Source: a virus (lineage: Duplodnaviria; Caudoviricetes). Taken from it: a DNA stretch of 57,735 bases. Shown here in pieces: positions 1-57,735 of the stretch. The notes beneath the pieces were generated by a model that saw only the letters and a list, made by a program, of their open reading frames with translations, made no database searches and was not told the origin of the DNA. The stretch covers positions 1-57,735 of IMG/VR virus record IMGVR_UViG_3300017575_000049; one strand, written 5' to 3'. The position numbers were made by a program, and so were the translations under genes. Position 1 is the stretch's first letter. The number at the start of each line of letters is the position of its first letter.

Positions 1-2
1 CA

Positions 3-3000
3 GCCAATGTCTCTGAGTCGCCTGTTGAACTTTCAGATAACGCACATCTTCAGGCTCTTTCAGAACTCGCTGATGATCCGATGGTGTCTCGACCTGAAGG
101 GGGTGAGCGCCGGGCCACATTCTTTACACCACTCCCAGAAGACGCAACCGAAGATGGTGTGATGGAAGCGGTTTCTATCGCAGAAGACGAACTCGGCAAA
201 GATATCTCTGTGTCGGTGGGCGATGAGGGTGTGTTTGTTGAACCTATCCCAGATACGGGTGTGGGCATAACTGAGTTTATGCACCCGCATCTTGATATTA
301 TTGAGTCAGCGTTTGACAACACCACCGACATTCGTCAAAAGTCAACCACATTCATTGGAGGGGATGCCGAGGGGCACTCAATCCAGCCATGTTTCATGAT
401 GGATGACCGGTTGCCCGACTCCGCACTTGACGAGATTTCACGCTTGTATGAGTTTGTTGCTGGTGTCACCACAAACGCGTACTACAACGAAAACCGATTG
501 TATCTTGACACCAGACAAAACGAACTCGCGCACGCGAACCTTGATGTTGCAGAGATTTTAGTCCGGAGGACCGCTGATGATGCTGATATTGGTATTCAAT
601 CACACTCATTTAAGATTCTTGAAGAAACGGCAGCCGAACTTGGTCGTTCAAATGTCGAGCAGTATGATGTTGAAGCAGACCAGTGGGTACAGTGGTATCC
701 ATCAGAGACCACAGAGAAGCACGGGTATGCAACATCTGTGTCTGACGATGAGGTGACCATTGAGGTCTGGACGCAACTGAGCGATGGTACGTGGAAGACA
801 AACGGTGACACAGTTACAAAGAGTATGGACGACGTCGAGGGCTGGGGCAACTACCCATCTGATGACGCTATCATCACCGAGATGATGATGCGCCCGACCA
901 GCTATGGTGAGGGCGACATTGTCGAGTGGGAGTCGAGTCCGTACAAGGTCGGACGCGTCGTTCACATCGATGAAGAAAATCATGTTGTCATGGTGGAGGT
1001 ACACAAGCGGATGGACGGTGAGCTCGTCACAACGGGCTACACCGATACCGCATCCTACACTGACGTCAGACCGGTCGAAACTGACGAGAAGATGGCATCC
1101 GACGACCGCAAGGCCGAGGGTGATGGGCGGTCTGGCTCCGATACAAACGATTCGGGCTCGGCTGATTCCTCACCAGCTGATATTGATTTCTCTGACCAGG
1201 TCACCACCGGCCTGGAGAACAAGGTTGAGAAACACAACGACAAGCACGATGCAGACTCCAAGCGGGTCACACTTCGCAAGCTGAAGGCAGTCTACCGACG
1301 TGGTGCCGGTGCCTACTCCAGCAGTCACCGCAAGGGGATGAGTCGCAACCAGTGGTCGATGGCTCGGGTCAACGCATTTCTCTATCTTGTCCGCAACGGG
1401 AACCCAGAGAATGACGCATATACCCAGGACAACGACCTCTTGCCAGATGGGCATCCGCGGGCCACATCCGAATCGAGTGAGAATGCCGTTAGCGAGGGCG
1501 ATGGTGCGGTTGCACTGTTGGGCCCATATGACCAGAGCTGGACGGATACCAGTGAATCACTTATGGTCGATGGCGATGAGCTTGATTCGGTCTATGCTGA
1601 CTGGAACGATGCGGTCACCATGTCTGCCAGTGAGCTTCGTCGGTGGGCAGCAAACCCATGTTCGAAAGAGGCCTCACTCGACCCAAAGGCGGTACTGGAG
1701 CGGAATCTGTCGCTACTTGAGACGAACAAGACCGACTGGACCGACGAGCATCTCGCAGATGCCAAGCGGACCATCTCGTTTATCAGCCGGATGTCTGCCT
1801 CGGAGAACGAACCCGAGTCGCCGATGGATGGTGTACACGGGTGTCCAAGTAGGTGGGGCATCAGTCTCTTGAACTGGGCCCACAATCCATTTCCAATGAT
1901 TCCAGATAAACCTGAAGACGGCGACCTGGCTGACAAACCCGGCTACGAGAATCTCGCTGTGAGCTACAGTGATACCCCATCCGGCAAGAGTGACGAGGAG
2001 ACGGTATCCCGGATGGAGAGTGACCAGTATGCCACCAAGGAGGCTGCACAGAATCGTGCAGACGACCTTGGCTGTGATGGCTTCCACGAGCACGAGTCCG
2101 GGGGCGAGACGATCTACATGCCGTGTGGGTCGATGCAGGCCTACCAATCGGCTGCCTCTGATTCATACGCAGCCATTACGAAAGTCGCAGACGACGGCGC
2201 AACGACACCCTGTTGTGGGGCTGAAGAACTCGCATCAACTGTTGAGCAAGATTCGCTCTCGGTCACCTTTGAGGGGACCAAAATGGGCGACCTTGACGAG
2301 ACAGCATTGCCAAGCGAGGGCTTCGAGCCTCATTACATCTTCCCGAGTGATATCAAGTCTGACTCCAGCTATCCGGTCGTCGACGCCGACGGCCAGCTCC
2401 GGCGGGGCAACGTAGACGCTGCCTGGCAACTGCGAGGTCAGGGAGACTACGATGTCAGCCAGGAGACGCTGGAAGCATTTCTGATGCAGCTCAACGAAGA
2501 GTTCGACAGTCCACCTATCGATATGGAGGATGCCGAGGAGATGGGTGCTCGTTCATCGCTAACCGTCGCTACAATTGCGTCGGACCGACCATCCCGGTCG
2601 GCTCAGACCACTGCTACAATTTCAACCATGAACGAAATAACGTACGACGGCGCCGACAAGGAGACAATTGCGTCCCTTTCGGACCCGGTCGTCGTCGAGC
2701 GAGCCGACCTTGAGTCAGTTCGCGACGAAGCCGACCGGGCCGACAACGTCGAGGAAGAGCTTTCTGAACTACGCGCTGAACTCGGTGCGTTCTCCGATGC
2801 CCAGGACATCCTGTCCGAAATTGACGAGGCCACCGTTGAAGAGCTTGCTGAGGCTGACGAGCCGGTCGTCATTGAAGCTGGCGAGTTCGAGACACAGGAG
2901 AAGGTCGTCGAGCAGGCAGCCGGCATCTACGCAGAGGAGCTGGCCAACCACTCCCCATTTAGTGCCGAGGAACTCAGCGACCGCTGGGACCCGGCCGAGC

Positions 3001-3266
3001 TACGGGACAAGGTTGAGGACCACGACGAAGCCGAGTTATCGGCTTCCATCGAAACCGAAGAGCCAGCACCATCAGGTGGCTCAGCATCAACCGAGGAGCT
3101 CTCCGGGGTCGACGAGGACTCCCGGACAGCAGAGATGGAAGAAAGTGCAGCCCGCTCGTTTGTTGCCGAAGAACTCGAGAAGTTCGGCTGGGACAAGCAG
3201 GCTGAGAAGGTACGGGAGGGCGACATCCCGGTCGACGCGTTCGACATCGCCATCGAGGCGGAGTAA
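3..3266 (+). CDS. Multidomain prohead protease/scaffold-type head protein, 5' partial
   Basis: Frame is open from position 3, so the true start lies outside the window. Sits directly before the decoration and capsid genes, with an acidic coiled-coil C-terminus and several small head-associated domains. Confidence 0.65.
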   Translation, partial: ANVSESPVELSDNAHLQALSELADDPMVSRPEGGERRATFFTPLPEDATEDGVMEAVSIAEDELGKDISVSVGDEGVFVEPIPDTGVGITEFMHPHLDIIESAFDNTTDIRQKSTTFIGGDAEGHSIQPCFMMDDRLPDSALDEISRLYEFVAGVTTNAYYNENRLYLDTRQNELAHANLDVAEILVRRTADDADIGIQSHSFKILEETAAELGRSNVEQYDVEADQWVQWYPSETTEKHGYATSVSDDEVTIEVWTQLSDGTWKTNGDTVTKSMDDVEGWGNYPSDDAIITEMMMRPTSYGEGDIVEWESSPYKVGRVVHIDEENHVVMVEVHKRMDGELVTTGYTDTASYTDVRPVETDEKMASDDRKAEGDGRSGSDTNDSGSADSSPADIDFSDQVTTGLENKVEKHNDKHDADSKRVTLRKLKAVYRRGAGAYSSSHRKGMSRNQWSMARVNAFLYLVRNGNPENDAYTQDNDLLPDGHPRATSESSENAVSEGDGAVALLGPYDQSWTDTSESLMVDGDELDSVYADWNDAVTMSASELRRWAANPCSKEASLDPKAVLERNLSLLETNKTDWTDEHLADAKRTISFISRMSASENEPESPMDGVHGCPSRWGISLLNWAHNPFPMIPDKPEDGDLADKPGYENLAVSYSDTPSGKSDEETVSRMESDQYATKEAAQNRADDLGCDGFHEHESGGETIYMPCGSMQAYQSAASDSYAAITKVADDGATTPCCGAEELASTVEQDSLSVTFEGTKMGDLDETALPSEGFEPHYIFPSDIKSDSSYPVVDADGQLRRGNVDAAWQLRGQGDYDVSQETLEAFLMQLNEEFDSPPIDMEDAEEMGARSSLTVATIASDRPSRSAQTTATISTMNEITYDGADKETIASLSDPVVVERADLESVRDEADRADNVEEELSELRAELGAFSDAQDILSEIDEATVEELAEADEPVVIEAGEFETQEKVVEQAAGIYAEELANHSPFSAEELSDRWDPAELRDKVEDHDEAELSASIETEEPAPSGGSASTEELSGVDEDSRTAEMEESAARSFVAEELEKFGWDKQAEKVREGDIPVDAFDIAIEAE

Positions 3267-3287
3267 TACGTCCATTACTGATTCATT

Positions 3288-3689
3288 ATGAGTACTTACC
3301 ATCCAGGTGACCGAAAGCTCGGTCACGGAGACCACGATACGCACGAGAACAGTTCTGGGGTAACCATCCAGGAGGGAGAGTTCGTCTCTCCTGACGGCAC
3401 CGGTGGCATTCTTCCTATTGATGCAGCGACTGGCGACGACACGCTCCTGGGCATTGTACAGGATACCGTCGAGCCCGGTGACACCGTTATGGTGAGCTAC
3501 CGAGGGCTTGTCTACGGACTTGTCGAAGCTGATGTCACCGCTGGCGTCGAGCTTGTCGCTCCCGATACGGGAACCGACGGCGAGCCTGGTGTGGCTGCTG
3601 CAGGCACTGTGCCTGGTGCACCAACGATTACTGAGAACCCCGAGCAGAACGACGATGGCGACTACGTTGCGCCCGTCTTGCTCCGATAA
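3288..3689 (+). CDS. Capsid decoration/cement protein (DUF2190-like)
   Basis: 133 aa, G/V-rich beta pattern (LLGIVQDTVEPGDTVMVSYRG); position between scaffold and capsid genes. Confidence 0.65.
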   Translation: MSTYHPGDRKLGHGDHDTHENSSGVTIQEGEFVSPDGTGGILPIDAATGDDTLLGIVQDTVEPGDTVMVSYRGLVYGLVEADVTAGVELVAPDTGTDGEPGVAAAGTVPGAPTITENPEQNDDGDYVAPVLLR

Positions 3690-3719
3690 CACCCCTGACT
3701 GACATAACATTTCAATCCA

Positions 3720-4583
3720 ATGAGTACTGACGAATCCATTGCCGAGCTGGCGGTTTCGTTCCAGGATATCGATGGTCTGCTCGCGCAGCCTGTTCTGGAA
3801 GACCGCGTCGAAGATATTGTTCAGGAACCGCTGAACTTCCGGGAGGTCTTCCGGGAATACAACGCGCGCAACATCAACTCTAACGTCGTGCAGCTACCTG
3901 TCCCACAGGAGAATATAGGACAGCCAAAGCTGGTCGAAGAAGGTGCCGAGTTCCCACGTAGTCAAGAGGACTACCGACTCGAGACCCTCGAGTTCGACAA
4001 GTTCGGCTTCGAGGTCGAGCTGACCTACGAGTCCCAGCAGGACTCACAGGTGAATCTGGTCCGCGACCAGGTTGACCGCCAGGCCCGTGAAATGGCCGAG
4101 GACATGAACCGACGCGCCTACAAGGAAATCGAGGACTCAATCGGTGGCACCACCGTCTCAAAGGACAGTGGCGCTAATGGGACCTTCGAGTTCGACGACC
4201 TGCTTGCTGGCCGTCGAAACCTTGTCGAGAAGAGCTATGATCCTGACATGCTCATTGTCGATGTCGAGGCTACCCACGACCTGCTTGGGACGGACTTCCT
4301 TGATGCGACCAACGAAGGCGCACAGATGCGCCGGTCCGGCATGGTCGGTGAGGTCGCAGGGCTCACCATCATCGAGGACTCCTCCAAAATTGAAATCGCC
4401 GGAGTATCCGGCCCAGCTGCGCTGATGGTCGACTCTGATTACTTCGGCTATGAGGGGGTACGCGATCCCGTCATGACCGAGGATTACGAGGAGAAGCGCT
4501 CGATGGCCGACATCTTCCGCATCATGGCCCGCTATGGCTGGCTTGTGATGGAGGAGGACGCTGGCGTCTTCATCGAGGGATAG
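3720..4583 (+). CDS. Major capsid protein (HK97 fold)
   Basis: 287 aa; VEEGAEFP, KFGFEVELTYE, GEVAGLTIIE and RYGWLV motifs typical of HK97-like capsids. Confidence 0.9.
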   Translation: MSTDESIAELAVSFQDIDGLLAQPVLEDRVEDIVQEPLNFREVFREYNARNINSNVVQLPVPQENIGQPKLVEEGAEFPRSQEDYRLETLEFDKFGFEVELTYESQQDSQVNLVRDQVDRQAREMAEDMNRRAYKEIEDSIGGTTVSKDSGANGTFEFDDLLAGRRNLVEKSYDPDMLIVDVEATHDLLGTDFLDATNEGAQMRRSGMVGEVAGLTIIEDSSKIEIAGVSGPAALMVDSDYFGYEGVRDPVMTEDYEEKRSMADIFRIMARYGWLVMEEDAGVFIEG

Positions 4584-4633
4584 ACCAACGCAGTCTGGTC
4601 TGTCGTTTCAATCTATCATTTCTGTCGCACCTC

Positions 4634-5152
4634 ATGTCTGCTCCTGACCCCAGGTCATACAACTCACGATACGTTGGTCCAGAGCACTTGCCAGTGGTCG
4701 GTCCAGACGAGTATGACTTCTACCAGAAGTCAGAGGCACTGTTCCACGCAGAGGGTCGGCTCGAGCTTGACCTGAACAGTGGTGAGCCATTCGACCCGGC
4801 TGCGCTTACCAAGCAGCACGTCGCAGCTGTTCTTGAGCTGGCTACTCACCATCTGACACAGGCAGCCAGTTCACCATCGAGTGTAACACTTGGCGAGCTG
4901 GACGATGGTGGCTCCGAGAAGATGGACTACTCGGACCAGTTTCTGAACAATTACAACACCATCATCGAGTCACTCGCAAAGAACGATGATGGTGGCGGTG
5001 TCTACTTTGGGGCGACCAATACCACTGGCTCGAGCACGACAACGAACCGTCGTGACCCACTTGAAATGGACAACCGCTATCCGTTCCGTCGTGACCATCG
5101 GTTCCAGGATGACCACCTGGATGAGCAACTGGACGAGTATCTCGAAGACTGA
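4634..5152 (+). CDS. Putative head-tail adaptor
   Basis: Synteny after capsid gene; SVTLGEL...DYS pattern. Confidence 0.55.
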   Translation: MSAPDPRSYNSRYVGPEHLPVVGPDEYDFYQKSEALFHAEGRLELDLNSGEPFDPAALTKQHVAAVLELATHHLTQAASSPSSVTLGELDDGGSEKMDYSDQFLNNYNTIIESLAKNDDGGGVYFGATNTTGSSTTTNRRDPLEMDNRYPFRRDHRFQDDHLDEQLDEYLED

Positions 5153-5700
5153 TGTTCGGTCTGAACGACCGTAGTATCGGGGGCGCAAAGGCAGAGATAG
5201 CCGATATCGCTGCTGGCCTCGAAAACTTCGTCGATGGTGAGGGCCCAGGCAACGCCGAATACGCCATCGAGGAATCGGTGGTTGGGAGCTTTAGGCGAGT
5301 TGTCGAACCGCTGGCCAAGACAAACGCTGCCCAGTATGTCGGCTCCTATGCCAATGATATCGAGTCGGTCTATGCTGGGTGGGATGGCAATACCCTCACC
5401 GTCGGGCTGGATACTGATGATGAAGTCGTGCTATCACACGAGTACGGGTCAGGGAGCTACAACCCACGGACACCAACCCGGACGGTTGATGGCCGGACTG
5501 GCTATCTGATTCGCTCAGCAAGCGGGCCGGTTGCGTTCAATATCGGCGGGTCGAACGTCATTGTCGAGTTCGTCATTCACCCTGGTGTTGAATCGCAGGG
5601 CTTTCTCGCTGAGGCAGTCAGCGATACGGCATCAAAGGTACTCAACGATGCTGGCGATGCTGTCCACGATGCACTTGAAGAATCCGTCGACAAAGGCTGA
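5152..5700 (+). CDS. Putative neck protein (HK97 gp10-like)
   Basis: HEYGS...HPGVESQGFL motifs; TGATG overlap with the preceding gene. Confidence 0.6.
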   Translation: MFGLNDRSIGGAKAEIADIAAGLENFVDGEGPGNAEYAIEESVVGSFRRVVEPLAKTNAAQYVGSYANDIESVYAGWDGNTLTVGLDTDDEVVLSHEYGSGSYNPRTPTRTVDGRTGYLIRSASGPVAFNIGGSNVIVEFVIHPGVESQGFLAEAVSDTASKVLNDAGDAVHDALEESVDKG

Positions 5701-5713
5701 GCAGACGTCGCAC

Positions 5714-6289
5714 ATGGTGTACCCAGAGACGGTCCTGGAAGCAGTGGCTGGCATCATCGATGCTGGGCTTCCGGACCACGTGACCATCGCTACCGTCGAG
5801 CTCGACAGTGGTGGTGCCCACGCTGATGTCTCACTCCCGCTGGTCGAACTTACCGTTCAGAATACAGAACGCCTGGATTTGAACACCAATCGGCGAGCGG
5901 GTGTAACCAACGATGCCGGTGAGACCATCGGCTACGTGCACACTGATGCGTTTGAGATGTCGCTCGAACTCGAACTGCTCGCTGTTGAGGGCCAACCCCT
6001 CTCAGCGCGTACACTGGCTCAGCGTGTCGAGGCTGCGGTTCGACGATATGATAGCCAGAATATGGGCGAGACGCTTCCGCACCCAGAGACGGGAGACCCG
6101 CTGACCGAGGTCGACACCGTCCGGTTCGGTGAGCGACAACCAGCGAATGATTTTTCGCTCAACTACTCGCTACGTGGCGAGCGGTTCGAGGTGACGACAC
6201 GGTTCACACACTCGTTTTCCACAGTCGACGTTGTCGGCGAACAGGACCCCATCCGGGGGTTCGACCAAACTGTCGCGGTCGACGAATGA
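5714..6289 (+). CDS. Putative tail terminator/completion protein
   Basis: Precedes sheath; ATG 5714 chosen over the overlapping upstream start at 5531. Confidence 0.5.
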   Translation: MVYPETVLEAVAGIIDAGLPDHVTIATVELDSGGAHADVSLPLVELTVQNTERLDLNTNRRAGVTNDAGETIGYVHTDAFEMSLELELLAVEGQPLSARTLAQRVEAAVRRYDSQNMGETLPHPETGDPLTEVDTVRFGERQPANDFSLNYSLRGERFEVTTRFTHSFSTVDVVGEQDPIRGFDQTVAVDE

Positions 6290-6343
6290 TGGTGAACCTC
6301 CCGCAGTCCGCCGGGTGAGCGCGGACGAGACTACACTACTACC

Positions 6344-7663
6344 ATGCAATTCGGCTCAATCCCTGGCGTAAAAGTGTCCACCTCTGACGGTGTCGTCGGC
6401 GGTGCCACTGTCGGTAGAGAACAGTTTACGGTTCTCGTCGGCGTCGGTAACAACTCGGTTGGCTCAGCACCTACGAATGTGCCCGTCACCGTTGATTCAC
6501 GTTCCGACGCAACGAACAAATTCGGTGCAGGCAGTGACCTGGTGGCCGGCTATCGCCGGGCACTCAGCACCGGCGCGAACTCGAACTTCGTGAAGGCCGT
6601 TATGGCCAGCACGTCATCGGCAACTGAATCGTTCACCGCCGAAGCGGTTGCAACACTGGCGAATGCACCAATCGTCCGCGATACGGACCGAATCACTATC
6701 ACGGATACCACCGATGCATCTGAGTTCATCGTACGGCAACGGTTTGAGTCCCCGCCAACGGCTCCAACCGAGTCCGGTGTGGCGCACATTAACCCACTGA
6801 CGGGCGAGGTCTCGCTGTCAACCACGACTGATTTTGAGGTATCGTATGAGTTTGCTGACTGGGCAAGCGCGTTCGAAGCTGTCTCAGAGAGTATTATCGA
6901 GGGTGAGTTCGCGCTCATCCACCCGATGATGCTCATCTTCAAAACCATCCAGGCAACGGTCACAGAGACACTGGATAAGATGCGCAAAGACTACAAGTTC
7001 GGCCTTGTTCACGCAGTTGCCACACCTAATGCAACCACTGCTGGTGGCCGACCGAAGGTAGATTCCAGCACATACACTAACCCGTGGGACGACGACCGCG
7101 TCTTCCTCACTGCGCCATCGGCTATCGAGGGAGCTGACCCATCGGCTGGTGACTTCAATATCGGCCATGGGTCTGCCCAGGCTGGTGTCTTTGCCGGTGC
7201 AGAACTTGATGACCCTGTCTTCAATGAGTCTGTCCCACGTAACGGACGACTGGTCCAGCGTGTGTCACGAACAACAGCCGATGCGCTTCGTGCCGAACGC
7301 GTCATTCCAGTCCGCGACACCGGTGTGCCGACCCTTGCAGACAACCGCTCGACGTATGTCCCCGAAAAGGGTGACTGGGAGCGCGATTTCTTCACCCGAC
7401 GTGTTGTCGATGTAACGGTTGCCACCATCCAGCGAGTTGCTGATGCAGCACTCGGTGGAATAAACGACCCAGAAACCCGTGGTGACCTGAATGATATACT
7501 GGTCAGCGAGATTGATGACCTCAAAGACCTTGGTATCCTCAAGCCGGATGGGCAGTTTATCGATGTCTTCCGCATCGACCGTGACACCATTGGCATCGAT
7601 ATCGGCATCACGCCATTTGGTGTTGCCAAACAGGCAACATCCACGCTTATCATCGAGACATAG
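6344..7663 (+). CDS. Contractile tail sheath protein
   Basis: 439 aa; IPGVKV N-terminus, KFGAGSDL and RRVVDV sheath motifs. Confidence 0.85.
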   Translation: MQFGSIPGVKVSTSDGVVGGATVGREQFTVLVGVGNNSVGSAPTNVPVTVDSRSDATNKFGAGSDLVAGYRRALSTGANSNFVKAVMASTSSATESFTAEAVATLANAPIVRDTDRITITDTTDASEFIVRQRFESPPTAPTESGVAHINPLTGEVSLSTTTDFEVSYEFADWASAFEAVSESIIEGEFALIHPMMLIFKTIQATVTETLDKMRKDYKFGLVHAVATPNATTAGGRPKVDSSTYTNPWDDDRVFLTAPSAIEGADPSAGDFNIGHGSAQAGVFAGAELDDPVFNESVPRNGRLVQRVSRTTADALRAERVIPVRDTGVPTLADNRSTYVPEKGDWERDFFTRRVVDVTVATIQRVADAALGGINDPETRGDLNDILVSEIDDLKDLGILKPDGQFIDVFRIDRDTIGIDIGITPFGVAKQATSTLIIET

Positions 7664-7719
7664 ATGCGCATATTGCATCGTATCACCAACCAACCGCACC
7701 CTCCTACTGACGCTTTACA

Positions 7720-8223
7720 ATGACACACGACGATCACGTCACCGGCCAGGATTCCAAGCTCAAGTTCAAATTCGATGGGAAATTCATAGAAATTCCTGTC
7801 ACGAACGTCTCCTGGTCTCGTGATACGCAGACAAGTACCGTACGGCACAACGATAGCCTGAATCCAACTCGAACCATCACTGGTGTCGATTACAGTGGTA
7901 GCTTCGAGTATACTGGCCGAAACTACGATGCCATGAATAAGCTGGTTCACGGCAAAGATGTCGTCGATGGCGACCGAGTGACCGCACAGGCTAACGAGCC
8001 GGTCAGAGCGACACTGATGGTCAAGGAGTTCGACGTTGAAGGTGACGGAAACATCAGCGAATACTCCTACAAGTTCCGCCGATGTATCATCACCAGTACG
8101 TCCCGAGACCTTCCAGCGTCTGACAACGCAACAACCTCCTTTGACTGGGAAGCGGAAGACCTCAAAATCCAGGAAAACGGCAACAGCCCAACCTTCTACG
8201 ACACAACAACGACTACAGAATAA
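7720..8223 (+). CDS. Tail tube protein
   Basis: 167 aa beta-rich protein directly after sheath; YSGSFEY and SFDWEAEDL. Confidence 0.8.
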   Translation: MTHDDHVTGQDSKLKFKFDGKFIEIPVTNVSWSRDTQTSTVRHNDSLNPTRTITGVDYSGSFEYTGRNYDAMNKLVHGKDVVDGDRVTAQANEPVRATLMVKEFDVEGDGNISEYSYKFRRCIITSTSRDLPASDNATTSFDWEAEDLKIQENGNSPTFYDTTTTTE

Positions 8224-8334
8224 TCTCGCATCGGATTTTGTTTTTGTCGCACTCGGGCACCGGCCCGAACTCGGTAGGTACGGCCGAGATACACCGATAC
8301 TCGGTGTGTATTCCCGTACACCAGGAGTGATACA

Positions 8335-8778
8335 ATGAAGGAAATAGACGCAATCGATTTCATGCAAACGGTGATGGATGATGCAGAAGATGTCGAAACA
8401 CGAGAGCGAACACTGGAACACGCCTCCGGTAAGGCGCTTACGGTGACCGTCAGTGGTGTCGACCGAAAGCTGATACTTGACCAACTCAAGCGTCTTCCAG
8501 ACGATATCCTTGACACACTGATGGGCGCCGAAGACCCAGAAGAGGCCGAGGCAAAAGCTCGCGAGGAAGGACAGCTCAACAACGTCGGTGGAGCAACCAT
8601 CGATGCATTCGAGCGCATCGCAGCACACGGAATGGACCACGTCGAGCTTGATCAGTCTGACTTTGAGCAACTTGTCCAGAAGTTCGAGCTTGATGTCCTG
8701 TTCCCCATCGGTGCCGAGGTTATGGAGCTAACCTTCGATGATGATGGTGGCATCGTAGATTTTCACGAAGTCGAATAG
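8335..8778 (+). CDS. Tail assembly chaperone
   Basis: Acidic 147 aa between tube and tape measure; GGAGTGA SD-like site upstream. Confidence 0.7.
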   Translation: MKEIDAIDFMQTVMDDAEDVETRERTLEHASGKALTVTVSGVDRKLILDQLKRLPDDILDTLMGAEDPEEAEAKAREEGQLNNVGGATIDAFERIAAHGMDHVELDQSDFEQLVQKFELDVLFPIGAEVMELTFDDDGGIVDFHEVE

Positions 8779-9242
8779 GACAGGAGCTACTGGTCGCCAA
8801 CAAGTTCGGCTATCATTTCACAATCACCGAGACACGCACGTGCTCGTCGTGTGACGGCGATGGTGTCCGAACCATCCGGTCGGTGGCCCCCACCGATGAA
8901 CGCGATGAGAACGACACTCCGGGCCCTCTCGACCGACTCTATGAGACCATCCGGGCAGCAATCCGTCCACTCACCCAGTTTCATCTTGACTGTAGTGAGT
9001 GCGGTGCCAGCGGAACCGTAACCGAAACACGGGCGCGCCGACTTGATGAGCTCACTGGCAAGCAGCTTTCGTTCCTGCTGATGGGTAACATTGAGAACGA
9101 CCCAATGGTCAGTACCGAAGAAGAGACACCACAGGCTGGTAGCCCCGGTCAGTTACCAGCGATGAATGGCACACCACCCGGAGCCACCAGTAGTCAATCA
9201 GGACAGACACACAAACCAGGAAACTTCCCTCGGCCTGACTAA
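8760..9242 (+). CDS. -1 frameshift extension of tail chaperone, with zinc-finger motifs
   Basis: The -1 frame is open 8745-9242 with no start codon before 8883. GATTTT slippery run at 8758-8763; CSSCDGDG and CSECGASG motifs. Confidence 0.65.
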   Translation, partial: FSRSRIGQELLVANKFGYHFTITETRTCSSCDGDGVRTIRSVAPTDERDENDTPGPLDRLYETIRAAIRPLTQFHLDCSECGASGTVTETRARRLDELTGKQLSFLLMGNIENDPMVSTEEETPQAGSPGQLPAMNGTPPGATSSQSGQTHKPGNFPRPD

Positions 9243-9317
9243 CCAGGCCAGAGGTCTGTCGCAGCAGTTACCGGACACGTTCTCTTAGCACCCCCGAAAT
9301 CCCCACTACTCACACAC

Positions 9318-12300
9318 ATGGTTCTTCCCGACCGCCGAGTCGAAGTTGCACTGGACGTTACGACGAACGGTATCAGTAGCGTCAGACGTGCAATTCGACA
9401 GCTCAAAAATACTGAAGACCAACTCGATGAGCTGAGTGATGCAGCAACGAATGTCGGAAACAACCTTTCTGCTGTCGAAAAACACGTTGAACAGACCGGC
9501 AAGTCGTTCAACCGTAATAGCAGAGGTGTCAGCGCATACAGGCAGCGTCTCTCTGAGGCAACAGCCATTACCCAGTCGTTGAGTGATGAATCTGAGTCGC
9601 TTGTTGGCGTGCTGGATGAACTTCGAGAGGACGGGATAGACACATCCAATGCCAATCTGTCAAAGTACGTTAGAAACCTTACACGTGCCAGAGCCAGTAA
9701 TGCAGCGTACGGCGATTCAATAAAGAAGCTTAAATATGCCTTCCGTGAGCTTCCACAGGAAGACCTCGATATATTCCTTGAGTCGTTAGAGCGGGGCGCA
9801 CCACGCAAGTCTGGTGACTTTGGTGCCCCGTTCGGCGATAACTCAAATGTGGCGGGTCAAATTGGGTCTGATATGGAGCGGGCGACAAAGGCTATGGACG
9901 AGTTTGACCGGAAGACAGCCCGAGCTGGCTCACGCTTTGCGGAGTTAAGCAGTATACTCAAACGGGGCTCCGGTAATGGCGTCACGATGCGAACTGATTT
10001 TTTCAAAGCAATTTTCGACGACGACCGGTTCGTTCAAAATCCGTTTGACGATACAGAGTCATTTTTTGCAAGTCCACTCGATACGGACGCCCCACAGGTA
10101 GCTCGCCAACGAGCCGGCGAGTTGTTAGACTCCAAGGGTCGTGAAGACAGTGTTGCAGAGATGAATCGAGCTCGAATGTCACTGGAAAGTGCGTTTGTCA
10201 ACACGTCTCGCGTCGAAGCTATGCAGACAGATGACTCCGAGACAGACCCGTTGGACTTTTTCAACGTCGGAAAGGCGTTCAAGCGGGCACAACTTAGAGT
10301 CAAAACTGGTGGGGCAGACACATTCGAACAGGCACTGATTGACAATCTTGAGGACAAGTCTCGTATCCCTACTGAACGGGCTGTTGCGCGTGGCATGACG
10401 GTCATGGACCGGATACAGAGTTCAGAAGATATTCCGCCCCGTATCAAAGATGCATTCAAAACGGGAGAGATATCAGTAAGTGGGATGGGTAAGTTTGACG
10501 AGGACAACGCCACGCTGGATGCAATGTTGAGTGATGCAGAAAAATTTTCAGTTGGCAGTCGCAAAACGATACAAAATGCAGTATCCGATGCATTCACAAA
10601 TCTCGATGACGATACACCAGCGGACGAAACAGAAGTAGAGCGAGGGCTTCCGTCGGGTGGACAGAGACAGTTCAACGCGGTACGTGCATTTAGACGGGCC
10701 CAGCAAAAGCTTGCCGATGGTACCGCTGAGTCATTCGACGATGCAGCAGATATGGTTGCTGAGACGCTTGATGTTCCCAGCCAAACGGCTGCTCAGAACC
10801 TCAAGAAGACTATGCAAGATATCCAGGCTGCAAACTTCATCCCTGATGCCATACAGAGCGGAATTGCGTCAGGAGACATACCAGTTGAGGGGGACTTTGA
10901 AAATATTGATACTGATACTGACAGGCTCAACAATCTACTCAATGTAGAGATAGATAATGACGAGCGCCTCACAGACTTCGACGGTCGACCGATGGACGCA
11001 ACCCGGTCGGAGGTACTGGACTTTGTTGAAGACCTAACCGAGTTTATCAGAGACACGCAAGATGGAATCGAAGGCATCGATGCTGACGACGATATTGCCA
11101 ACAAAAACTCCATATTAGGCATACTTGATGGACTACGCGATGATGAGAGTCTACTATCACTTCGGCGCCATCTTGATGGGCGAGGGCACGCCAATGTAAT
11201 CAGCACTATCAAAGAAAATCCTGAGGTACTGAATCTACTTGGACCACAGGGGATGCGGGACATGCTTCCAAGGACTGATAACACCAGTCGGTTGGAGGTT
11301 CTCAAAGAGGAGCTACCGTTCATCGGTGGGTTCAAACGGCAGTTACTACTCAAGACGATGCAGGAACTTGAGGACGACCAGGTACCACTGACGCCGGAAA
11401 CACTGGAATCACGACTGTTCAAACTGGGCATCAACGAAGAGTCCAGACAGGCACGACAGGCAGTTGCTGACCTCATTACCCGATCACAGACGGGTTCGCT
11501 ATCACTCCCAGACTCGTCATTAAGTGAGAATGCATTTGAGTCACAGTTCATTGCTGAGGCAGACAGAAATCTGACCATGCTGAGTGATGCCGAGCGTCGG
11601 GACGTGGTGCAAGCAGTATCTAAAGCGGTTGATAATAACATAAAATCACTCCGACAACTCACCGCAAGTGAGCGAGGTCCGTTGGCGTCAATCATCGGCG
11701 AGACAATCGAACTGGACGATAGAAGTCCAACTGCAGTGGTTCGAGCCTTGGAAAATGCTGCCAATAACACCAGAATCGGCGCAATGGAACAGGGTGCACC
11801 TGGGCTCACACAGTTGCTCGATGAGAGTAACATCAAGCAAAACGACCGCGTCCATATTCCAACAGACGGCAACGATGTCATGGGCGCCATGAGTCGGGCC
11901 CGAGCAGTCGCCCAGGGACGACCAATACAGACGACACTGTTCAGTCGGCTGTCAGCGTTTATTAGCGACTCCGCTTCAGACCGGTTCGGATTTGATATGG
12001 GTAGTCAGCAGCGAGTGAACAAGACAATCAGACGCACCACAAAAGGACTGACACGGCTTGTTCCAGTACTTGGGGTTACCTCTGCGAACATTGGTGCATT
12101 CAATGTGCAACTCAAGTCTATTGGCCAGATACTTGGTGGCCTTATTGGAACCGTGGGTGCTGCTGCCGGCGCACTACTTGGCTTTGCGAGCGCACTGGTA
12201 ACCGCAGGTGTCGGACTGGCAAGCTTTGTGGCAGTTGGTGGGCTTGGATTCCTGGAGACGATGGAAGAAAGTATGGCCGATGTCAGTAGCCGGGGTGAGG

Positions 12301-13532
12301 CCCTGGAAAAGCTGACCGAAGACCTGGCCGAAAAGGCGATAGATGCATTACAGCCACTCCGTGAGGCCAGACTCGGTGGGACCGGGCCCACCGCTCAGGG
12401 GTTCTTCGTTGACTCCATTCAGGCTGGACTGGCGTTACTCGAAGACTTTGCCGAGGTAATGGCTGACGTTGTCGAGACACCAGCTGTCAAGCGCTTTGTC
12501 GACCGTATCAGTGATTCGCTGTTCAGCGGAGGCGACCTCACTCCTGCATTACAGGATATGATGCGACTGCTTCTTCCCGGTATAACGAATGTACTGGTTG
12601 GATTCATCGACTCACTTCCCGCACTAATTAACGGGCTCACCAGACTGGCAGATATCCTTGGCGATTCACTTGGGCGAGCACTGGCCAAGTTTATCGACCA
12701 GCTCCCACTACTCATCGCCTTCGGTGAAGCGTTCCTGAGAATGGTCGGTGGGCTGGCATTAGCGATTTTGACCATCTTTGAGGTCCTGACGGATATCATC
12801 GCAGATACGATTGGCAGACTGGGAGTAGCAATTGGTGTTATCGATAACAAACAACAGGCTGTCTACCTTCTGGCAGCTGCTGTTGGTGTTCTGTCTGGAA
12901 CGGTCTATACGCTAACTACTGCACTTGGAATACTCAATGCCGTGCTTGCGTCGACAACGTTTACTGTTATGGCAAGAGGACTGATGCTGGTAGCGACCGC
13001 GCTTGGTAGTGTCCTTGGCATTTCGTCTGGGGTGGTACTTGCGTCTACAGGAGTAATAGTCGGGTTCGGAGGTATAGCTGCAGCCGTTTCACTTGTCGTA
13101 GTCCTTCTTGCAGAGGTGATTTCTTTGCTGGTGACAGGTGATAGTATTCTGGCAGACTATATCCCACATCTTGATACATTTTATGCATATGTACAAAAGT
13201 TAGCGGTCGGATTCAATCGAATCCTCCGGCCAGCGCAAATACTTGAACGTACAGTAGCAGGAATCGCAAATACAGTAGATAGAGCAACTGCAGGCATTAG
13301 AAATCTGCCAGGGTTTGAGGCTGCGTCGAACTTTGATAATAGCGGTATAGTGCAACGACAGGGGCCCCAGGGCGCAACAGCTGAGCAAGTGGCCGGGAAC
13401 AGTAGAGGGATGGTCATCAACGTGGCCAACTCTGTAGTGAACCCAGAGATGTTTGTGCGAACCATAAAACAAGAAGCGAACGCCCAGAGCAGACGAAACC
13501 AGATGATGCAGTCTAAATTTATGACGAGATAA
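9318..13532 (+). CDS. Tape measure protein
   Basis: 1404 aa, helical, hydrophobic A/G/L-rich C-terminal third; canonical position. Confidence 0.85.
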   Translation: MVLPDRRVEVALDVTTNGISSVRRAIRQLKNTEDQLDELSDAATNVGNNLSAVEKHVEQTGKSFNRNSRGVSAYRQRLSEATAITQSLSDESESLVGVLDELREDGIDTSNANLSKYVRNLTRARASNAAYGDSIKKLKYAFRELPQEDLDIFLESLERGAPRKSGDFGAPFGDNSNVAGQIGSDMERATKAMDEFDRKTARAGSRFAELSSILKRGSGNGVTMRTDFFKAIFDDDRFVQNPFDDTESFFASPLDTDAPQVARQRAGELLDSKGREDSVAEMNRARMSLESAFVNTSRVEAMQTDDSETDPLDFFNVGKAFKRAQLRVKTGGADTFEQALIDNLEDKSRIPTERAVARGMTVMDRIQSSEDIPPRIKDAFKTGEISVSGMGKFDEDNATLDAMLSDAEKFSVGSRKTIQNAVSDAFTNLDDDTPADETEVERGLPSGGQRQFNAVRAFRRAQQKLADGTAESFDDAADMVAETLDVPSQTAAQNLKKTMQDIQAANFIPDAIQSGIASGDIPVEGDFENIDTDTDRLNNLLNVEIDNDERLTDFDGRPMDATRSEVLDFVEDLTEFIRDTQDGIEGIDADDDIANKNSILGILDGLRDDESLLSLRRHLDGRGHANVISTIKENPEVLNLLGPQGMRDMLPRTDNTSRLEVLKEELPFIGGFKRQLLLKTMQELEDDQVPLTPETLESRLFKLGINEESRQARQAVADLITRSQTGSLSLPDSSLSENAFESQFIAEADRNLTMLSDAERRDVVQAVSKAVDNNIKSLRQLTASERGPLASIIGETIELDDRSPTAVVRALENAANNTRIGAMEQGAPGLTQLLDESNIKQNDRVHIPTDGNDVMGAMSRARAVAQGRPIQTTLFSRLSAFISDSASDRFGFDMGSQQRVNKTIRRTTKGLTRLVPVLGVTSANIGAFNVQLKSIGQILGGLIGTVGAAAGALLGFASALVTAGVGLASFVAVGGLGFLETMEESMADVSSRGEALEKLTEDLAEKAIDALQPLREARLGGTGPTAQGFFVDSIQAGLALLEDFAEVMADVVETPAVKRFVDRISDSLFSGGDLTPALQDMMRLLLPGITNVLVGFIDSLPALINGLTRLADILGDSLGRALAKFIDQLPLLIAFGEAFLRMVGGLALAILTIFEVLTDIIADTIGRLGVAIGVIDNKQQAVYLLAAAVGVLSGTVYTLTTALGILNAVLASTTFTVMARGLMLVATALGSVLGISSGVVLASTGVIVGFGGIAAAVSLVVVLLAEVISLLVTGDSILADYIPHLDTFYAYVQKLAVGFNRILRPAQILERTVAGIANTVDRATAGIRNLPGFEAASNFDNSGIVQRQGPQGATAEQVAGNSRGMVINVANSVVNPEMFVRTIKQEANAQSRRNQMMQSKFMTR

Positions 13533-14035
13533 TGACAGAAGAATATCTACAACCACGTGGTGACGTAGCCGAGAACGTAGAGAATATTGGGGCCACACGG
13601 TCGCCCGGCCGTACCCGAGCAAAGGCACGGGTTGGACCACTGGTCTTTGCAGATGAGTATGCCAATCCAGAGGTATCGGTCAACCAGAACCGCCGAACCG
13701 TTGAGCACAATTTGGTCACCTCTGGCCAGGATGATGAGCAGTATCTGGTCCAGGACCTGGGAAGTGAGCCCCCGACTATTAGCATCAGTGGGATTGTACG
13801 TGAGGCACAGGTCGACTTTGCTGACGTGCTCGCAGGTAAGGTCTACGTGCGAACTGAGCGATGGACCGGAACGGCCATGGTCTCCTCAGCCACAACCGAG
13901 CCCCAGCGAGCTGTCGATGGCACCGATTGGCTTTATAGTGTCACCATCGAGCTACTGGGAATCGAGCGTGAGCGAGGTGTCGAAGCATCCAACGAGAACA
14001 GCGAGACGGCCAACAACTACAGTCCATACCAATAA
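13532..14035 (+). CDS. Tail tube initiator/baseplate protein (gpU-like)
   Basis: VQDLGSEPPTISISG motif; follows tape measure. Confidence 0.6.
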   Translation: MTEEYLQPRGDVAENVENIGATRSPGRTRAKARVGPLVFADEYANPEVSVNQNRRTVEHNLVTSGQDDEQYLVQDLGSEPPTISISGIVREAQVDFADVLAGKVYVRTERWTGTAMVSSATTEPQRAVDGTDWLYSVTIELLGIERERGVEASNENSETANNYSPYQ

Positions 14036-15565
14036 ATGCCAGGAGACGTACAGATATTCGACATTGGCCTCGAACTGGATGCAGAAATCAATGATGACTT
14101 CACTATTGGAGAAAATCCAAAGTCTGGCCCAGAGCGATATGAGGCCCTTCAGCTTCGCGAGGATGTTGACGCACTCAACAGCTTTGGTGACCAGCTCGGT
14201 GTATTGGAAGTCGAGATAACAAATCGCGACGTACTTCGGGGAAACACTGCAGTAGCAACCGTTGTCTTTCCTGATGGGCTTGATCCCAGTGCGCTTCGTG
14301 CAACCGAACAGGCAGGTATCGAGACTATTGTGAAGATAAATATCACAACCAGTTTCACCAGTCTCGACCGCACCTTCGGCGCCACTGCGTTCACCGGCGA
14401 ACTGGTTGGGGCCACCGAAGATGAGGAAGGTAGTGTCAGACTTGAATTGGCTGGTATCACCAAGACACTGACCGATTACACCGTCGCACTGGTCACACAA
14501 AAAACTGGGCAACGAGTCGATACAATCGTCCGCAACCTCTTGCGAGACGATGCTGGGTTAACAGAGGCAACAGGCCTGTTTGACTTCGATGCAGACTTCG
14601 TCATCAGTATCCGTAATCCGAAGTCCGTCACAACTACGTACGGTACGGACAACCGTGAAACACTGAGGACAGTACTGATTGACCTGGCAAAAAAACAGGA
14701 CGCGTTCGTGTTTGTCGATGCGTCAAACCGCATCAACTTCGTTGACCACGCAATTTCCAACTACTATGCCATTGAGTCTGCCATCAAAGTAGATGCTGGC
14801 AACGAGGATAGCGCAAACGAGCGCGTTATCGTCAAATCCAGCTATGACGTGACCGGTATCAGTGACTGGACAACAACCGGAAGTTCACAGGTGCGCGCCG
14901 AAGCGTCAGCTGGAAATGGTGACGCCGAGAACAGACGTGTCCTTCGCGATGATAACCTGCTTGAAAATGATGTCGAGTCGCGAGCAGCATCTGAGTTCAG
15001 AGCTGACCAGCTCGTGAAGTCATCAGGCCGACTCACCATCCCTGGCTTTCCGGGCGCAAGTCCAAACGACCAGGTCGTGGTTCCCAAGTTAGGGCTTGCT
15101 GAGACCGTCTCAGCAGGCACCTATACGGCCAGAGAAGTTGTCCACCGACTGAACGGCAACGATGGGTTCGTGACAGAGTTACAGCTCGGTCCAGGACTCG
15201 ATGAGATTTACGAACAGGTCTATCAGAGTCAGGGAACTGATGGGGTCCGACGCTGGACAAAGCCAGAGCTAACAGCTGAAGCTGAGGCCCTAATATTTAC
15301 GTCTGAGCTGTTCGTTGGTGGCGTCTCCGATGTCGGTCTCATAGACGCTGCGCTTTCCCCAAAGGGAAGCCCTAAGACAGTAATTGCACTCCTGGATGCC
15401 TTCGATATCGTCCTTCCAGGCCTCGACTTCCGCGAGCCAGGTATCGACCGGGCCCCGGACCAGCCAACGGATGTGGGCCTACTCAGCGATAACAACGGAC
15501 TCGAAGATAGCCAACCGGTCGAAATTGGCCCAGATACCGATGAGACGGATGACACCGACGGGTAA
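14036..15565 (+). CDS. Baseplate hub protein
   Basis: AFTGEL, FVFVDASNRINF and VVHRLNGNDGFVTELQL motifs typical of gpD/gp27-like hubs. Confidence 0.7.
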   Translation: MPGDVQIFDIGLELDAEINDDFTIGENPKSGPERYEALQLREDVDALNSFGDQLGVLEVEITNRDVLRGNTAVATVVFPDGLDPSALRATEQAGIETIVKINITTSFTSLDRTFGATAFTGELVGATEDEEGSVRLELAGITKTLTDYTVALVTQKTGQRVDTIVRNLLRDDAGLTEATGLFDFDADFVISIRNPKSVTTTYGTDNRETLRTVLIDLAKKQDAFVFVDASNRINFVDHAISNYYAIESAIKVDAGNEDSANERVIVKSSYDVTGISDWTTTGSSQVRAEASAGNGDAENRRVLRDDNLLENDVESRAASEFRADQLVKSSGRLTIPGFPGASPNDQVVVPKLGLAETVSAGTYTAREVVHRLNGNDGFVTELQLGPGLDEIYEQVYQSQGTDGVRRWTKPELTAEAEALIFTSELFVGGVSDVGLIDAALSPKGSPKTVIALLDAFDIVLPGLDFREPGIDRAPDQPTDVGLLSDNNGLEDSQPVEIGPDTDETDDTDG

Positions 15566-15574
15566 ACAAACACT

Positions 15575-16270
15575 ATGTATTCAGGAGACACCGAACGCAT
15601 CCGCCGTATCGCCATTGACCAGCGCCGAAACTCCTCGATAGCCGAGGTCACCAAGGTCACAACCCGAACCGATGATAGCGTCCGACCCGTGTTCGTCAGC
15701 GCAAAGTTTCGGGATGGAGGCCAGGAGCTTCGGGGTGTCCCGGTCAATATCAGCGACCACAACGGCCACATGGCCACCCCACAAAAGGGCGACCTTGTCC
15801 GGATTGCCTATCTGACGAACAGTCGAGAGACCGGTGTCGTTGTAAACCATGTGCCAAATCCAGACCAGCCACCACCAAAGACCCGACCCGGTCACTGGCG
15901 CCACGAGTTCAGCCGTGATACTGGTGACCCGCTATACCTGGAGGCTGAGCGAGCCGATGGTGCAGCGGGCGACCCAGACCTGGTTCGGATGGGCGTCAAG
16001 CCTGACGGCCTTGCCTCGCCTACCACCGAGGTGGCTGTCGATGACAGTGGGGCAACAACCGAGGTCAGACTTGCCTCTGATGGCGATGTCACCATCGATG
16101 TGGACGGTGATGTGACCATCAACGCCAACGGCTCGATAACAATCGGCGCTGATGGCACTGCAGTTGCCCCAGCGGACCACACCCATGACTACGTCGGTGG
16201 AGGCGATAACAGCACGACCAAGGTATCCAGTCCACCGAATGAGCCGGGAACCAGTACGACCATCGAATGA
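15575..16270 (+). CDS. Baseplate central spike (gpV-like)
   Basis: OB-fold PQKGDLVRIAY, beta-helix DGDVTIDVDGDVTINA repeats and HTH metal-binding tip. Confidence 0.8.
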   Translation: MYSGDTERIRRIAIDQRRNSSIAEVTKVTTRTDDSVRPVFVSAKFRDGGQELRGVPVNISDHNGHMATPQKGDLVRIAYLTNSRETGVVVNHVPNPDQPPPKTRPGHWRHEFSRDTGDPLYLEAERADGAAGDPDLVRMGVKPDGLASPTTEVAVDDSGATTEVRLASDGDVTIDVDGDVTINANGSITIGADGTAVAPADHTHDYVGGGDNSTTKVSSPPNEPGTSTTIE

Positions 16271-16282
16271 GACGCCCCTAAT

Positions 16283-16379
16283 ACTACTAATTCCCGTTGG
16301 ATTTAACTACGTGGAAAATATATACCGTAGTACAGTCGTACACAACAGGGAATAGTTGGGGAGGAATTGTTTGTCTGTC
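16283..16379 (+). repeat. Copy A of a dispersed element; inverted copy at 54362-54455
   Basis: Exact 15-bp (16283-16297) and 34-bp (16326-16359) reverse-complement matches separated by 28 bp. Confidence 0.9.
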
Positions 16380-16453
16380 CTACCAGGGTCATCGTTTGTC
16401 TTGACGGTGCCGGTGTAATGAGAGACACTGCAGATGGGCCCTGACGTCGCACG

Positions 16454-16819
16454 ATGACAGTTCCAGACAGTCGGACCTTTGACCTGGATGAGCAGTTCGA
16501 CCTCCAGATTGACGCTGGTGGTGGTATTGCATTTGCCACCGGGAGTTCTGCCCTCCAGATAGACCTGGCGTATCGACTGGTCGATGGGTTACAGCCGTTT
16601 CTGGGAACCATCGTCGATGCAACCATAGAGCGCGATATCACCGCTGTCATCAGAACAATTGTCGAGTCAGACAGCCGTGTTGCATCACTCAGCAACGTCA
16701 CCGTTGACCGCGCCCGGACCGACGAGCTTTCACTCTCGATCACAGCAACGCTCACCGATGATGATGAACCAGCATCACTCAGTATCAATGTTGCCGAGCA
16801 AACTCGCACTGACCCCTGA
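16454..16819 (+). CDS. Baseplate wedge/sheath initiator (gp25-like)
   Basis: 121 aa; IVESDSRVASL motif; synteny. Confidence 0.65.
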   Translation: MTVPDSRTFDLDEQFDLQIDAGGGIAFATGSSALQIDLAYRLVDGLQPFLGTIVDATIERDITAVIRTIVESDSRVASLSNVTVDRARTDELSLSITATLTDDDEPASLSINVAEQTRTDP

Positions 16820-16831
16820 TATCCACCACCA

Positions 16832-18505
16832 ATGACCTTCTCACCCCGCAACCCAGGCGATATTTTCGCCGACCTTCGCGAAGACCTTAAAAATCGTATC
16901 GGCGGACTCACCAACTTTATCGATGGCACCTTTGCTGAGGTGTTCCTCCAGTCATATTCCGAGCAACTGAGTGAGGCCGAGTACAAGGCGCTGGCTGCCC
17001 AGCTGGCCATGTTCGTTGACTTTGCCGGTCGGAATGACATTACCCGGACTGAGCTATCAGAGCTGGGCATTACCGCCGACCCTGACCGACTCAATGAGTA
17101 CATGCGCCGACGACAGCTGGATGAGTTGGGCAAGCTGGTTGCTGTCAGCAGAGAAACGGGCTCACGGTCACGCGGAACCGTCGAGTTTACCGTCACCGAC
17201 AGCAGTGTCGAGATACCGGAAGGCACCGAGGTCGCGACCGAGCCCAGCAGACAGGGTGCGGGTGTCAGTTTCTTTGTCGATGTCGATGGAGATGGAATAA
17301 TTTCTCCCACAACCGATGTGACGGCCTCGCCTGACTCGGGGACCACCGTCGAGGTGGACGTCATCGCAGCACGGACCGGAAGCGAATTTAACGTTGGGGC
17401 AGGCACACTGACATTTATCCCAACACCACAGCCCGGACTGGAGTCAGTCACCAATCTGCAGGCGACAACGGGCGGGGATGATGCACAGAGTGATGCGCTG
17501 TTTCGAGAGGACATCAAATCTGCACTGGTCGAGTCCACCGGGGGTGGCACCGCCAAGGGTATCGAGGGATTCATCGACCGCGAACTGGACAGTGTCAGGG
17601 ATGTGCAGACCATCGAAAACACGGATGTATCGCCCCCGAACGTCGAGGTCGTCGTCGACGGAGGTCAAGATACGGCCGTGATTGAGGCCATTGAAAACTC
17701 CAGGCCGGTTGGCATTCGACATGAGCTTGTTCGCCCTGATATTGTCAATATCGGTATGGGTATCGAAGTCGAGACTAACGGCGCATCCGTCTCACCTATT
17801 ACCGAAGCGTTCACGAGATTCGTCGATGCGACCGGGCTGGGTGATGCCTTTTCGCGAACTCGGCTGGTCCGCGACCTGTTCGATGCCGACACAGATATCC
17901 GGAACATCGCCTCGCTCAACACGTACGTCACCACGGTGAGCGATGAGACGTTTCAGTATGACACAACAGCTGAACAGTTCGAACTTGAGTATCAGCCACT
18001 CGGGTTTGTCGTTGATGAAGAACGACGCGTACGAGAGGGCGTCTCTGCGTACAGTCTGAGATATCCGGCTATTGATGGGGTCACCCCGTTTACGGTGAGA
18101 GCTATCATCGATGATGAAGAACGGGAGTTAGCCTCAACCGAGTTCACCAAGGATATCGACGACCAAAGCCGGATTGCTGGAATCATATTGAATGATGGTG
18201 TGGTCCCTGATGCAGGGACAAACATCAGCATTGACTACCGACACAGTGATTTTGAACTTACCAGTGTGGTCGATGATGACGGGTTCGAGTACGAAGTTGG
18301 CGTTGACGTGAACCTTGTCAACGCGGTTGATACTGGGGTGAGCGGTGCGATTGACTTTACGGTCAACAATACGGTCGAACCGGCCGACGGACAACGGTTC
18401 TCGGTGTCCTATGTGGCAAAGAAATCGTTCCCACGCGACCTCGTCGCGACCGAGCGTGAGCTACAGGAGGCAAACAAAGGCGATGTTGAGGTGACCGAGC
18501 TGTGA
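16832..18505 (+). CDS. Baseplate J-like protein
   Basis: LDELGKLVAVSR, IPEGTEV, VTNLQATTGGDDAQSD and RPVGI motifs. Confidence 0.85.
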   Translation: MTFSPRNPGDIFADLREDLKNRIGGLTNFIDGTFAEVFLQSYSEQLSEAEYKALAAQLAMFVDFAGRNDITRTELSELGITADPDRLNEYMRRRQLDELGKLVAVSRETGSRSRGTVEFTVTDSSVEIPEGTEVATEPSRQGAGVSFFVDVDGDGIISPTTDVTASPDSGTTVEVDVIAARTGSEFNVGAGTLTFIPTPQPGLESVTNLQATTGGDDAQSDALFREDIKSALVESTGGGTAKGIEGFIDRELDSVRDVQTIENTDVSPPNVEVVVDGGQDTAVIEAIENSRPVGIRHELVRPDIVNIGMGIEVETNGASVSPITEAFTRFVDATGLGDAFSRTRLVRDLFDADTDIRNIASLNTYVTTVSDETFQYDTTAEQFELEYQPLGFVVDEERRVREGVSAYSLRYPAIDGVTPFTVRAIIDDEERELASTEFTKDIDDQSRIAGIILNDGVVPDAGTNISIDYRHSDFELTSVVDDDGFEYEVGVDVNLVNAVDTGVSGAIDFTVNNTVEPADGQRFSVSYVAKKSFPRDLVATERELQEANKGDVEVTEL

Positions 18506-19347
18506 CCGAGCTATTCCGACGTATTATCGACCGGTTTCCCTCACCAACTCCACGCGACCTGCTTGAGTCAACACAGACAGAGACCTTTGACGTCCGAACA
18601 ACTGCAAGTGGTGATATTGCCCGAACGGTCTATCGGCTGGACAAGGCACCAGTTCTGTCACTCACACGCGTTGTAGTCGGTCGACGGACACTGACACCAC
18701 CTGATGGGGTCGAGCTTCGCGACATTGACGGTGACGGGCGCCCTGACGCAGTTGCATTTACCGATGCATCGGTCTATCCGGCTGCTGACCAGACGTTCGA
18801 TGTGGTGTATCAATCACTTCCGCTTATCCATCGGTTCACCCGTGCATCGACAACGGATATCCACACCTACGGTGACCGTGTCGATGCTGCAATCGCAGAT
18901 GCCAGAATCGAGACCGCAACCGGTCAGTATCTGGACGAGCTGGGGAGCCTCTATGGCCGACTGGGCCGTCGACGGGGACGACGGGATGAGACATACCGGA
19001 CACACATTCGAACGCTCAGAACGGCATTCAAAGGCCGTGGGACCAGGCCAGGGTTGCGAGACACGGTCGCCGAAGCATTACAGACCGACCCGGAGAACGT
19101 TACTATCATCGAGGACTTCGAGCAGGTCGGATACAGTATCCGTGTTACCTCTCCCAGTACGTCGCTGTTGACCGGCTCGCTTTCGGAGCTGCTTGAGCTG
19201 GCTGACCCATCAGGCGTCGAGCTTCTGGCCGAGCCGGTCATCACACTACAGGGAGCGGTCGCCACCTGTGATTCAGATGGGTTCACCGTGACCGCGGTGG
19301 ATGCCGATGGGCTGGGTGCTGGCACCATCGGTGACGACACGCTGTAA
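18502..19347 (+). CDS. Baseplate wedge protein (gpI-like)
   Basis: TATGQYLDELG...DETYR...GRGT motif; GTGA overlap. Confidence 0.75.
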   Translation: MTELFRRIIDRFPSPTPRDLLESTQTETFDVRTTASGDIARTVYRLDKAPVLSLTRVVVGRRTLTPPDGVELRDIDGDGRPDAVAFTDASVYPAADQTFDVVYQSLPLIHRFTRASTTDIHTYGDRVDAAIADARIETATGQYLDELGSLYGRLGRRRGRRDETYRTHIRTLRTAFKGRGTRPGLRDTVAEALQTDPENVTIIEDFEQVGYSIRVTSPSTSLLTGSLSELLELADPSGVELLAEPVITLQGAVATCDSDGFTVTAVDADGLGAGTIGDDTL

Positions 19348-19377
19348 GCGTCATCCCCAGCGTGGCGCAGTAGTCGC

Positions 19378-19767
19378 ATGGCAGACATCTACCCCGACGA
19401 GGGACTGGACTGGATAACCACCGCGCTGACCGGTGCAGCAGCAGGTGAAGAGCTCTATGAGATAGCAGTCGGAACCGGTACTACCACACCAGCATCTGGT
19501 GACACCGGTCTTGCTACTGAGGTGTTCCGAACTGATATCGATGCGGACAATGCAGCTATTGATTTCACCTCACGTACCGGGGAGATACGTATCGCTATCT
19601 CGGTTGCTGGGGGAACAGAGGTACCGTCTGGGACCACTATCACCGAGTTTGGTGTCTTTGCCGATGACGTCAACAACTCACTGGTCTACCGAGAGACGGC
19701 CCCATCGACGACCATCGATGCAGGGGAGCGAGTCCAGTTCGAGGCAAACCTCTCGTTCACGAACTGA
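19378..19767 (+). CDS. Tail fibre attachment/collar-like protein
   Basis: IAVGTG...DTGLATEVFR...ITEFGVF motif. Confidence 0.65.
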   Translation: MADIYPDEGLDWITTALTGAAAGEELYEIAVGTGTTTPASGDTGLATEVFRTDIDADNAAIDFTSRTGEIRIAISVAGGTEVPSGTTITEFGVFADDVNNSLVYRETAPSTTIDAGERVQFEANLSFTN

Positions 19768-19816
19768 ATGATACGTAAGGGCTGCGTTCCGACTACTGAT
19801 GCCGTGATGTCGCACA

Positions 19817-20428
19817 ATGGTTCAAGACCACGTCTTTCCACAGGATGCTGATGACAATGATGCCGAGAACTTTGCTCAGCTAACAGGTGACCCCCGGCTC
19901 AACGACTATGTTGTCCAGGGAATGCGAGTGGTGAACGCTGACTTTACTGCAGAAACCTTTGATGTGACCGAGGGTATCGCTCGTATTCACCGGGACAATG
20001 GTGTTGCAGCCAGCTCGGGCGAAACACGACAGGCGCTCGGGTTCACCGTACAGCTGCAGGCCAGAACTGGCGTTGCAATGTTGGCCAGCACACAGCTGTC
20101 AACTGGAGATAATAAGGTCTACCTTGACCCTAATCTGAGCAGCAATGACCGCCCAGTTATTCGTGTCATTGACGGAAGCACGTTGCCCGACGATGGTTGG
20201 CTTTCACTTGCAGCCATTGATAAAAATAATGCACAGGTCACTAACAACGCACAACGCCATCCAGAGGGACTGCCATTGCTCAATGCGCCTGTTGCACAGG
20301 CTTACGACAACGGGAGAGACGCCTATGTTGTCCGAGATGTCACCCAGAATGCAGACCGACTCAATCTCGACCGGACAACGGGTGACCTGAAGATTGCTGG
20401 GCAACTGACGGAAAACGCCTCACTGTAA
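19817..20428 (+). CDS. Putative tail fibre/minor structural protein
   Basis: Position in tail module; YVVQGMRV...DVTEGIA pattern. Confidence 0.5.
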   Translation: MVQDHVFPQDADDNDAENFAQLTGDPRLNDYVVQGMRVVNADFTAETFDVTEGIARIHRDNGVAASSGETRQALGFTVQLQARTGVAMLASTQLSTGDNKVYLDPNLSSNDRPVIRVIDGSTLPDDGWLSLAAIDKNNAQVTNNAQRHPEGLPLLNAPVAQAYDNGRDAYVVRDVTQNADRLNLDRTTGDLKIAGQLTENASL

Positions 20429-20430
20429 TC

Positions 20431-21168
20431 ATGACCGAGACAACCTACGACGCAGACGACATCCTGGCAAACGCAATGCCCCGCCACCAGCGGGTGAAGG
20501 AACTGCTCCTTGATGCGGTTCACCTGCTCATCGACGAGCAAGGAACCATGCGAACCCGAGCACAGACTATCTCGTATCTCGCGACATCACTCGATATTGA
20601 CAATGCAATGGCTGCAGACCTTCTTCGCGAACTGGTTGGTGACCTTGTTGACCCCGTGATACAGGTGCCTAACGGAAGCCAGCGGTTTGTCGGGGTTGCA
20701 GAGTATGTAGCGTTCGAGGGTGCCTATGGCTACACTGACTACCATGACCACCGTGGTGAGCAAAAGCGCGTGGTCTGTGCGCACTGTGTCCGTGAACACG
20801 ACAGCGTCACAGATATTGCACACGCAACCGCTGGTGACCCAGCCGGCTCGTTCGGTCGCGACGCCGGGTTTGAGACACTTTACGATGGCATCCGTACGCA
20901 TATTATCGATGCGCACGACGCTGAGCCAGCAGGCATCGCCGTCGGGGCGACACTTGTCTCCGGAACGACCATTGGTGGGAACGAATCATTCCATGCTGGC
21001 AACGACGGCGCCGGCTCGGGGCTTCGAGCTGAGACAGCTATCCAGGCTGACCAGGCAACGCAGGCTGATGCAGCCAACAATGCAGACACCGTTGGAGGGA
21101 GAGAAATCTACGTTCAGTCAACCGAGCCAAGCAATCCGTCCACCGATGACCTGTGGGTGCAAAAATAA
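20431..21168 (+). CDS. Putative tail fibre protein with CxxC
   Basis: HAGNDGAGSGL, ADTVGG and YVQSTEPSNP...DLWV motifs common at fibre ends. Confidence 0.55.
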   Translation: MTETTYDADDILANAMPRHQRVKELLLDAVHLLIDEQGTMRTRAQTISYLATSLDIDNAMAADLLRELVGDLVDPVIQVPNGSQRFVGVAEYVAFEGAYGYTDYHDHRGEQKRVVCAHCVREHDSVTDIAHATAGDPAGSFGRDAGFETLYDGIRTHIIDAHDAEPAGIAVGATLVSGTTIGGNESFHAGNDGAGSGLRAETAIQADQATQADAANNADTVGGREIYVQSTEPSNPSTDDLWVQK

Positions 21169-21169
21169 G

Positions 21170-22306
21170 ATGCCGAACGTGATATACAATGGTCCAGCTA
21201 CTGAAACGTTCACCGTGCCAAGTCGGGTCTTTGAGGTATTCATCAAGGCATCGGGTGCCGGTTCTGGCCAACCTGGTTCGTTTGTACAGGGTGGGCTGAA
21301 TGTCAGTCCAGGACAGACTATTGATGTGACCGTTGGTGGCTCTAACAGTGGACAGTCAGGTGGGTTCCCGAACGGTGGTAACGGGAATAGTAGGAGTATT
21401 GGTGGTAATACTGCGACCTCAGATGGTGGTGCTGGTGGAACCTATGTTCACCGACCTGATGGGTCTACCGCGATTGCGGTTGGTGGGGCCGGTGGGAGGG
21501 GTGCTGCATTTGCAACTGACGACGACTCAAACTCAAGGGATGTTGCGGTAAGTGGTCGTGGCGGTGCAGGAGACGAAGACGCACCAGATACGGACGTAGC
21601 GGACTCCCTATTCGACAGAGTTCTCGATGGTGGCCTCGCTGGTGCGCAGTCAGGTAATGCGGGAGCAAATGGGCCTGCCAGGTCTGACACTGAGGATTTT
21701 GACAACGTCAAAATAGCTGCCGTAGGTGGTGGTGGGGGTGGTGGACACAGAGGGGGCGGAGCCGGCAACGTAGAACTGGGGTCCGACGACGCTACTGCAA
21801 CTGGTGGTGGTGGGGGGACCAGCCTCGTGAATGTCGATACAAACGGCTCATTCAACAGGGCCGGTGGTAACACCGGCGATGGAACGGTTGAGATACAGTT
21901 TCCTCCAGCGGTGCCTGAGGCACCCTCGCTTGTGTCGACGCCACCATCGGTCACAATAAACTGGACCGATGTCAACGCCGATGAGACAGCGTATCGCATC
22001 CGACGAAAGGGCCCATCAGATAGCAGTTTCGCACGGATAGCCACCGTGGGCGGAAACACACTGCAGTTCGAGGATACGGACGTCAGTCCGGCCGAATCAT
22101 ACGAGTATGCCATCAGTGCATTCGACGCTACTGTTTCACTTGGCTCACCACAGAGTACGGCAACTGCTGAGGTGTATACGTCCGGCCCGCGGGTTGCTGA
22201 TAGCGCGGGGTTCGTGGACAACCGGCAGATTTTCTACTACAATGGAACGTCGTGGGTGCCTGCAGAGGTCGGTCGGTTCGATGGCAATGTGTTCGACCTC
22301 TTCTGA
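21170..22306 (+). CDS. Glycine-rich adhesin with fibronectin type III domain
   Basis: Poly-Gly segments; INWTD...YRIRR...YEYAISA Fn3 pattern. ATG 21170 follows the upstream stop. Confidence 0.75.
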   Translation: MPNVIYNGPATETFTVPSRVFEVFIKASGAGSGQPGSFVQGGLNVSPGQTIDVTVGGSNSGQSGGFPNGGNGNSRSIGGNTATSDGGAGGTYVHRPDGSTAIAVGGAGGRGAAFATDDDSNSRDVAVSGRGGAGDEDAPDTDVADSLFDRVLDGGLAGAQSGNAGANGPARSDTEDFDNVKIAAVGGGGGGGHRGGGAGNVELGSDDATATGGGGGTSLVNVDTNGSFNRAGGNTGDGTVEIQFPPAVPEAPSLVSTPPSVTINWTDVNADETAYRIRRKGPSDSSFARIATVGGNTLQFEDTDVSPAESYEYAISAFDATVSLGSPQSTATAEVYTSGPRVADSAGFVDNRQIFYYNGTSWVPAEVGRFDGNVFDLF

Positions 22307-22331
22307 ACAGCATGCTGACCACCCGTAGCTG

Positions 22332-22637
22332 ATGTCGCGTATGAGCAAGAAACAACAGGCTGGCAAGGCTGGTGTGCTCGCACTGGGCACCACACTGGTT
22401 GGCGCCGGCGCTACAGGATTGAGTAATGGAGAATACTATGGCGGACTTGGCCTCGTCCTTGCCGGGATGGGGCTGCTTGGCGGATACGAACTCGTCCAGG
22501 ATAAACAGATTCAGGGCTACGCTGATATGTTCGCAACAACGGTTGAGCCCCAGGAACTCATCGACAGTGTTTCGATGAAATCCACGGAGGCTGGCGAGCG
22601 CATCGAGCGTGAAATTGAGGGGCACTCAGACGACTGA
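22332..22637 (+). CDS. Small membrane protein (2 TM)
   Basis: Two hydrophobic G-rich helices followed by an acidic tail. Confidence 0.6.
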   Translation: MSRMSKKQQAGKAGVLALGTTLVGAGATGLSNGEYYGGLGLVLAGMGLLGGYELVQDKQIQGYADMFATTVEPQELIDSVSMKSTEAGERIEREIEGHSDD

Positions 22638-22662
22638 GCTACTCCCCCTGTTTTGTCGCACC

Positions 22663-23181
22663 ATGTGGCCCCTTCTCCAGTCGTTTCCGTACGACACCGT
22701 TCCAGATGGCAACGTCTTCTATAGTCACCACTTTGTCTACTTCGCAGCGTTTGCGTTGTTTATCGGCATCCTGCTGATCGATGACGAGGATGATCACGAC
22801 CCATGGATGTTACTGGGTGGACTGTGTCTGTCATTTTTTGCCTGGCACTATCTCTGGCCGACCGGCAAGCCCGTGTTTGGCGCACTGCTGACCATACTTG
22901 GACTGGCTATCGCAATCGGTGGCGTGCTATGCCGACCGGCGTGGTCACCGTTCATGGCGAAACATGCATACCGACTGACTCGTGGCGATAGAATCCCTGA
23001 CTATGATTACCGAGATACCGTCTACGGGCAGTGGACCCGAGCGTTGTTGTTGGTCACACTGGTGGGGGCTGCCGATGATGTCCTCGAACACGCGTTCGGT
23101 ATCTGGACCCCCCTTGACTTCGTGTGGAACGCCGTTGTAGCTGACTGGTTTCCACTTGACCCCACACTGCTGCCGTTCTGA
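22663..23181 (+). CDS. Integral membrane protein
   Basis: About 4 TM segments, with SHH and DDVLEH motifs. Confidence 0.65.
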   Translation: MWPLLQSFPYDTVPDGNVFYSHHFVYFAAFALFIGILLIDDEDDHDPWMLLGGLCLSFFAWHYLWPTGKPVFGALLTILGLAIAIGGVLCRPAWSPFMAKHAYRLTRGDRIPDYDYRDTVYGQWTRALLLVTLVGAADDVLEHAFGIWTPLDFVWNAVVADWFPLDPTLLPF

Positions 23182-23405
23182 TGGGGATGGACCCGCTCGA
23201 TAGATTTGTCTCCCGAGACGTACTCGTCAGTATCCTGCTGGCTGTCTCACTCGGTAAGGTACTTGAATACAGTAATCTACAGCTCACGACCGACCAGACC
23301 GAGTTGCTGGTACTCTGGATATTTGAGACCCTGGCACTGCTGCTGGTCTACCTGCTGTGGGGGTACATAGACGCGTTGGCTGACACCATCTTCGACCCAG
23401 ACTAA
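23181..23405 (+). CDS. Small membrane protein (2 TM)
   Basis: Two hydrophobic helices; coupled to the upstream stop. Confidence 0.6.
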   Translation: MGMDPLDRFVSRDVLVSILLAVSLGKVLEYSNLQLTTDQTELLVLWIFETLALLLVYLLWGYIDALADTIFDPD

Positions 23406-23441
23406 CCAGTGACTACTATCAACTGGATGTTCTGTGTCCGG

Positions 23442-24032
23442 TCACTCGGCCGGGCCATTCCAGTTCTCACGTCGAAGGTCATTGACATCGGAAATGAGGT
23501 CGCCCAGCTCGCCCCAGCCAGCGATGGTGCCCGAGCGAGCACGTAGGTCACCCAGCATTGCCGATGCAGCCCGGTCAAGGATATTCAGTCCTGCCATATC
23601 GGCTGTGAACGAGATATCCGTGGCTGCATCCACCGGGCCGGCCTCGATGAACTGCTCGATAAGTGCGTCCGCACGCTGTTTGTCATCTATCTCTGTGCGC
23701 TGTTCGGCCTGCACACGGAACTCAAGCAATCCATGCAGGAAGTGTCGATAGGTCTGTGCATCGACCGTGAGCGTGCTGGTCGGTGCATCGGGCACTGTGG
23801 TCTCCGTTGACTCGGTCTCTGGCGTTGCTGCATGCGCATCGAGTAATTCCTGGGCGGGCGCTGCAAGCGATATCAGGTCAGCAGTCGGTGTCCCGACATA
23901 CTCACCCACTGCCTCTAACTCTGCCTCGGTCGCCTGTGCGACATCTTCGACGGTCAGTAATCCTGCCGTCTCAAGTGCCTCAGCAACTGCTGGACCGACG
24001 CCGGTGATGTCCTCAAGTTCAGTCTCCGTCAT
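23442..24032 (-). CDS. Helix-hairpin-helix DNA-binding domain protein
   Basis: LEDITGVGPAVAEALETAGL HhH motif at N-terminus. Confidence 0.75.
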   Translation of the reverse strand: MTETELEDITGVGPAVAEALETAGLLTVEDVAQATEAELEAVGEYVGTPTADLISLAAPAQELLDAHAATPETESTETTVPDAPTSTLTVDAQTYRHFLHGLLEFRVQAEQRTEIDDKQRADALIEQFIEAGPVDAATDISFTADMAGLNILDRAASAMLGDLRARSGTIAGWGELGDLISDVNDLRRENWNGPAE

Positions 24033-24112
24033 ACGACTTGATGTATGTGACCAACAAACTTAATTAACGCGGAAAACCTATACATGCCAAGCAGACGGGA
24101 ACGTCGCACCAT

Positions 24113-24916
24113 ATGTCAGCCACAGATATCCGACGGTACACGGTCGAAGATATCGGTCGTGTGTACGAACATCCGCAGCGCGACCTGTGGCTTCCCTCCG
24201 TATCAACGGTACTCAACGTTCGGCCCAAGCCGGAGGCGCTCAAGAACTGGCTTAGCCGGACCGACAACGCCGATGAAATCAACCGCTACAAGCGCAATCG
24301 GGGGACACTGGTCCACTACGATATCCTGAACGAGTTGCAGCGTCAGTCGGTCCCGGACAGCGTTCCGGATCACGAGGCCGACCTCTGGAGCGAGGATGAG
24401 CAAGGGTCGGTCGCTGAGCTCAAGTCAGAAGGCAAGTGGGAGCGATGTCAGCGCGACCGGGAATGGGTCAGTGAGACGGCCTGGCCGATGATGCAAACGG
24501 TCGCAAACATCGATTACGTCATTGATGTCGAGACGTTCGTTATCGAGACCAGTCTTGGCTATGCTGGGCAGTTTGACCTCCTGTACTACGATGCTGAGAA
24601 CGACGATGTAGTGCTCTCTGATATCAAGACCGGCAAGCACGTCTATGAGAAGAATATGCTGCAGGGTGAGGCTTACCGACACGCGGTGCCCATCAAGGTC
24701 GACCGACTCGAGGTGCTACGCGTCAACCCGGATTTCCGTGATTGGGAGCTCTCAAGCAGTGAAGACTGGGAGACGACAAGCGATGAGCGGTGGACCGAGT
24801 TCTGTGACCTGCACTCACAGCTGGCTGTCGAGGAGATGGTCGAGAGTATCCAGGACCGACATGCCAGTGGAGAGGCATTCGTCGAAGGCGAGAATGAGTC
24901 GGCAGATGCTGACTGA
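24113..24916 (+). CDS. PD-(D/E)XK exonuclease (phage exonuclease/Cas4-like fold)
   Basis: LPSVSTVL, RGTLVH, YAGQFD, DIKTG and QGEAY motifs. Confidence 0.85.
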   Translation: MSATDIRRYTVEDIGRVYEHPQRDLWLPSVSTVLNVRPKPEALKNWLSRTDNADEINRYKRNRGTLVHYDILNELQRQSVPDSVPDHEADLWSEDEQGSVAELKSEGKWERCQRDREWVSETAWPMMQTVANIDYVIDVETFVIETSLGYAGQFDLLYYDAENDDVVLSDIKTGKHVYEKNMLQGEAYRHAVPIKVDRLEVLRVNPDFRDWELSSSEDWETTSDERWTEFCDLHSQLAVEEMVESIQDRHASGEAFVEGENESADAD

Positions 24917-24939
24917 GTGGGGCCGGTCGGTGCAGTCGC

Positions 24940-25362
24940 ATGAGCGAACCACACGATACCGGTTCAGGTGACTCAGTAGAGTCAGCGTTCGGGGTGCACA
25001 GACATACAGAGCCAGCCCTGAAGCTTGTTCTCGGAACACCCATCGGTGCCAACGCAACTGAGCTTCGTAACCATGGCTATGGCCGGACCGAGCGCGCCTG
25101 CCCACTGACGGGGTGTCCTGGTTTCTGTTATCAAAGTCGGACTGAGACCGTCTGCGGGACCTGTGCACTGGTTGTCGATGACCCTGGTCGATTCAACCCA
25201 GTCCGTATTAACTCGGGCCCACCCCCACAGTGGCGATACTTCTTTGAGAACCGAGAGTACTACCGCAATGGCACCACACGCGCGGTCGGTGGCTATCCAC
25301 ACGTCCACGAGTGGGGCGATGCGACCGATGACCCAATGACCTTTTACGAGCCGACGCGCTGA
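24940..25362 (+). CDS. Cys-rich putative zinc-finger protein
   Basis: CPLTGC...C...CGTC. Confidence 0.5.
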   Translation: MSEPHDTGSGDSVESAFGVHRHTEPALKLVLGTPIGANATELRNHGYGRTERACPLTGCPGFCYQSRTETVCGTCALVVDDPGRFNPVRINSGPPPQWRYFFENREYYRNGTTRAVGGYPHVHEWGDATDDPMTFYEPTR

Positions 25363-25363
25363 G

Positions 25364-25903
25364 CTACCAGTTAATATAGTCCAGCAGATACTCGAAGTCA
25401 TCGCCGACCTGACTCGATGGCCACCCCTGCTCATCTGTTGTTGCCTGTGTATCCGTTGGTGGTTTTGGCACCGAGATATTGCCAGCCCGCGTGACCTTTG
25501 CCTCTACCGGAGCGGTCTCAACCATCGATTCGCGAAGCTTTTCATCATTATCAGCCGGCCAGATACGAAGCAACAACAGCTGGCGATTCGTGAATCGGAT
25601 ACCCACCACGGGTGCGACCTTTCGAGGATAGTCATTAGCAAAGCGTAGCAGGTCAGATAGGTCATCATCGCGGTCTTCCTCTGGCGTCTCTGGGCTAAAC
25701 GTGATAGAGATTCGGTCCTGTGTTGTCCGCTTGAACTCAAACGCGTGCACAAGGTCTCCATCATCGAGCACAACATCCGGAGAGGGAACCTTCTGATTGC
25801 CTGACCACCCGACCCTGAGTGGAAGCAATCGACCACCGGTTCTGTCGAACACGCCGTTCGCTATCTCGTGCTCAAAGTTGAGCCCCGCTTTCTGACTACT
25901 CAT
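25364..25903 (-). CDS. hjc: Archaeal-type Holliday junction resolvase
   Basis: KAGLNFEHE, SG...PD and FEFK motifs. Confidence 0.75.
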   Translation of the reverse strand: MSSQKAGLNFEHEIANGVFDRTGGRLLPLRVGWSGNQKVPSPDVVLDDGDLVHAFEFKRTTQDRISITFSPETPEEDRDDDLSDLLRFANDYPRKVAPVVGIRFTNRQLLLLRIWPADNDEKLRESMVETAPVEAKVTRAGNISVPKPPTDTQATTDEQGWPSSQVGDDFEYLLDYINW

Positions 25904-25957
25904 GCGACATCGGACGCCCATCGCAAAGCGCCCGGCAACCTGGCGTTCCTGCGGGGG

Positions 25958-26266
25958 TTAGATTTCCTCGTGGCGCTCGATGAACAGCACGTGCTCAGGG
26001 AAGAGCCAGCGCTCGACGCCACCATCCTTTACGTAGATGAGTCCCGCCCCGTCGCGAGCTGATGGCCAGACGTATGCCATGTCCTTCCGGAGATGGATAT
26101 CCTCGTCAACCGGCGTGTTGGGGTAGTACAGGTGTATCTCGCCAGCATCTTCAAGTGCTTCGCTGATGATATCAACGGTCCGGACTTCGTGTGTTGAATC
26201 CGCGTCACCGATGCTATGTGGCCGTACCTCGTCCTTATCAGGGATGTCTCCGTGCTCGAAGGGCAT
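25958..26266 (-). CDS. Hypothetical protein
   Basis: Acidic 102-aa ORF with TTAACTA box upstream. Confidence 0.6.
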   Translation of the reverse strand: MPFEHGDIPDKDEVRPHSIGDADSTHEVRTVDIISEALEDAGEIHLYYPNTPVDEDIHLRKDMAYVWPSARDGAGLIYVKDGGVERWLFPEHVLFIERHEEI

Positions 26267-26340
26267 CTACCAGTATATAGTCATTCGACGTAGTTAACTC
26301 TGGCGAGGATGGACTCATATCCGACCGCAGTCACACCGAC

Positions 26341-26646
26341 TCAGTGTGCCGTACTGGCAGACTCACGCAGTACTGGGTCATCGTTGCTGTTCCACTTGAT
26401 GGTATAGACCGTCAACGTCTCGATGTCGACGAACATTCCCATCGGTACGTCTGACCCACCCATTGTCTCACTCTTCTCGATGCGGAATCCCATATCAAGT
26501 GACTCAGCAAGACTCTCGTTGTCAAATCTGAACGCTGCAAGGCGTTTGAGCTCATCGAACACTGCCGGTCGTACATACAGCACGTCGGGTGTACTGCCCT
26601 GCATCCGCATTGTGGCATACCCATCCAGAAGCGGTTGAATGTTCAT
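26341..26646 (-). CDS. Hypothetical protein
   Basis: 101-aa ORF with TTAGGTA/GCATAT promoter upstream. Confidence 0.6.
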   Translation of the reverse strand: MNIQPLLDGYATMRMQGSTPDVLYVRPAVFDELKRLAAFRFDNESLAESLDMGFRIEKSETMGGSDVPMGMFVDIETLTVYTIKWNSNDDPVLRESASTAH

Positions 26647-26691
26647 ACCGATACATATGCATACAACGTACCTAAGTCTGTTGGCAGGTAA

Positions 26692-27027
26692 CTATTTATT
26701 CAGTGGTTCCCAGGCATGTACATCGTCGGCATCATCATCGAGTAGTCGTGCCCAGTTTTCTGCGTAGCCGGCCACATCGACCGGGTTGTCTGCATCATAG
26801 ATGCCCGCTGCTGACCGGGCAAGCTTCATCAGAATGAACAGCTTGCAGACCTCAGCTGCATCAAGCTCAACAGCATAGCCTGCGGACTGCAAATAGCTAT
26901 TCCAGAGCTGTGCAATAGCATCGAATGAGTCCTCGGGGGCACCGTGTGTGTCTGCTCGCTCGTAGACAGCGTGGTATGCGTCCTCGAACACGTGTGAGTC
27001 CGTCAGGCCGGACGGTTGTCTGTGCAT
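26692..27027 (-). CDS. DUF6378-like protein
   Basis: R...HGAPEDSFDAIAQLW...MKLAR...DNPVDVAGYA. Confidence 0.7.
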   Translation of the reverse strand: MHRQPSGLTDSHVFEDAYHAVYERADTHGAPEDSFDAIAQLWNSYLQSAGYAVELDAAEVCKLFILMKLARSAAGIYDADNPVDVAGYAENWARLLDDDADDVHAWEPLNK

Positions 27028-27072
27028 GCTATCTTGTATGCATTCAAGTGACAAAACTCTGGCGCGAGCGGG

Positions 27073-30000
27073 CTACTGGAATGCGCCGAACGTCATCTGT
27101 TGTCCGTCGGTGACAAGGTCATCCCAGTCGAATCCCATGGTGTTGACAATCGGCTCGACCTTTCCGCGGAGCTCCTTTTCGGCCATCTTCTCCGTGTCAG
27201 GCACGAACGATGCCGGGATGCGCTCGGGGTATGCAACCGAGATAGCATCGACAACCCGGCCACACTCTGGTGGGTCAGGTCGCTCATCTGTCGGGAACTG
27301 GCCTCCATAGTCGTATGCTGCAGGATACCGGTCACCTCTGACCTTCTCGATGTAGACCCGCATCGGCTTGGAGCCTTCACCCAGTTCCTCGTGTGGGATA
27401 TTCGCGGTGGCGTACTTTGCTCCACGATAGGTTGGACTGGGTGTCGAGATGTACCGACCGCCATAGTCGCGGTCAGTGTCCGTCACATCATAGTTCTCAT
27501 CGTCTGTGAGCTCCGCCACTGTCTTGTAGCCGTACTCATCGAGTGGCTTGGAGATGCCCTTTGGCCGAGCGAGCTCCTCGACGGGCACCACACCGGCAAT
27601 AGCATCGTCCCAGAGCTGGCGCAGATATGGTTCGATGCGGTCGCGTGGGTCAGGTGCGAGCAACAGGTCTGTCAGTACGCGCTTCTGGGCCCGTCTGGTG
27701 ATAGTCGCAGAGTCAGAGCGGACGTACTCGAATCCCGTGATGTCGATATTATCTGCAGGGTCATACTCGGCTAACACGGTCTCGTAGGTTGCATAGGTGA
27801 CCGATGACTCATACTTCAACTGGCTCAGGTCGGCTTCGTCGGCCAGACAGGCATCGCTTCCCCCAGGGTAGGCGTCTGCAGTAGGGGTGTCCAGCCAGCC
27901 AGCATCATCGTCCCAGACAAGGTGCTCGCTGTACCGCTTTTTGACCGCACCAGCGTCTGCTGCGGGCGTAAAGTGGTGGGCGCCGGTTCCCGAATCTGAG
28001 TCGGCCATGTAGAACAGGGTCGACGAGACGTTCTCCAGCTCGACTGCCAGCTGGTGTGCATCGTCGGGTGCAAAGCGGTACATCTCCTGGACGAATGTGT
28101 CATACTCCTGCTCGACGATGTCGATACCCTCATCCGACCACTGCTTGGTTGCATCGAGCGTGGGCGCGTTTGGAATGGATGTAACCGCTGAATCTGTATC
28201 GCCACCGACGATATATGCCTCAGAATCGTATGTTGTCTGCAGATACGATGTCAGGGTCTCGGCCGTCATAGTGATGACCTGTCGACCGGCAATGGTGATG
28301 CCCTCAGCCACCTTTCTGTCGTACAGTCGGAATCCCTTTCCACCAGCTGAATCGGAGTCACCCATCACCCCATAGACCGAGTTGGTGACACGTTTGACGG
28401 CACTGTAGAGCTCGCCGGTGTACTGATACTTGAGTTCGATGAGCTCATCAATGGTCTCGCGGATGAACGATTCCTTGACCGTTGGCTTGAGCACCCACTC
28501 CCACTCGACCTGCATATCGAACATCTCTCGAAGCGAGCCATCAGGCGTCTTCACTCCCTTGTACTCGATGCGGTCGACAGTCGCGTATGACTCTCCCTTC
28601 GGGACGACCGCAAACGGTCGGTTGTCGACCGGAAACCGGTAGCAGTCGGCCTCGGTGTACGATGACTCGGCCAGTGCATCATCGCCACCGACGATGGTGT
28701 CGGTCCCGAGGTTCATCATCGAAAACAGGCTTGGGTACATCGACGACAGGTCAGGGTAGACACAGTTGCGGTGGACACCAGGCTTCGGGTCGAACACGCG
28801 GGCGCCGTGATAGACTCCCTCGTCCGGCTCGACATTTGTCGGCAGGACGTATCCGGACTCGTAAGCCCGTCGGCAAAACAGGGTATCAAGCATTGGGCCA
28901 TTGTTGTTACAGGTCGACCAGAGTCCACCAGTCAGCTCACGCAGGTTGGCGTACAGGTCAAGTAAGCCAGCCTCTCGCTCGATGCCCACAACGGCCTGTA
29001 CGTCGCGAGCATTGTATGCCAGAAACTCGACCGGCTCGTCGCGCCAGGCTGCATCAAGTTCATCACCAGCAAACTCGACCTTTCCAAAGCCAAGCTCAGC
29101 CTCGGCAACTGAATCCAGGGTGTACGAGTCAAGCTCGCGATACTGGGTCTTTCGGTACGCAGAAAGCATATCCAGCGTCGAGATATCCTGCAGTGAGTAG
29201 CTGATTACCTCATCACCGGTACGGTGTTCGACCCAGACACCAGGGTTCCCGGTCCGGACCCAGTCTTTGATAGCGAATGACTGGACGTTGTATGACCGCT
29301 GGATGATGTACGGAATATCGAATCCGTCGGTGTTCCAGCCGGTCACCATATCGAACTCGCGAGCAAGCATCCACTCGTGAAACGAATCAAGCATCTGTGT
29401 CTCACCGTCATAGATAGTGATGTCGTCCGCATCGAGCGACAGGCCGAATGACTCAGTCCGCTCTGCAACCGCCTGCTCGATGGCCGTTGCATCATCGGGC
29501 CAGTCAGGCCCACGGAGTCCCCACACCCGGTAGGTATCCTCGTAGTTATCGTGAGCTGTAATGGCGCTTATCTCGTTTTTGGCTCGGCTTGCATCGGGGA
29601 ACCCGCCACCGTAGGTCAACACCTCGATATCGAAGGTACACACGCGTGGTGGAACATCTGGTGCCTCATCCGGAACCAGGTCCTGCGTCAGCGAGTTGCC
29701 TGGCGACCAGTTCTCCATACGTACGGTCATCGTCTCGCCCGGTGCTGGTGTTGGACCACGGAACCCCTGATAGATACCAGTCGAGATGAGAAACCGACGG
29801 ACAAACGGGATATCTGCCTCGAATGTGCGGTCATAGACATCACGGAGGGCGCTCCCACCTGCCCCCTTGGAGACAACATCGTTTGGCTCTCTGACAATCA
29901 CCCGAGCGGTTGGCTCATCAGTGATGCTACAGGCCGTTGCTGGGTCATGACTGACCACCGCATCGGTCGACTCAGTCAGGACGGTCGCCAGCAGCGCTGG

Positions 30001-30306
30001 GTCATCAGGTAGGTCATGTTCAGTTTGCAGCCAGTCAAGGTCAGCTGCACGAAGGTCGGCCTCAACCCCGACAACACGCCGGTCGTTCAGGGTCCCCGAC
30101 GGGTCGGTCGCGAACGCTGACAATGGAATGTGGAAATACGGCCAGAATCCTTCAACGCGATACCGTCTGGACGTTCCATCAGCCGTGCGAGAGCGTACGT
30201 AGATAATGGGTGTCGGGTGCCGATAGCCCGTTTCGACCACCTCGTATGAGACGTCAGTGAGCAACTGCTGCGCACGTGCATCTGCAAGTGTACTCGATAG
30301 GTCCAT
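27073..30306 (-). CDS. polB: Family B DNA polymerase
   Basis: Exonuclease motifs FDIE, GWNTDGFD, YNARD; polymerase motifs DLSSMYPS, KRVTNSVYG, GDTDS. Confidence 0.97.
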   Translation of the reverse strand: MDLSSTLADARAQQLLTDVSYEVVETGYRHPTPIIYVRSRTADGTSRRYRVEGFWPYFHIPLSAFATDPSGTLNDRRVVGVEADLRAADLDWLQTEHDLPDDPALLATVLTESTDAVVSHDPATACSITDEPTARVIVREPNDVVSKGAGGSALRDVYDRTFEADIPFVRRFLISTGIYQGFRGPTPAPGETMTVRMENWSPGNSLTQDLVPDEAPDVPPRVCTFDIEVLTYGGGFPDASRAKNEISAITAHDNYEDTYRVWGLRGPDWPDDATAIEQAVAERTESFGLSLDADDITIYDGETQMLDSFHEWMLAREFDMVTGWNTDGFDIPYIIQRSYNVQSFAIKDWVRTGNPGVWVEHRTGDEVISYSLQDISTLDMLSAYRKTQYRELDSYTLDSVAEAELGFGKVEFAGDELDAAWRDEPVEFLAYNARDVQAVVGIEREAGLLDLYANLRELTGGLWSTCNNNGPMLDTLFCRRAYESGYVLPTNVEPDEGVYHGARVFDPKPGVHRNCVYPDLSSMYPSLFSMMNLGTDTIVGGDDALAESSYTEADCYRFPVDNRPFAVVPKGESYATVDRIEYKGVKTPDGSLREMFDMQVEWEWVLKPTVKESFIRETIDELIELKYQYTGELYSAVKRVTNSVYGVMGDSDSAGGKGFRLYDRKVAEGITIAGRQVITMTAETLTSYLQTTYDSEAYIVGGDTDSAVTSIPNAPTLDATKQWSDEGIDIVEQEYDTFVQEMYRFAPDDAHQLAVELENVSSTLFYMADSDSGTGAHHFTPAADAGAVKKRYSEHLVWDDDAGWLDTPTADAYPGGSDACLADEADLSQLKYESSVTYATYETVLAEYDPADNIDITGFEYVRSDSATITRRAQKRVLTDLLLAPDPRDRIEPYLRQLWDDAIAGVVPVEELARPKGISKPLDEYGYKTVAELTDDENYDVTDTDRDYGGRYISTPSPTYRGAKYATANIPHEELGEGSKPMRVYIEKVRGDRYPAAYDYGGQFPTDERPDPPECGRVVDAISVAYPERIPASFVPDTEKMAEKELRGKVEPIVNTMGFDWDDLVTDGQQMTFGAFQ

Positions 30307-30615
30307 ACACCGATGTATGAGTCTGGAATACTTTACTCTTGTTCAAACTACCACTGTGGTTGTGTGCCCTGTCACCTCCCGGCCAGGCATCGGGGGGCGA
30401 CTATGCACGCGCGTCGGGACACCGAGGGGGCACGATGGCCCACGATTATCCCATCAGAAGTCATCGAAGATGGCTCCTGGCTCAGTGCGGTCAATGGACA
30501 ACACTCAGCTGCGGGCTCGACACCGACGCAGGCCCAACCGACCGATGAGAAAAGCACCAGTCTGTCGGGCATCCCGGCCTGACCCTGTCGGCAAACGTGC
30601 CGACGGCCGGGAACG

Positions 30616-30658
30616 TGGAGATGCGGACTCGAACCGCAACATAGCCACCGTGGCTCCA
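30616..30658 (-). ncRNA. Minimal tRNA-like element (acceptor-like stem plus T-arm)
   Basis: TGGAG/CTCCA stem, AGCCA-CGG-TGGCT hairpin and TGCGG-TTCGAGT-CCGCA T-arm. Confidence 0.45.
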
Positions 30659-30814
30659 TCACTGACGTGCATCATCTTGCTTGATATCCTGAAGAATTAC
30701 TCTGGCCATTTCCAGTTGCTGGTCCATTGAATTGGAGAGGAGGATTGCTTCCTCAAGCGTGGTAAGCTGCGTGGCTTCCGAGGCATATCTACTGCGTTTC
30801 GTGTTCCAGCTCAC
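30659..30814 (-). CDS. Small hypothetical protein (51 aa; below ORF-track cutoff)
   Basis: GTGA overlap with the upstream stop; MSWNTKRSRYASEATQLTTLEEAILLS... Confidence 0.45.
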   Translation of the reverse strand: MSWNTKRSRYASEATQLTTLEEAILLSNSMDQQLEMARVILQDIKQDDARQ

Positions 30815-31335
30815 TCGGTGTCACCTGGCAGGTTGAACATCGACTCCAGCTGGTCGAGCCGTGATTCGATATCATCCAGCCGGTTTTGCATGGCCGTTAC
30901 CTCGCCCAACTCATCGGTGAGCGTCTGGACACTCTCATCTGTCAGGGCAACCTCGATGTGCATCTGTGTTGCACCTGGCGTCGTTGCTGACACATCGGTC
31001 GATGTCGGTGTCTCAGGGACTGAATCTGTAGCATCTGACGACTGTTCGTTGACCGTGTACCCTGGCTCTGTCTCGTCACGAGCGGTTCCTGCAAGGGCAG
31101 TGAGATACTTTTTGAGTTGTGAACGTACCATCGTCTCTGGATTGGGCGCGGTTGTCGGGTATTCTATCTGGAAGCCAACCTGGTCTTTCTCTGCATCAGC
31201 GTCGGTCTCCAGGACACGATACACCGGCCCCAGATCGCCAGTGTCGACCCGACGGACCGCAGCAATGTCGATATCGTGGTCTCTCGCTTCCCGCTCAACG
31301 AGACGTTCGAAGGTCTCGTCTGTCCCTGCGCTCAT
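30811..31335 (-). CDS. Hypothetical protein with C-terminal coiled coil
   Basis: Acidic 174 aa; MQNRLDDIESRLDQLE heptads. Confidence 0.65.
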   Translation of the reverse strand: MSAGTDETFERLVEREARDHDIDIAAVRRVDTGDLGPVYRVLETDADAEKDQVGFQIEYPTTAPNPETMVRSQLKKYLTALAGTARDETEPGYTVNEQSSDATDSVPETPTSTDVSATTPGATQMHIEVALTDESVQTLTDELGEVTAMQNRLDDIESRLDQLESMFNLPGDTE

Positions 31336-31565
31336 CGGTTATTCATATGTGCTTGGTGATGTTAATAGTTGTGCAAACCTGCTTTAATCAGGCGTAGCGA
31401 CTACCGATAGTACACGCCTCCCCCACGCCGGCCTCGGCGTTTTGCTGGGAACCTGACTATGCGGTGATAGCACCCGAGAGGGAATGGGCTCGCGATAGTA
31501 GGCGAATGCATAGAACTTAACTATGTCACCTGCATACTATCATACCCGCGGAGACACAGATTACG

Positions 31566-34055
31566 ATGACCAATACAGACGACATTGTGCTACCACGTAA
31601 GTCGGTAGACGACGATGTATCACTCGAAGAACGACTAACAGACAACATCCGGTTCGGTGCCGGGCCAGCGCGGTACTTCCTTGACGGTGAGGACTGGAGC
31701 GACGTGTTCCACCGTGTGGCCCGCAACGTCGCGCTCGGCGACCTGGTCCACATTGCTGGTCGACCATCGTCGTTTCCACAGGAACTGATTCGTGACCGCG
31801 CTCGTGATAGATTTCACGGTGATTCCGTAGCACTCACAGAGTCCGCGCTACCATACGTTGACACAGAGGCGCTGTATGACCACCTTGAAGCAGACTATCC
31901 AGCGGTCCACGAGACACTGACCGAGACTGCAGATACGTTCGAGCGCATGATGCGCCAACAGCGGTTCATGCCAAACTCACCAGCATTGATGAACGCTGGT
32001 GGCACACTCCAGCAGCTCTCTGCGTGTTTCACTGCAAGTCCAGGCGATGCGATGGTCAATGGCGATGATATCGACCGTGAGTCCATCATGCAGGCAGCCT
32101 CCGATGCTGCAGCCATCTTCAAGTCCGGCGGTGGTGTCGGCTATGCCTTCCACCATCTTCGGCCGAAGGGGGCACACATCGGGTCGACAGAGGGGGTCAG
32201 CTCTGGCCCGCTCTCGTTTATGCAAATTTACGACACGGTCTGCCTATCTGTCTCACAGGGTGGCAAGCGACGTGGCGCCCAGATGGGTATCATGCACGTC
32301 CAGCACCCCGACATTGGCCGATTCATGCTCGCCAAGCGTGGTGAGGATAATCTCACGAACTTCAACCTCAGTGCAGGGCTGACCGATGCGTTCATCGATG
32401 CGGTCGAGAACGATGAGCTACTCACCCTGTATGACCCCGAGGTTGGGTTCCAGCCGACCGATGACCCCCAGCCGTTCTCGGTGGTCGCCGAGTCGGCCCA
32501 CTTCTTCGACCCAGCGTTTGAAGATGCGTGGAATGACAAGTTCGACAAGCCCGGTATGGGGTTAGACGGCAAGCCTGTTCACGAGAACTTCTGGCGGGAC
32601 TACCAGGATGAGATGTCTGACCCCGATGCATTTGATGTGTTCCGTGAAGACCTCGACCTGGAGCTGGGTGCTCCCCTCAGGGTCCCCGCCCGATTCCTCT
32701 GGCAAATTCTTGTTGACGGCGCCCACAACAATGGCGAGCCTGGATTCGTTTATCTCGATGAGATAAACCGAGAACACTCGTTCGATGTGGAGGAACACCC
32801 AGACCACTACATCCACTCGACAAACCCATGCAGCGAGCAACCACTTGAGAACTACGAGGCCTGCAATCTCGGGCACGTCAACCTCTCACTGTTGCTCACC
32901 GAGGATGCACCAACGTACGACGCCTGGCTAACCGACAAATTTGACGATATCGAATTTGACGACTACCGGCATACATCACTTGTGCACGAGTATGTGAATG
33001 AGGCACTCGACCAGCAGGCCTTCGAGCAGGTCGTCGATATGGGGACACGGTTCCTCGATAACGTCGTGACAATGTCACGGTTCCCCGATGAGGTCCCGCA
33101 GACATCTGAAGAGGTCGGCAAGAAGCGAAAGATAGGCCTTGGACTGATGGGATTCCACCAGCTGGCAATTCAGATGGGTATCAGGTATGGCTCGAGCGCA
33201 GGCCAGGCACTTGCGGGCACCATCATGCAGCGTATCGATGCACGTGCCACACAGACCTCACACGAGCTGTCGGACACACGCGGTGTGTTCCCGCAGTACG
33301 AGGAGTCAAAGTGGGCAGCTCCAACCGAGTACCCCGACTGGTTCCAGAAGCACGCACATCTATCAGCCGAGGCACACGCCGACGGGTACCGGATGCGCAA
33401 TCACAACGTCACGACTATCGCACCGACCGGCACCACCTCGATGATAGGCGACACAACGGCCGGATGTGAGCCCATCTTTTCGGTGGCGTTCTTCAAGAAC
33501 GTGGGTGACGACATTCAGGGCGACGAGATGCTTGTGGAGTTCGACGACTACTTCCTTCGGGTTCTGGAAGCCAACGACATCGACGTCGAGGCCGTCAAGA
33601 CCGAGGCAGTCGACCAGATGCAGAACAACGAGTTTGATGGTATCGAGGGACTGAGCCAGGTGCCTGATGCACTGGGCGATATCTTTGTGACTGCGGGTGC
33701 GCTGACCCCAGCCCAGCATGTCGACATGCAGTCAGCATTCCAGAATCACGTTGATTCGGCTATCTCCAAGACAATCAATCTCCCCAACGAGGCCACCATC
33801 GGCGCGGTCGGCGATGCTATCCTCCTGGCACTCAACCGGGGTATCAAGGGCGCAACGGTCTACCGAGATGGCTCGCGACAGGAGCAGGTCAAGACGACTC
33901 GCATGGACAACGAGCTCGAATCCGCATCGGTCGACGCACTGGCTGCAGAACTTGCTGAGACGTACGACTCGGAGACGCTATCGGCACTTGTCGATGCACT
34001 CTCCCCTGAGACACCGACCGCTGGTGGCGATACACCGGCCCCTGCTGACGACTGA
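31566..34055 (+). CDS. nrdJ: Class II (B12-dependent) ribonucleotide reductase
   Basis: FMPNSPALMNAG, QLSACF, QGGKRRGAQM, TNPCSEQ, ACNLG, TIAPTGT and SAISKTIN motifs; no small subunit in window. Confidence 0.95.
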   Translation: MTNTDDIVLPRKSVDDDVSLEERLTDNIRFGAGPARYFLDGEDWSDVFHRVARNVALGDLVHIAGRPSSFPQELIRDRARDRFHGDSVALTESALPYVDTEALYDHLEADYPAVHETLTETADTFERMMRQQRFMPNSPALMNAGGTLQQLSACFTASPGDAMVNGDDIDRESIMQAASDAAAIFKSGGGVGYAFHHLRPKGAHIGSTEGVSSGPLSFMQIYDTVCLSVSQGGKRRGAQMGIMHVQHPDIGRFMLAKRGEDNLTNFNLSAGLTDAFIDAVENDELLTLYDPEVGFQPTDDPQPFSVVAESAHFFDPAFEDAWNDKFDKPGMGLDGKPVHENFWRDYQDEMSDPDAFDVFREDLDLELGAPLRVPARFLWQILVDGAHNNGEPGFVYLDEINREHSFDVEEHPDHYIHSTNPCSEQPLENYEACNLGHVNLSLLLTEDAPTYDAWLTDKFDDIEFDDYRHTSLVHEYVNEALDQQAFEQVVDMGTRFLDNVVTMSRFPDEVPQTSEEVGKKRKIGLGLMGFHQLAIQMGIRYGSSAGQALAGTIMQRIDARATQTSHELSDTRGVFPQYEESKWAAPTEYPDWFQKHAHLSAEAHADGYRMRNHNVTTIAPTGTTSMIGDTTAGCEPIFSVAFFKNVGDDIQGDEMLVEFDDYFLRVLEANDIDVEAVKTEAVDQMQNNEFDGIEGLSQVPDALGDIFVTAGALTPAQHVDMQSAFQNHVDSAISKTINLPNEATIGAVGDAILLALNRGIKGATVYRDGSRQEQVKTTRMDNELESASVDALAAELAETYDSETLSALVDALSPETPTAGGDTPAPADD

Positions 34056-34064
34056 AAGAGACCA

Positions 34065-34181
34065 ATGACAATTATTACACGCGGTACGATGGAACAGTGT
34101 CCAACTTGCGGTGAGCATGCGCTTGTCCCAACCGAGGGATGTGGCATCTGTCAGATGTGCGGTGACAGTCCCTGTAAGTAA
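34065..34181 (+). CDS. NrdJ C-terminal zinc ribbon as a separate in-frame mini-ORF
   Basis: MTIITRGTMEQCPTCGEHALVPTEGCGICQMCGDSPCK. Confidence 0.7.
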   Translation: MTIITRGTMEQCPTCGEHALVPTEGCGICQMCGDSPCK

Positions 34182-34313
34182 CACATATTTACCACGACAT
34201 TCGTATTCCAGTGTTCGAACCATCAGTGACATCACGTCCCGTCCGACTCATGGACTGCGTGGCGACTACTGATAGGATGCATAGTGAATCAACCACCCCT
34301 TCTTCCCCCAATC

Positions 34314-34601
34314 ATGTTCCCCCATATCAGTCCCATCCTCACCCACCTGACGGTAGCGGTTGCTGCGTTCGGGATGGGTGTGGCCGTGGGACTCTTCGTC
34401 TGCGACGGTCCGCTCGGTAAGCGTCGGGTCCGTCGGTCAATCGCGCTTGCTGTCACAACGGTTTGGGTGCTCTCGGTCGGCGCTGAGATTCTTGTTTCCG
34501 GATACAGTACCAGTTTCCTCGTCCATGGTATCATGGGCTCGGTAACCGGATTCCTGCTCTCCGAAGACGGCCTGGATATCACCATTGGCAACGCACAGTG
34601 A
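34314..34601 (+). CDS. Membrane protein
   Basis: About 3 TM segments. Confidence 0.6.
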   Translation: MFPHISPILTHLTVAVAAFGMGVAVGLFVCDGPLGKRRVRRSIALAVTTVWVLSVGAEILVSGYSTSFLVHGIMGSVTGFLLSEDGLDITIGNAQ

Positions 34602-34738
34602 CGAATAATCAGAAACCAGATGGCCCCATGGCTGGCATCGTTCTGACCGCACGACTCATCTTCTCCGTGCTGATGGCAGTGTTCTTTGTCATCGTCGGAG
34701 AAAGCGCTGTTGCAGTCTTACTGCAATTGCTCGGCTAA
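34598..34738 (+). CDS. Small membrane protein (46 aa)
   Basis: GTGA overlap; hydrophobic LIFSVLMAVFFVIVG. Confidence 0.45.
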   Translation: MTNNQKPDGPMAGIVLTARLIFSVLMAVFFVIVGESAVAVLLQLLG

Positions 34739-35106
34739 TCCCGCAGCATCAGGTCCTCGTTTCCTGTACAGGGTTCGTGGGCCACACAGCGAGTCTCGAT
34801 GCGACGGCGTCGACTGTCGACAGCCACCGCATCTGCGGTCGCGGTACACGCATCATTGTCGCACACAACGCTGATAGCGGGATCAGTAAATATCCGATAG
34901 CCACGCTGTGGGAACTCAAGCTTGACCACGATAGTTGTAAAGTCGCACGACGGACAGTCCTGTGTGATGTGTGCAACCGGCTCAGTAACCGACACATCGA
35001 CCGACTCAAGCGCACAGTCACACGAGGGGCACCCGGTCAGTCCAGGAATCAGGCGGTCAGTCCGGTCATACCCATCATACCGATGGGGAGCACAGTTGCT
35101 ATCCAT
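34735..35106 (-). CDS. Zinc-finger protein
   Basis: CPSC x2, CDNDAC and CVAH. Confidence 0.6.
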   Translation of the reverse strand: MDSNCAPHRYDGYDRTDRLIPGLTGCPSCDCALESVDVSVTEPVAHITQDCPSCDFTTIVVKLEFPQRGYRIFTDPAISVVCDNDACTATADAVAVDSRRRRIETRCVAHEPCTGNEDLMLRD

Positions 35107-35112
35107 CGATAC

Positions 35113-35544
35113 TCACGCGTACCGGACAAAGCTCTGTGTGAGCGTTCGTGGTATCCATATCTTACCCGACTCATTGATGTAGTCATCATCTGCAGAGATG
35201 TCGAGCTCTTCGACCATCATGTCGATGTCAAAGTACGTATCGGCATGATTTTCGACAACAGAGATATTGATGATATGAACATCGCCCAGTAGCACTGCCC
35301 CCTTGTCGCTGTTGTCATACTCGGTTCGCGCAAAGAGCAGTGGTCGGCGTGCGTCAAGCTCTTTCATTGAAAACCACTCGTGGATATAACAGATACGGTC
35401 GACTCTGGGGTGTGCCTCGACGAACATGTCCCATATCGCCCACAGTGAGTTGGCTGCCTCGCTATCCAGCTCATAATCGATGTCTTCGTCATCCTCGAAC
35501 ACCGCAAGTAACTCTGCGGGCCCTGAGACGGCTGTTGTCTGCAT
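35113..35544 (-). CDS. Hypothetical protein
   Basis: Acidic 143-aa ORF. Confidence 0.65.
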   Translation of the reverse strand: MQTTAVSGPAELLAVFEDDEDIDYELDSEAANSLWAIWDMFVEAHPRVDRICYIHEWFSMKELDARRPLLFARTEYDNSDKGAVLLGDVHIINISVVENHADTYFDIDMMVEELDISADDDYINESGKIWIPRTLTQSFVRYA

Positions 35545-35668
35545 GTTACACTGTAGTATTTTGGTCGGGTTAATACTACCGCCAGACGGTCATGTCAGTC
35601 GGTCAGAAATGTTACTTAGTAAGCTTTTTATCGTGAATGTTATATGTCGTACAATAATAGTTTGAACT

Positions 35669-35980
35669 ATGAGTGCACGGGGAACACAGTCGCACGCAAT
35701 TGATATATGCTCGCTTCGGTCGTGGGTCATACAACTGATGGAGCAAGACATTCCGGTCACATCTATCTCATTGGATATCGAATCCGATGGACCGTTACTT
35801 GACTTCGAGACAGCCGTTGTTCCGGTCGGTGTTCTTAACACAATACTGCTGAATGAGCAGTATCAGAACAGATTGAGCAGCTGCTATTCAACAACTGGCG
35901 CTGATACAGTGACAATCAGTATCGCACTGGACAAACGGTTCGAGGAACTACTTACCAAGGTCGACCCAAATATCGAATAA
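35669..35980 (+). CDS. Hypothetical protein
   Basis: 103 aa in an AT-richer stretch. Confidence 0.5.
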   Translation: MSARGTQSHAIDICSLRSWVIQLMEQDIPVTSISLDIESDGPLLDFETAVVPVGVLNTILLNEQYQNRLSSCYSTTGADTVTISIALDKRFEELLTKVDPNIE

Positions 35981-36056
35981 GTTGCATTTTAGGTGGACAG
36001 ACTATTATACAGTAATAGTATGCAGTTGAACGCATAAGCTTTGGCTGGAACAACCA

Positions 36057-36329
36057 TTATCCAAGTGTGCCTACCACCGCAGCCACACGAATCACACAGA
36101 ACTGGAATATAAGTCCAATAGCACCGCCCAGGATGATAAGAAGGGGGAACACCCACGCCCTGACATCGCGGAGTCGGGACCGGACCAGTGCAAAATCGCT
36201 TGCGTCACGAGCCTGCCCAACGCCGACGCCACGCTCTTGCCAGACCATACTGTAGAACGCATCAGTAGCAACACATAGGCCGATGACTGCGCCAATGACG
36301 AACGAGACGGCCAGCTGAGCTATCGTCAC
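36057..36329 (-). CDS. Membrane protein
   Basis: Two TM segments; coupled to the kinase-like gene. Confidence 0.55.
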   Translation of the reverse strand: MTIAQLAVSFVIGAVIGLCVATDAFYSMVWQERGVGVGQARDASDFALVRSRLRDVRAWVFPLLIILGGAIGLIFQFCVIRVAAVVGTLG

Positions 36330-36973
36330 CCCTGATTCCCCCCAGCGACCGACACCAGCTGGGTGACTGAATCAACCAGCTCCATCGTCCGGACCGTATC
36401 ATCATTGATGATGGTCACGTGGTGGTCAGGGTGGGGTGACTCTCGTATGTCTCGGGCAGCAAACTGCTTGTGTATCGTCTTGATATATGACTCACTGATC
36501 GGGCCATCTATCGAGCCAATCCGCGATTCCACATAGCGGTTACGCCGAGTTCGTGCATCTGTGGTGTCGATGCGGATAACAAGCACCGTGCGGTCCAGCG
36601 TCTCAACCAACCAATCAACCTCAGCCTGCATCCGTTGACCAGCGGTCGCCACAACCGGTGCATCTGCGTGTTGTGCAAACCAGTGCTCGAACAACGACGT
36701 TGGTGCATGGGGTCCATGCTGGTCTCGCAGTGTGCACGCGGTCTCCCAGTACGCATCTGGTGATGGGTGCTCCAACCGACGATGTGTCTCTTCTCTGATG
36801 TAGTCTCCTGTCCGTGCAACCGGAACGCCGATTGACTGAAACAGTGAGGCGACGGTCGACTTTCCGGCTCCTGGTGGACCAACGAGACAACACAGTGCCC
36901 CCTGTGACCCGGCATCCGTGGTCTGCATACGGTTTCGGATAGCAGTGGCTGCCACAAAAGTATTGTGTGCCAT
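36326..36973 (-). CDS. P-loop NMP/dephospho-CoA kinase-like protein (UPF0200-like)
   Basis: GPPGAGKS Walker A and TGDYIRE motif. Confidence 0.7.
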   Translation of the reverse strand: MAHNTFVAATAIRNRMQTTDAGSQGALCCLVGPPGAGKSTVASLFQSIGVPVARTGDYIREETHRRLEHPSPDAYWETACTLRDQHGPHAPTSLFEHWFAQHADAPVVATAGQRMQAEVDWLVETLDRTVLVIRIDTTDARTRRNRYVESRIGSIDGPISESYIKTIHKQFAARDIRESPHPDHHVTIINDDTVRTMELVDSVTQLVSVAGGNQG

Positions 36974-37037
36974 GTATACGAGACGGAGTGATTAGTAGAG
37001 AGACGATACCGCAATGCATACGGACTGCAGTTTCATC

Positions 37038-37805
37038 TCAGAGTCCAGCTCGCTTCTTCGCATTGTTCCAGGACCCGAATCGTCGCTGCAGTGTCTCGGG
37101 TGCACAGGTATCATCATCTGCTGCAAACTGCGATGCGGAGCAGTCACCATCGTGTCGCTGTGCACAGCTCCGAAGCATCTCAAGCAGCTCCTGCTTGCTG
37201 TATCGGCGGTTACCAGACCCAGCGGTATCGATACCCGATAACTGCTTTGCCTCGTTCCATGAGCCGAACCGTTTACGAATTGCCCCGGCTGATGGGAGGG
37301 TATCATCATCGTTGAAGATACGCTGTGTCACCTTTCCATGACGCTCCTGACACTCACGCAGCAGGTCCAGATACTCCGCATCGGTATATTCTCTGGGGCG
37401 TGAGTTGTAGTTCCGTTCGTCAATATCGATACCGGCCTCTTCTTTGGCAGCTAACCAGGAGTCAAACCGTTCGACGACGACACTGGGTGATACCAGGTCA
37501 TCGTGCTTGCTCAGGGTGTTCGTCGTGACCGTTCCCTCACGACGGCGAAGCTCCTTCAGGTGCGACAATATCTGGGAGTCCGAGTACTGTTTTTGTCGTC
37601 CCCCGCTACTGCTCAGGTCTTCGTCAATGCCTGCCTGTTCTTTCGCTTCTGACCACGACCCAAATCGTTTACTAACTGTCGCAACTGAGCAGAACTCAGC
37701 ATCTGAGCCGAATACGTCTGGTGTACATCGGCCGTGCAGCTGCTTGCATCGTTGCAACATCTCCAAAATATCTTGGTCTGTGTACGTTCGTTGACTCATC
37801 GTCAC
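37038..37805 (-). CDS. Protein of four homing-endonuclease-associated repeats, no nuclease domain
   Basis: Four ~63-aa repeats, each ending RF(G/D)SWxxAK. Confidence 0.85.
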   Translation of the reverse strand: MTMSQRTYTDQDILEMLQRCKQLHGRCTPDVFGSDAEFCSVATVSKRFGSWSEAKEQAGIDEDLSSSGGRQKQYSDSQILSHLKELRRREGTVTTNTLSKHDDLVSPSVVVERFDSWLAAKEEAGIDIDERNYNSRPREYTDAEYLDLLRECQERHGKVTQRIFNDDDTLPSAGAIRKRFGSWNEAKQLSGIDTAGSGNRRYSKQELLEMLRSCAQRHDGDCSASQFAADDDTCAPETLQRRFGSWNNAKKRAGL

Positions 37806-37922
37806 AGATGATGGTAGGTGAGTGAAACACTAATAGTTTACCGAATATGCGCATACGTTGTCGAACTAATATAGTATATTATGCTGCGGTACGAACTGGT
37901 ATTGGTCGCCAATAGTTAGCCG

Positions 37923-39788
37923 TCAGCGTTCGACGTGCAATGTTGCATCAATGGGTGCCCCTGTTTCGTCCGTATCGTGCACCACAGAGAATCCAAGCAG
38001 ACCCTTGTCAATACACGAATCGATAGCTGTCTTGAGCTCACGGCGAGCCTGGGTGGGTGTTGCTACCCACCCATTACCACGGTCAGGCTGGTCCCAGCAG
38101 TCATGTGCTGGGTCGAGCAAGGTGTCGTCGGTGTGGACCGGTCGGTTCTGGTCATCCAGTGGTATCATGCCAAGCAGTGCCTCGACAGGAACTGAATCCA
38201 GATTCTCGACCCGAACCCCGTCGACGGTCCCGGCAAGTCGGTCGAGCACAGTGTCCTCAACTGGACCCGTCTGCACGGGTGTTCTCTCGTCCTGAACCCC
38301 ACCCCCAAAGGCCGACAAACCGCCTGCGTTATCGACACCGTTTCCGGTTGCCAGTGCGCGCTCACTTGCATCAACACTGGCCTTTCCGAGCAGGTCCTGT
38401 GCATCAGTATCGAGCTCTGCCCGACGCTCTTCCATCGAATCAAGAAATGGTGCAGCCTTGACCGGGTCAACCGTCCCCTCGAAGACATCTGCGTGCGATG
38501 GAACATTAGCAAAGCCAAGTTCGTCCCACCCAGAAAAGCCATAGATGTGACCTCGCTCACCTGCATCCTCGTCAATAGAGACCAGAAAGTTATCCTCGAG
38601 TGACGCCAGGATATTCTCCAGCTCTGACTTTGGAACCGTTGGCGCATCAGCACTTTTGAGAAACTGCTGGATTGGGTCAAGCCCATCAACCTCGTTCATC
38701 CGGCCTGACTTCTCTCGGATGGCCTCGGCAACCGCTCGCTTTTTGCGGTCGATGGAGTGAGTCGTCCCCAACAGCACCTGTCGGCATGAAAGTACGTTCG
38801 CTACATCCTGTGCATCGGCGACGATGACCGTCACATCGTCGTCGACACCATCCCACTGGTCGCCTGGAACTGTCTCGCGGGACTTATAGTTCCATATTGC
38901 CCACCCGCGGATGATGTTCGCCACCATCGAATAGATTCGATTCACCTCCGAGCGCCCGTGCTTGAAGATAGGCTTGATGATATCCCAGACATCGAACGCA
39001 AACTGACCGGCTCCGTCACCGCGCGAGCCTCCGTTAGGTAGTACGACATGCCAGGGCCCGCCACCCTTCATTGACGCAACATGGTGCTGGATAGTCTGTG
39101 TGCCAGCGTCAAACTGGTACCCATACTCCACACCCGAATCATCGATAGCGATGTGGTCATGGTCAAACGCCATTGCACCGACTGCCTTATTCTTTGACTG
39201 TGACTCGTGAATCGGTATTTTGAGCAGTCGGTCCCACATCTCCATGTCTGCACCCCACTGTGCATACAGGAAACAGTACGGCATCGCGTATCGCTCGATA
39301 GTGTTGGTCTCGAACCCATCGCGAGTGGACCCCTGTGTTATCTTGTAGGTAAACTTCTCATCGCCACCATGAACGGACTTGAGAAACTCAATCAAGTCTT
39401 CTGGAGGCTTCTGGAGCTCATCCAGAAACGCAAAATCACTCCGGTCCCACTGCTCGTCGTATATCATCGACTTGCCGGACCCACTTGTCGTCTCGTACAG
39501 GTCCATGTGCACAAGCAACTTGTAAAGCTGGTCATGCAGATGTGTCTTGCCCGAGCCGGGAGTTCCAATGGTCACAAACGAGTTGTAGTGGTCGGGCTCA
39601 GCAGCATAGGCGGTCGCGACAGATGCTGCTGCAAGCAAGAACTGCTGCTCGTTCCTGATAGTTCCAGAACGGACAAAGTCGACGAGGTCGATTGCGACAT
39701 TAGCTGACACCTCACCGGTCTGTGCGGTTCCGAACGGTGCAGTCCGGCCGGGCGGTACGGCATCCTTGTCGGGGGTTGTTGTGCTCAT
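37923..39788 (-). CDS. P-loop NTPase, probable replicative helicase
   Basis: GTPGSGKT Walker A, FAFLDE Walker B and DR arginine-finger-like motif. Confidence 0.65.
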   Translation of the reverse strand: MSTTTPDKDAVPPGRTAPFGTAQTGEVSANVAIDLVDFVRSGTIRNEQQFLLAAASVATAYAAEPDHYNSFVTIGTPGSGKTHLHDQLYKLLVHMDLYETTSGSGKSMIYDEQWDRSDFAFLDELQKPPEDLIEFLKSVHGGDEKFTYKITQGSTRDGFETNTIERYAMPYCFLYAQWGADMEMWDRLLKIPIHESQSKNKAVGAMAFDHDHIAIDDSGVEYGYQFDAGTQTIQHHVASMKGGGPWHVVLPNGGSRGDGAGQFAFDVWDIIKPIFKHGRSEVNRIYSMVANIIRGWAIWNYKSRETVPGDQWDGVDDDVTVIVADAQDVANVLSCRQVLLGTTHSIDRKKRAVAEAIREKSGRMNEVDGLDPIQQFLKSADAPTVPKSELENILASLEDNFLVSIDEDAGERGHIYGFSGWDELGFANVPSHADVFEGTVDPVKAAPFLDSMEERRAELDTDAQDLLGKASVDASERALATGNGVDNAGGLSAFGGGVQDERTPVQTGPVEDTVLDRLAGTVDGVRVENLDSVPVEALLGMIPLDDQNRPVHTDDTLLDPAHDCWDQPDRGNGWVATPTQARRELKTAIDSCIDKGLLGFSVVHDTDETGAPIDATLHVER

Positions 39789-39837
39789 CTACCTACCGAT
39801 AGCAGTTACAGATAGAAATAACTTGTGTGAATGTGTA

Positions 39838-40263
39838 CTATAGTCCGGGATGTCGACCTGGGTCAGCAGGGTGTGGCCGACGTGCCTCACCAATAAGCTC
39901 GGATAGCTCAAACAGCTGTTTTGTGTCACTATTACCGACATAAATCGGCATGTCATCACAGAACTGGGCAATGGTATGCTGACAGATACCACATGGGGCA
40001 ATAGCCGAGCGGGTGTCATCCATATCCGCATGGTAAATAGCCAGTCGGACGAACTCGTCTGCACCGGCCTCGATAGCCTTGAACACAGCTAACTGCACTG
40101 CATGGCACGCACGGTCACCATCCACCGCAATATCGACGCCCGTGTAGATGCCGTACGTGGTCTCAAGGGCACACCCAACCGGTTGTGCTGCGCTGGGTGC
40201 AGACGCATTCTTCTGCGCTTGGTGCGCTCGCCCGATGAGTCCGATAACACTGGTCCCCTTCAT
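39838..40263 (-). CDS. Cytidine deaminase-fold protein, catalytic Glu absent
   Basis: VGCAL...YTG, HAVQ in place of HAE, and PCGIC. Confidence 0.8.
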   Translation of the reverse strand: MKGTSVIGLIGRAHQAQKNASAPSAAQPVGCALETTYGIYTGVDIAVDGDRACHAVQLAVFKAIEAGADEFVRLAIYHADMDDTRSAIAPCGICQHTIAQFCDDMPIYVGNSDTKQLFELSELIGEARRPHPADPGRHPGL

Positions 40264-41087
40264 CAGATATCCCGTCGTTTCATGACCGGCAGTGGGTACC
40301 AGCTGATTGGTCGTGTCCCAACAATGTCACTCACCAATCGGTTCCACGCCGATGGTCGGGTATCCAGGTCCGTACAGTGGATACCCCAGTTGTCTCGGCG
40401 AAGCTTGGGGCCGATGTTCGACCCGGTATCAGGGTCGTACAGGCGGTCGCCTCGTTCGAAATAATCGGTAAACTCCTCCTTGTACGCGATGCCATCAAAG
40501 TCAACCTCCAGTGGAAAGTGACGCTCGGCATAGTCAAGCAGCCGACTTCGAAAGACATCGTCGCCATCTATCTCATCCCACGATTCGGTGTCCTCCCACT
40601 GGTCCAGGTCCAGGTCCTCCTCCAGCCGAAGCTTACTCAGCAACACCGGAGCATCGTCGTGAATGTGGTCATATATCTCCTCACGAACCGCTAACCACTG
40701 GTTCCACGGCTTTGTCTTCTTGATGTCCATATCGACAGCCAGCGGGACCTGGTCACCATCATCTGTTACAAGATACTGCAGGTCACCATCATCGGTCTGT
40801 GTATACTCACCATAGATGCGCCAGTCAACGGCCGAGTCAATATCGAAGTAATCGTACAGCAGCTCTGAAAACGCGACTTCTGCCATCTTTCCTTCGACGC
40901 GAGCATTGACAAACCGACTGAATCCGTTGCTCCCACCTCGCTGGTCCAGTCGCTTCGTCGGGGTTGACCCGTCCCACCACAACTCCATCCCGTGTCTGAT
41001 GGCGATAGGCAATGACTCGCGACCGACGGTCACCGTCGGCTCGAACAGCATCCCGGCATGAAATGGCCGACTGGGATACTGACTCAT
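40263..41087 (-). CDS. Putative restriction-endonuclease-fold nuclease
   Basis: GKMAEVAF...DDGD...DIKKTK motif. Confidence 0.5.
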   Translation of the reverse strand: MSQYPSRPFHAGMLFEPTVTVGRESLPIAIRHGMELWWDGSTPTKRLDQRGGSNGFSRFVNARVEGKMAEVAFSELLYDYFDIDSAVDWRIYGEYTQTDDGDLQYLVTDDGDQVPLAVDMDIKKTKPWNQWLAVREEIYDHIHDDAPVLLSKLRLEEDLDLDQWEDTESWDEIDGDDVFRSRLLDYAERHFPLEVDFDGIAYKEEFTDYFERGDRLYDPDTGSNIGPKLRRDNWGIHCTDLDTRPSAWNRLVSDIVGTRPISWYPLPVMKRRDI

Positions 41088-41626
41088 GTGCCCACATCTC
41101 TGTCACTGACCGATTCAACACGGTGCATTGGGCGCGGGCAGATATCAAGCGCCATCGTCTCCGGCTGTGTGGATGCATCGGGCGCATCCAAATCCAGGTC
41201 TGCAGCAACAATATCTACATCTCGTCCACTGCGAATGTATGCATCAACGATGTCCCGCAGATAGTCCATCATCGAAACTGAGAGCCCAGATATTTCGTCA
41301 GTGTAGACGATAACAAAATCGATCATCGAATAGTCCTCGTGTGCCACCGCAGCGATAGGGTCAACAAGATGCTGTCCTGCATCAACCTCTGACAGGATTC
41401 GACTCACCCGCGACTCGACTGCCTCATCACCGCGCGCACTGGTCCCAAACGTTACGATTGTCGTCTCGTATCCATCAACTCGTACCTGCTGTGCGACTCG
41501 AATCGATGTTCCGCCTGTCTCGGTCTGGGCTGCAACGACTTCGACCGGGAGCGTTGTGTGCTCATATCTGGCCCCATGCTCAGTCTCGACCGCCGTCCAC
41601 GATTCGCCTGACGACACCTTCATCAG
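41084..41626 (-). CDS. Hypothetical protein
   Basis: Acidic ORF with ATGA overlap into the next gene; start uncertain. Confidence 0.5.
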   Translation of the reverse strand: MMKVSSGESWTAVETEHGARYEHTTLPVEVVAAQTETGGTSIRVAQQVRVDGYETTIVTFGTSARGDEAVESRVSRILSEVDAGQHLVDPIAAVAHEDYSMIDFVIVYTDEISGLSVSMMDYLRDIVDAYIRSGRDVDIVAADLDLDAPDASTQPETMALDICPRPMHRVESVSDRDVGT

Positions 41627-41683
41627 TATATAATGTGATATGTTTCCACTACAGATAAGTGACTCGGCACGCATACAGCAAGT

Positions 41684-42682
41684 GTGAGTAGTGAGCCGAC
41701 TCCGTTAGCCCACCTGCTATCGTATCGATGTCCGTCGGATGGGTGTCAGAAGATTTTCCCCGACCAGCAGCGCGCCATTCTCCACGCCCGGACCGCACAG
41801 GGTGCTGGACACAGCGATGCACGGATGGACAGCTGGCTGCTGACACAGCTCCGTCGGTTTGCAGACTGCCTGGAATCGGTACCCACCCAGCGCACGATTG
41901 ATGCAATATCTATGCTCCCCTCAAAGAATACCTACACAACCTCATTCGGGAGCTGGAACAATGCACTCATCGAGGCGGGAATGATTCCACAGCGCTCGAT
42001 TGCCACGCCAGCGGTACTGGTCGATGAGCTACAGCGTGTCGCCGAGACGACCGACCGACAGCACGTCCGACGACTCGATATCGAGCGACATGGCAGCTTC
42101 AACCCGAGCACCTATCTCAACCACTTCAATAGCTGGAAGCATGCACTTGAGACAGCCGGGCTCGAGTACAACAACGTCGACACAGTCTCCAGAGCAGAAC
42201 TGCTCACGGCACTTGACGAGGTAGGAGAACACGTTGGGCACGTCCCTGGTCCCACCGATGTTGCCCGACACGGTCGATTCTCACGCAAGCCGTACCGCGC
42301 TCGCTGGGACAACGGAGTCTGGGGCGCAGGCGTGGATAACGGCTGGGAGTTCCTGACAGACAGAGTCCGTCGGCCCAACACGTACGGGCGTGATTCGTAT
42401 CTGGAGCGGATGAACAACGACTGGGACCGCCTTCGGGTCACCGTGGTGAGTCGGGATGAATACTGCTGTCGGGTCTGTGAGACAGATGCGGAAGACGATG
42501 GTGCCCGCCTTGAGGTACACCACATCGACCCCATCTGGCGTGCCGAGGGTATCCTGTCGTACGGTGACGCAGATAGGTTAATCACGCTATGTTCGACATG
42601 TCACCGGTGTCTCGAAGGAATGTGGCCTGATGCCGATGTCAACGAGTTCGAGGCACTGGCCAGGGAGCACTACCTGCTCTGA
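41684..42682 (+). CDS. HNH endonuclease with C2H2 finger and three associated repeats
   Basis: CPSDGC...H, FGSW-type repeats, and RDEYCCRVC...LEVHH...LITLCSTCH. Confidence 0.85.
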   Translation: MSSEPTPLAHLLSYRCPSDGCQKIFPDQQRAILHARTAQGAGHSDARMDSWLLTQLRRFADCLESVPTQRTIDAISMLPSKNTYTTSFGSWNNALIEAGMIPQRSIATPAVLVDELQRVAETTDRQHVRRLDIERHGSFNPSTYLNHFNSWKHALETAGLEYNNVDTVSRAELLTALDEVGEHVGHVPGPTDVARHGRFSRKPYRARWDNGVWGAGVDNGWEFLTDRVRRPNTYGRDSYLERMNNDWDRLRVTVVSRDEYCCRVCETDAEDDGARLEVHHIDPIWRAEGILSYGDADRLITLCSTCHRCLEGMWPDADVNEFEALAREHYLL

Positions 42683-42685
42683 GCC

Positions 42686-43699
42686 TCAGAGATCACGTCC
42701 CTTCAGGTGGCCACGTCGGCTCTCCTCTTTCTGTTTTTCTGTCCGAGCATCGTAATGCGTCTCCAGCGTGCGGAGTGATACCGACATCCGGTCGCTCACG
42801 ATATCCTTGTCCACATCCTTCCGGAGATGATTGGTGATGGCAGACCGACGGAGTGGGTGTGCGCTCACCGACCCCGGACACTTGGTCTCACCACCCGAAC
42901 TGGTCGCCTCACACTCCTTCTCATCGCGGTCCCACGGACACTCGACACCATACTTACAGGGCCGTGTCGCGCGGTACACAAGCTTGCTGACCGACTTGTA
43001 GTGCATCCGTCCGTGCGAGGTGGCGATAAGTGGCGCACGTTCGTACTCGTCGGTGACAGCTGGGCGTTGCTCTGTCACCCAGGCATCCAGTGCGTGGGCC
43101 AGTTGGTCGTTGGTCACTCCAATGACCCGCGACGCATCTGACCCGCCCTTGATACTGGTACCAGAATGGGGTCGGTGCTCGACAGTCAACGTCCGTTCAT
43201 CCGGATTCCAGTCATCAACATCAAGGGCCATCAGGCCCGACCGGCGGAGGCCAGTGTGGTATAATATGTGTACCACGATATGCGTTCGAGAGGCGAACTT
43301 GTAGTTGGCCAGATACTCGATAATACGAACCATCTCATCGTGTGGTATCATTGTATCCCGAGCCTCGTCAGATTTTTTCAGCTCCGGAACAATGACCGAC
43401 TCACCAATGCCAACCGTTGGCTCGACATGGCCGGTTGTCTCCAGCCACTGGTAGTACTTCCGGAGCGTGTAGAGCGCATTCTTCACCGTGGTAAGCGCCC
43501 AGTCCTTCTCTGCTACGAGATAGCTCTTGTACGTTTCTGCATGGTGTCGCTGCAAGGCATCGACCGTCTCGATGCCCTCTGATTCGGCCCAGGACTGGAA
43601 CGTGCCCAGTCGATACCGATGTTCATCGACCGTCTTCGGATTCAGGTCATGTTGTGCGGTACAGTATCCACGTATCGTGTCTTCTATTGTCTGTGACAT
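42686..43699 (-). CDS. int: Tyrosine integrase (haloarchaeal SNJ2-like)
   Basis: TGLRRS, K, HPLRR and THYD catalytic motifs; Cys-rich insert CKYGVECP; alternative start 43708. Confidence 0.92.
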   Translation of the reverse strand: MSQTIEDTIRGYCTAQHDLNPKTVDEHRYRLGTFQSWAESEGIETVDALQRHHAETYKSYLVAEKDWALTTVKNALYTLRKYYQWLETTGHVEPTVGIGESVIVPELKKSDEARDTMIPHDEMVRIIEYLANYKFASRTHIVVHILYHTGLRRSGLMALDVDDWNPDERTLTVEHRPHSGTSIKGGSDASRVIGVTNDQLAHALDAWVTEQRPAVTDEYERAPLIATSHGRMHYKSVSKLVYRATRPCKYGVECPWDRDEKECEATSSGGETKCPGSVSAHPLRRSAITNHLRKDVDKDIVSDRMSVSLRTLETHYDARTEKQKEESRRGHLKGRDL

Positions 43700-43740
43700 A
43701 TGCGACATCGTGATGCACTGATGTCGGGGGTGCCATCGGA

Positions 43741-44027
43741 GCCGGTCTGGTCATTGCTGACCTCCCAACCTCGGTCTGGACTCGTCACTGTCGAGTCAAG
43801 CGGTACCACCGTTGGGCTCCGGACCAACCAGGGGCGGAGTCGGGCAGACCAGGGCGGTCTCAGCGGTGACACCAGCCACTGGGCATGCACACACTTCGAG
43901 AGGCCCCGTCCTGCCGAGCGTGGCGAGGCAGGGCTCGGCGGGCTCGCGTCAACCGCGAGTCCGCAGGCCGGGTTCAAATCCCGGCGAGTCCAAGCCGAGA
44001 TAGGGAGGTCAGCAATGACCAGACGGC
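43741..44027 (+). ncRNA. Structured tRNA-like element closed by a ~45-bp inverted repeat
   Basis: Outer arms 43741-43786 and 43983-44027; multiple internal helices with G-U pairs on + strand; T-arm. Confidence 0.6.
43968..43992 (+). other. Probable attP core: 3' end of a tRNA (tRNA-Ala-like)
   Basis: CCGGGTTCAAATCCCGGCGAGTCCA next to the integrase; matches my recollection of the haloarchaeal tRNA-Ala 3' end. Confidence 0.7.
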
Positions 44028-44201
44028 GTCGGCGTGACCACGCATAACCGGGATAGCCAGCGTGCGAGGGGACCCATGTCCACTCGAACGCCACACCCCC
44101 GGTACTCCAATGCATCACGATACATCCGACGTCGATACCCAATCTCTTATATTTACCCCGGAGAGCGGAAGTTCTGCCCGGTTAGCCCAGACAGCGTACC
44201 A

Positions 44202-44370
44202 TGCAACAGGGGAGTGGTCGTGCAACAGGGGAGTACTACGGGCCGACCGACCCCGTACACGCACACGTGCGACAGTGTTCAGGCCGACTGGAGTGCCGTA
44301 ACACTACTCGAAACTTCTTTATATATAAGTTTCGTATACGTGCGACAGTGTTCAGGTCGACTGAAGTGCC
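44202..44370. repeat. Direct repeats (14 bp x2, 33 bp x2) around an AT-rich palindrome
   Basis: TGCAACAGGGGAGT at 44202 and 44221; 33-mers at 44265 and 44338 (31/33 identical); CGAAACTT-N10-AAGTTTCG between them. Confidence 0.85.
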
Positions 44371-44672
44371 TCGAACGGTTCGAGCGCGGTAATCGAATCC
44401 AGAACTACCTCGGTCCGGCCAAACGGCATCGCATACGCGTCGGTCGTGTATCCAACATCATCGACCACCAGCAGGCTGAACGAGGCACTCGTGGTCTGAA
44501 CCGTATAGCAGGTCAGCAACCGCATATCTCGCGACCGATTGAGTATCCCGAACTCCTGGGCGAGATGTACCCCCTCACCAATTGAGAGTATGTAGTCGGC
44601 AATCCCGGACGGCATCCGCGACGTCCACTCGATATCGGACAATAGGTCCGACACAGCAAAGCCTGCATTCAT
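44352..44672 (-). CDS. Hypothetical protein
   Basis: 106-aa ORF; start uncertain. Confidence 0.4.
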   Translation of the reverse strand: MNAGFAVSDLLSDIEWTSRMPSGIADYILSIGEGVHLAQEFGILNRSRDMRLLTCYTVQTTSASFSLLVVDDVGYTTDAYAMPFGRTEVVLDSITALEPFEALQST

Positions 44673-44823
44673 TGTAATACTGACATCTTGACCACTCGGT
44701 CAGTGTAACAGTCGTGCGACAGAGATAATTTCGCATCCATACAATGTACCGTATGTGTATACGGTATTTAGCTATATCGGCTGGCAGCAATATATACTGG
44801 TGCAGTAACACGTCCATCGCAGA

Positions 44824-45015
44824 CTACGGGTCGTTCAGCGACGACCAGCGTCCGCTGATTGGGTGAAACAGTGCACTGCTCGATAGTACCCCATCAAGTT
44901 CGACCGACCGGTGTGTGCAGCTACACACCAGCACGTACCCCACACCAGGCCTGAATCCGGCATGAACCGATGCATCACAGTCAGTACAGACCACGGCCTC
45001 GTCGTCCGGTCGCAT
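44824..45015 (-). CDS. Small zinc-finger protein
   Basis: CTDC...CSC. Confidence 0.5.
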   Translation of the reverse strand: MRPDDEAVVCTDCDASVHAGFRPGVGYVLVCSCTHRSVELDGVLSSSALFHPISGRWSSLNDP

Positions 45016-45019
45016 CCAC

Positions 45020-45322
45020 TTAGCTATCGACTGTGTCCACGAAGTCAGCCAGCGCAACCGCATCAGGGATACTCGATAACGTCAGCTCACCGGACTCGGT
45101 CTTGCGGACCAGGCGCATCTCGCGAAGTGGCTTCATGATGCGAGAAATCATCGCCTGTGAGGCCCCGACCGCCTCGGCTATCTCTACCTGCTGGAATGAG
45201 GCAGTATTGTGCCGTGCAAGAAATGTTACAGCGCGGACCTGGGTGTTGTCGCCGAAGAACATCTCCAGGCCGTGCGAACGCGATTCATCATCGATGGCTA
45301 TCTCAGCACTGGTCGAACTCAT
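45020..45322 (-). CDS. Winged-helix transcription regulator
   Basis: QVEIAEAVGASQAMISRIMKPLREMRLV HTH. Confidence 0.8.
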   Translation of the reverse strand: MSSTSAEIAIDDESRSHGLEMFFGDNTQVRAVTFLARHNTASFQQVEIAEAVGASQAMISRIMKPLREMRLVRKTESGELTLSSIPDAVALADFVDTVDS

Positions 45323-45395
45323 CTATTACAAATATGCATCTGAACACTTTAATACTGTCGGGAACGGCTACTATCTGCACCAGCCAACGAGGCGC

Positions 45396-45881
45396 TCACT
45401 CGATGTTGACATAGGCCTGATTGAACTGGATGGCCTGTTCACCGGTCAACGCACTGAACACATCCAGGTCACTGCCATCGACGACCTCGATTGCCTCTAA
45501 CTCAAGCTCCTGCACCACATCGGTACTGACCTCTCGGTTGACCGCCGTCGCGAATATCCGACCAATCTCCTCACCAAGCCTGATGCGGTGGTCTTCGTGG
45601 GCGAGCTCTCTGGTGACACGACTCACCAACAGCGTAATCGCGATGCCGGTGACGCTGTCATGGAGGAAGCTCGGTCGGTACGATTCATCTTGTGTGGCAT
45701 TGTGACGCTCCATTTCGACACGAGCAGCGAACGCATCACTGCCTGTCGCTGACAGCTCTGTCGCCAGGTCATAAAGCAGGTCAGTTGTCAACTCCGACTG
45801 GTCGAAGGTGATAATCTGGTTGTGTACATCAAATTCCTCGCCGACCATCGTCGGGTTGGCGTATGGGTCTCGTGAGTTCAT
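45396..45881 (-). CDS. Hypothetical protein
   Basis: Acidic 161-aa ORF. Confidence 0.6.
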   Translation of the reverse strand: MNSRDPYANPTMVGEEFDVHNQIITFDQSELTTDLLYDLATELSATGSDAFAARVEMERHNATQDESYRPSFLHDSVTGIAITLLVSRVTRELAHEDHRIRLGEEIGRIFATAVNREVSTDVVQELELEAIEVVDGSDLDVFSALTGEQAIQFNQAYVNIE

Positions 45882-46006
45882 ACACGCTATGTAGGTGCAT
45901 GGGGTACTTGTAACCCGGTGGGTGCACCACTATGAACCGCCGTATACGGCCGTCTCAAGGCGATAGAAGATCAGTTGCAACCGTACCACATCGCGCGGTC
46001 GTACTG

Positions 46007-46291
46007 TCAGTCAAGTTGCTCGTCGACAAAGGCCCGCTCGGGGTCGACTGGGTTCCCGTCAGGGTCGACCAGCTGTTCGCCGATAGTCCAGCCTCGGTCC
46101 ACAAGGATGAACGCCGACATAGCGTGTTCACGGGTATCTACAACCGTCTCTCCGGACGGCACAACGCCCTCATGTACCAACACGATGCGGGCCAGCTCCA
46201 TATCAGACTTGGGCTGCAGGCGTTCGTACATCTCCATTCGGTCCATCGTGGTCGATATATCGGGACCAGCAGGCTTCAGTGTACCCCTCAT
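46007..46291 (-). CDS. Hypothetical protein
   Basis: ATGA overlap with the upstream gene. Confidence 0.55.
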   Translation of the reverse strand: MRGTLKPAGPDISTTMDRMEMYERLQPKSDMELARIVLVHEGVVPSGETVVDTREHAMSAFILVDRGWTIGEQLVDPDGNPVDPERAFVDEQLD

Positions 46292-46527
46292 CGTGACCGA
46301 CCTCGAACAAGTACCCAGATGAGAACCCACAGTACCTCGCGCCCGAGCCAGTAGCGGTCAATGTACACAATTAGCCCGGCGCCAAGCACACCCAGCACAA
46401 GGCCGGTGTACGGTCCAATGATATCGGTCAGGACAAACAGCACTACGGCCAGGACGAACAGGACAAACTGCCCATACAACATACACGCCATGCCGACAGC
46501 GTCGCTGGCACTGGGCACATCATCCAT
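46288..46527 (-). CDS. Small membrane protein
   Basis: 2-3 TM segments. Confidence 0.5.
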   Translation of the reverse strand: MDDVPSASDAVGMACMLYGQFVLFVLAVVLFVLTDIIGPYTGLVLGVLGAGLIVYIDRYWLGREVLWVLIWVLVRGRSR

Positions 46528-46654
46528 CAGGCCCCCCCAGGGCAGTGGTTGGCCTGAGTCGTACACCGCAGTGTTGACAGAACCAGGCTGACATCGCAAC
46601 CGAGCGGTCACAGTCCGGACAACAGACCCGGTATGAACCAACCCCATCAGCCAT
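46520..46654 (-). CDS. Small zinc-ribbon protein
   Basis: CPDC...FCQHCG. Confidence 0.55.
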   Translation of the reverse strand: MADGVGSYRVCCPDCDRSVAMSAWFCQHCGVRLRPTTALGGPDG

Positions 46655-46674
46655 CGTCCTCGGTGTATACCATA

Positions 46675-46767
46675 TGTCGACCCTGGGAGTCGAACCCAGC
46701 AGCACGTCTCGGTAACAGCATGGAATCATGGGAAACGATTCAAGACATGCGACACCTCGTAGCCGAC
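46675..46767 (-). ncRNA. D-armless tRNA-like element
   Basis: GTCGGCT/GGTCGAC-A acceptor stem, CTGGG-TTCGACT-CCCAG T-arm and 9-bp central arm. Confidence 0.6.
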
Positions 46768-46809
46768 GGAACCGCAGACAGCGACAGACAGCAACAGACA
46801 GCTATTGAT

Positions 46810-47700
46810 TCAGTTGTCTGAGACAGAAACCCCCTGTGCGTCGCGAGCAGACTGAATCTCGTCATCGCTTGGGTAGGCCTCATCGAGCCAGCCGGTTGCT
46901 CGCTGAAGCGTTGGGTCGGGCTCAAACTCTTCGGTCGGCTGAATAGCCTCAAGCCCGTTGTCGGTCTTGGCCATCACTGTCGACCAGTATGCATCACCGT
47001 CGTATTCGTGGTCGACATCCTTGAGGCGCTGCAAGAGGAACACGACCTTCTTACCCTCGACATCCGGTCGGAGTTGTGTGTCACGCGCGTAGCGTGGAGG
47101 CGTGTAGCCATTGGTGTCATCAAAGTACTCGACAAGCCGACCGTTCGGCGTCGGGAACCCAGAGTTCTCGTTAATGACAGGCTCACCACTCTCGGTGCGC
47201 TCGACATCAGCTGCACCTCTGCCCTTCACATCAAGACACTGAACAGCCGACCGACCAGCGTTGCCAGTCATCTTGATGACAAGCTCATCAACGCCATCGA
47301 AGTCGTCGACCTTCTCTCCGTAGAACAGGTTACCGTCAAAGTCGACACCCGCATTCTCGACCTCGTCGGTAGCCTCATCGTCCAGATTGACGACCTTGAA
47401 GTCATCACCGGTCTCCTTGGTTGAGCTGAAGATAGTCGACCCATCCAGCTTCTTATCTTCGTCGCCCGTCATGATGAACGGGTCCGTCACGATGAGACCG
47501 GCAAATCCGCGGTCCTCATCGTCGGCTGGGTCGCCAGGGAAGCGACGAAGTACGGTGGCGGTGCCACCAATAGCGACTGTCGGGTGTACCTTCAGGTACT
47601 CACAGTTCGATACGTCATACCGCTCGTGGTCATCAGGGTCAACAGACTGCCCGGAGTTGCTCTCCTCAGCAGCTTTCTTGCCGATGTCGGTTACAGACAT
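46810..47700 (-). CDS. Acidic hypothetical protein
   Basis: About 296 aa with a clear promoter upstream. Confidence 0.7.
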   Translation of the reverse strand: MSVTDIGKKAAEESNSGQSVDPDDHERYDVSNCEYLKVHPTVAIGGTATVLRRFPGDPADDEDRGFAGLIVTDPFIMTGDEDKKLDGSTIFSSTKETGDDFKVVNLDDEATDEVENAGVDFDGNLFYGEKVDDFDGVDELVIKMTGNAGRSAVQCLDVKGRGAADVERTESGEPVINENSGFPTPNGRLVEYFDDTNGYTPPRYARDTQLRPDVEGKKVVFLLQRLKDVDHEYDGDAYWSTVMAKTDNGLEAIQPTEEFEPDPTLQRATGWLDEAYPSDDEIQSARDAQGVSVSDN

Positions 47701-47732
47701 TGCAATCAATAGTATGCGTGTGATATACTTAA
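47698..47732 (-). promoter_or_regulatory. Example of the recurrent leaderless promoter (TTAAGTA-N8-GCATAC-N~11-ATG)
   Basis: Same architecture upstream of starts at 24032, 26646, 30306, 41684, 45322, 48648, 51871, 53247 and 54562. Confidence 0.7.
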
Positions 47733-47785
47733 CTGTTAGGTAAGACAGTCATATCGGTCCACGCCACCGTCAGCCTACCACCAGG

Positions 47786-48184
47786 TTACCACTCGTCGCC
47801 AGACGGCATGGTGTACTGTGCACGCTTGAGTATCTGCCAGACCACGATAAGCCCATCTCGAAGCTCACTGGGCAGGCCAAGTCGGCACGCATCAACAAGC
47901 AACGTCAGCTCAGACAGCGCATCGCTCAGATGATTGTATGTGACCCCAGCGTCCGGTGAGAGCACGCTGGCGACGTGAAACCCGTTATCTGGAAACGAGT
48001 CCGCCTTCACTGACTCGATAGCTTCCCGCACCTCGTACAGGGCCATATCGAGTCGTCGACTGGACGACTCCGTGTAGCCAGCAACAAGGAATCCTGCTGC
48101 CTCAGCGGTTGCCGTTATCGCCCCAACAACCGGCGATATCGTTTCATCATGGTCATATTCTTCTATCGGAGCAGTCTCCATCAT
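47786..48184 (-). CDS. Hypothetical protein
   Basis: Start placed at the ATG after the promoter motif. Confidence 0.55.
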   Translation of the reverse strand: MMETAPIEEYDHDETISPVVGAITATAEAAGFLVAGYTESSSRRLDMALYEVREAIESVKADSFPDNGFHVASVLSPDAGVTYNHLSDALSELTLLVDACRLGLPSELRDGLIVVWQILKRAQYTMPSGDEW

Positions 48185-48231
48185 ACACACACGTATGCGT
48201 ACAGCGCAAAAAAGTCTACCGGCAAACAGCC

Positions 48232-48648
48232 CTATCTGCCCGGAACATATTCGATAGCCCGCTGGACCGCAGCCTCGGCCATATGTAACAGACTGACCGC
48301 CTCGAAGGTTGTCTCCGATGCACGGGCCAGAATGTGTGCCTCGTGGATGTGAGTAATGGCTGTATCGAGATGTTCTCTGACTGGGCCCCACCCGCGTTCG
48401 TGGTCGTCGACCGACGGCACCTCGTCATGGGGGAGCAGTGCTCGCTCACGCGCGTGCGTATCGATGATAGCCTGAATCTGGCCCGAGATATCATCGAGAA
48501 AGGCCTGGAACAGTGTAAATGGCGCCTGCGTCATAACACCAGGGTGCGCACTGGTCACCGCATCAACGGTGTCACCAATCAGTGGCGTAATATCTTCGAC
48601 CAGCTCGCGGTTCAGTATCGGTGTGGTGTCATGTATCGGGGATGGCAT
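48232..48648 (-). CDS. Hypothetical protein
   Basis: 138 aa with promoter motif upstream. Confidence 0.6.
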   Translation of the reverse strand: MPSPIHDTTPILNRELVEDITPLIGDTVDAVTSAHPGVMTQAPFTLFQAFLDDISGQIQAIIDTHARERALLPHDEVPSVDDHERGWGPVREHLDTAITHIHEAHILARASETTFEAVSLLHMAEAAVQRAIEYVPGR

Positions 48649-48698
48649 AGCACACCGTATGCGTATAACTGACCTAAGCGTTGGGGTGGCTACTACTA

Positions 48699-48881
48699 TC
48701 AGATGCGCTCGACAATAGCCGACTCATCATTCGATGGGTCGATACAGCCATACCGCGCAGCATGTCGTCCAGCCCGCTGACAGGCAATGTTGGGTCGGCT
48801 GTCGGTCACCTCAGACTTCCATCCGCAAGAGCACACAGCACGCCATAGCGTGGGCCCTGTCGATTCCTGTCTGTCACTCAC
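48699..48881 (-). CDS. Small zinc-binding protein
   Basis: CSCGW...H; GTGA overlap. Confidence 0.5.
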   Translation of the reverse strand: MSDRQESTGPTLWRAVCSCGWKSEVTDSRPNIACQRAGRHAARYGCIDPSNDESAIVERI

Positions 48882-51871
48882 TGTGGCAGGCCCTCCATGT
48901 GGCCTGCATCATCGAGCACACGCAGTAGGGCTAACTTTGCAAGCTCCCGGTCCATGTAGTTGTGCTTGGGTGTAAGCACCGCCCAGGTGTCTGCATCGGT
49001 CCCATCGCGGTCAAACGCGGTTGTGTCGAACAACCCATGGCACCGACTGCTGGGGAACGCAGTCCCATCGTCAGGGAAGAACGCATCCAGTGTGTCGAGA
49101 ATGTCAAATCGGACATCAGACAGCGTCGTGGGCTCCAGTATTTCATCCCACTCAACGGCATCACGGGGGAACCGTTCGGGTGGATACTCCGATTCAAGCC
49201 GTCGTTCCAGTGCAATACTGGCAACGTCTACTGGCTCTTTCTTCCGGATTCCCTCTGCATACATATGTAGCCCGGTGATGCCCCACCCCCGGACAACAAG
49301 TGGTGCATCAGACTCCGTGCGCCTCGAACGCCTGGGCTGTGCATCGCCAGCACCGGGCAGATGGACAGCACCGGACTGTGCAGTCTCACGGCTAACCAGC
49401 GCCAGTCGGTCATATTGTTTCGGGCTAAACGAGGTGTGACTATCAAGTGTACCACAGAACTGCCCCATCGCAGTCTCTTCAACATACCCACTCTCACCAC
49501 GGAACAGCGTGTGGTACGTTGCTAACTGGTCACTCTCATCCACAAAGACACAGTCCGATTCAGTCAGCTCACTCAGCTGGGCTGTCTCGGTGGTCACGCT
49601 GGTCGGGCACCCATCATCAGTCGGCTCATACAGCCACCCGCTGTGTTCATTGTAGACCTGTGCAACGTCATAGACTGTCACCGTCGGGTCTGGAAGACTG
49701 TCCAGTGCTTCGTCTGTGCTCTCGTATATCCGGTCGGCCGATGCGAGGTATTCATAGACATAGCCGGGGACAACTGCATAGCCAATGCCAAACTGGACCT
49801 GGTCACCACCAGCGGATGCGGAGTGCTCGCTCTGGTCGTAAATGACCAGCCTATCGATGGTATGCAGGTCTATCAACTGACCCCCATTCTCACCGTCGAA
49901 CAGCTCGTAGACCGATGCAGACTCCCGCGTGAGAAAGTACTTGGATTGGCCGGCCCCAGTCCGAATCTTGATGTTTCGCTTTGCGGGGTCAAGCCCATCA
50001 GCATCATCGGCGAAGACAGATGTCGATGTGCGACCACCGGACGCGCCCGTGCCAGACGTCCGGTTCCGTCGGTCGAGACTGGCAACCGGGTGGTCTGCAC
50101 CAATAGCATCGTAGGTGTCCACAATGTCATAGAGCGAAAGCTCCTTCAACAGTGACCAGCCAAATGCCTCTGCATAGGTATCGTACGACTCGACATGAAC
50201 AACTACGTTGTCCGGATGCAGGGCCCAGGCAAGCCGAACCTTGTCTGCAGACCCGAGCGACTTGGCCATGTACACTGTCCCCTCGCTACCAACATCCTGT
50301 AACACCTGCTGGATATCGACACTGGTGCGGTTGCGTTTCAGCGAGATAGATTGTGCCGAGTTATATCGCGGTGCCAGTCCAACGGTTTCACTGACAAACT
50401 TGAGCTGGGTCGCGGTTGTCGAATCAAGGGTGACACCAAGCGCAGATGCAATCCCCGACAGTATCTTTTCTGGACTGGCATGCTTGAATCGGGGTCCAAA
50501 GTCGTCGGCTGCCTTCCGGAAGAGCGTCAGCTCGGCATCGGAAAACGACTGCAGGGCAACGACACCATCGGCCGATAACTGCTCGAACAGTGTGACTGCC
50601 TGCTGGCGATACTGCTCACGCAGCTGGTCGGCGACCGCTGCATAGAACTCCACATAGCCGTTTTCCAGTCGGTCCTTGTCATCAACCGGTGGTGGCATCA
50701 CGACATCGTCGCCGAGGCGGTCTTTCCGAACGTACATCTCCTGCTGGGCCGGCTCAAGACTCTGGTAGGCCGGACGTTCAAGTGGTATCTCTCCGGTGTG
50801 GTCGACATCATCACAGGTGCACTGGTAGACAGGCCCGTTCTCCATCTTCAGCCGTAGGTCAAATGCCCACGGTGCCTCGCGAGTATGATGGTTGTAGCGA
50901 GTGTCCTTGGACTCAATAGGCTGACTTACCAGATACATCGATGTGTCGCGAGATCGCGGTGGCGCAGACACAGCCTCGACGTATGCATCCTCGTACGCGA
51001 TGGTCGGCTGTGAATCAGCTATCTGGTCGGCCAGTGACTGATGGCCCCATTCTTCACACTGGTCAGGCATGAGCTGGCCGTTTGCGTCATACTCGATGTA
51101 GACAATATCAACGTAGTAGCCCCGCTGGAGCCGGTCAATCTCATCAAAGATATCCAGGTCGTGAACCTCCTGTGTCACCGCCGGAAACCGAAAAGTCGTC
51201 CCATGGCCAGTGCGAAGCCCATCAAGGTCGTTCATCCCGGTGATGCGCATCCGTTCTCCGTAGTTGGCTCCGTCCTGCAGTGACTGGGTGTGCCATTCAA
51301 ACTCACCCTGCTTGCCAACCGGCATGAAGCCAGACATCAACCCCTGCCCAAACTGGCCCAGGTCGGCGCCGTTACTGTGTGAGCCAGAGAGCCCAACCTC
51401 CTCGACCAGCTGGAACTCATCAACCGAGATACCGATGCCGTTGTCCGAGGTGACCACATCGGCCCGCCCGGCCTCCTTGTGTGAGTAGGCAATCTCGATA
51501 ACTGCGTTGTAGCCACAGTGGGTATCTGCCATCTCAAGCACAGCCAGTGGTTCAAGCTCGGCTACCTCGTCGGCGTCGAACCCAGCCTCGGTCCGCAGTA
51601 AGTAGCGCCCAGCACGAATGCACGCGGTCTGGTGGTTGGAAATGTACTCCCGGAGCCACGCAATGACCGAGTCATACCGGAAGGCGAATCGCTCGCCTGT
51701 CCGCCGGGGGTCGTACCCGAACGACCGGTGGGCATCGTCACCGTAGGCCTGCTTGATTGGGTGGTCGCCATCTGCAACGTTCACCCGTGATTCGACAACA
51801 TCGGTCGGTGTGCGGTACGTCTCTGGGTCGAACGTATCATCAGCATCGTCGTCAATCTCTGGTTGCGACAT
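48878..51871 (-). CDS. GHKL (Hsp90/MORC-type) ATPase protein, rIIA-like architecture
   Basis: REYISN, DNGIGI, GQFGQG and GTT motifs at the N-terminus of 997 aa. Confidence 0.75.
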   Translation of the reverse strand: MSQPEIDDDADDTFDPETYRTPTDVVESRVNVADGDHPIKQAYGDDAHRSFGYDPRRTGERFAFRYDSVIAWLREYISNHQTACIRAGRYLLRTEAGFDADEVAELEPLAVLEMADTHCGYNAVIEIAYSHKEAGRADVVTSDNGIGISVDEFQLVEEVGLSGSHSNGADLGQFGQGLMSGFMPVGKQGEFEWHTQSLQDGANYGERMRITGMNDLDGLRTGHGTTFRFPAVTQEVHDLDIFDEIDRLQRGYYVDIVYIEYDANGQLMPDQCEEWGHQSLADQIADSQPTIAYEDAYVEAVSAPPRSRDTSMYLVSQPIESKDTRYNHHTREAPWAFDLRLKMENGPVYQCTCDDVDHTGEIPLERPAYQSLEPAQQEMYVRKDRLGDDVVMPPPVDDKDRLENGYVEFYAAVADQLREQYRQQAVTLFEQLSADGVVALQSFSDAELTLFRKAADDFGPRFKHASPEKILSGIASALGVTLDSTTATQLKFVSETVGLAPRYNSAQSISLKRNRTSVDIQQVLQDVGSEGTVYMAKSLGSADKVRLAWALHPDNVVVHVESYDTYAEAFGWSLLKELSLYDIVDTYDAIGADHPVASLDRRNRTSGTGASGGRTSTSVFADDADGLDPAKRNIKIRTGAGQSKYFLTRESASVYELFDGENGGQLIDLHTIDRLVIYDQSEHSASAGGDQVQFGIGYAVVPGYVYEYLASADRIYESTDEALDSLPDPTVTVYDVAQVYNEHSGWLYEPTDDGCPTSVTTETAQLSELTESDCVFVDESDQLATYHTLFRGESGYVEETAMGQFCGTLDSHTSFSPKQYDRLALVSRETAQSGAVHLPGAGDAQPRRSRRTESDAPLVVRGWGITGLHMYAEGIRKKEPVDVASIALERRLESEYPPERFPRDAVEWDEILEPTTLSDVRFDILDTLDAFFPDDGTAFPSSRCHGLFDTTAFDRDGTDADTWAVLTPKHNYMDRELAKLALLRVLDDAGHMEGLPQ

Positions 51872-52056
51872 TGTACAGGTAGCTGTATGCGGACCACATA
51901 CTTAATTCTAATGCAAGAAATGTATATGGCATACCTGATTGTTGGTAGTTAGTATATCACTATATTGATATAGTATATACCAGCGTTCAGACAGATATGG
52001 CTGGAGTGGCACCGCTCTCACTGCTGTGGTGGCCCGTCAAAAAATCGAGTGGGAGA

Positions 52057-53247
52057 TTACCGGTACAGCTCGTCCAGCGTCCGGTAGACGTGGTCAGGCA
52101 CCTTTGCACTCGACTTGGTCGAGTTGATAGCCGTCCAGCGCTCAGCGCGCTGGGACGCACTGGGTGCATCGAAAAACACATCTCGGGGGTCAGCACGGAA
52201 TGTGTCCTCCCGGTGTGAGAGCTCGTGCAGCGCAGCGTGGTCATACTGCGTAAAGTGCATCTCGTCGATGACCCACGATGCCACACTGTAGGTGGCAGCG
52301 ATAGTGTGCTTGCCAAGCCCGTGCTTGTGGACCAGTCCCGAGACCGGGTCCTTGAATGCCTGCACCGATGTCTCGTGGGCATTGGTAGCCAGCCCAGCAA
52401 ACTGACTGGCTGCCCCGGTCGCGTTCTTGATTGAGCCAATCGCACGGGCCTGGAACCCATCAACACCGATAAACTCCGAGGGGTACGATAGTATCAGTAG
52501 CGTGACGAGGAACTCCTGCTCGCGAGCAGACAGGGTGTACTCCGTGCCCAGTATGTCGAACACCGCCTCCGTGCTGGTAGGGATGGACAGGGTGACCAGC
52601 TGGTGGTCGTCGTCGAGCAGGGTGCCGGTCGGCGTATAACTCTCCATCTCATCGACGAGATAGTTGGATGCATCATCGGTGACCCGAACGTTGCCGATGC
52701 GGGCCTCCAGCCGGTCGGCATCGAACGTCGCTGGCAGTGCATCGATAATCGGCGCGATGCGCTCCGGACGGATGCGGTCGGCCACCACCTCGGTATAGAT
52801 GTCGAACAATCGGTTGGCCAGTGTGGTCGGCAGCTCGACCGTGTCGGTGCCGACATTGTCGTTCGCCAGCAGGTCAAACACATCTTCGAACACCGGCCCG
52901 CGCTCAGACGGGAGCAGGTCAACTCGCTCGCTCCCCACGGTCAGCTGGACCGTCTCAGCAGTCAGGTCCAGGTCCAGCCTGACAGCAGCGCTGGCAGGGT
53001 CAAGCAACGAATCATCGCCTGACCCATCAGGGAACGCCTCCCCATGGAAGGTGAGCAAGAAGTCGTTAGCCTCAAGCAGCCCAGCATCAGCCTCGAACAG
53101 GGCGCTGTTCTTGGTGGTCGCTGGCTCGATAGCCGTGGTCCCGTCACTGTACTCGACAAAGTACGAGCGACTTCGGTTCTCCAGTATCTCTGCATCGACC
53201 AGCTCGGACAGTGTCCGGTCTGATTCAAGTCGGTCCAGGTTTGACAT
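52057..53247 (-). CDS. Hypothetical protein
   Basis: Acidic ORF of ~396 aa; start set by promoter spacing. Confidence 0.7.
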   Translation of the reverse strand: MSNLDRLESDRTLSELVDAEILENRSRSYFVEYSDGTTAIEPATTKNSALFEADAGLLEANDFLLTFHGEAFPDGSGDDSLLDPASAAVRLDLDLTAETVQLTVGSERVDLLPSERGPVFEDVFDLLANDNVGTDTVELPTTLANRLFDIYTEVVADRIRPERIAPIIDALPATFDADRLEARIGNVRVTDDASNYLVDEMESYTPTGTLLDDDHQLVTLSIPTSTEAVFDILGTEYTLSAREQEFLVTLLILSYPSEFIGVDGFQARAIGSIKNATGAASQFAGLATNAHETSVQAFKDPVSGLVHKHGLGKHTIAATYSVASWVIDEMHFTQYDHAALHELSHREDTFRADPRDVFFDAPSASQRAERWTAINSTKSSAKVPDHVYRTLDELYR

Positions 53248-53404
53248 CAACCTATCATATGCACTCAACTAACTTAGTTCTAATGCAAGATGCCCATCTA
53301 CCTGTCAGTGACACACCAGTGCATACAGGGTACCAACACGTATGCAGGATAGCCTCGTAGTAGCTTGCGTTAGAGTTACATTCGTGGGTCACCTACAATG
53401 CAGT

Positions 53405-54106
53405 ATGTCGCACGACCCAGACGCGTTCGACCCCGAGCAGTTCGCCCAGGTGCTCGATGGAACACTCATCCCTGGTGCTGCACAGGGGGCCGTCGAGACC
53501 GGCCCCGATACCCATGATTCAGACCGCCACATGGTCTGTGACCGCTGCTCGGCTGGCATTCCGTTTCGGGCCACCCAGCGGGTGGGGATGTACTGGTCAG
53601 ATACCATCATCAACACCGGCATCAGCACCGCCAATGTGTCGAACACGCGCTCGGGGCTGGTTCCGCTTGCCACGCACTGTGCATCCTGTGCCACCAATCG
53701 GCTGCTGTTCCCGTGTGCATACGCAAGCGAATATCGTATTCGGGCAACACTGGGCGATAGTGGCATCCTCCACGATGTCGAGGTCACCGATAGTGCACCA
53801 GTCGATGACGGTATCCCCTGGCCCCCCGAAGCGCTGGTCGGAGAAATGATGCCGTCTGGGGCCTCAGCCAGCGAGTTCTTCCAGACCCTGCGGGTAGATG
53901 GTGAGCCAGATATCTACGGTCCAGAGGATATCATCGTCGTGCTGCTCGAGACCGCCAACGTCGACCCGCGAGAGCTGTATGACTGGGACGGTACCGTTGA
54001 TGAACTGTATCTTGGGAAGGCCAAAGGTCGGTTCCGAGCGTTCATCAGTCAGTATGCACAGACCGGTCGCGACCGAGCAGGCTTCCGGCGCTCGACCGAT
54101 TCGTAA
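53405..54106 (+). CDS. Hypothetical zinc-binding protein
   Basis: CDRC...HCASC. Confidence 0.6.
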   Translation: MSHDPDAFDPEQFAQVLDGTLIPGAAQGAVETGPDTHDSDRHMVCDRCSAGIPFRATQRVGMYWSDTIINTGISTANVSNTRSGLVPLATHCASCATNRLLFPCAYASEYRIRATLGDSGILHDVEVTDSAPVDDGIPWPPEALVGEMMPSGASASEFFQTLRVDGEPDIYGPEDIIVVLLETANVDPRELYDWDGTVDELYLGKAKGRFRAFISQYAQTGRDRAGFRRSTDS

Positions 54107-54361
54107 GCCTGTAGGCTGTCAGATAGTCGCACAGTTCGGTAGCCTTTTTATCTCCCACCCACGAACCTGTAGTGTCGGTACCACCTCCGGGAACTGAACA
54201 TTGACGGGGGTTGATTACTGGCAACTGCTGGTCAGTGGGCATCACCACTGACTTTCCATTCATCGTGACCGGCTGGTATCTCACCTGGATTGGGTGGTAC
54301 CCACCAGCCCAGGTCGACCACCACCGGACTGTATCAGCAGAGAATGAAACAGACTGGAATA

Positions 54362-54455
54362 GACAGACAAATTCACCTCCAACTATTCCCTGTTGTGTAC
54401 GACTGTACTACGTGGTAGATACTACACATACTTAACTCATACGGGAATTAGTAGT
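54362..54455 (-). repeat. Copy B of the dispersed element; copy A at 16283-16379
   Basis: Exact 34-bp (54379-54412) and 15-bp (54441-54455) matches; contains TTAAGTA. Confidence 0.9.
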
Positions 54456-54561
54456 GGTAGCTGACACGGAGCCATAGTTGTCGACCGTCACCGAGTCGTG
54501 TGGGCGCGTGATAGTGTCGCCTTGCACTATGATTAAGTATGTGGCTTGCATACAGTGTAGT

Positions 54562-55380
54562 GTGAGCTTTCAGATATCACTGGCTGACCGCGAACCTGGT
54601 CGGCCTGCAATTGTTGTTCCGCCACAGGAACGGACCTACACCACCGACCAGCTGGTCGACATCGCCCGACAGCTCGATAGAGACTGGCAGTCACGGTCCG
54701 GACCATTCGCAGATACTGTCGCACCCGAAGCGCCACACGTTCCCTACCAGGCCGACCCTGAGGTCAGAGCTCGGTTCATCCTGTTCGGTACCGCACTGGA
54801 CTACCAACGTCCGGCCGACGTCCACTGGGCAACTATGCGGTCGATGCTTCGGTCGCACACGACCTTGTTCCGGCCGGGCCATACCGCGCAGTTGTCTCAT
54901 TCAGCTGTGCACACCGCGTGTGCCAGTGCTGGGATGCGGTATCCTGGTGTCGATGCCAGTGCCTGGCAGAACATTGCCCAGCTCATCGATACCCAGTATG
55001 GTGGGAAGGTTTACAATCTTATCCAGGCAGCCCAGTTCAGTGCGCCAGCGCTGCTTCAGCTCCTCCGCGATGAGTCAGTCCCGTACCTGCAGGGTGATAT
55101 GCTCGGACCGATGTTCGTCCGGTATATCGACTCGTATGTGACCACGCTCTGGGGTATCGCTGGGGTTCCACTTCCGCTTGATGCCCAGACCAGGGCACTG
55201 TCTCGCCGTCTGGCCTCGACCGTCGATACTGATGCAGCCATCCGGTCACACTGGTTCGACATCGCGTCACAGGCAACTGTTCCGGTGGTCGAGCTGGGGG
55301 AGCCACTTCGCCGGGTCGCCCAGGACTGGGACCGCTGGGGGGCCGGGTATATTGCCAGTCTATCAGGTGATGACAGATGA
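54562..55380 (+). CDS. HhH-superfamily N-glycosylase-like protein
   Basis: ALDYQR, YGG, PYLQGDMLGPMFVR and PLPLD motifs. Confidence 0.55.
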   Translation: MSFQISLADREPGRPAIVVPPQERTYTTDQLVDIARQLDRDWQSRSGPFADTVAPEAPHVPYQADPEVRARFILFGTALDYQRPADVHWATMRSMLRSHTTLFRPGHTAQLSHSAVHTACASAGMRYPGVDASAWQNIAQLIDTQYGGKVYNLIQAAQFSAPALLQLLRDESVPYLQGDMLGPMFVRYIDSYVTTLWGIAGVPLPLDAQTRALSRRLASTVDTDAAIRSHWFDIASQATVPVVELGEPLRRVAQDWDRWGAGYIASLSGDDR

Positions 55381-56036
55381 GCAAGTCAATTCCCGACTAC
55401 GGTGTCAGCAATACACCCCCCGACCCAGGGAGAATGTACCTTGCTGGCCCCAGGTGTGAGGGGCAGTATCCGTATGCATGGCACCGCTGGGTTGCAGACA
55501 CGACCAGCCTTTCGACCATCAACCCATTTATCGAGACTGATGCATCGTCGGTCGATGCTGACACGGTCGTCGAACACGATTACCTGCTGGTCAGGAGTGC
55601 CGATGTAGTGTTACTCCGCCGTATCGATTCCTACAATCTGTGTGGTGCCAGCTGTGAGGCAGAGCATGCCCGTGCGAACGGTATCCCCGTTATCGTGTGG
55701 AACGATGCCGAGACGGCGGTCCCACTGTTCCTCTCGGGGGTTGCCACCGCTGTTGTCGACTCCCGACGTGGCGCCGTTGAGCTGGCCGAATATATCCATC
55801 AGCTGGATGTCCCCCTGCAACAGCATCTGGTTACCCTCACCGAGACAGCCTGGGAATCACTGGGCACACAGTCTTCGGTCACCGGACAGGTCATCACCGA
55901 CACCGTTGATTCGGTAGTTGCTTCACTGGACGGACTGGGCGACCATGCCACCGCATCACTCGCAAACCTGCTGTGTGCAACCGTTCGTGATAGCACACGC
56001 ACACACATCGAACGTGGTACCGGCCAGCAGAAATAA
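55377..56036 (+). CDS. Nucleoside 2-deoxyribosyltransferase/NMP N-glycosidase-like protein
   Basis: YLAGP, INPF, D...ADVV, GASCE and GIPVIVW motifs. Confidence 0.8.
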   Translation: MSKSIPDYGVSNTPPDPGRMYLAGPRCEGQYPYAWHRWVADTTSLSTINPFIETDASSVDADTVVEHDYLLVRSADVVLLRRIDSYNLCGASCEAEHARANGIPVIVWNDAETAVPLFLSGVATAVVDSRRGAVELAEYIHQLDVPLQQHLVTLTETAWESLGTQSSVTGQVITDTVDSVVASLDGLGDHATASLANLLCATVRDSTRTHIERGTGQQK

Positions 56037-56061
56037 GTACGTCACATACATATACACAGTT

Positions 56062-56382
56062 ATGTCGCAACAGACACAGTCGACTGCGGGAACCGATGCT
56101 GGATTGACCGATACGGTCACCGTTGGTGATTCGCTGTTACTTGATTATGATAGCATCCATGCGGAAGCTGACCGGATTATTCATCGTGGGACCGTCATTG
56201 ATGGGGCACCCCCAGAGTTAGTCGCCATCGAGCACGATGATGGTCGCATCGTCCACCTCGACCAGCGGGGACTGGTCTTCACCAGTACGGCGACCAAGCG
56301 AATCCTCGGGACCGATACCAGGGCGTTCACGCTTGACTCGGTTTCGGTGGCGGATGTGGTCAGTGGTGATGGTCGTGAGTAG
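56062..56382 (+). CDS. Hypothetical protein
   Basis: ATG after TAAGTA/CATAT promoter. Confidence 0.55.
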   Translation: MSQQTQSTAGTDAGLTDTVTVGDSLLLDYDSIHAEADRIIHRGTVIDGAPPELVAIEHDDGRIVHLDQRGLVFTSTATKRILGTDTRAFTLDSVSVADVVSGDGRE

Positions 56383-56665
56383 TGTTGTACACACGGTGGT
56401 TCCTGAGTGGATTACACCGGAGGATATTTTCGAGTATCACTGTGGGGGGGTGTTGGTCACCCTGTTTCCTGGCTTTCGATTCAGCGTTATCGATGACGAA
56501 TACGATGTTCCGCGGGCGCACACATTCAAAATTTACCGGGTGAGCGATGCTGGTATCACATATCTCCAGTACACCGAAGGCGATATGCGACGACGGCGCA
56601 GTGATGACCCGACGCGGTTTGGAACTCAGCCACTTGCGCATCCGATGTATCCGGTTCAGGTCTGA
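56375..56665 (+). CDS. Hypothetical protein
   Basis: GTG start overlapping the upstream gene. Confidence 0.45.
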   Translation: MSSVVHTVVPEWITPEDIFEYHCGGVLVTLFPGFRFSVIDDEYDVPRAHTFKIYRVSDAGITYLQYTEGDMRRRRSDDPTRFGTQPLAHPMYPVQV

Positions 56666-56982
56666 GTCAGCACTGACGCCGTTCGATACAGGTGGCCTGG
56701 ATTACAATCAGGCGCGTTTCTCACAGACCATTGTATACAATGGAATCGGTGGGGTGCGAACCAGCCATCGGTGGGGTGCCAGACGGATGCGCAGTAGGCG
56801 CCAGATTGGTGTGTGTAACGTTTCGTCGAGAATTTTCGCCCTCACCCACTCACATCAGACATCGAACCCATGGTAGCCGACTGTGCGTCGTTGACGAGTC
56901 CAATCCGCTGGCGGATTCACTTGCAGAGACGACGTCGGATGCAGATGCTGGTGAGGGTCATCTCGAGGCTGATGCAGGTGGG

Positions 56983-57579
56983 ATGATCGATGCGCGCTCG
57001 GTCAAGCCATACGATGTGCCGGTATCGGGTGGGCCTGAGAGCTCAGGACCCCCATCGGACCGTGTCTGTGCACAGGAGTTACTTCCAGGCCGGCATCGGC
57101 TGGCCCATCTTGACCTGGACCTGTTGTGCTCGGCTGTGTTGCACGGCACGCTTGAGGCGGTTGACCTGACGGCTATCGATACAGACGAGGCGACGGCGAC
57201 GTTGTCGGCGCCCAACGCGCCTGGGGGTGAGACACTGACTGATACTGTGACTGGGCCTGATGGGTCGACAACGTCGGTCACGTACGAGCGCATCCCTGGG
57301 CAGTGGCGACAGTATTCGAACTCGTGGCTCCGCGAGGAGGTGGCTCGCTTGCTCAGGGCAGCCCACCATGTGGCGGTTCCGGACGACCTGCGGGCAGTAT
57401 TCGTTCTGGAGAGTCGCCAGATTCTGGCGCTACTCACGGCACGGGCTCGGCATGCACTGGACTACGAGCCGACCGGCGATGCGACTGAGCCGTTACGGGG
57501 TGGGTCCGGTACGGGCTCAGACCTGACTCCCGAGCAGGCAGCCCGGTTCGGCCCGACGGCATTCGGGGTTGACCGGTGA
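56983..57579 (+). CDS. Hypothetical protein
   Basis: Open frame from 56692; true start uncertain. Confidence 0.45.
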   Translation: MIDARSVKPYDVPVSGGPESSGPPSDRVCAQELLPGRHRLAHLDLDLLCSAVLHGTLEAVDLTAIDTDEATATLSAPNAPGGETLTDTVTGPDGSTTSVTYERIPGQWRQYSNSWLREEVARLLRAAHHVAVPDDLRAVFVLESRQILALLTARARHALDYEPTGDATEPLRGGSGTGSDLTPEQAARFGPTAFGVDR

Positions 57580-57600
57580 CCGCCTGACTGGCACCCAACC

Positions 57601-57735
57601 CAGAACGGGTCGGCGCGCAGAACGGGTCGGGCCCCAGAACGGGTCGGGCTCCAGAACGGGTCGGGCCCCAGAATGGGTCGGGCCCCAGAATGGGTTGGGC
57701 CCCAGAATGGGTCGGACCCCAGAACGGGTCGGACC
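57601..57735. repeat. 17-bp tandem repeat, 8 copies (last one truncated) to window end
   Basis: Consensus CAGAAYGGGTCGGGCCC. Confidence 0.95.

Follow-up and report, generated by a model that had tools for sequence, protein, structure and literature searches.

The window, by which we mean the whole stretch of DNA that was analysed, is a 57,735-nt virus record from IMG/VR that is classed as linear and 40% complete. Judging from sequence comparisons, its region 43741-44027 is most likely the attP of a temperate tailed virus of saltern archaea that inserts into a host tRNA-Ala gene. The region is read as attP because an SNJ2-type integrase adjoins it, because tRNA 3' ends accompany the integrases of its relatives, and because the corresponding site is in the split state in an integrated relative, G001. 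We consider it probable (about 0.6) that the region works at the DNA level, as an attP with functional accessory elements. It is a known kind of site next to an integrase of a known family; what is new is its architecture, a decayed tRNA copy padded with palindromes.

Table 1. Features of the putative attP and the adjoining integrase gene (positions are those of the window; strand is given where one was assigned)
Feature	Position	Strand	Description
SNJ2-type tyrosine integrase, 340 aa	42686-43708	-	transcribed away from the site; assigned by Pfam domains and similarity to SNJ2
Left (P-side) arm	43741-43784		repeats the last 8 core nt and 36 nt of P' in inverted orientation; 33-76 nt upstream of the integrase ATG
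Small palindrome GGACTCG-N7-CGAGTCA	43778-43798		CGAGTC of the core, once inverted and once direct
Decayed D-loop to anticodon-loop part of the putative tRNA-Ala(GGC) copy	43860-43887	+	includes GGCATG (43882-43887), which matches the anticodon loop 6/6
Block 1, GAGAGGCCCCG	43898-43908	+	identical (11/11) to the anticodon-stem 3' strand, variable loop and T-stem start of tRNA-Ala
Palindromic spacer, 59 nt	43909-43967		two hairpins (43908-43934 and 43938-43964); rich in GCGAG/CGAG; GGGCTCG twice, CGAGTCC once
Putative attP core, 25 nt	43968-43992	+	T arm, acceptor 3' strand and discriminator of tRNA-Ala
Right arm	43985-44027		3' end of the core and P'

The integrase matches the Pfam Phage_integrase domain (E 7.2e-11) and a SAM-like N-terminal domain (E 7.8e-8). 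It is 32.6% identical to the integrase of SNJ2 (Saline Natrinema sp. J7-1 virus 2) over residues 6-335, which is 97% of the query (E 1e-47), and 31-37% identical to other halovirus integrases. Membership of the SNJ2 family has been defined, in the parts of the sources that deal with it, by at least 30% identity to the SNJ2 integrase over most of its length (PMC5861418, PMC8371274), and the enzyme is therefore placed in this family. In an alignment of 22 sequences, R155, R179, K187, H284, R287 and Y319 were invariant, and both the R..K..HxxR..Y signature and the two domains are present. Homologues at E <= 0.001 numbered 37, and those with names are haloarchaeal. The core sits 260-284 nt upstream of the start codon of the integrase gene, on the opposite strand. 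According to the main-text account of the SNJ2 subgroups, the att core follows the 3' end of the integrase gene, at a distance of 48 bp in subgroup I (PMC5861418). The window does not have this layout, its close relatives are arranged as it is, and two loci, L048 and L058, instead have the SNJ2-like order.

The surroundings of the site are viral. A family B DNA polymerase (PolB), a ribonucleotide reductase and a baseplate J protein are encoded to its left, an HNH endonuclease adjoins the integrase, and an HTH regulator lies to its right. These genes indicate a tailed halovirus with the attP amid viral DNA. P, core and P' are contiguous between viral genes, which is the episomal form. Contigs from all four of the saltern metagenome runs (one study) cross the site with no break and no alternative joint; the runs were seen as contigs only, in which starts, ends, rare junctions and rare inversions are invisible, and two of them may be the source of the record. 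Neither an integrated copy, nor a junction read, nor a host of this virus was found in the contigs of these runs or with the arms against 401 haloarchaeal genomes, and blastn of 43400-44400 gave no phage match and plasmid matches limited to an unrelated 42-nt element at 44295-44337. Two variant strains hold no variant letters in 43514-44291, compared with 19 variable places in 40000-43513, which is a weak signal given that only about 4 would be expected in 43514-44291 and about 1.5 in the 287 nt of the site.

The core is identical, at 25 of 25 positions, to the 3' end of haloarchaeal tRNA-Ala(GGC) genes, those at L048, L058 and L050 and then at L104, L106, L107 and L111. It consists of the T arm CCGGG TTCAAAT CCCGG (43968-43984), followed by CGAGTCC (43985-43991) and A (43992). 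The initial annotation had proposed a match to haloarchaeal tRNA-Ala(GGC), and comparison with real genes bore this out not only for the 3' end but also for GAGAGGCCCCG (11/11) and GGCATG (6/6). Since a tRNA-Ala(CGC) gene (L109) has the same 3' part, the targeted isoacceptor cannot be named. By analogy, the crossover would fall within the last 14-16 nt or so of the core (43979-43992). Further upstream, positions 1-47 of tRNA-Ala can be aligned collinearly with 43814-43905, the match being best at 43860-43887. Of 500 shuffled tRNAs, one scored as well (2/500 in a repeat), and the controls, namely the reverse strand and three control segments, were unremarkable (149-327/500). The stems of this decayed copy no longer pair, those of the anticodon and D arms having not been maintained. 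Such an extended 5' remnant is significant in two of the 11 Ala-type P arms, those of the window (2/500) and of L151 (0/500); the value was 61/500 for L021 and 151-446/500 for the others. These similarities suggest that the P arm is most likely a decayed copy of tRNA-Ala(GGC) with a palindromic spacer between block 1 (GAGGCCCCG) and the core.

The behaviour of such a site upon integration can be read from G001, a Natronorubrum chromosome, in which an intact tRNA-Ala(GGC) gene and a partial copy beside the integrase (locus L017) are 41,496 nt apart in direct orientation. The two ends, attL and attR, have the 16-nt TCCCGGCGAGTCCACT in common, and the DNA past the partial copy has its homologue beside an unoccupied tRNA-Ala(GGC) gene in G002. 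The split copies, the shared core and the homology to an empty site together identify the 41.5-kb element as a provirus with attL and attR. Its junctions further indicate that the crossover occurs 3' of the spacer, in the most 3' portion of the tRNA, and that the sequence before the crossover at attR belongs to the element. The earlier claim that integration separates the outer arms agrees with this by analogy: in the window's virus, integration would put the two arms at opposite ends of the provirus.

Relatives of the integrase were collected as the best 80 of 191 haloarchaeal genome loci, together with 6 metagenome and 9 IMG/VR loci. A strict T-arm pattern detected a tRNA fragment in 18 of 85 related loci, on the strand opposite to the integrase gene and not farther than about 600 nt upstream of its start. 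Approximately 14 of these 18 matches are, by reading, real tRNA 3' ends (Ala, Val, Phe and Tyr-like), and a looser reading adds more. Block 1 (GAGGCCCCG...), a spacer of 28-110 nt and (A)TCCCGGCGAGTCCA occur in this order beside the related integrases of the window, L017, L097, L021, L022 (in which block 1 differs by 1 nt), L132, L151 and L152, and the layout is shared by eight Ala-targeting elements and by one Val-targeting element, with pieces of tRNA-Val, at L018. When 401 haloarchaeal genomes were searched blindly for block 1, 30-120 nt and the core, matches were obtained in 53 genomes, among which split copies were present in six (G001, G002, G308, G187, G350 and, doubtfully, G202); an integrase 36-45% identical to that of the window lies alongside in three of the three further split-copy genomes that were examined. 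The point at which the spacer is inserted varies: it may lie within the 5' strand of the T stem or in the T loop, or the spacer may stand in for the larger part of the T arm. Three Ala-type relatives (L019, L096 and L099) have no spacer and carry only a contiguous tRNA fragment of 33-35 nt. The same split pattern was not found in other viruses, since two gapped patterns and a hairpin-plus-T-arm pattern each matched 0 IMG/VR contigs.

The spacers cannot be aligned with one another (a MAFFT alignment of five P arms was usable for L017 and L097 only), and that of G001 has no repeat elsewhere in the G001 genome. What they share is palindromy and a vocabulary of short words. In all six elements tested, the region from block 1 to the core folds better than its shuffles on both strands, with z between -1.7 and -4.5. 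The word GCGAG occurs 10 times in 678 nt of spacer compared with 1.1 expected, and is present in six of nine spacers. The background for this comparison was mixed and took in the window, which is less GC-rich, and GC-rich palindromes may account for part of the enrichment. CGCAG and GAGCG are also enriched, and all three words form the middle of the core as well. By reading, four spacers hold two GCGAG-type words 9-10 nt apart.

The outer inverted arms, described by the initial annotation as imperfect and about 45 bp long, were found where it had placed them. A repeat search gave 40 nt (43745-43784 and 43985-44024) that are 90% complementary and 200 nt apart, and allowing a single 1-nt gap lengthens the pairing to 43741-43784 and 43985-44027, with a score of 61 compared with a mean of 16.5 for shuffled sequences, of which none in 500 equalled it. 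Within the arms, GGACTCG (43778-43784) is the perfect complement of CGAGTCC, so that the acceptor-like stem, the following A and the perfect T arm were all described correctly, as were the competing local hairpin (the small palindrome in Table 1) and the helices GTCCTGCC/GGCAGGGC and GCGGGCTCGCG/CGCGAGTCCGC (43938-43948 / 43954-43964). The strands of a further proposed helix, CACCGTTG/CAGCGGTG, are indeed complementary, but it is not part of the minimum-energy fold. The motif CGAGTC occurs 3 times in 43700-44060 and 25 times across the whole 57.7-kb window. The 287 nt fold with -180.5 kcal/mol on the + strand (z = -10.0, none of 200 shuffles as good) and with -169.7 kcal/mol on the - strand (z = -8.4). 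This near-equal folding of both strands indicates that the signal is mostly palindromy of the DNA and not the structure of one strand. The statement that all G-U pairs favour the + strand went too far, because the folds hold six G-U pairs on the + strand and four on the - strand, and the four mismatches of the arms include one wobble for each strand.

Relatives do not share the long arm pair. For P against core plus P', the best inverted match in G001 is 10 nt (TCGGGTGATT), a length reached by 31 of 500 shuffles, and G002 has none (296/500). A perfect inverted core copy is found in one of 12 elements, that of the window, and the arms therefore cannot be a general requirement. From these comparisons, the 44-nt arm pair appears to be specific to this virus lineage. 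An 18-mer from the arms matched two unrelated contigs only in IMG/VR, and both matches read as ribosome-site-plus-ATG positions.

A related arrangement is found in host chromosomes. Most of the 53 matching genomes carry a module of about 90 nt behind tRNA-Ala(GGC) or tRNA-Ala(CGC), with the order core, some 36 nt, inverted core (GTGGACTCGCCG), short hairpin and second direct core. With a simple pattern, the inverted core copy was detected in 21 of the 27 host modules that were fetched. In an alignment of 29 modules, both-side changes were found at 11 of the 12 pairs of the hairpin and one-sided (G-U) changes at none. Cells with both-side changes numbered 67 compared with 23.7 +/- 3.3 in shuffled alignments (0/500), a control that overstates the significance because the modules are related to one another, and the covariation score was 0.263 compared with at most 0.119 for slid partners. 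The lack of wobble pairs points to a palindrome maintained in double-stranded DNA. We read these modules as probable gene-less remnants flanked by att sequences or as non-autonomous elements. The order of inverted core, hairpin and core is a miniature of the P arm of the window.

The following sequence of events would account for the site. The integrase would act on the 3'-terminal stretch of the core (within 43979-43992) and on its identical counterpart at the 3' end of a host tRNA-Ala gene, recombining the two. The host tRNA would thereby be rebuilt from its own 5' part, the core and P', and attR, at the far end of the provirus, would comprise the integrase gene together with the left arm, the spacer and the decayed tRNA copy. 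The P arm would have originated from a full virus-borne copy of tRNA-Ala(GGC), of which the 5' two-thirds decayed and in which a palindromic, GCGAG-rich spacer came to lie between block 1 and the core. The palindromes of the spacer and the additional direct and inverted copies of CGAGTC may serve as accessory binding or architectural elements, and we infer that, with their help, an integrase lacking a separate arm-binding domain could assemble on attP and distinguish it from attB. Binding of the integrase to these elements, their part in directionality and any role of the arms are likewise proposed here as conjectures. The 44-nt arm pair would be a lineage-specific duplication of the junction between core and P'; as it lies in front of the integrase gene, its two copies are together in the episome only. 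A bolder version of this explanation would hold that, in this branch of integrases, attP is a structured DNA of inverted core, palindromic hairpin(s) and core, in which palindromes, as cruciforms or as symmetric protein sites, replace the arm sites and bending proteins of lambda-type systems; that the episome-only 44-bp arms add a signal of the recombination state in front of the integrase gene; and that the host modules of about 90 nt are gene-less copies of attP, possibly mobilised in trans. We regard this combination as distinctly unlikely.

It could be argued that only the 3' core is functional and that everything else is evolutionary debris, left by the capture of a tRNA and by recurrent recombination between att remnants in tandem. 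We judge this unlikely. In its favour, core copies and remnants often form tandem arrays near these integrases and near tRNA-Ala genes (L016, L098, L021 and L152), the spacers differ in sequence, length and insertion point, some relatives do without a spacer altogether, and neither the long arms nor the 5' tRNA remnant are conserved. However, random decay predicts neither that the insert should always be placed between block 1 and the core nor that it should be palindromic time after time, as in the six elements tested. GCGAG-type words common to six of nine spacers would not be expected either, and the analogous hairpin beside the core in the host modules keeps its pairing by compensatory changes. 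A different use of the palindromy would be an invertible DNA switch or a MITE, with the 40-nt arms as recombination or transposition termini of a 287-nt cassette. Inverted repeats around some 200 bp beside a tyrosine recombinase do resemble invertible promoters. In the contigs of all four runs, however, the region has one orientation and no strand-change joints are seen (contigs can hide rare forms), no clear target-site duplication is seen in the sequence, and the arms are present in a single copy in the viral record and belong to no repeat family. Arm matches were found in only 12 of the 401 haloarchaeal genomes, each with 2-3 mismatches, compared with about 60 genomes for the reversed control. 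We therefore consider a switch or MITE extremely improbable, and a MITE or repeat family was rejected, there being neither several copies nor both orientations.

The initial annotation had placed the attP within an expanded, expressed tRNA-like RNA with an outer stem that exists only in the excised genome. Its attP with a core from the 3' end of tRNA-Ala and its origin from tRNA-Ala(GGC) are supported by the above results; the expressed RNA is not supported, and we find it very unlikely that the + strand yields such an RNA (about 215 nt, or a 62-nt mini form at 43931-43992 with G3:U70) that would serve as decoy, cofactor of the integrase or sensor of the recombination state. The + strand fold is very stable, 10.8 kcal/mol better than that of the - strand, and the fact that two variant strains show no variant letters in 43514-44291 would agree with an RNA. 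Furthermore, the best Rfam match, to the tRNA-like mascRNA-menRNA family (RF01684) at 43931-43991, covers a G3:U70-type acceptor strand and a discriminator A, with E 0.0026. In the outer stem, the G3-U70 pair is A-U, as the annotation had noted, but an acceptor strand of the G3:U70 type, GGGCTCG, exists further in, at 43931 and 43940. Against this, ARAGORN found 0 tRNA genes in the window, the Rfam match reached 27.9 bits compared with a gathering score of 42.5, no Rfam family reached its gathering score, and no match to the tRNA model was obtained at E <= 10. Like tRNAs and tRNA-like RNAs such as RF01684 and viral tRNA genes, the site truly descends from tRNA-Ala and has kept the T arm, the acceptor 3' strand and the discriminator intact; unlike them, it has decayed D and anticodon arms. 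Nor is the acceptor pairing conserved: the complement GGACTCG is perfect (7/7) in the window alone, one of 12 Ala-type elements, and the other 11 score 5-6/7, values matched by a fraction of 0.15-0.98 of random segments. There is no strand bias across nine elements, with 19 G-U pairs among 313 on the + strand and 19 among 309 on the - strand, and the fold energy is better for the + strand in four, better for the - strand in three and within 0.4 kcal/mol in two. From its sequence, the advantage of the + strand in the window is attributable to the copies of the tRNA-Ala acceptor (GGGCTCG with CGAGTCC), from which the G-U pairs are inherited. Finally, a promoter block, TTCGAGGGGTTTATCTATTCCCG, precedes all four Natrialbales-type tRNA-Ala(GGC) genes by about 30 nt (L048, L058, L106 and L111) and has no counterpart upstream of 43778 in the window. 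A new RNA is not demonstrated; the RNA reading is without positive support and cannot be sustained as an RNA discovery.

The same 287 nt might instead be read on the - strand as a 5' leader, with transcription of the episome from the right running through attP into the integrase gene, so that a structure present only before integration would set integrase expression according to the recombination state. Retroregulation by lambda sib would have its 5' counterpart here. To the right, where one gene encodes the HTH regulator, most genes occupy the - strand and are directed towards attP; the - strand fold is extreme (z -8.4); and the left arm lies 33-76 nt before the integrase ATG, while its partner would be removed by integration. 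The arm pair is not conserved in relatives, however, and we hold such a leader to be highly improbable. The transcript might originate at a TATA-rich palindrome (around 44318-44330) or come from the genes that run leftwards on the - strand from 44672.

In lambda-type systems, attP is long, with accessory arm sites on both sides of the core and bends, and sib is separated from int by integration. The site of the window, read as a DNA-level attP, is likewise long, with accessory sites flanking the core and a structure that is parted from the integrase gene by integration. It differs from lambda in that the integrase consists of a SAM-like core-binding domain and a catalytic domain only, and in that the repeats resemble the core and not a distinct arm consensus. 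It also resembles the SNJ2 modules, for which the main text describes only a 14-bp core and two helper proteins (PMC5861418): the integrase family is the same, the hosts are haloarchaeal, the short core is the 3' end of a tRNA, and the integrase adjoins attP. In contrast to those modules as described there, the core of the window lies upstream of the integrase 5' end, on the other strand, and the carrier is a tailed virus instead of a pleolipovirus. No mention of a decayed tRNA copy divided by a palindromic spacer was found in the main-text account of the SNJ2 modules. For the position upstream of the integrase, the origin from a full tRNA copy and the recurrent palindromic spacer, no description was found in the literature, with the proviso that the att tables of PMC5861418 may list upstream sites; nor was an archaeal precedent for a pseudo-tRNA attP with an integrase found among publications as judged by their titles. 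A model that ties the disruption of archaeal tRNA genes to integrating elements, as outlined in part of the report by Sugahara et al. (2012, PMC3293823), resembles the present case in that a tRNA sequence is interrupted by inserted DNA in the context of an integrative element. Unlike in that outline, the interrupted copy is on the element, in the P arm, and the host tRNA is intact, as in G001.

For the question of how archaeal integrases without an arm-binding domain tell attP from attB and set directionality, the recurrent layout of leftover tRNA block, palindromic spacer and short core offers concrete elements for deletion and footprinting. The site also presents an SNJ2-type module in a large tailed halovirus, and an attP that probably began as a virus-borne tRNA gene. 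In integrative pleolipoviruses, a CDS spanning attP is located between the integrase gene and that of a CxxC protein, according to the part of the source that describes it (PMC7911831), and like that CDS the feature of the window is whole in the circular genome only and is split by integration. The pleolipovirus feature is a reading frame; in the window, both frames across attP (43684-44142 on the - strand and 43700-44047 on the + strand) were considered as genes and rejected, as they are rich in R, W, S and P, contain few acidic residues and match no Pfam or PHROG family, and from their composition we read both as probably non-coding. Next to them, a 183-aa frame at 44034-44585 is doubtful as a gene, because 73 nt inside it are missing from two variant strains.

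A module of about 90 nt was found 3' of tRNA-Ala genes in many haloarchaeal genomes (L121-L150), and it accounts for the majority of the matches among the 53 of 401 haloarchaeal genomes that contain tRNA-Ala block 1 followed, after 30-120 nt, by the core, the part of attP identical to the 3' end of tRNA-Ala. The module runs from the core through a spacer, an inverted core copy and a covarying hairpin to a second core copy, and at some loci (L140, L141, and L144) it occurs in tandem. Eleven of the 12 pairs of the hairpin carry changes on both sides, with no G-U changes.

Core copies are also multiplied among the integrase relatives. Arrays of at least three copies (TCCCGGCGAGTCC), alternating with inverted ones within 400 nt, lie upstream of the integrase in L016, L098, and L100, a pattern that points to integration having occurred repeatedly, or to modules in tandem, at a single tRNA-Ala locus. 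The loci L048 and L058, whose integrases are more distant relatives of the window integrase, have an SNJ2-like layout in which an intact tRNA-Ala gene follows the integrase stop codon, whereas the layout of the window is the opposite.

Features at and around attP and in haloarchaeal loci
Feature	Location	Strand	Remark
Intact tRNA-Ala(GGC)	L048:7055-7126		~100 nt past integrase stop codon
Intact tRNA-Ala(GGC)	L058:6051-6122		~100 nt past integrase stop codon
~90-nt tRNA-Ala module, example	L134:1500-1601	-	
33-nt direct repeats (n=2)	window about 44263-44295 and 44336-44368		
Open frame, 152 codons	window 43684-44142	-	across attP
Open frame, 115 codons	window 43700-44047	+	across attP
HNH endonuclease gene	window 41684-42682	+	directly adjoins integrase, opposite strand

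In two variant strains (runs X3 and X4), the 778 nt at 43514-44291, attP included, contain no variant letters, whereas 40000-43513 has 19 variable places, including five within the integrase gene at 43412-43513. Both attP-spanning frames are probably not genes, because their translated products are rich in R/W/S/P and scarce in acidic residues; this differs from the integrative pleolipoviruses, which have a real CDS over attP (PMC7911831).

To the right of attP, the two direct repeats (44263-44368) enclose a TATA-rich palindrome, cgaaacttctttatatataagtttcg, and exactly 73 nt (44292-44364), equivalent to one repeat unit, are absent from the same variant strains. The 42-nt piece 44295-44337 is matched in 38 haloarchaeal plasmid records (83-100% identity, mostly at least 90%) by unannotated DNA; in one record, an orc4 gene lies at a distance of about 1.2 kb. 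This piece may be a promoter or origin-type element. The HNH endonuclease of the window has three 'homing endonuclease associated repeat' units.
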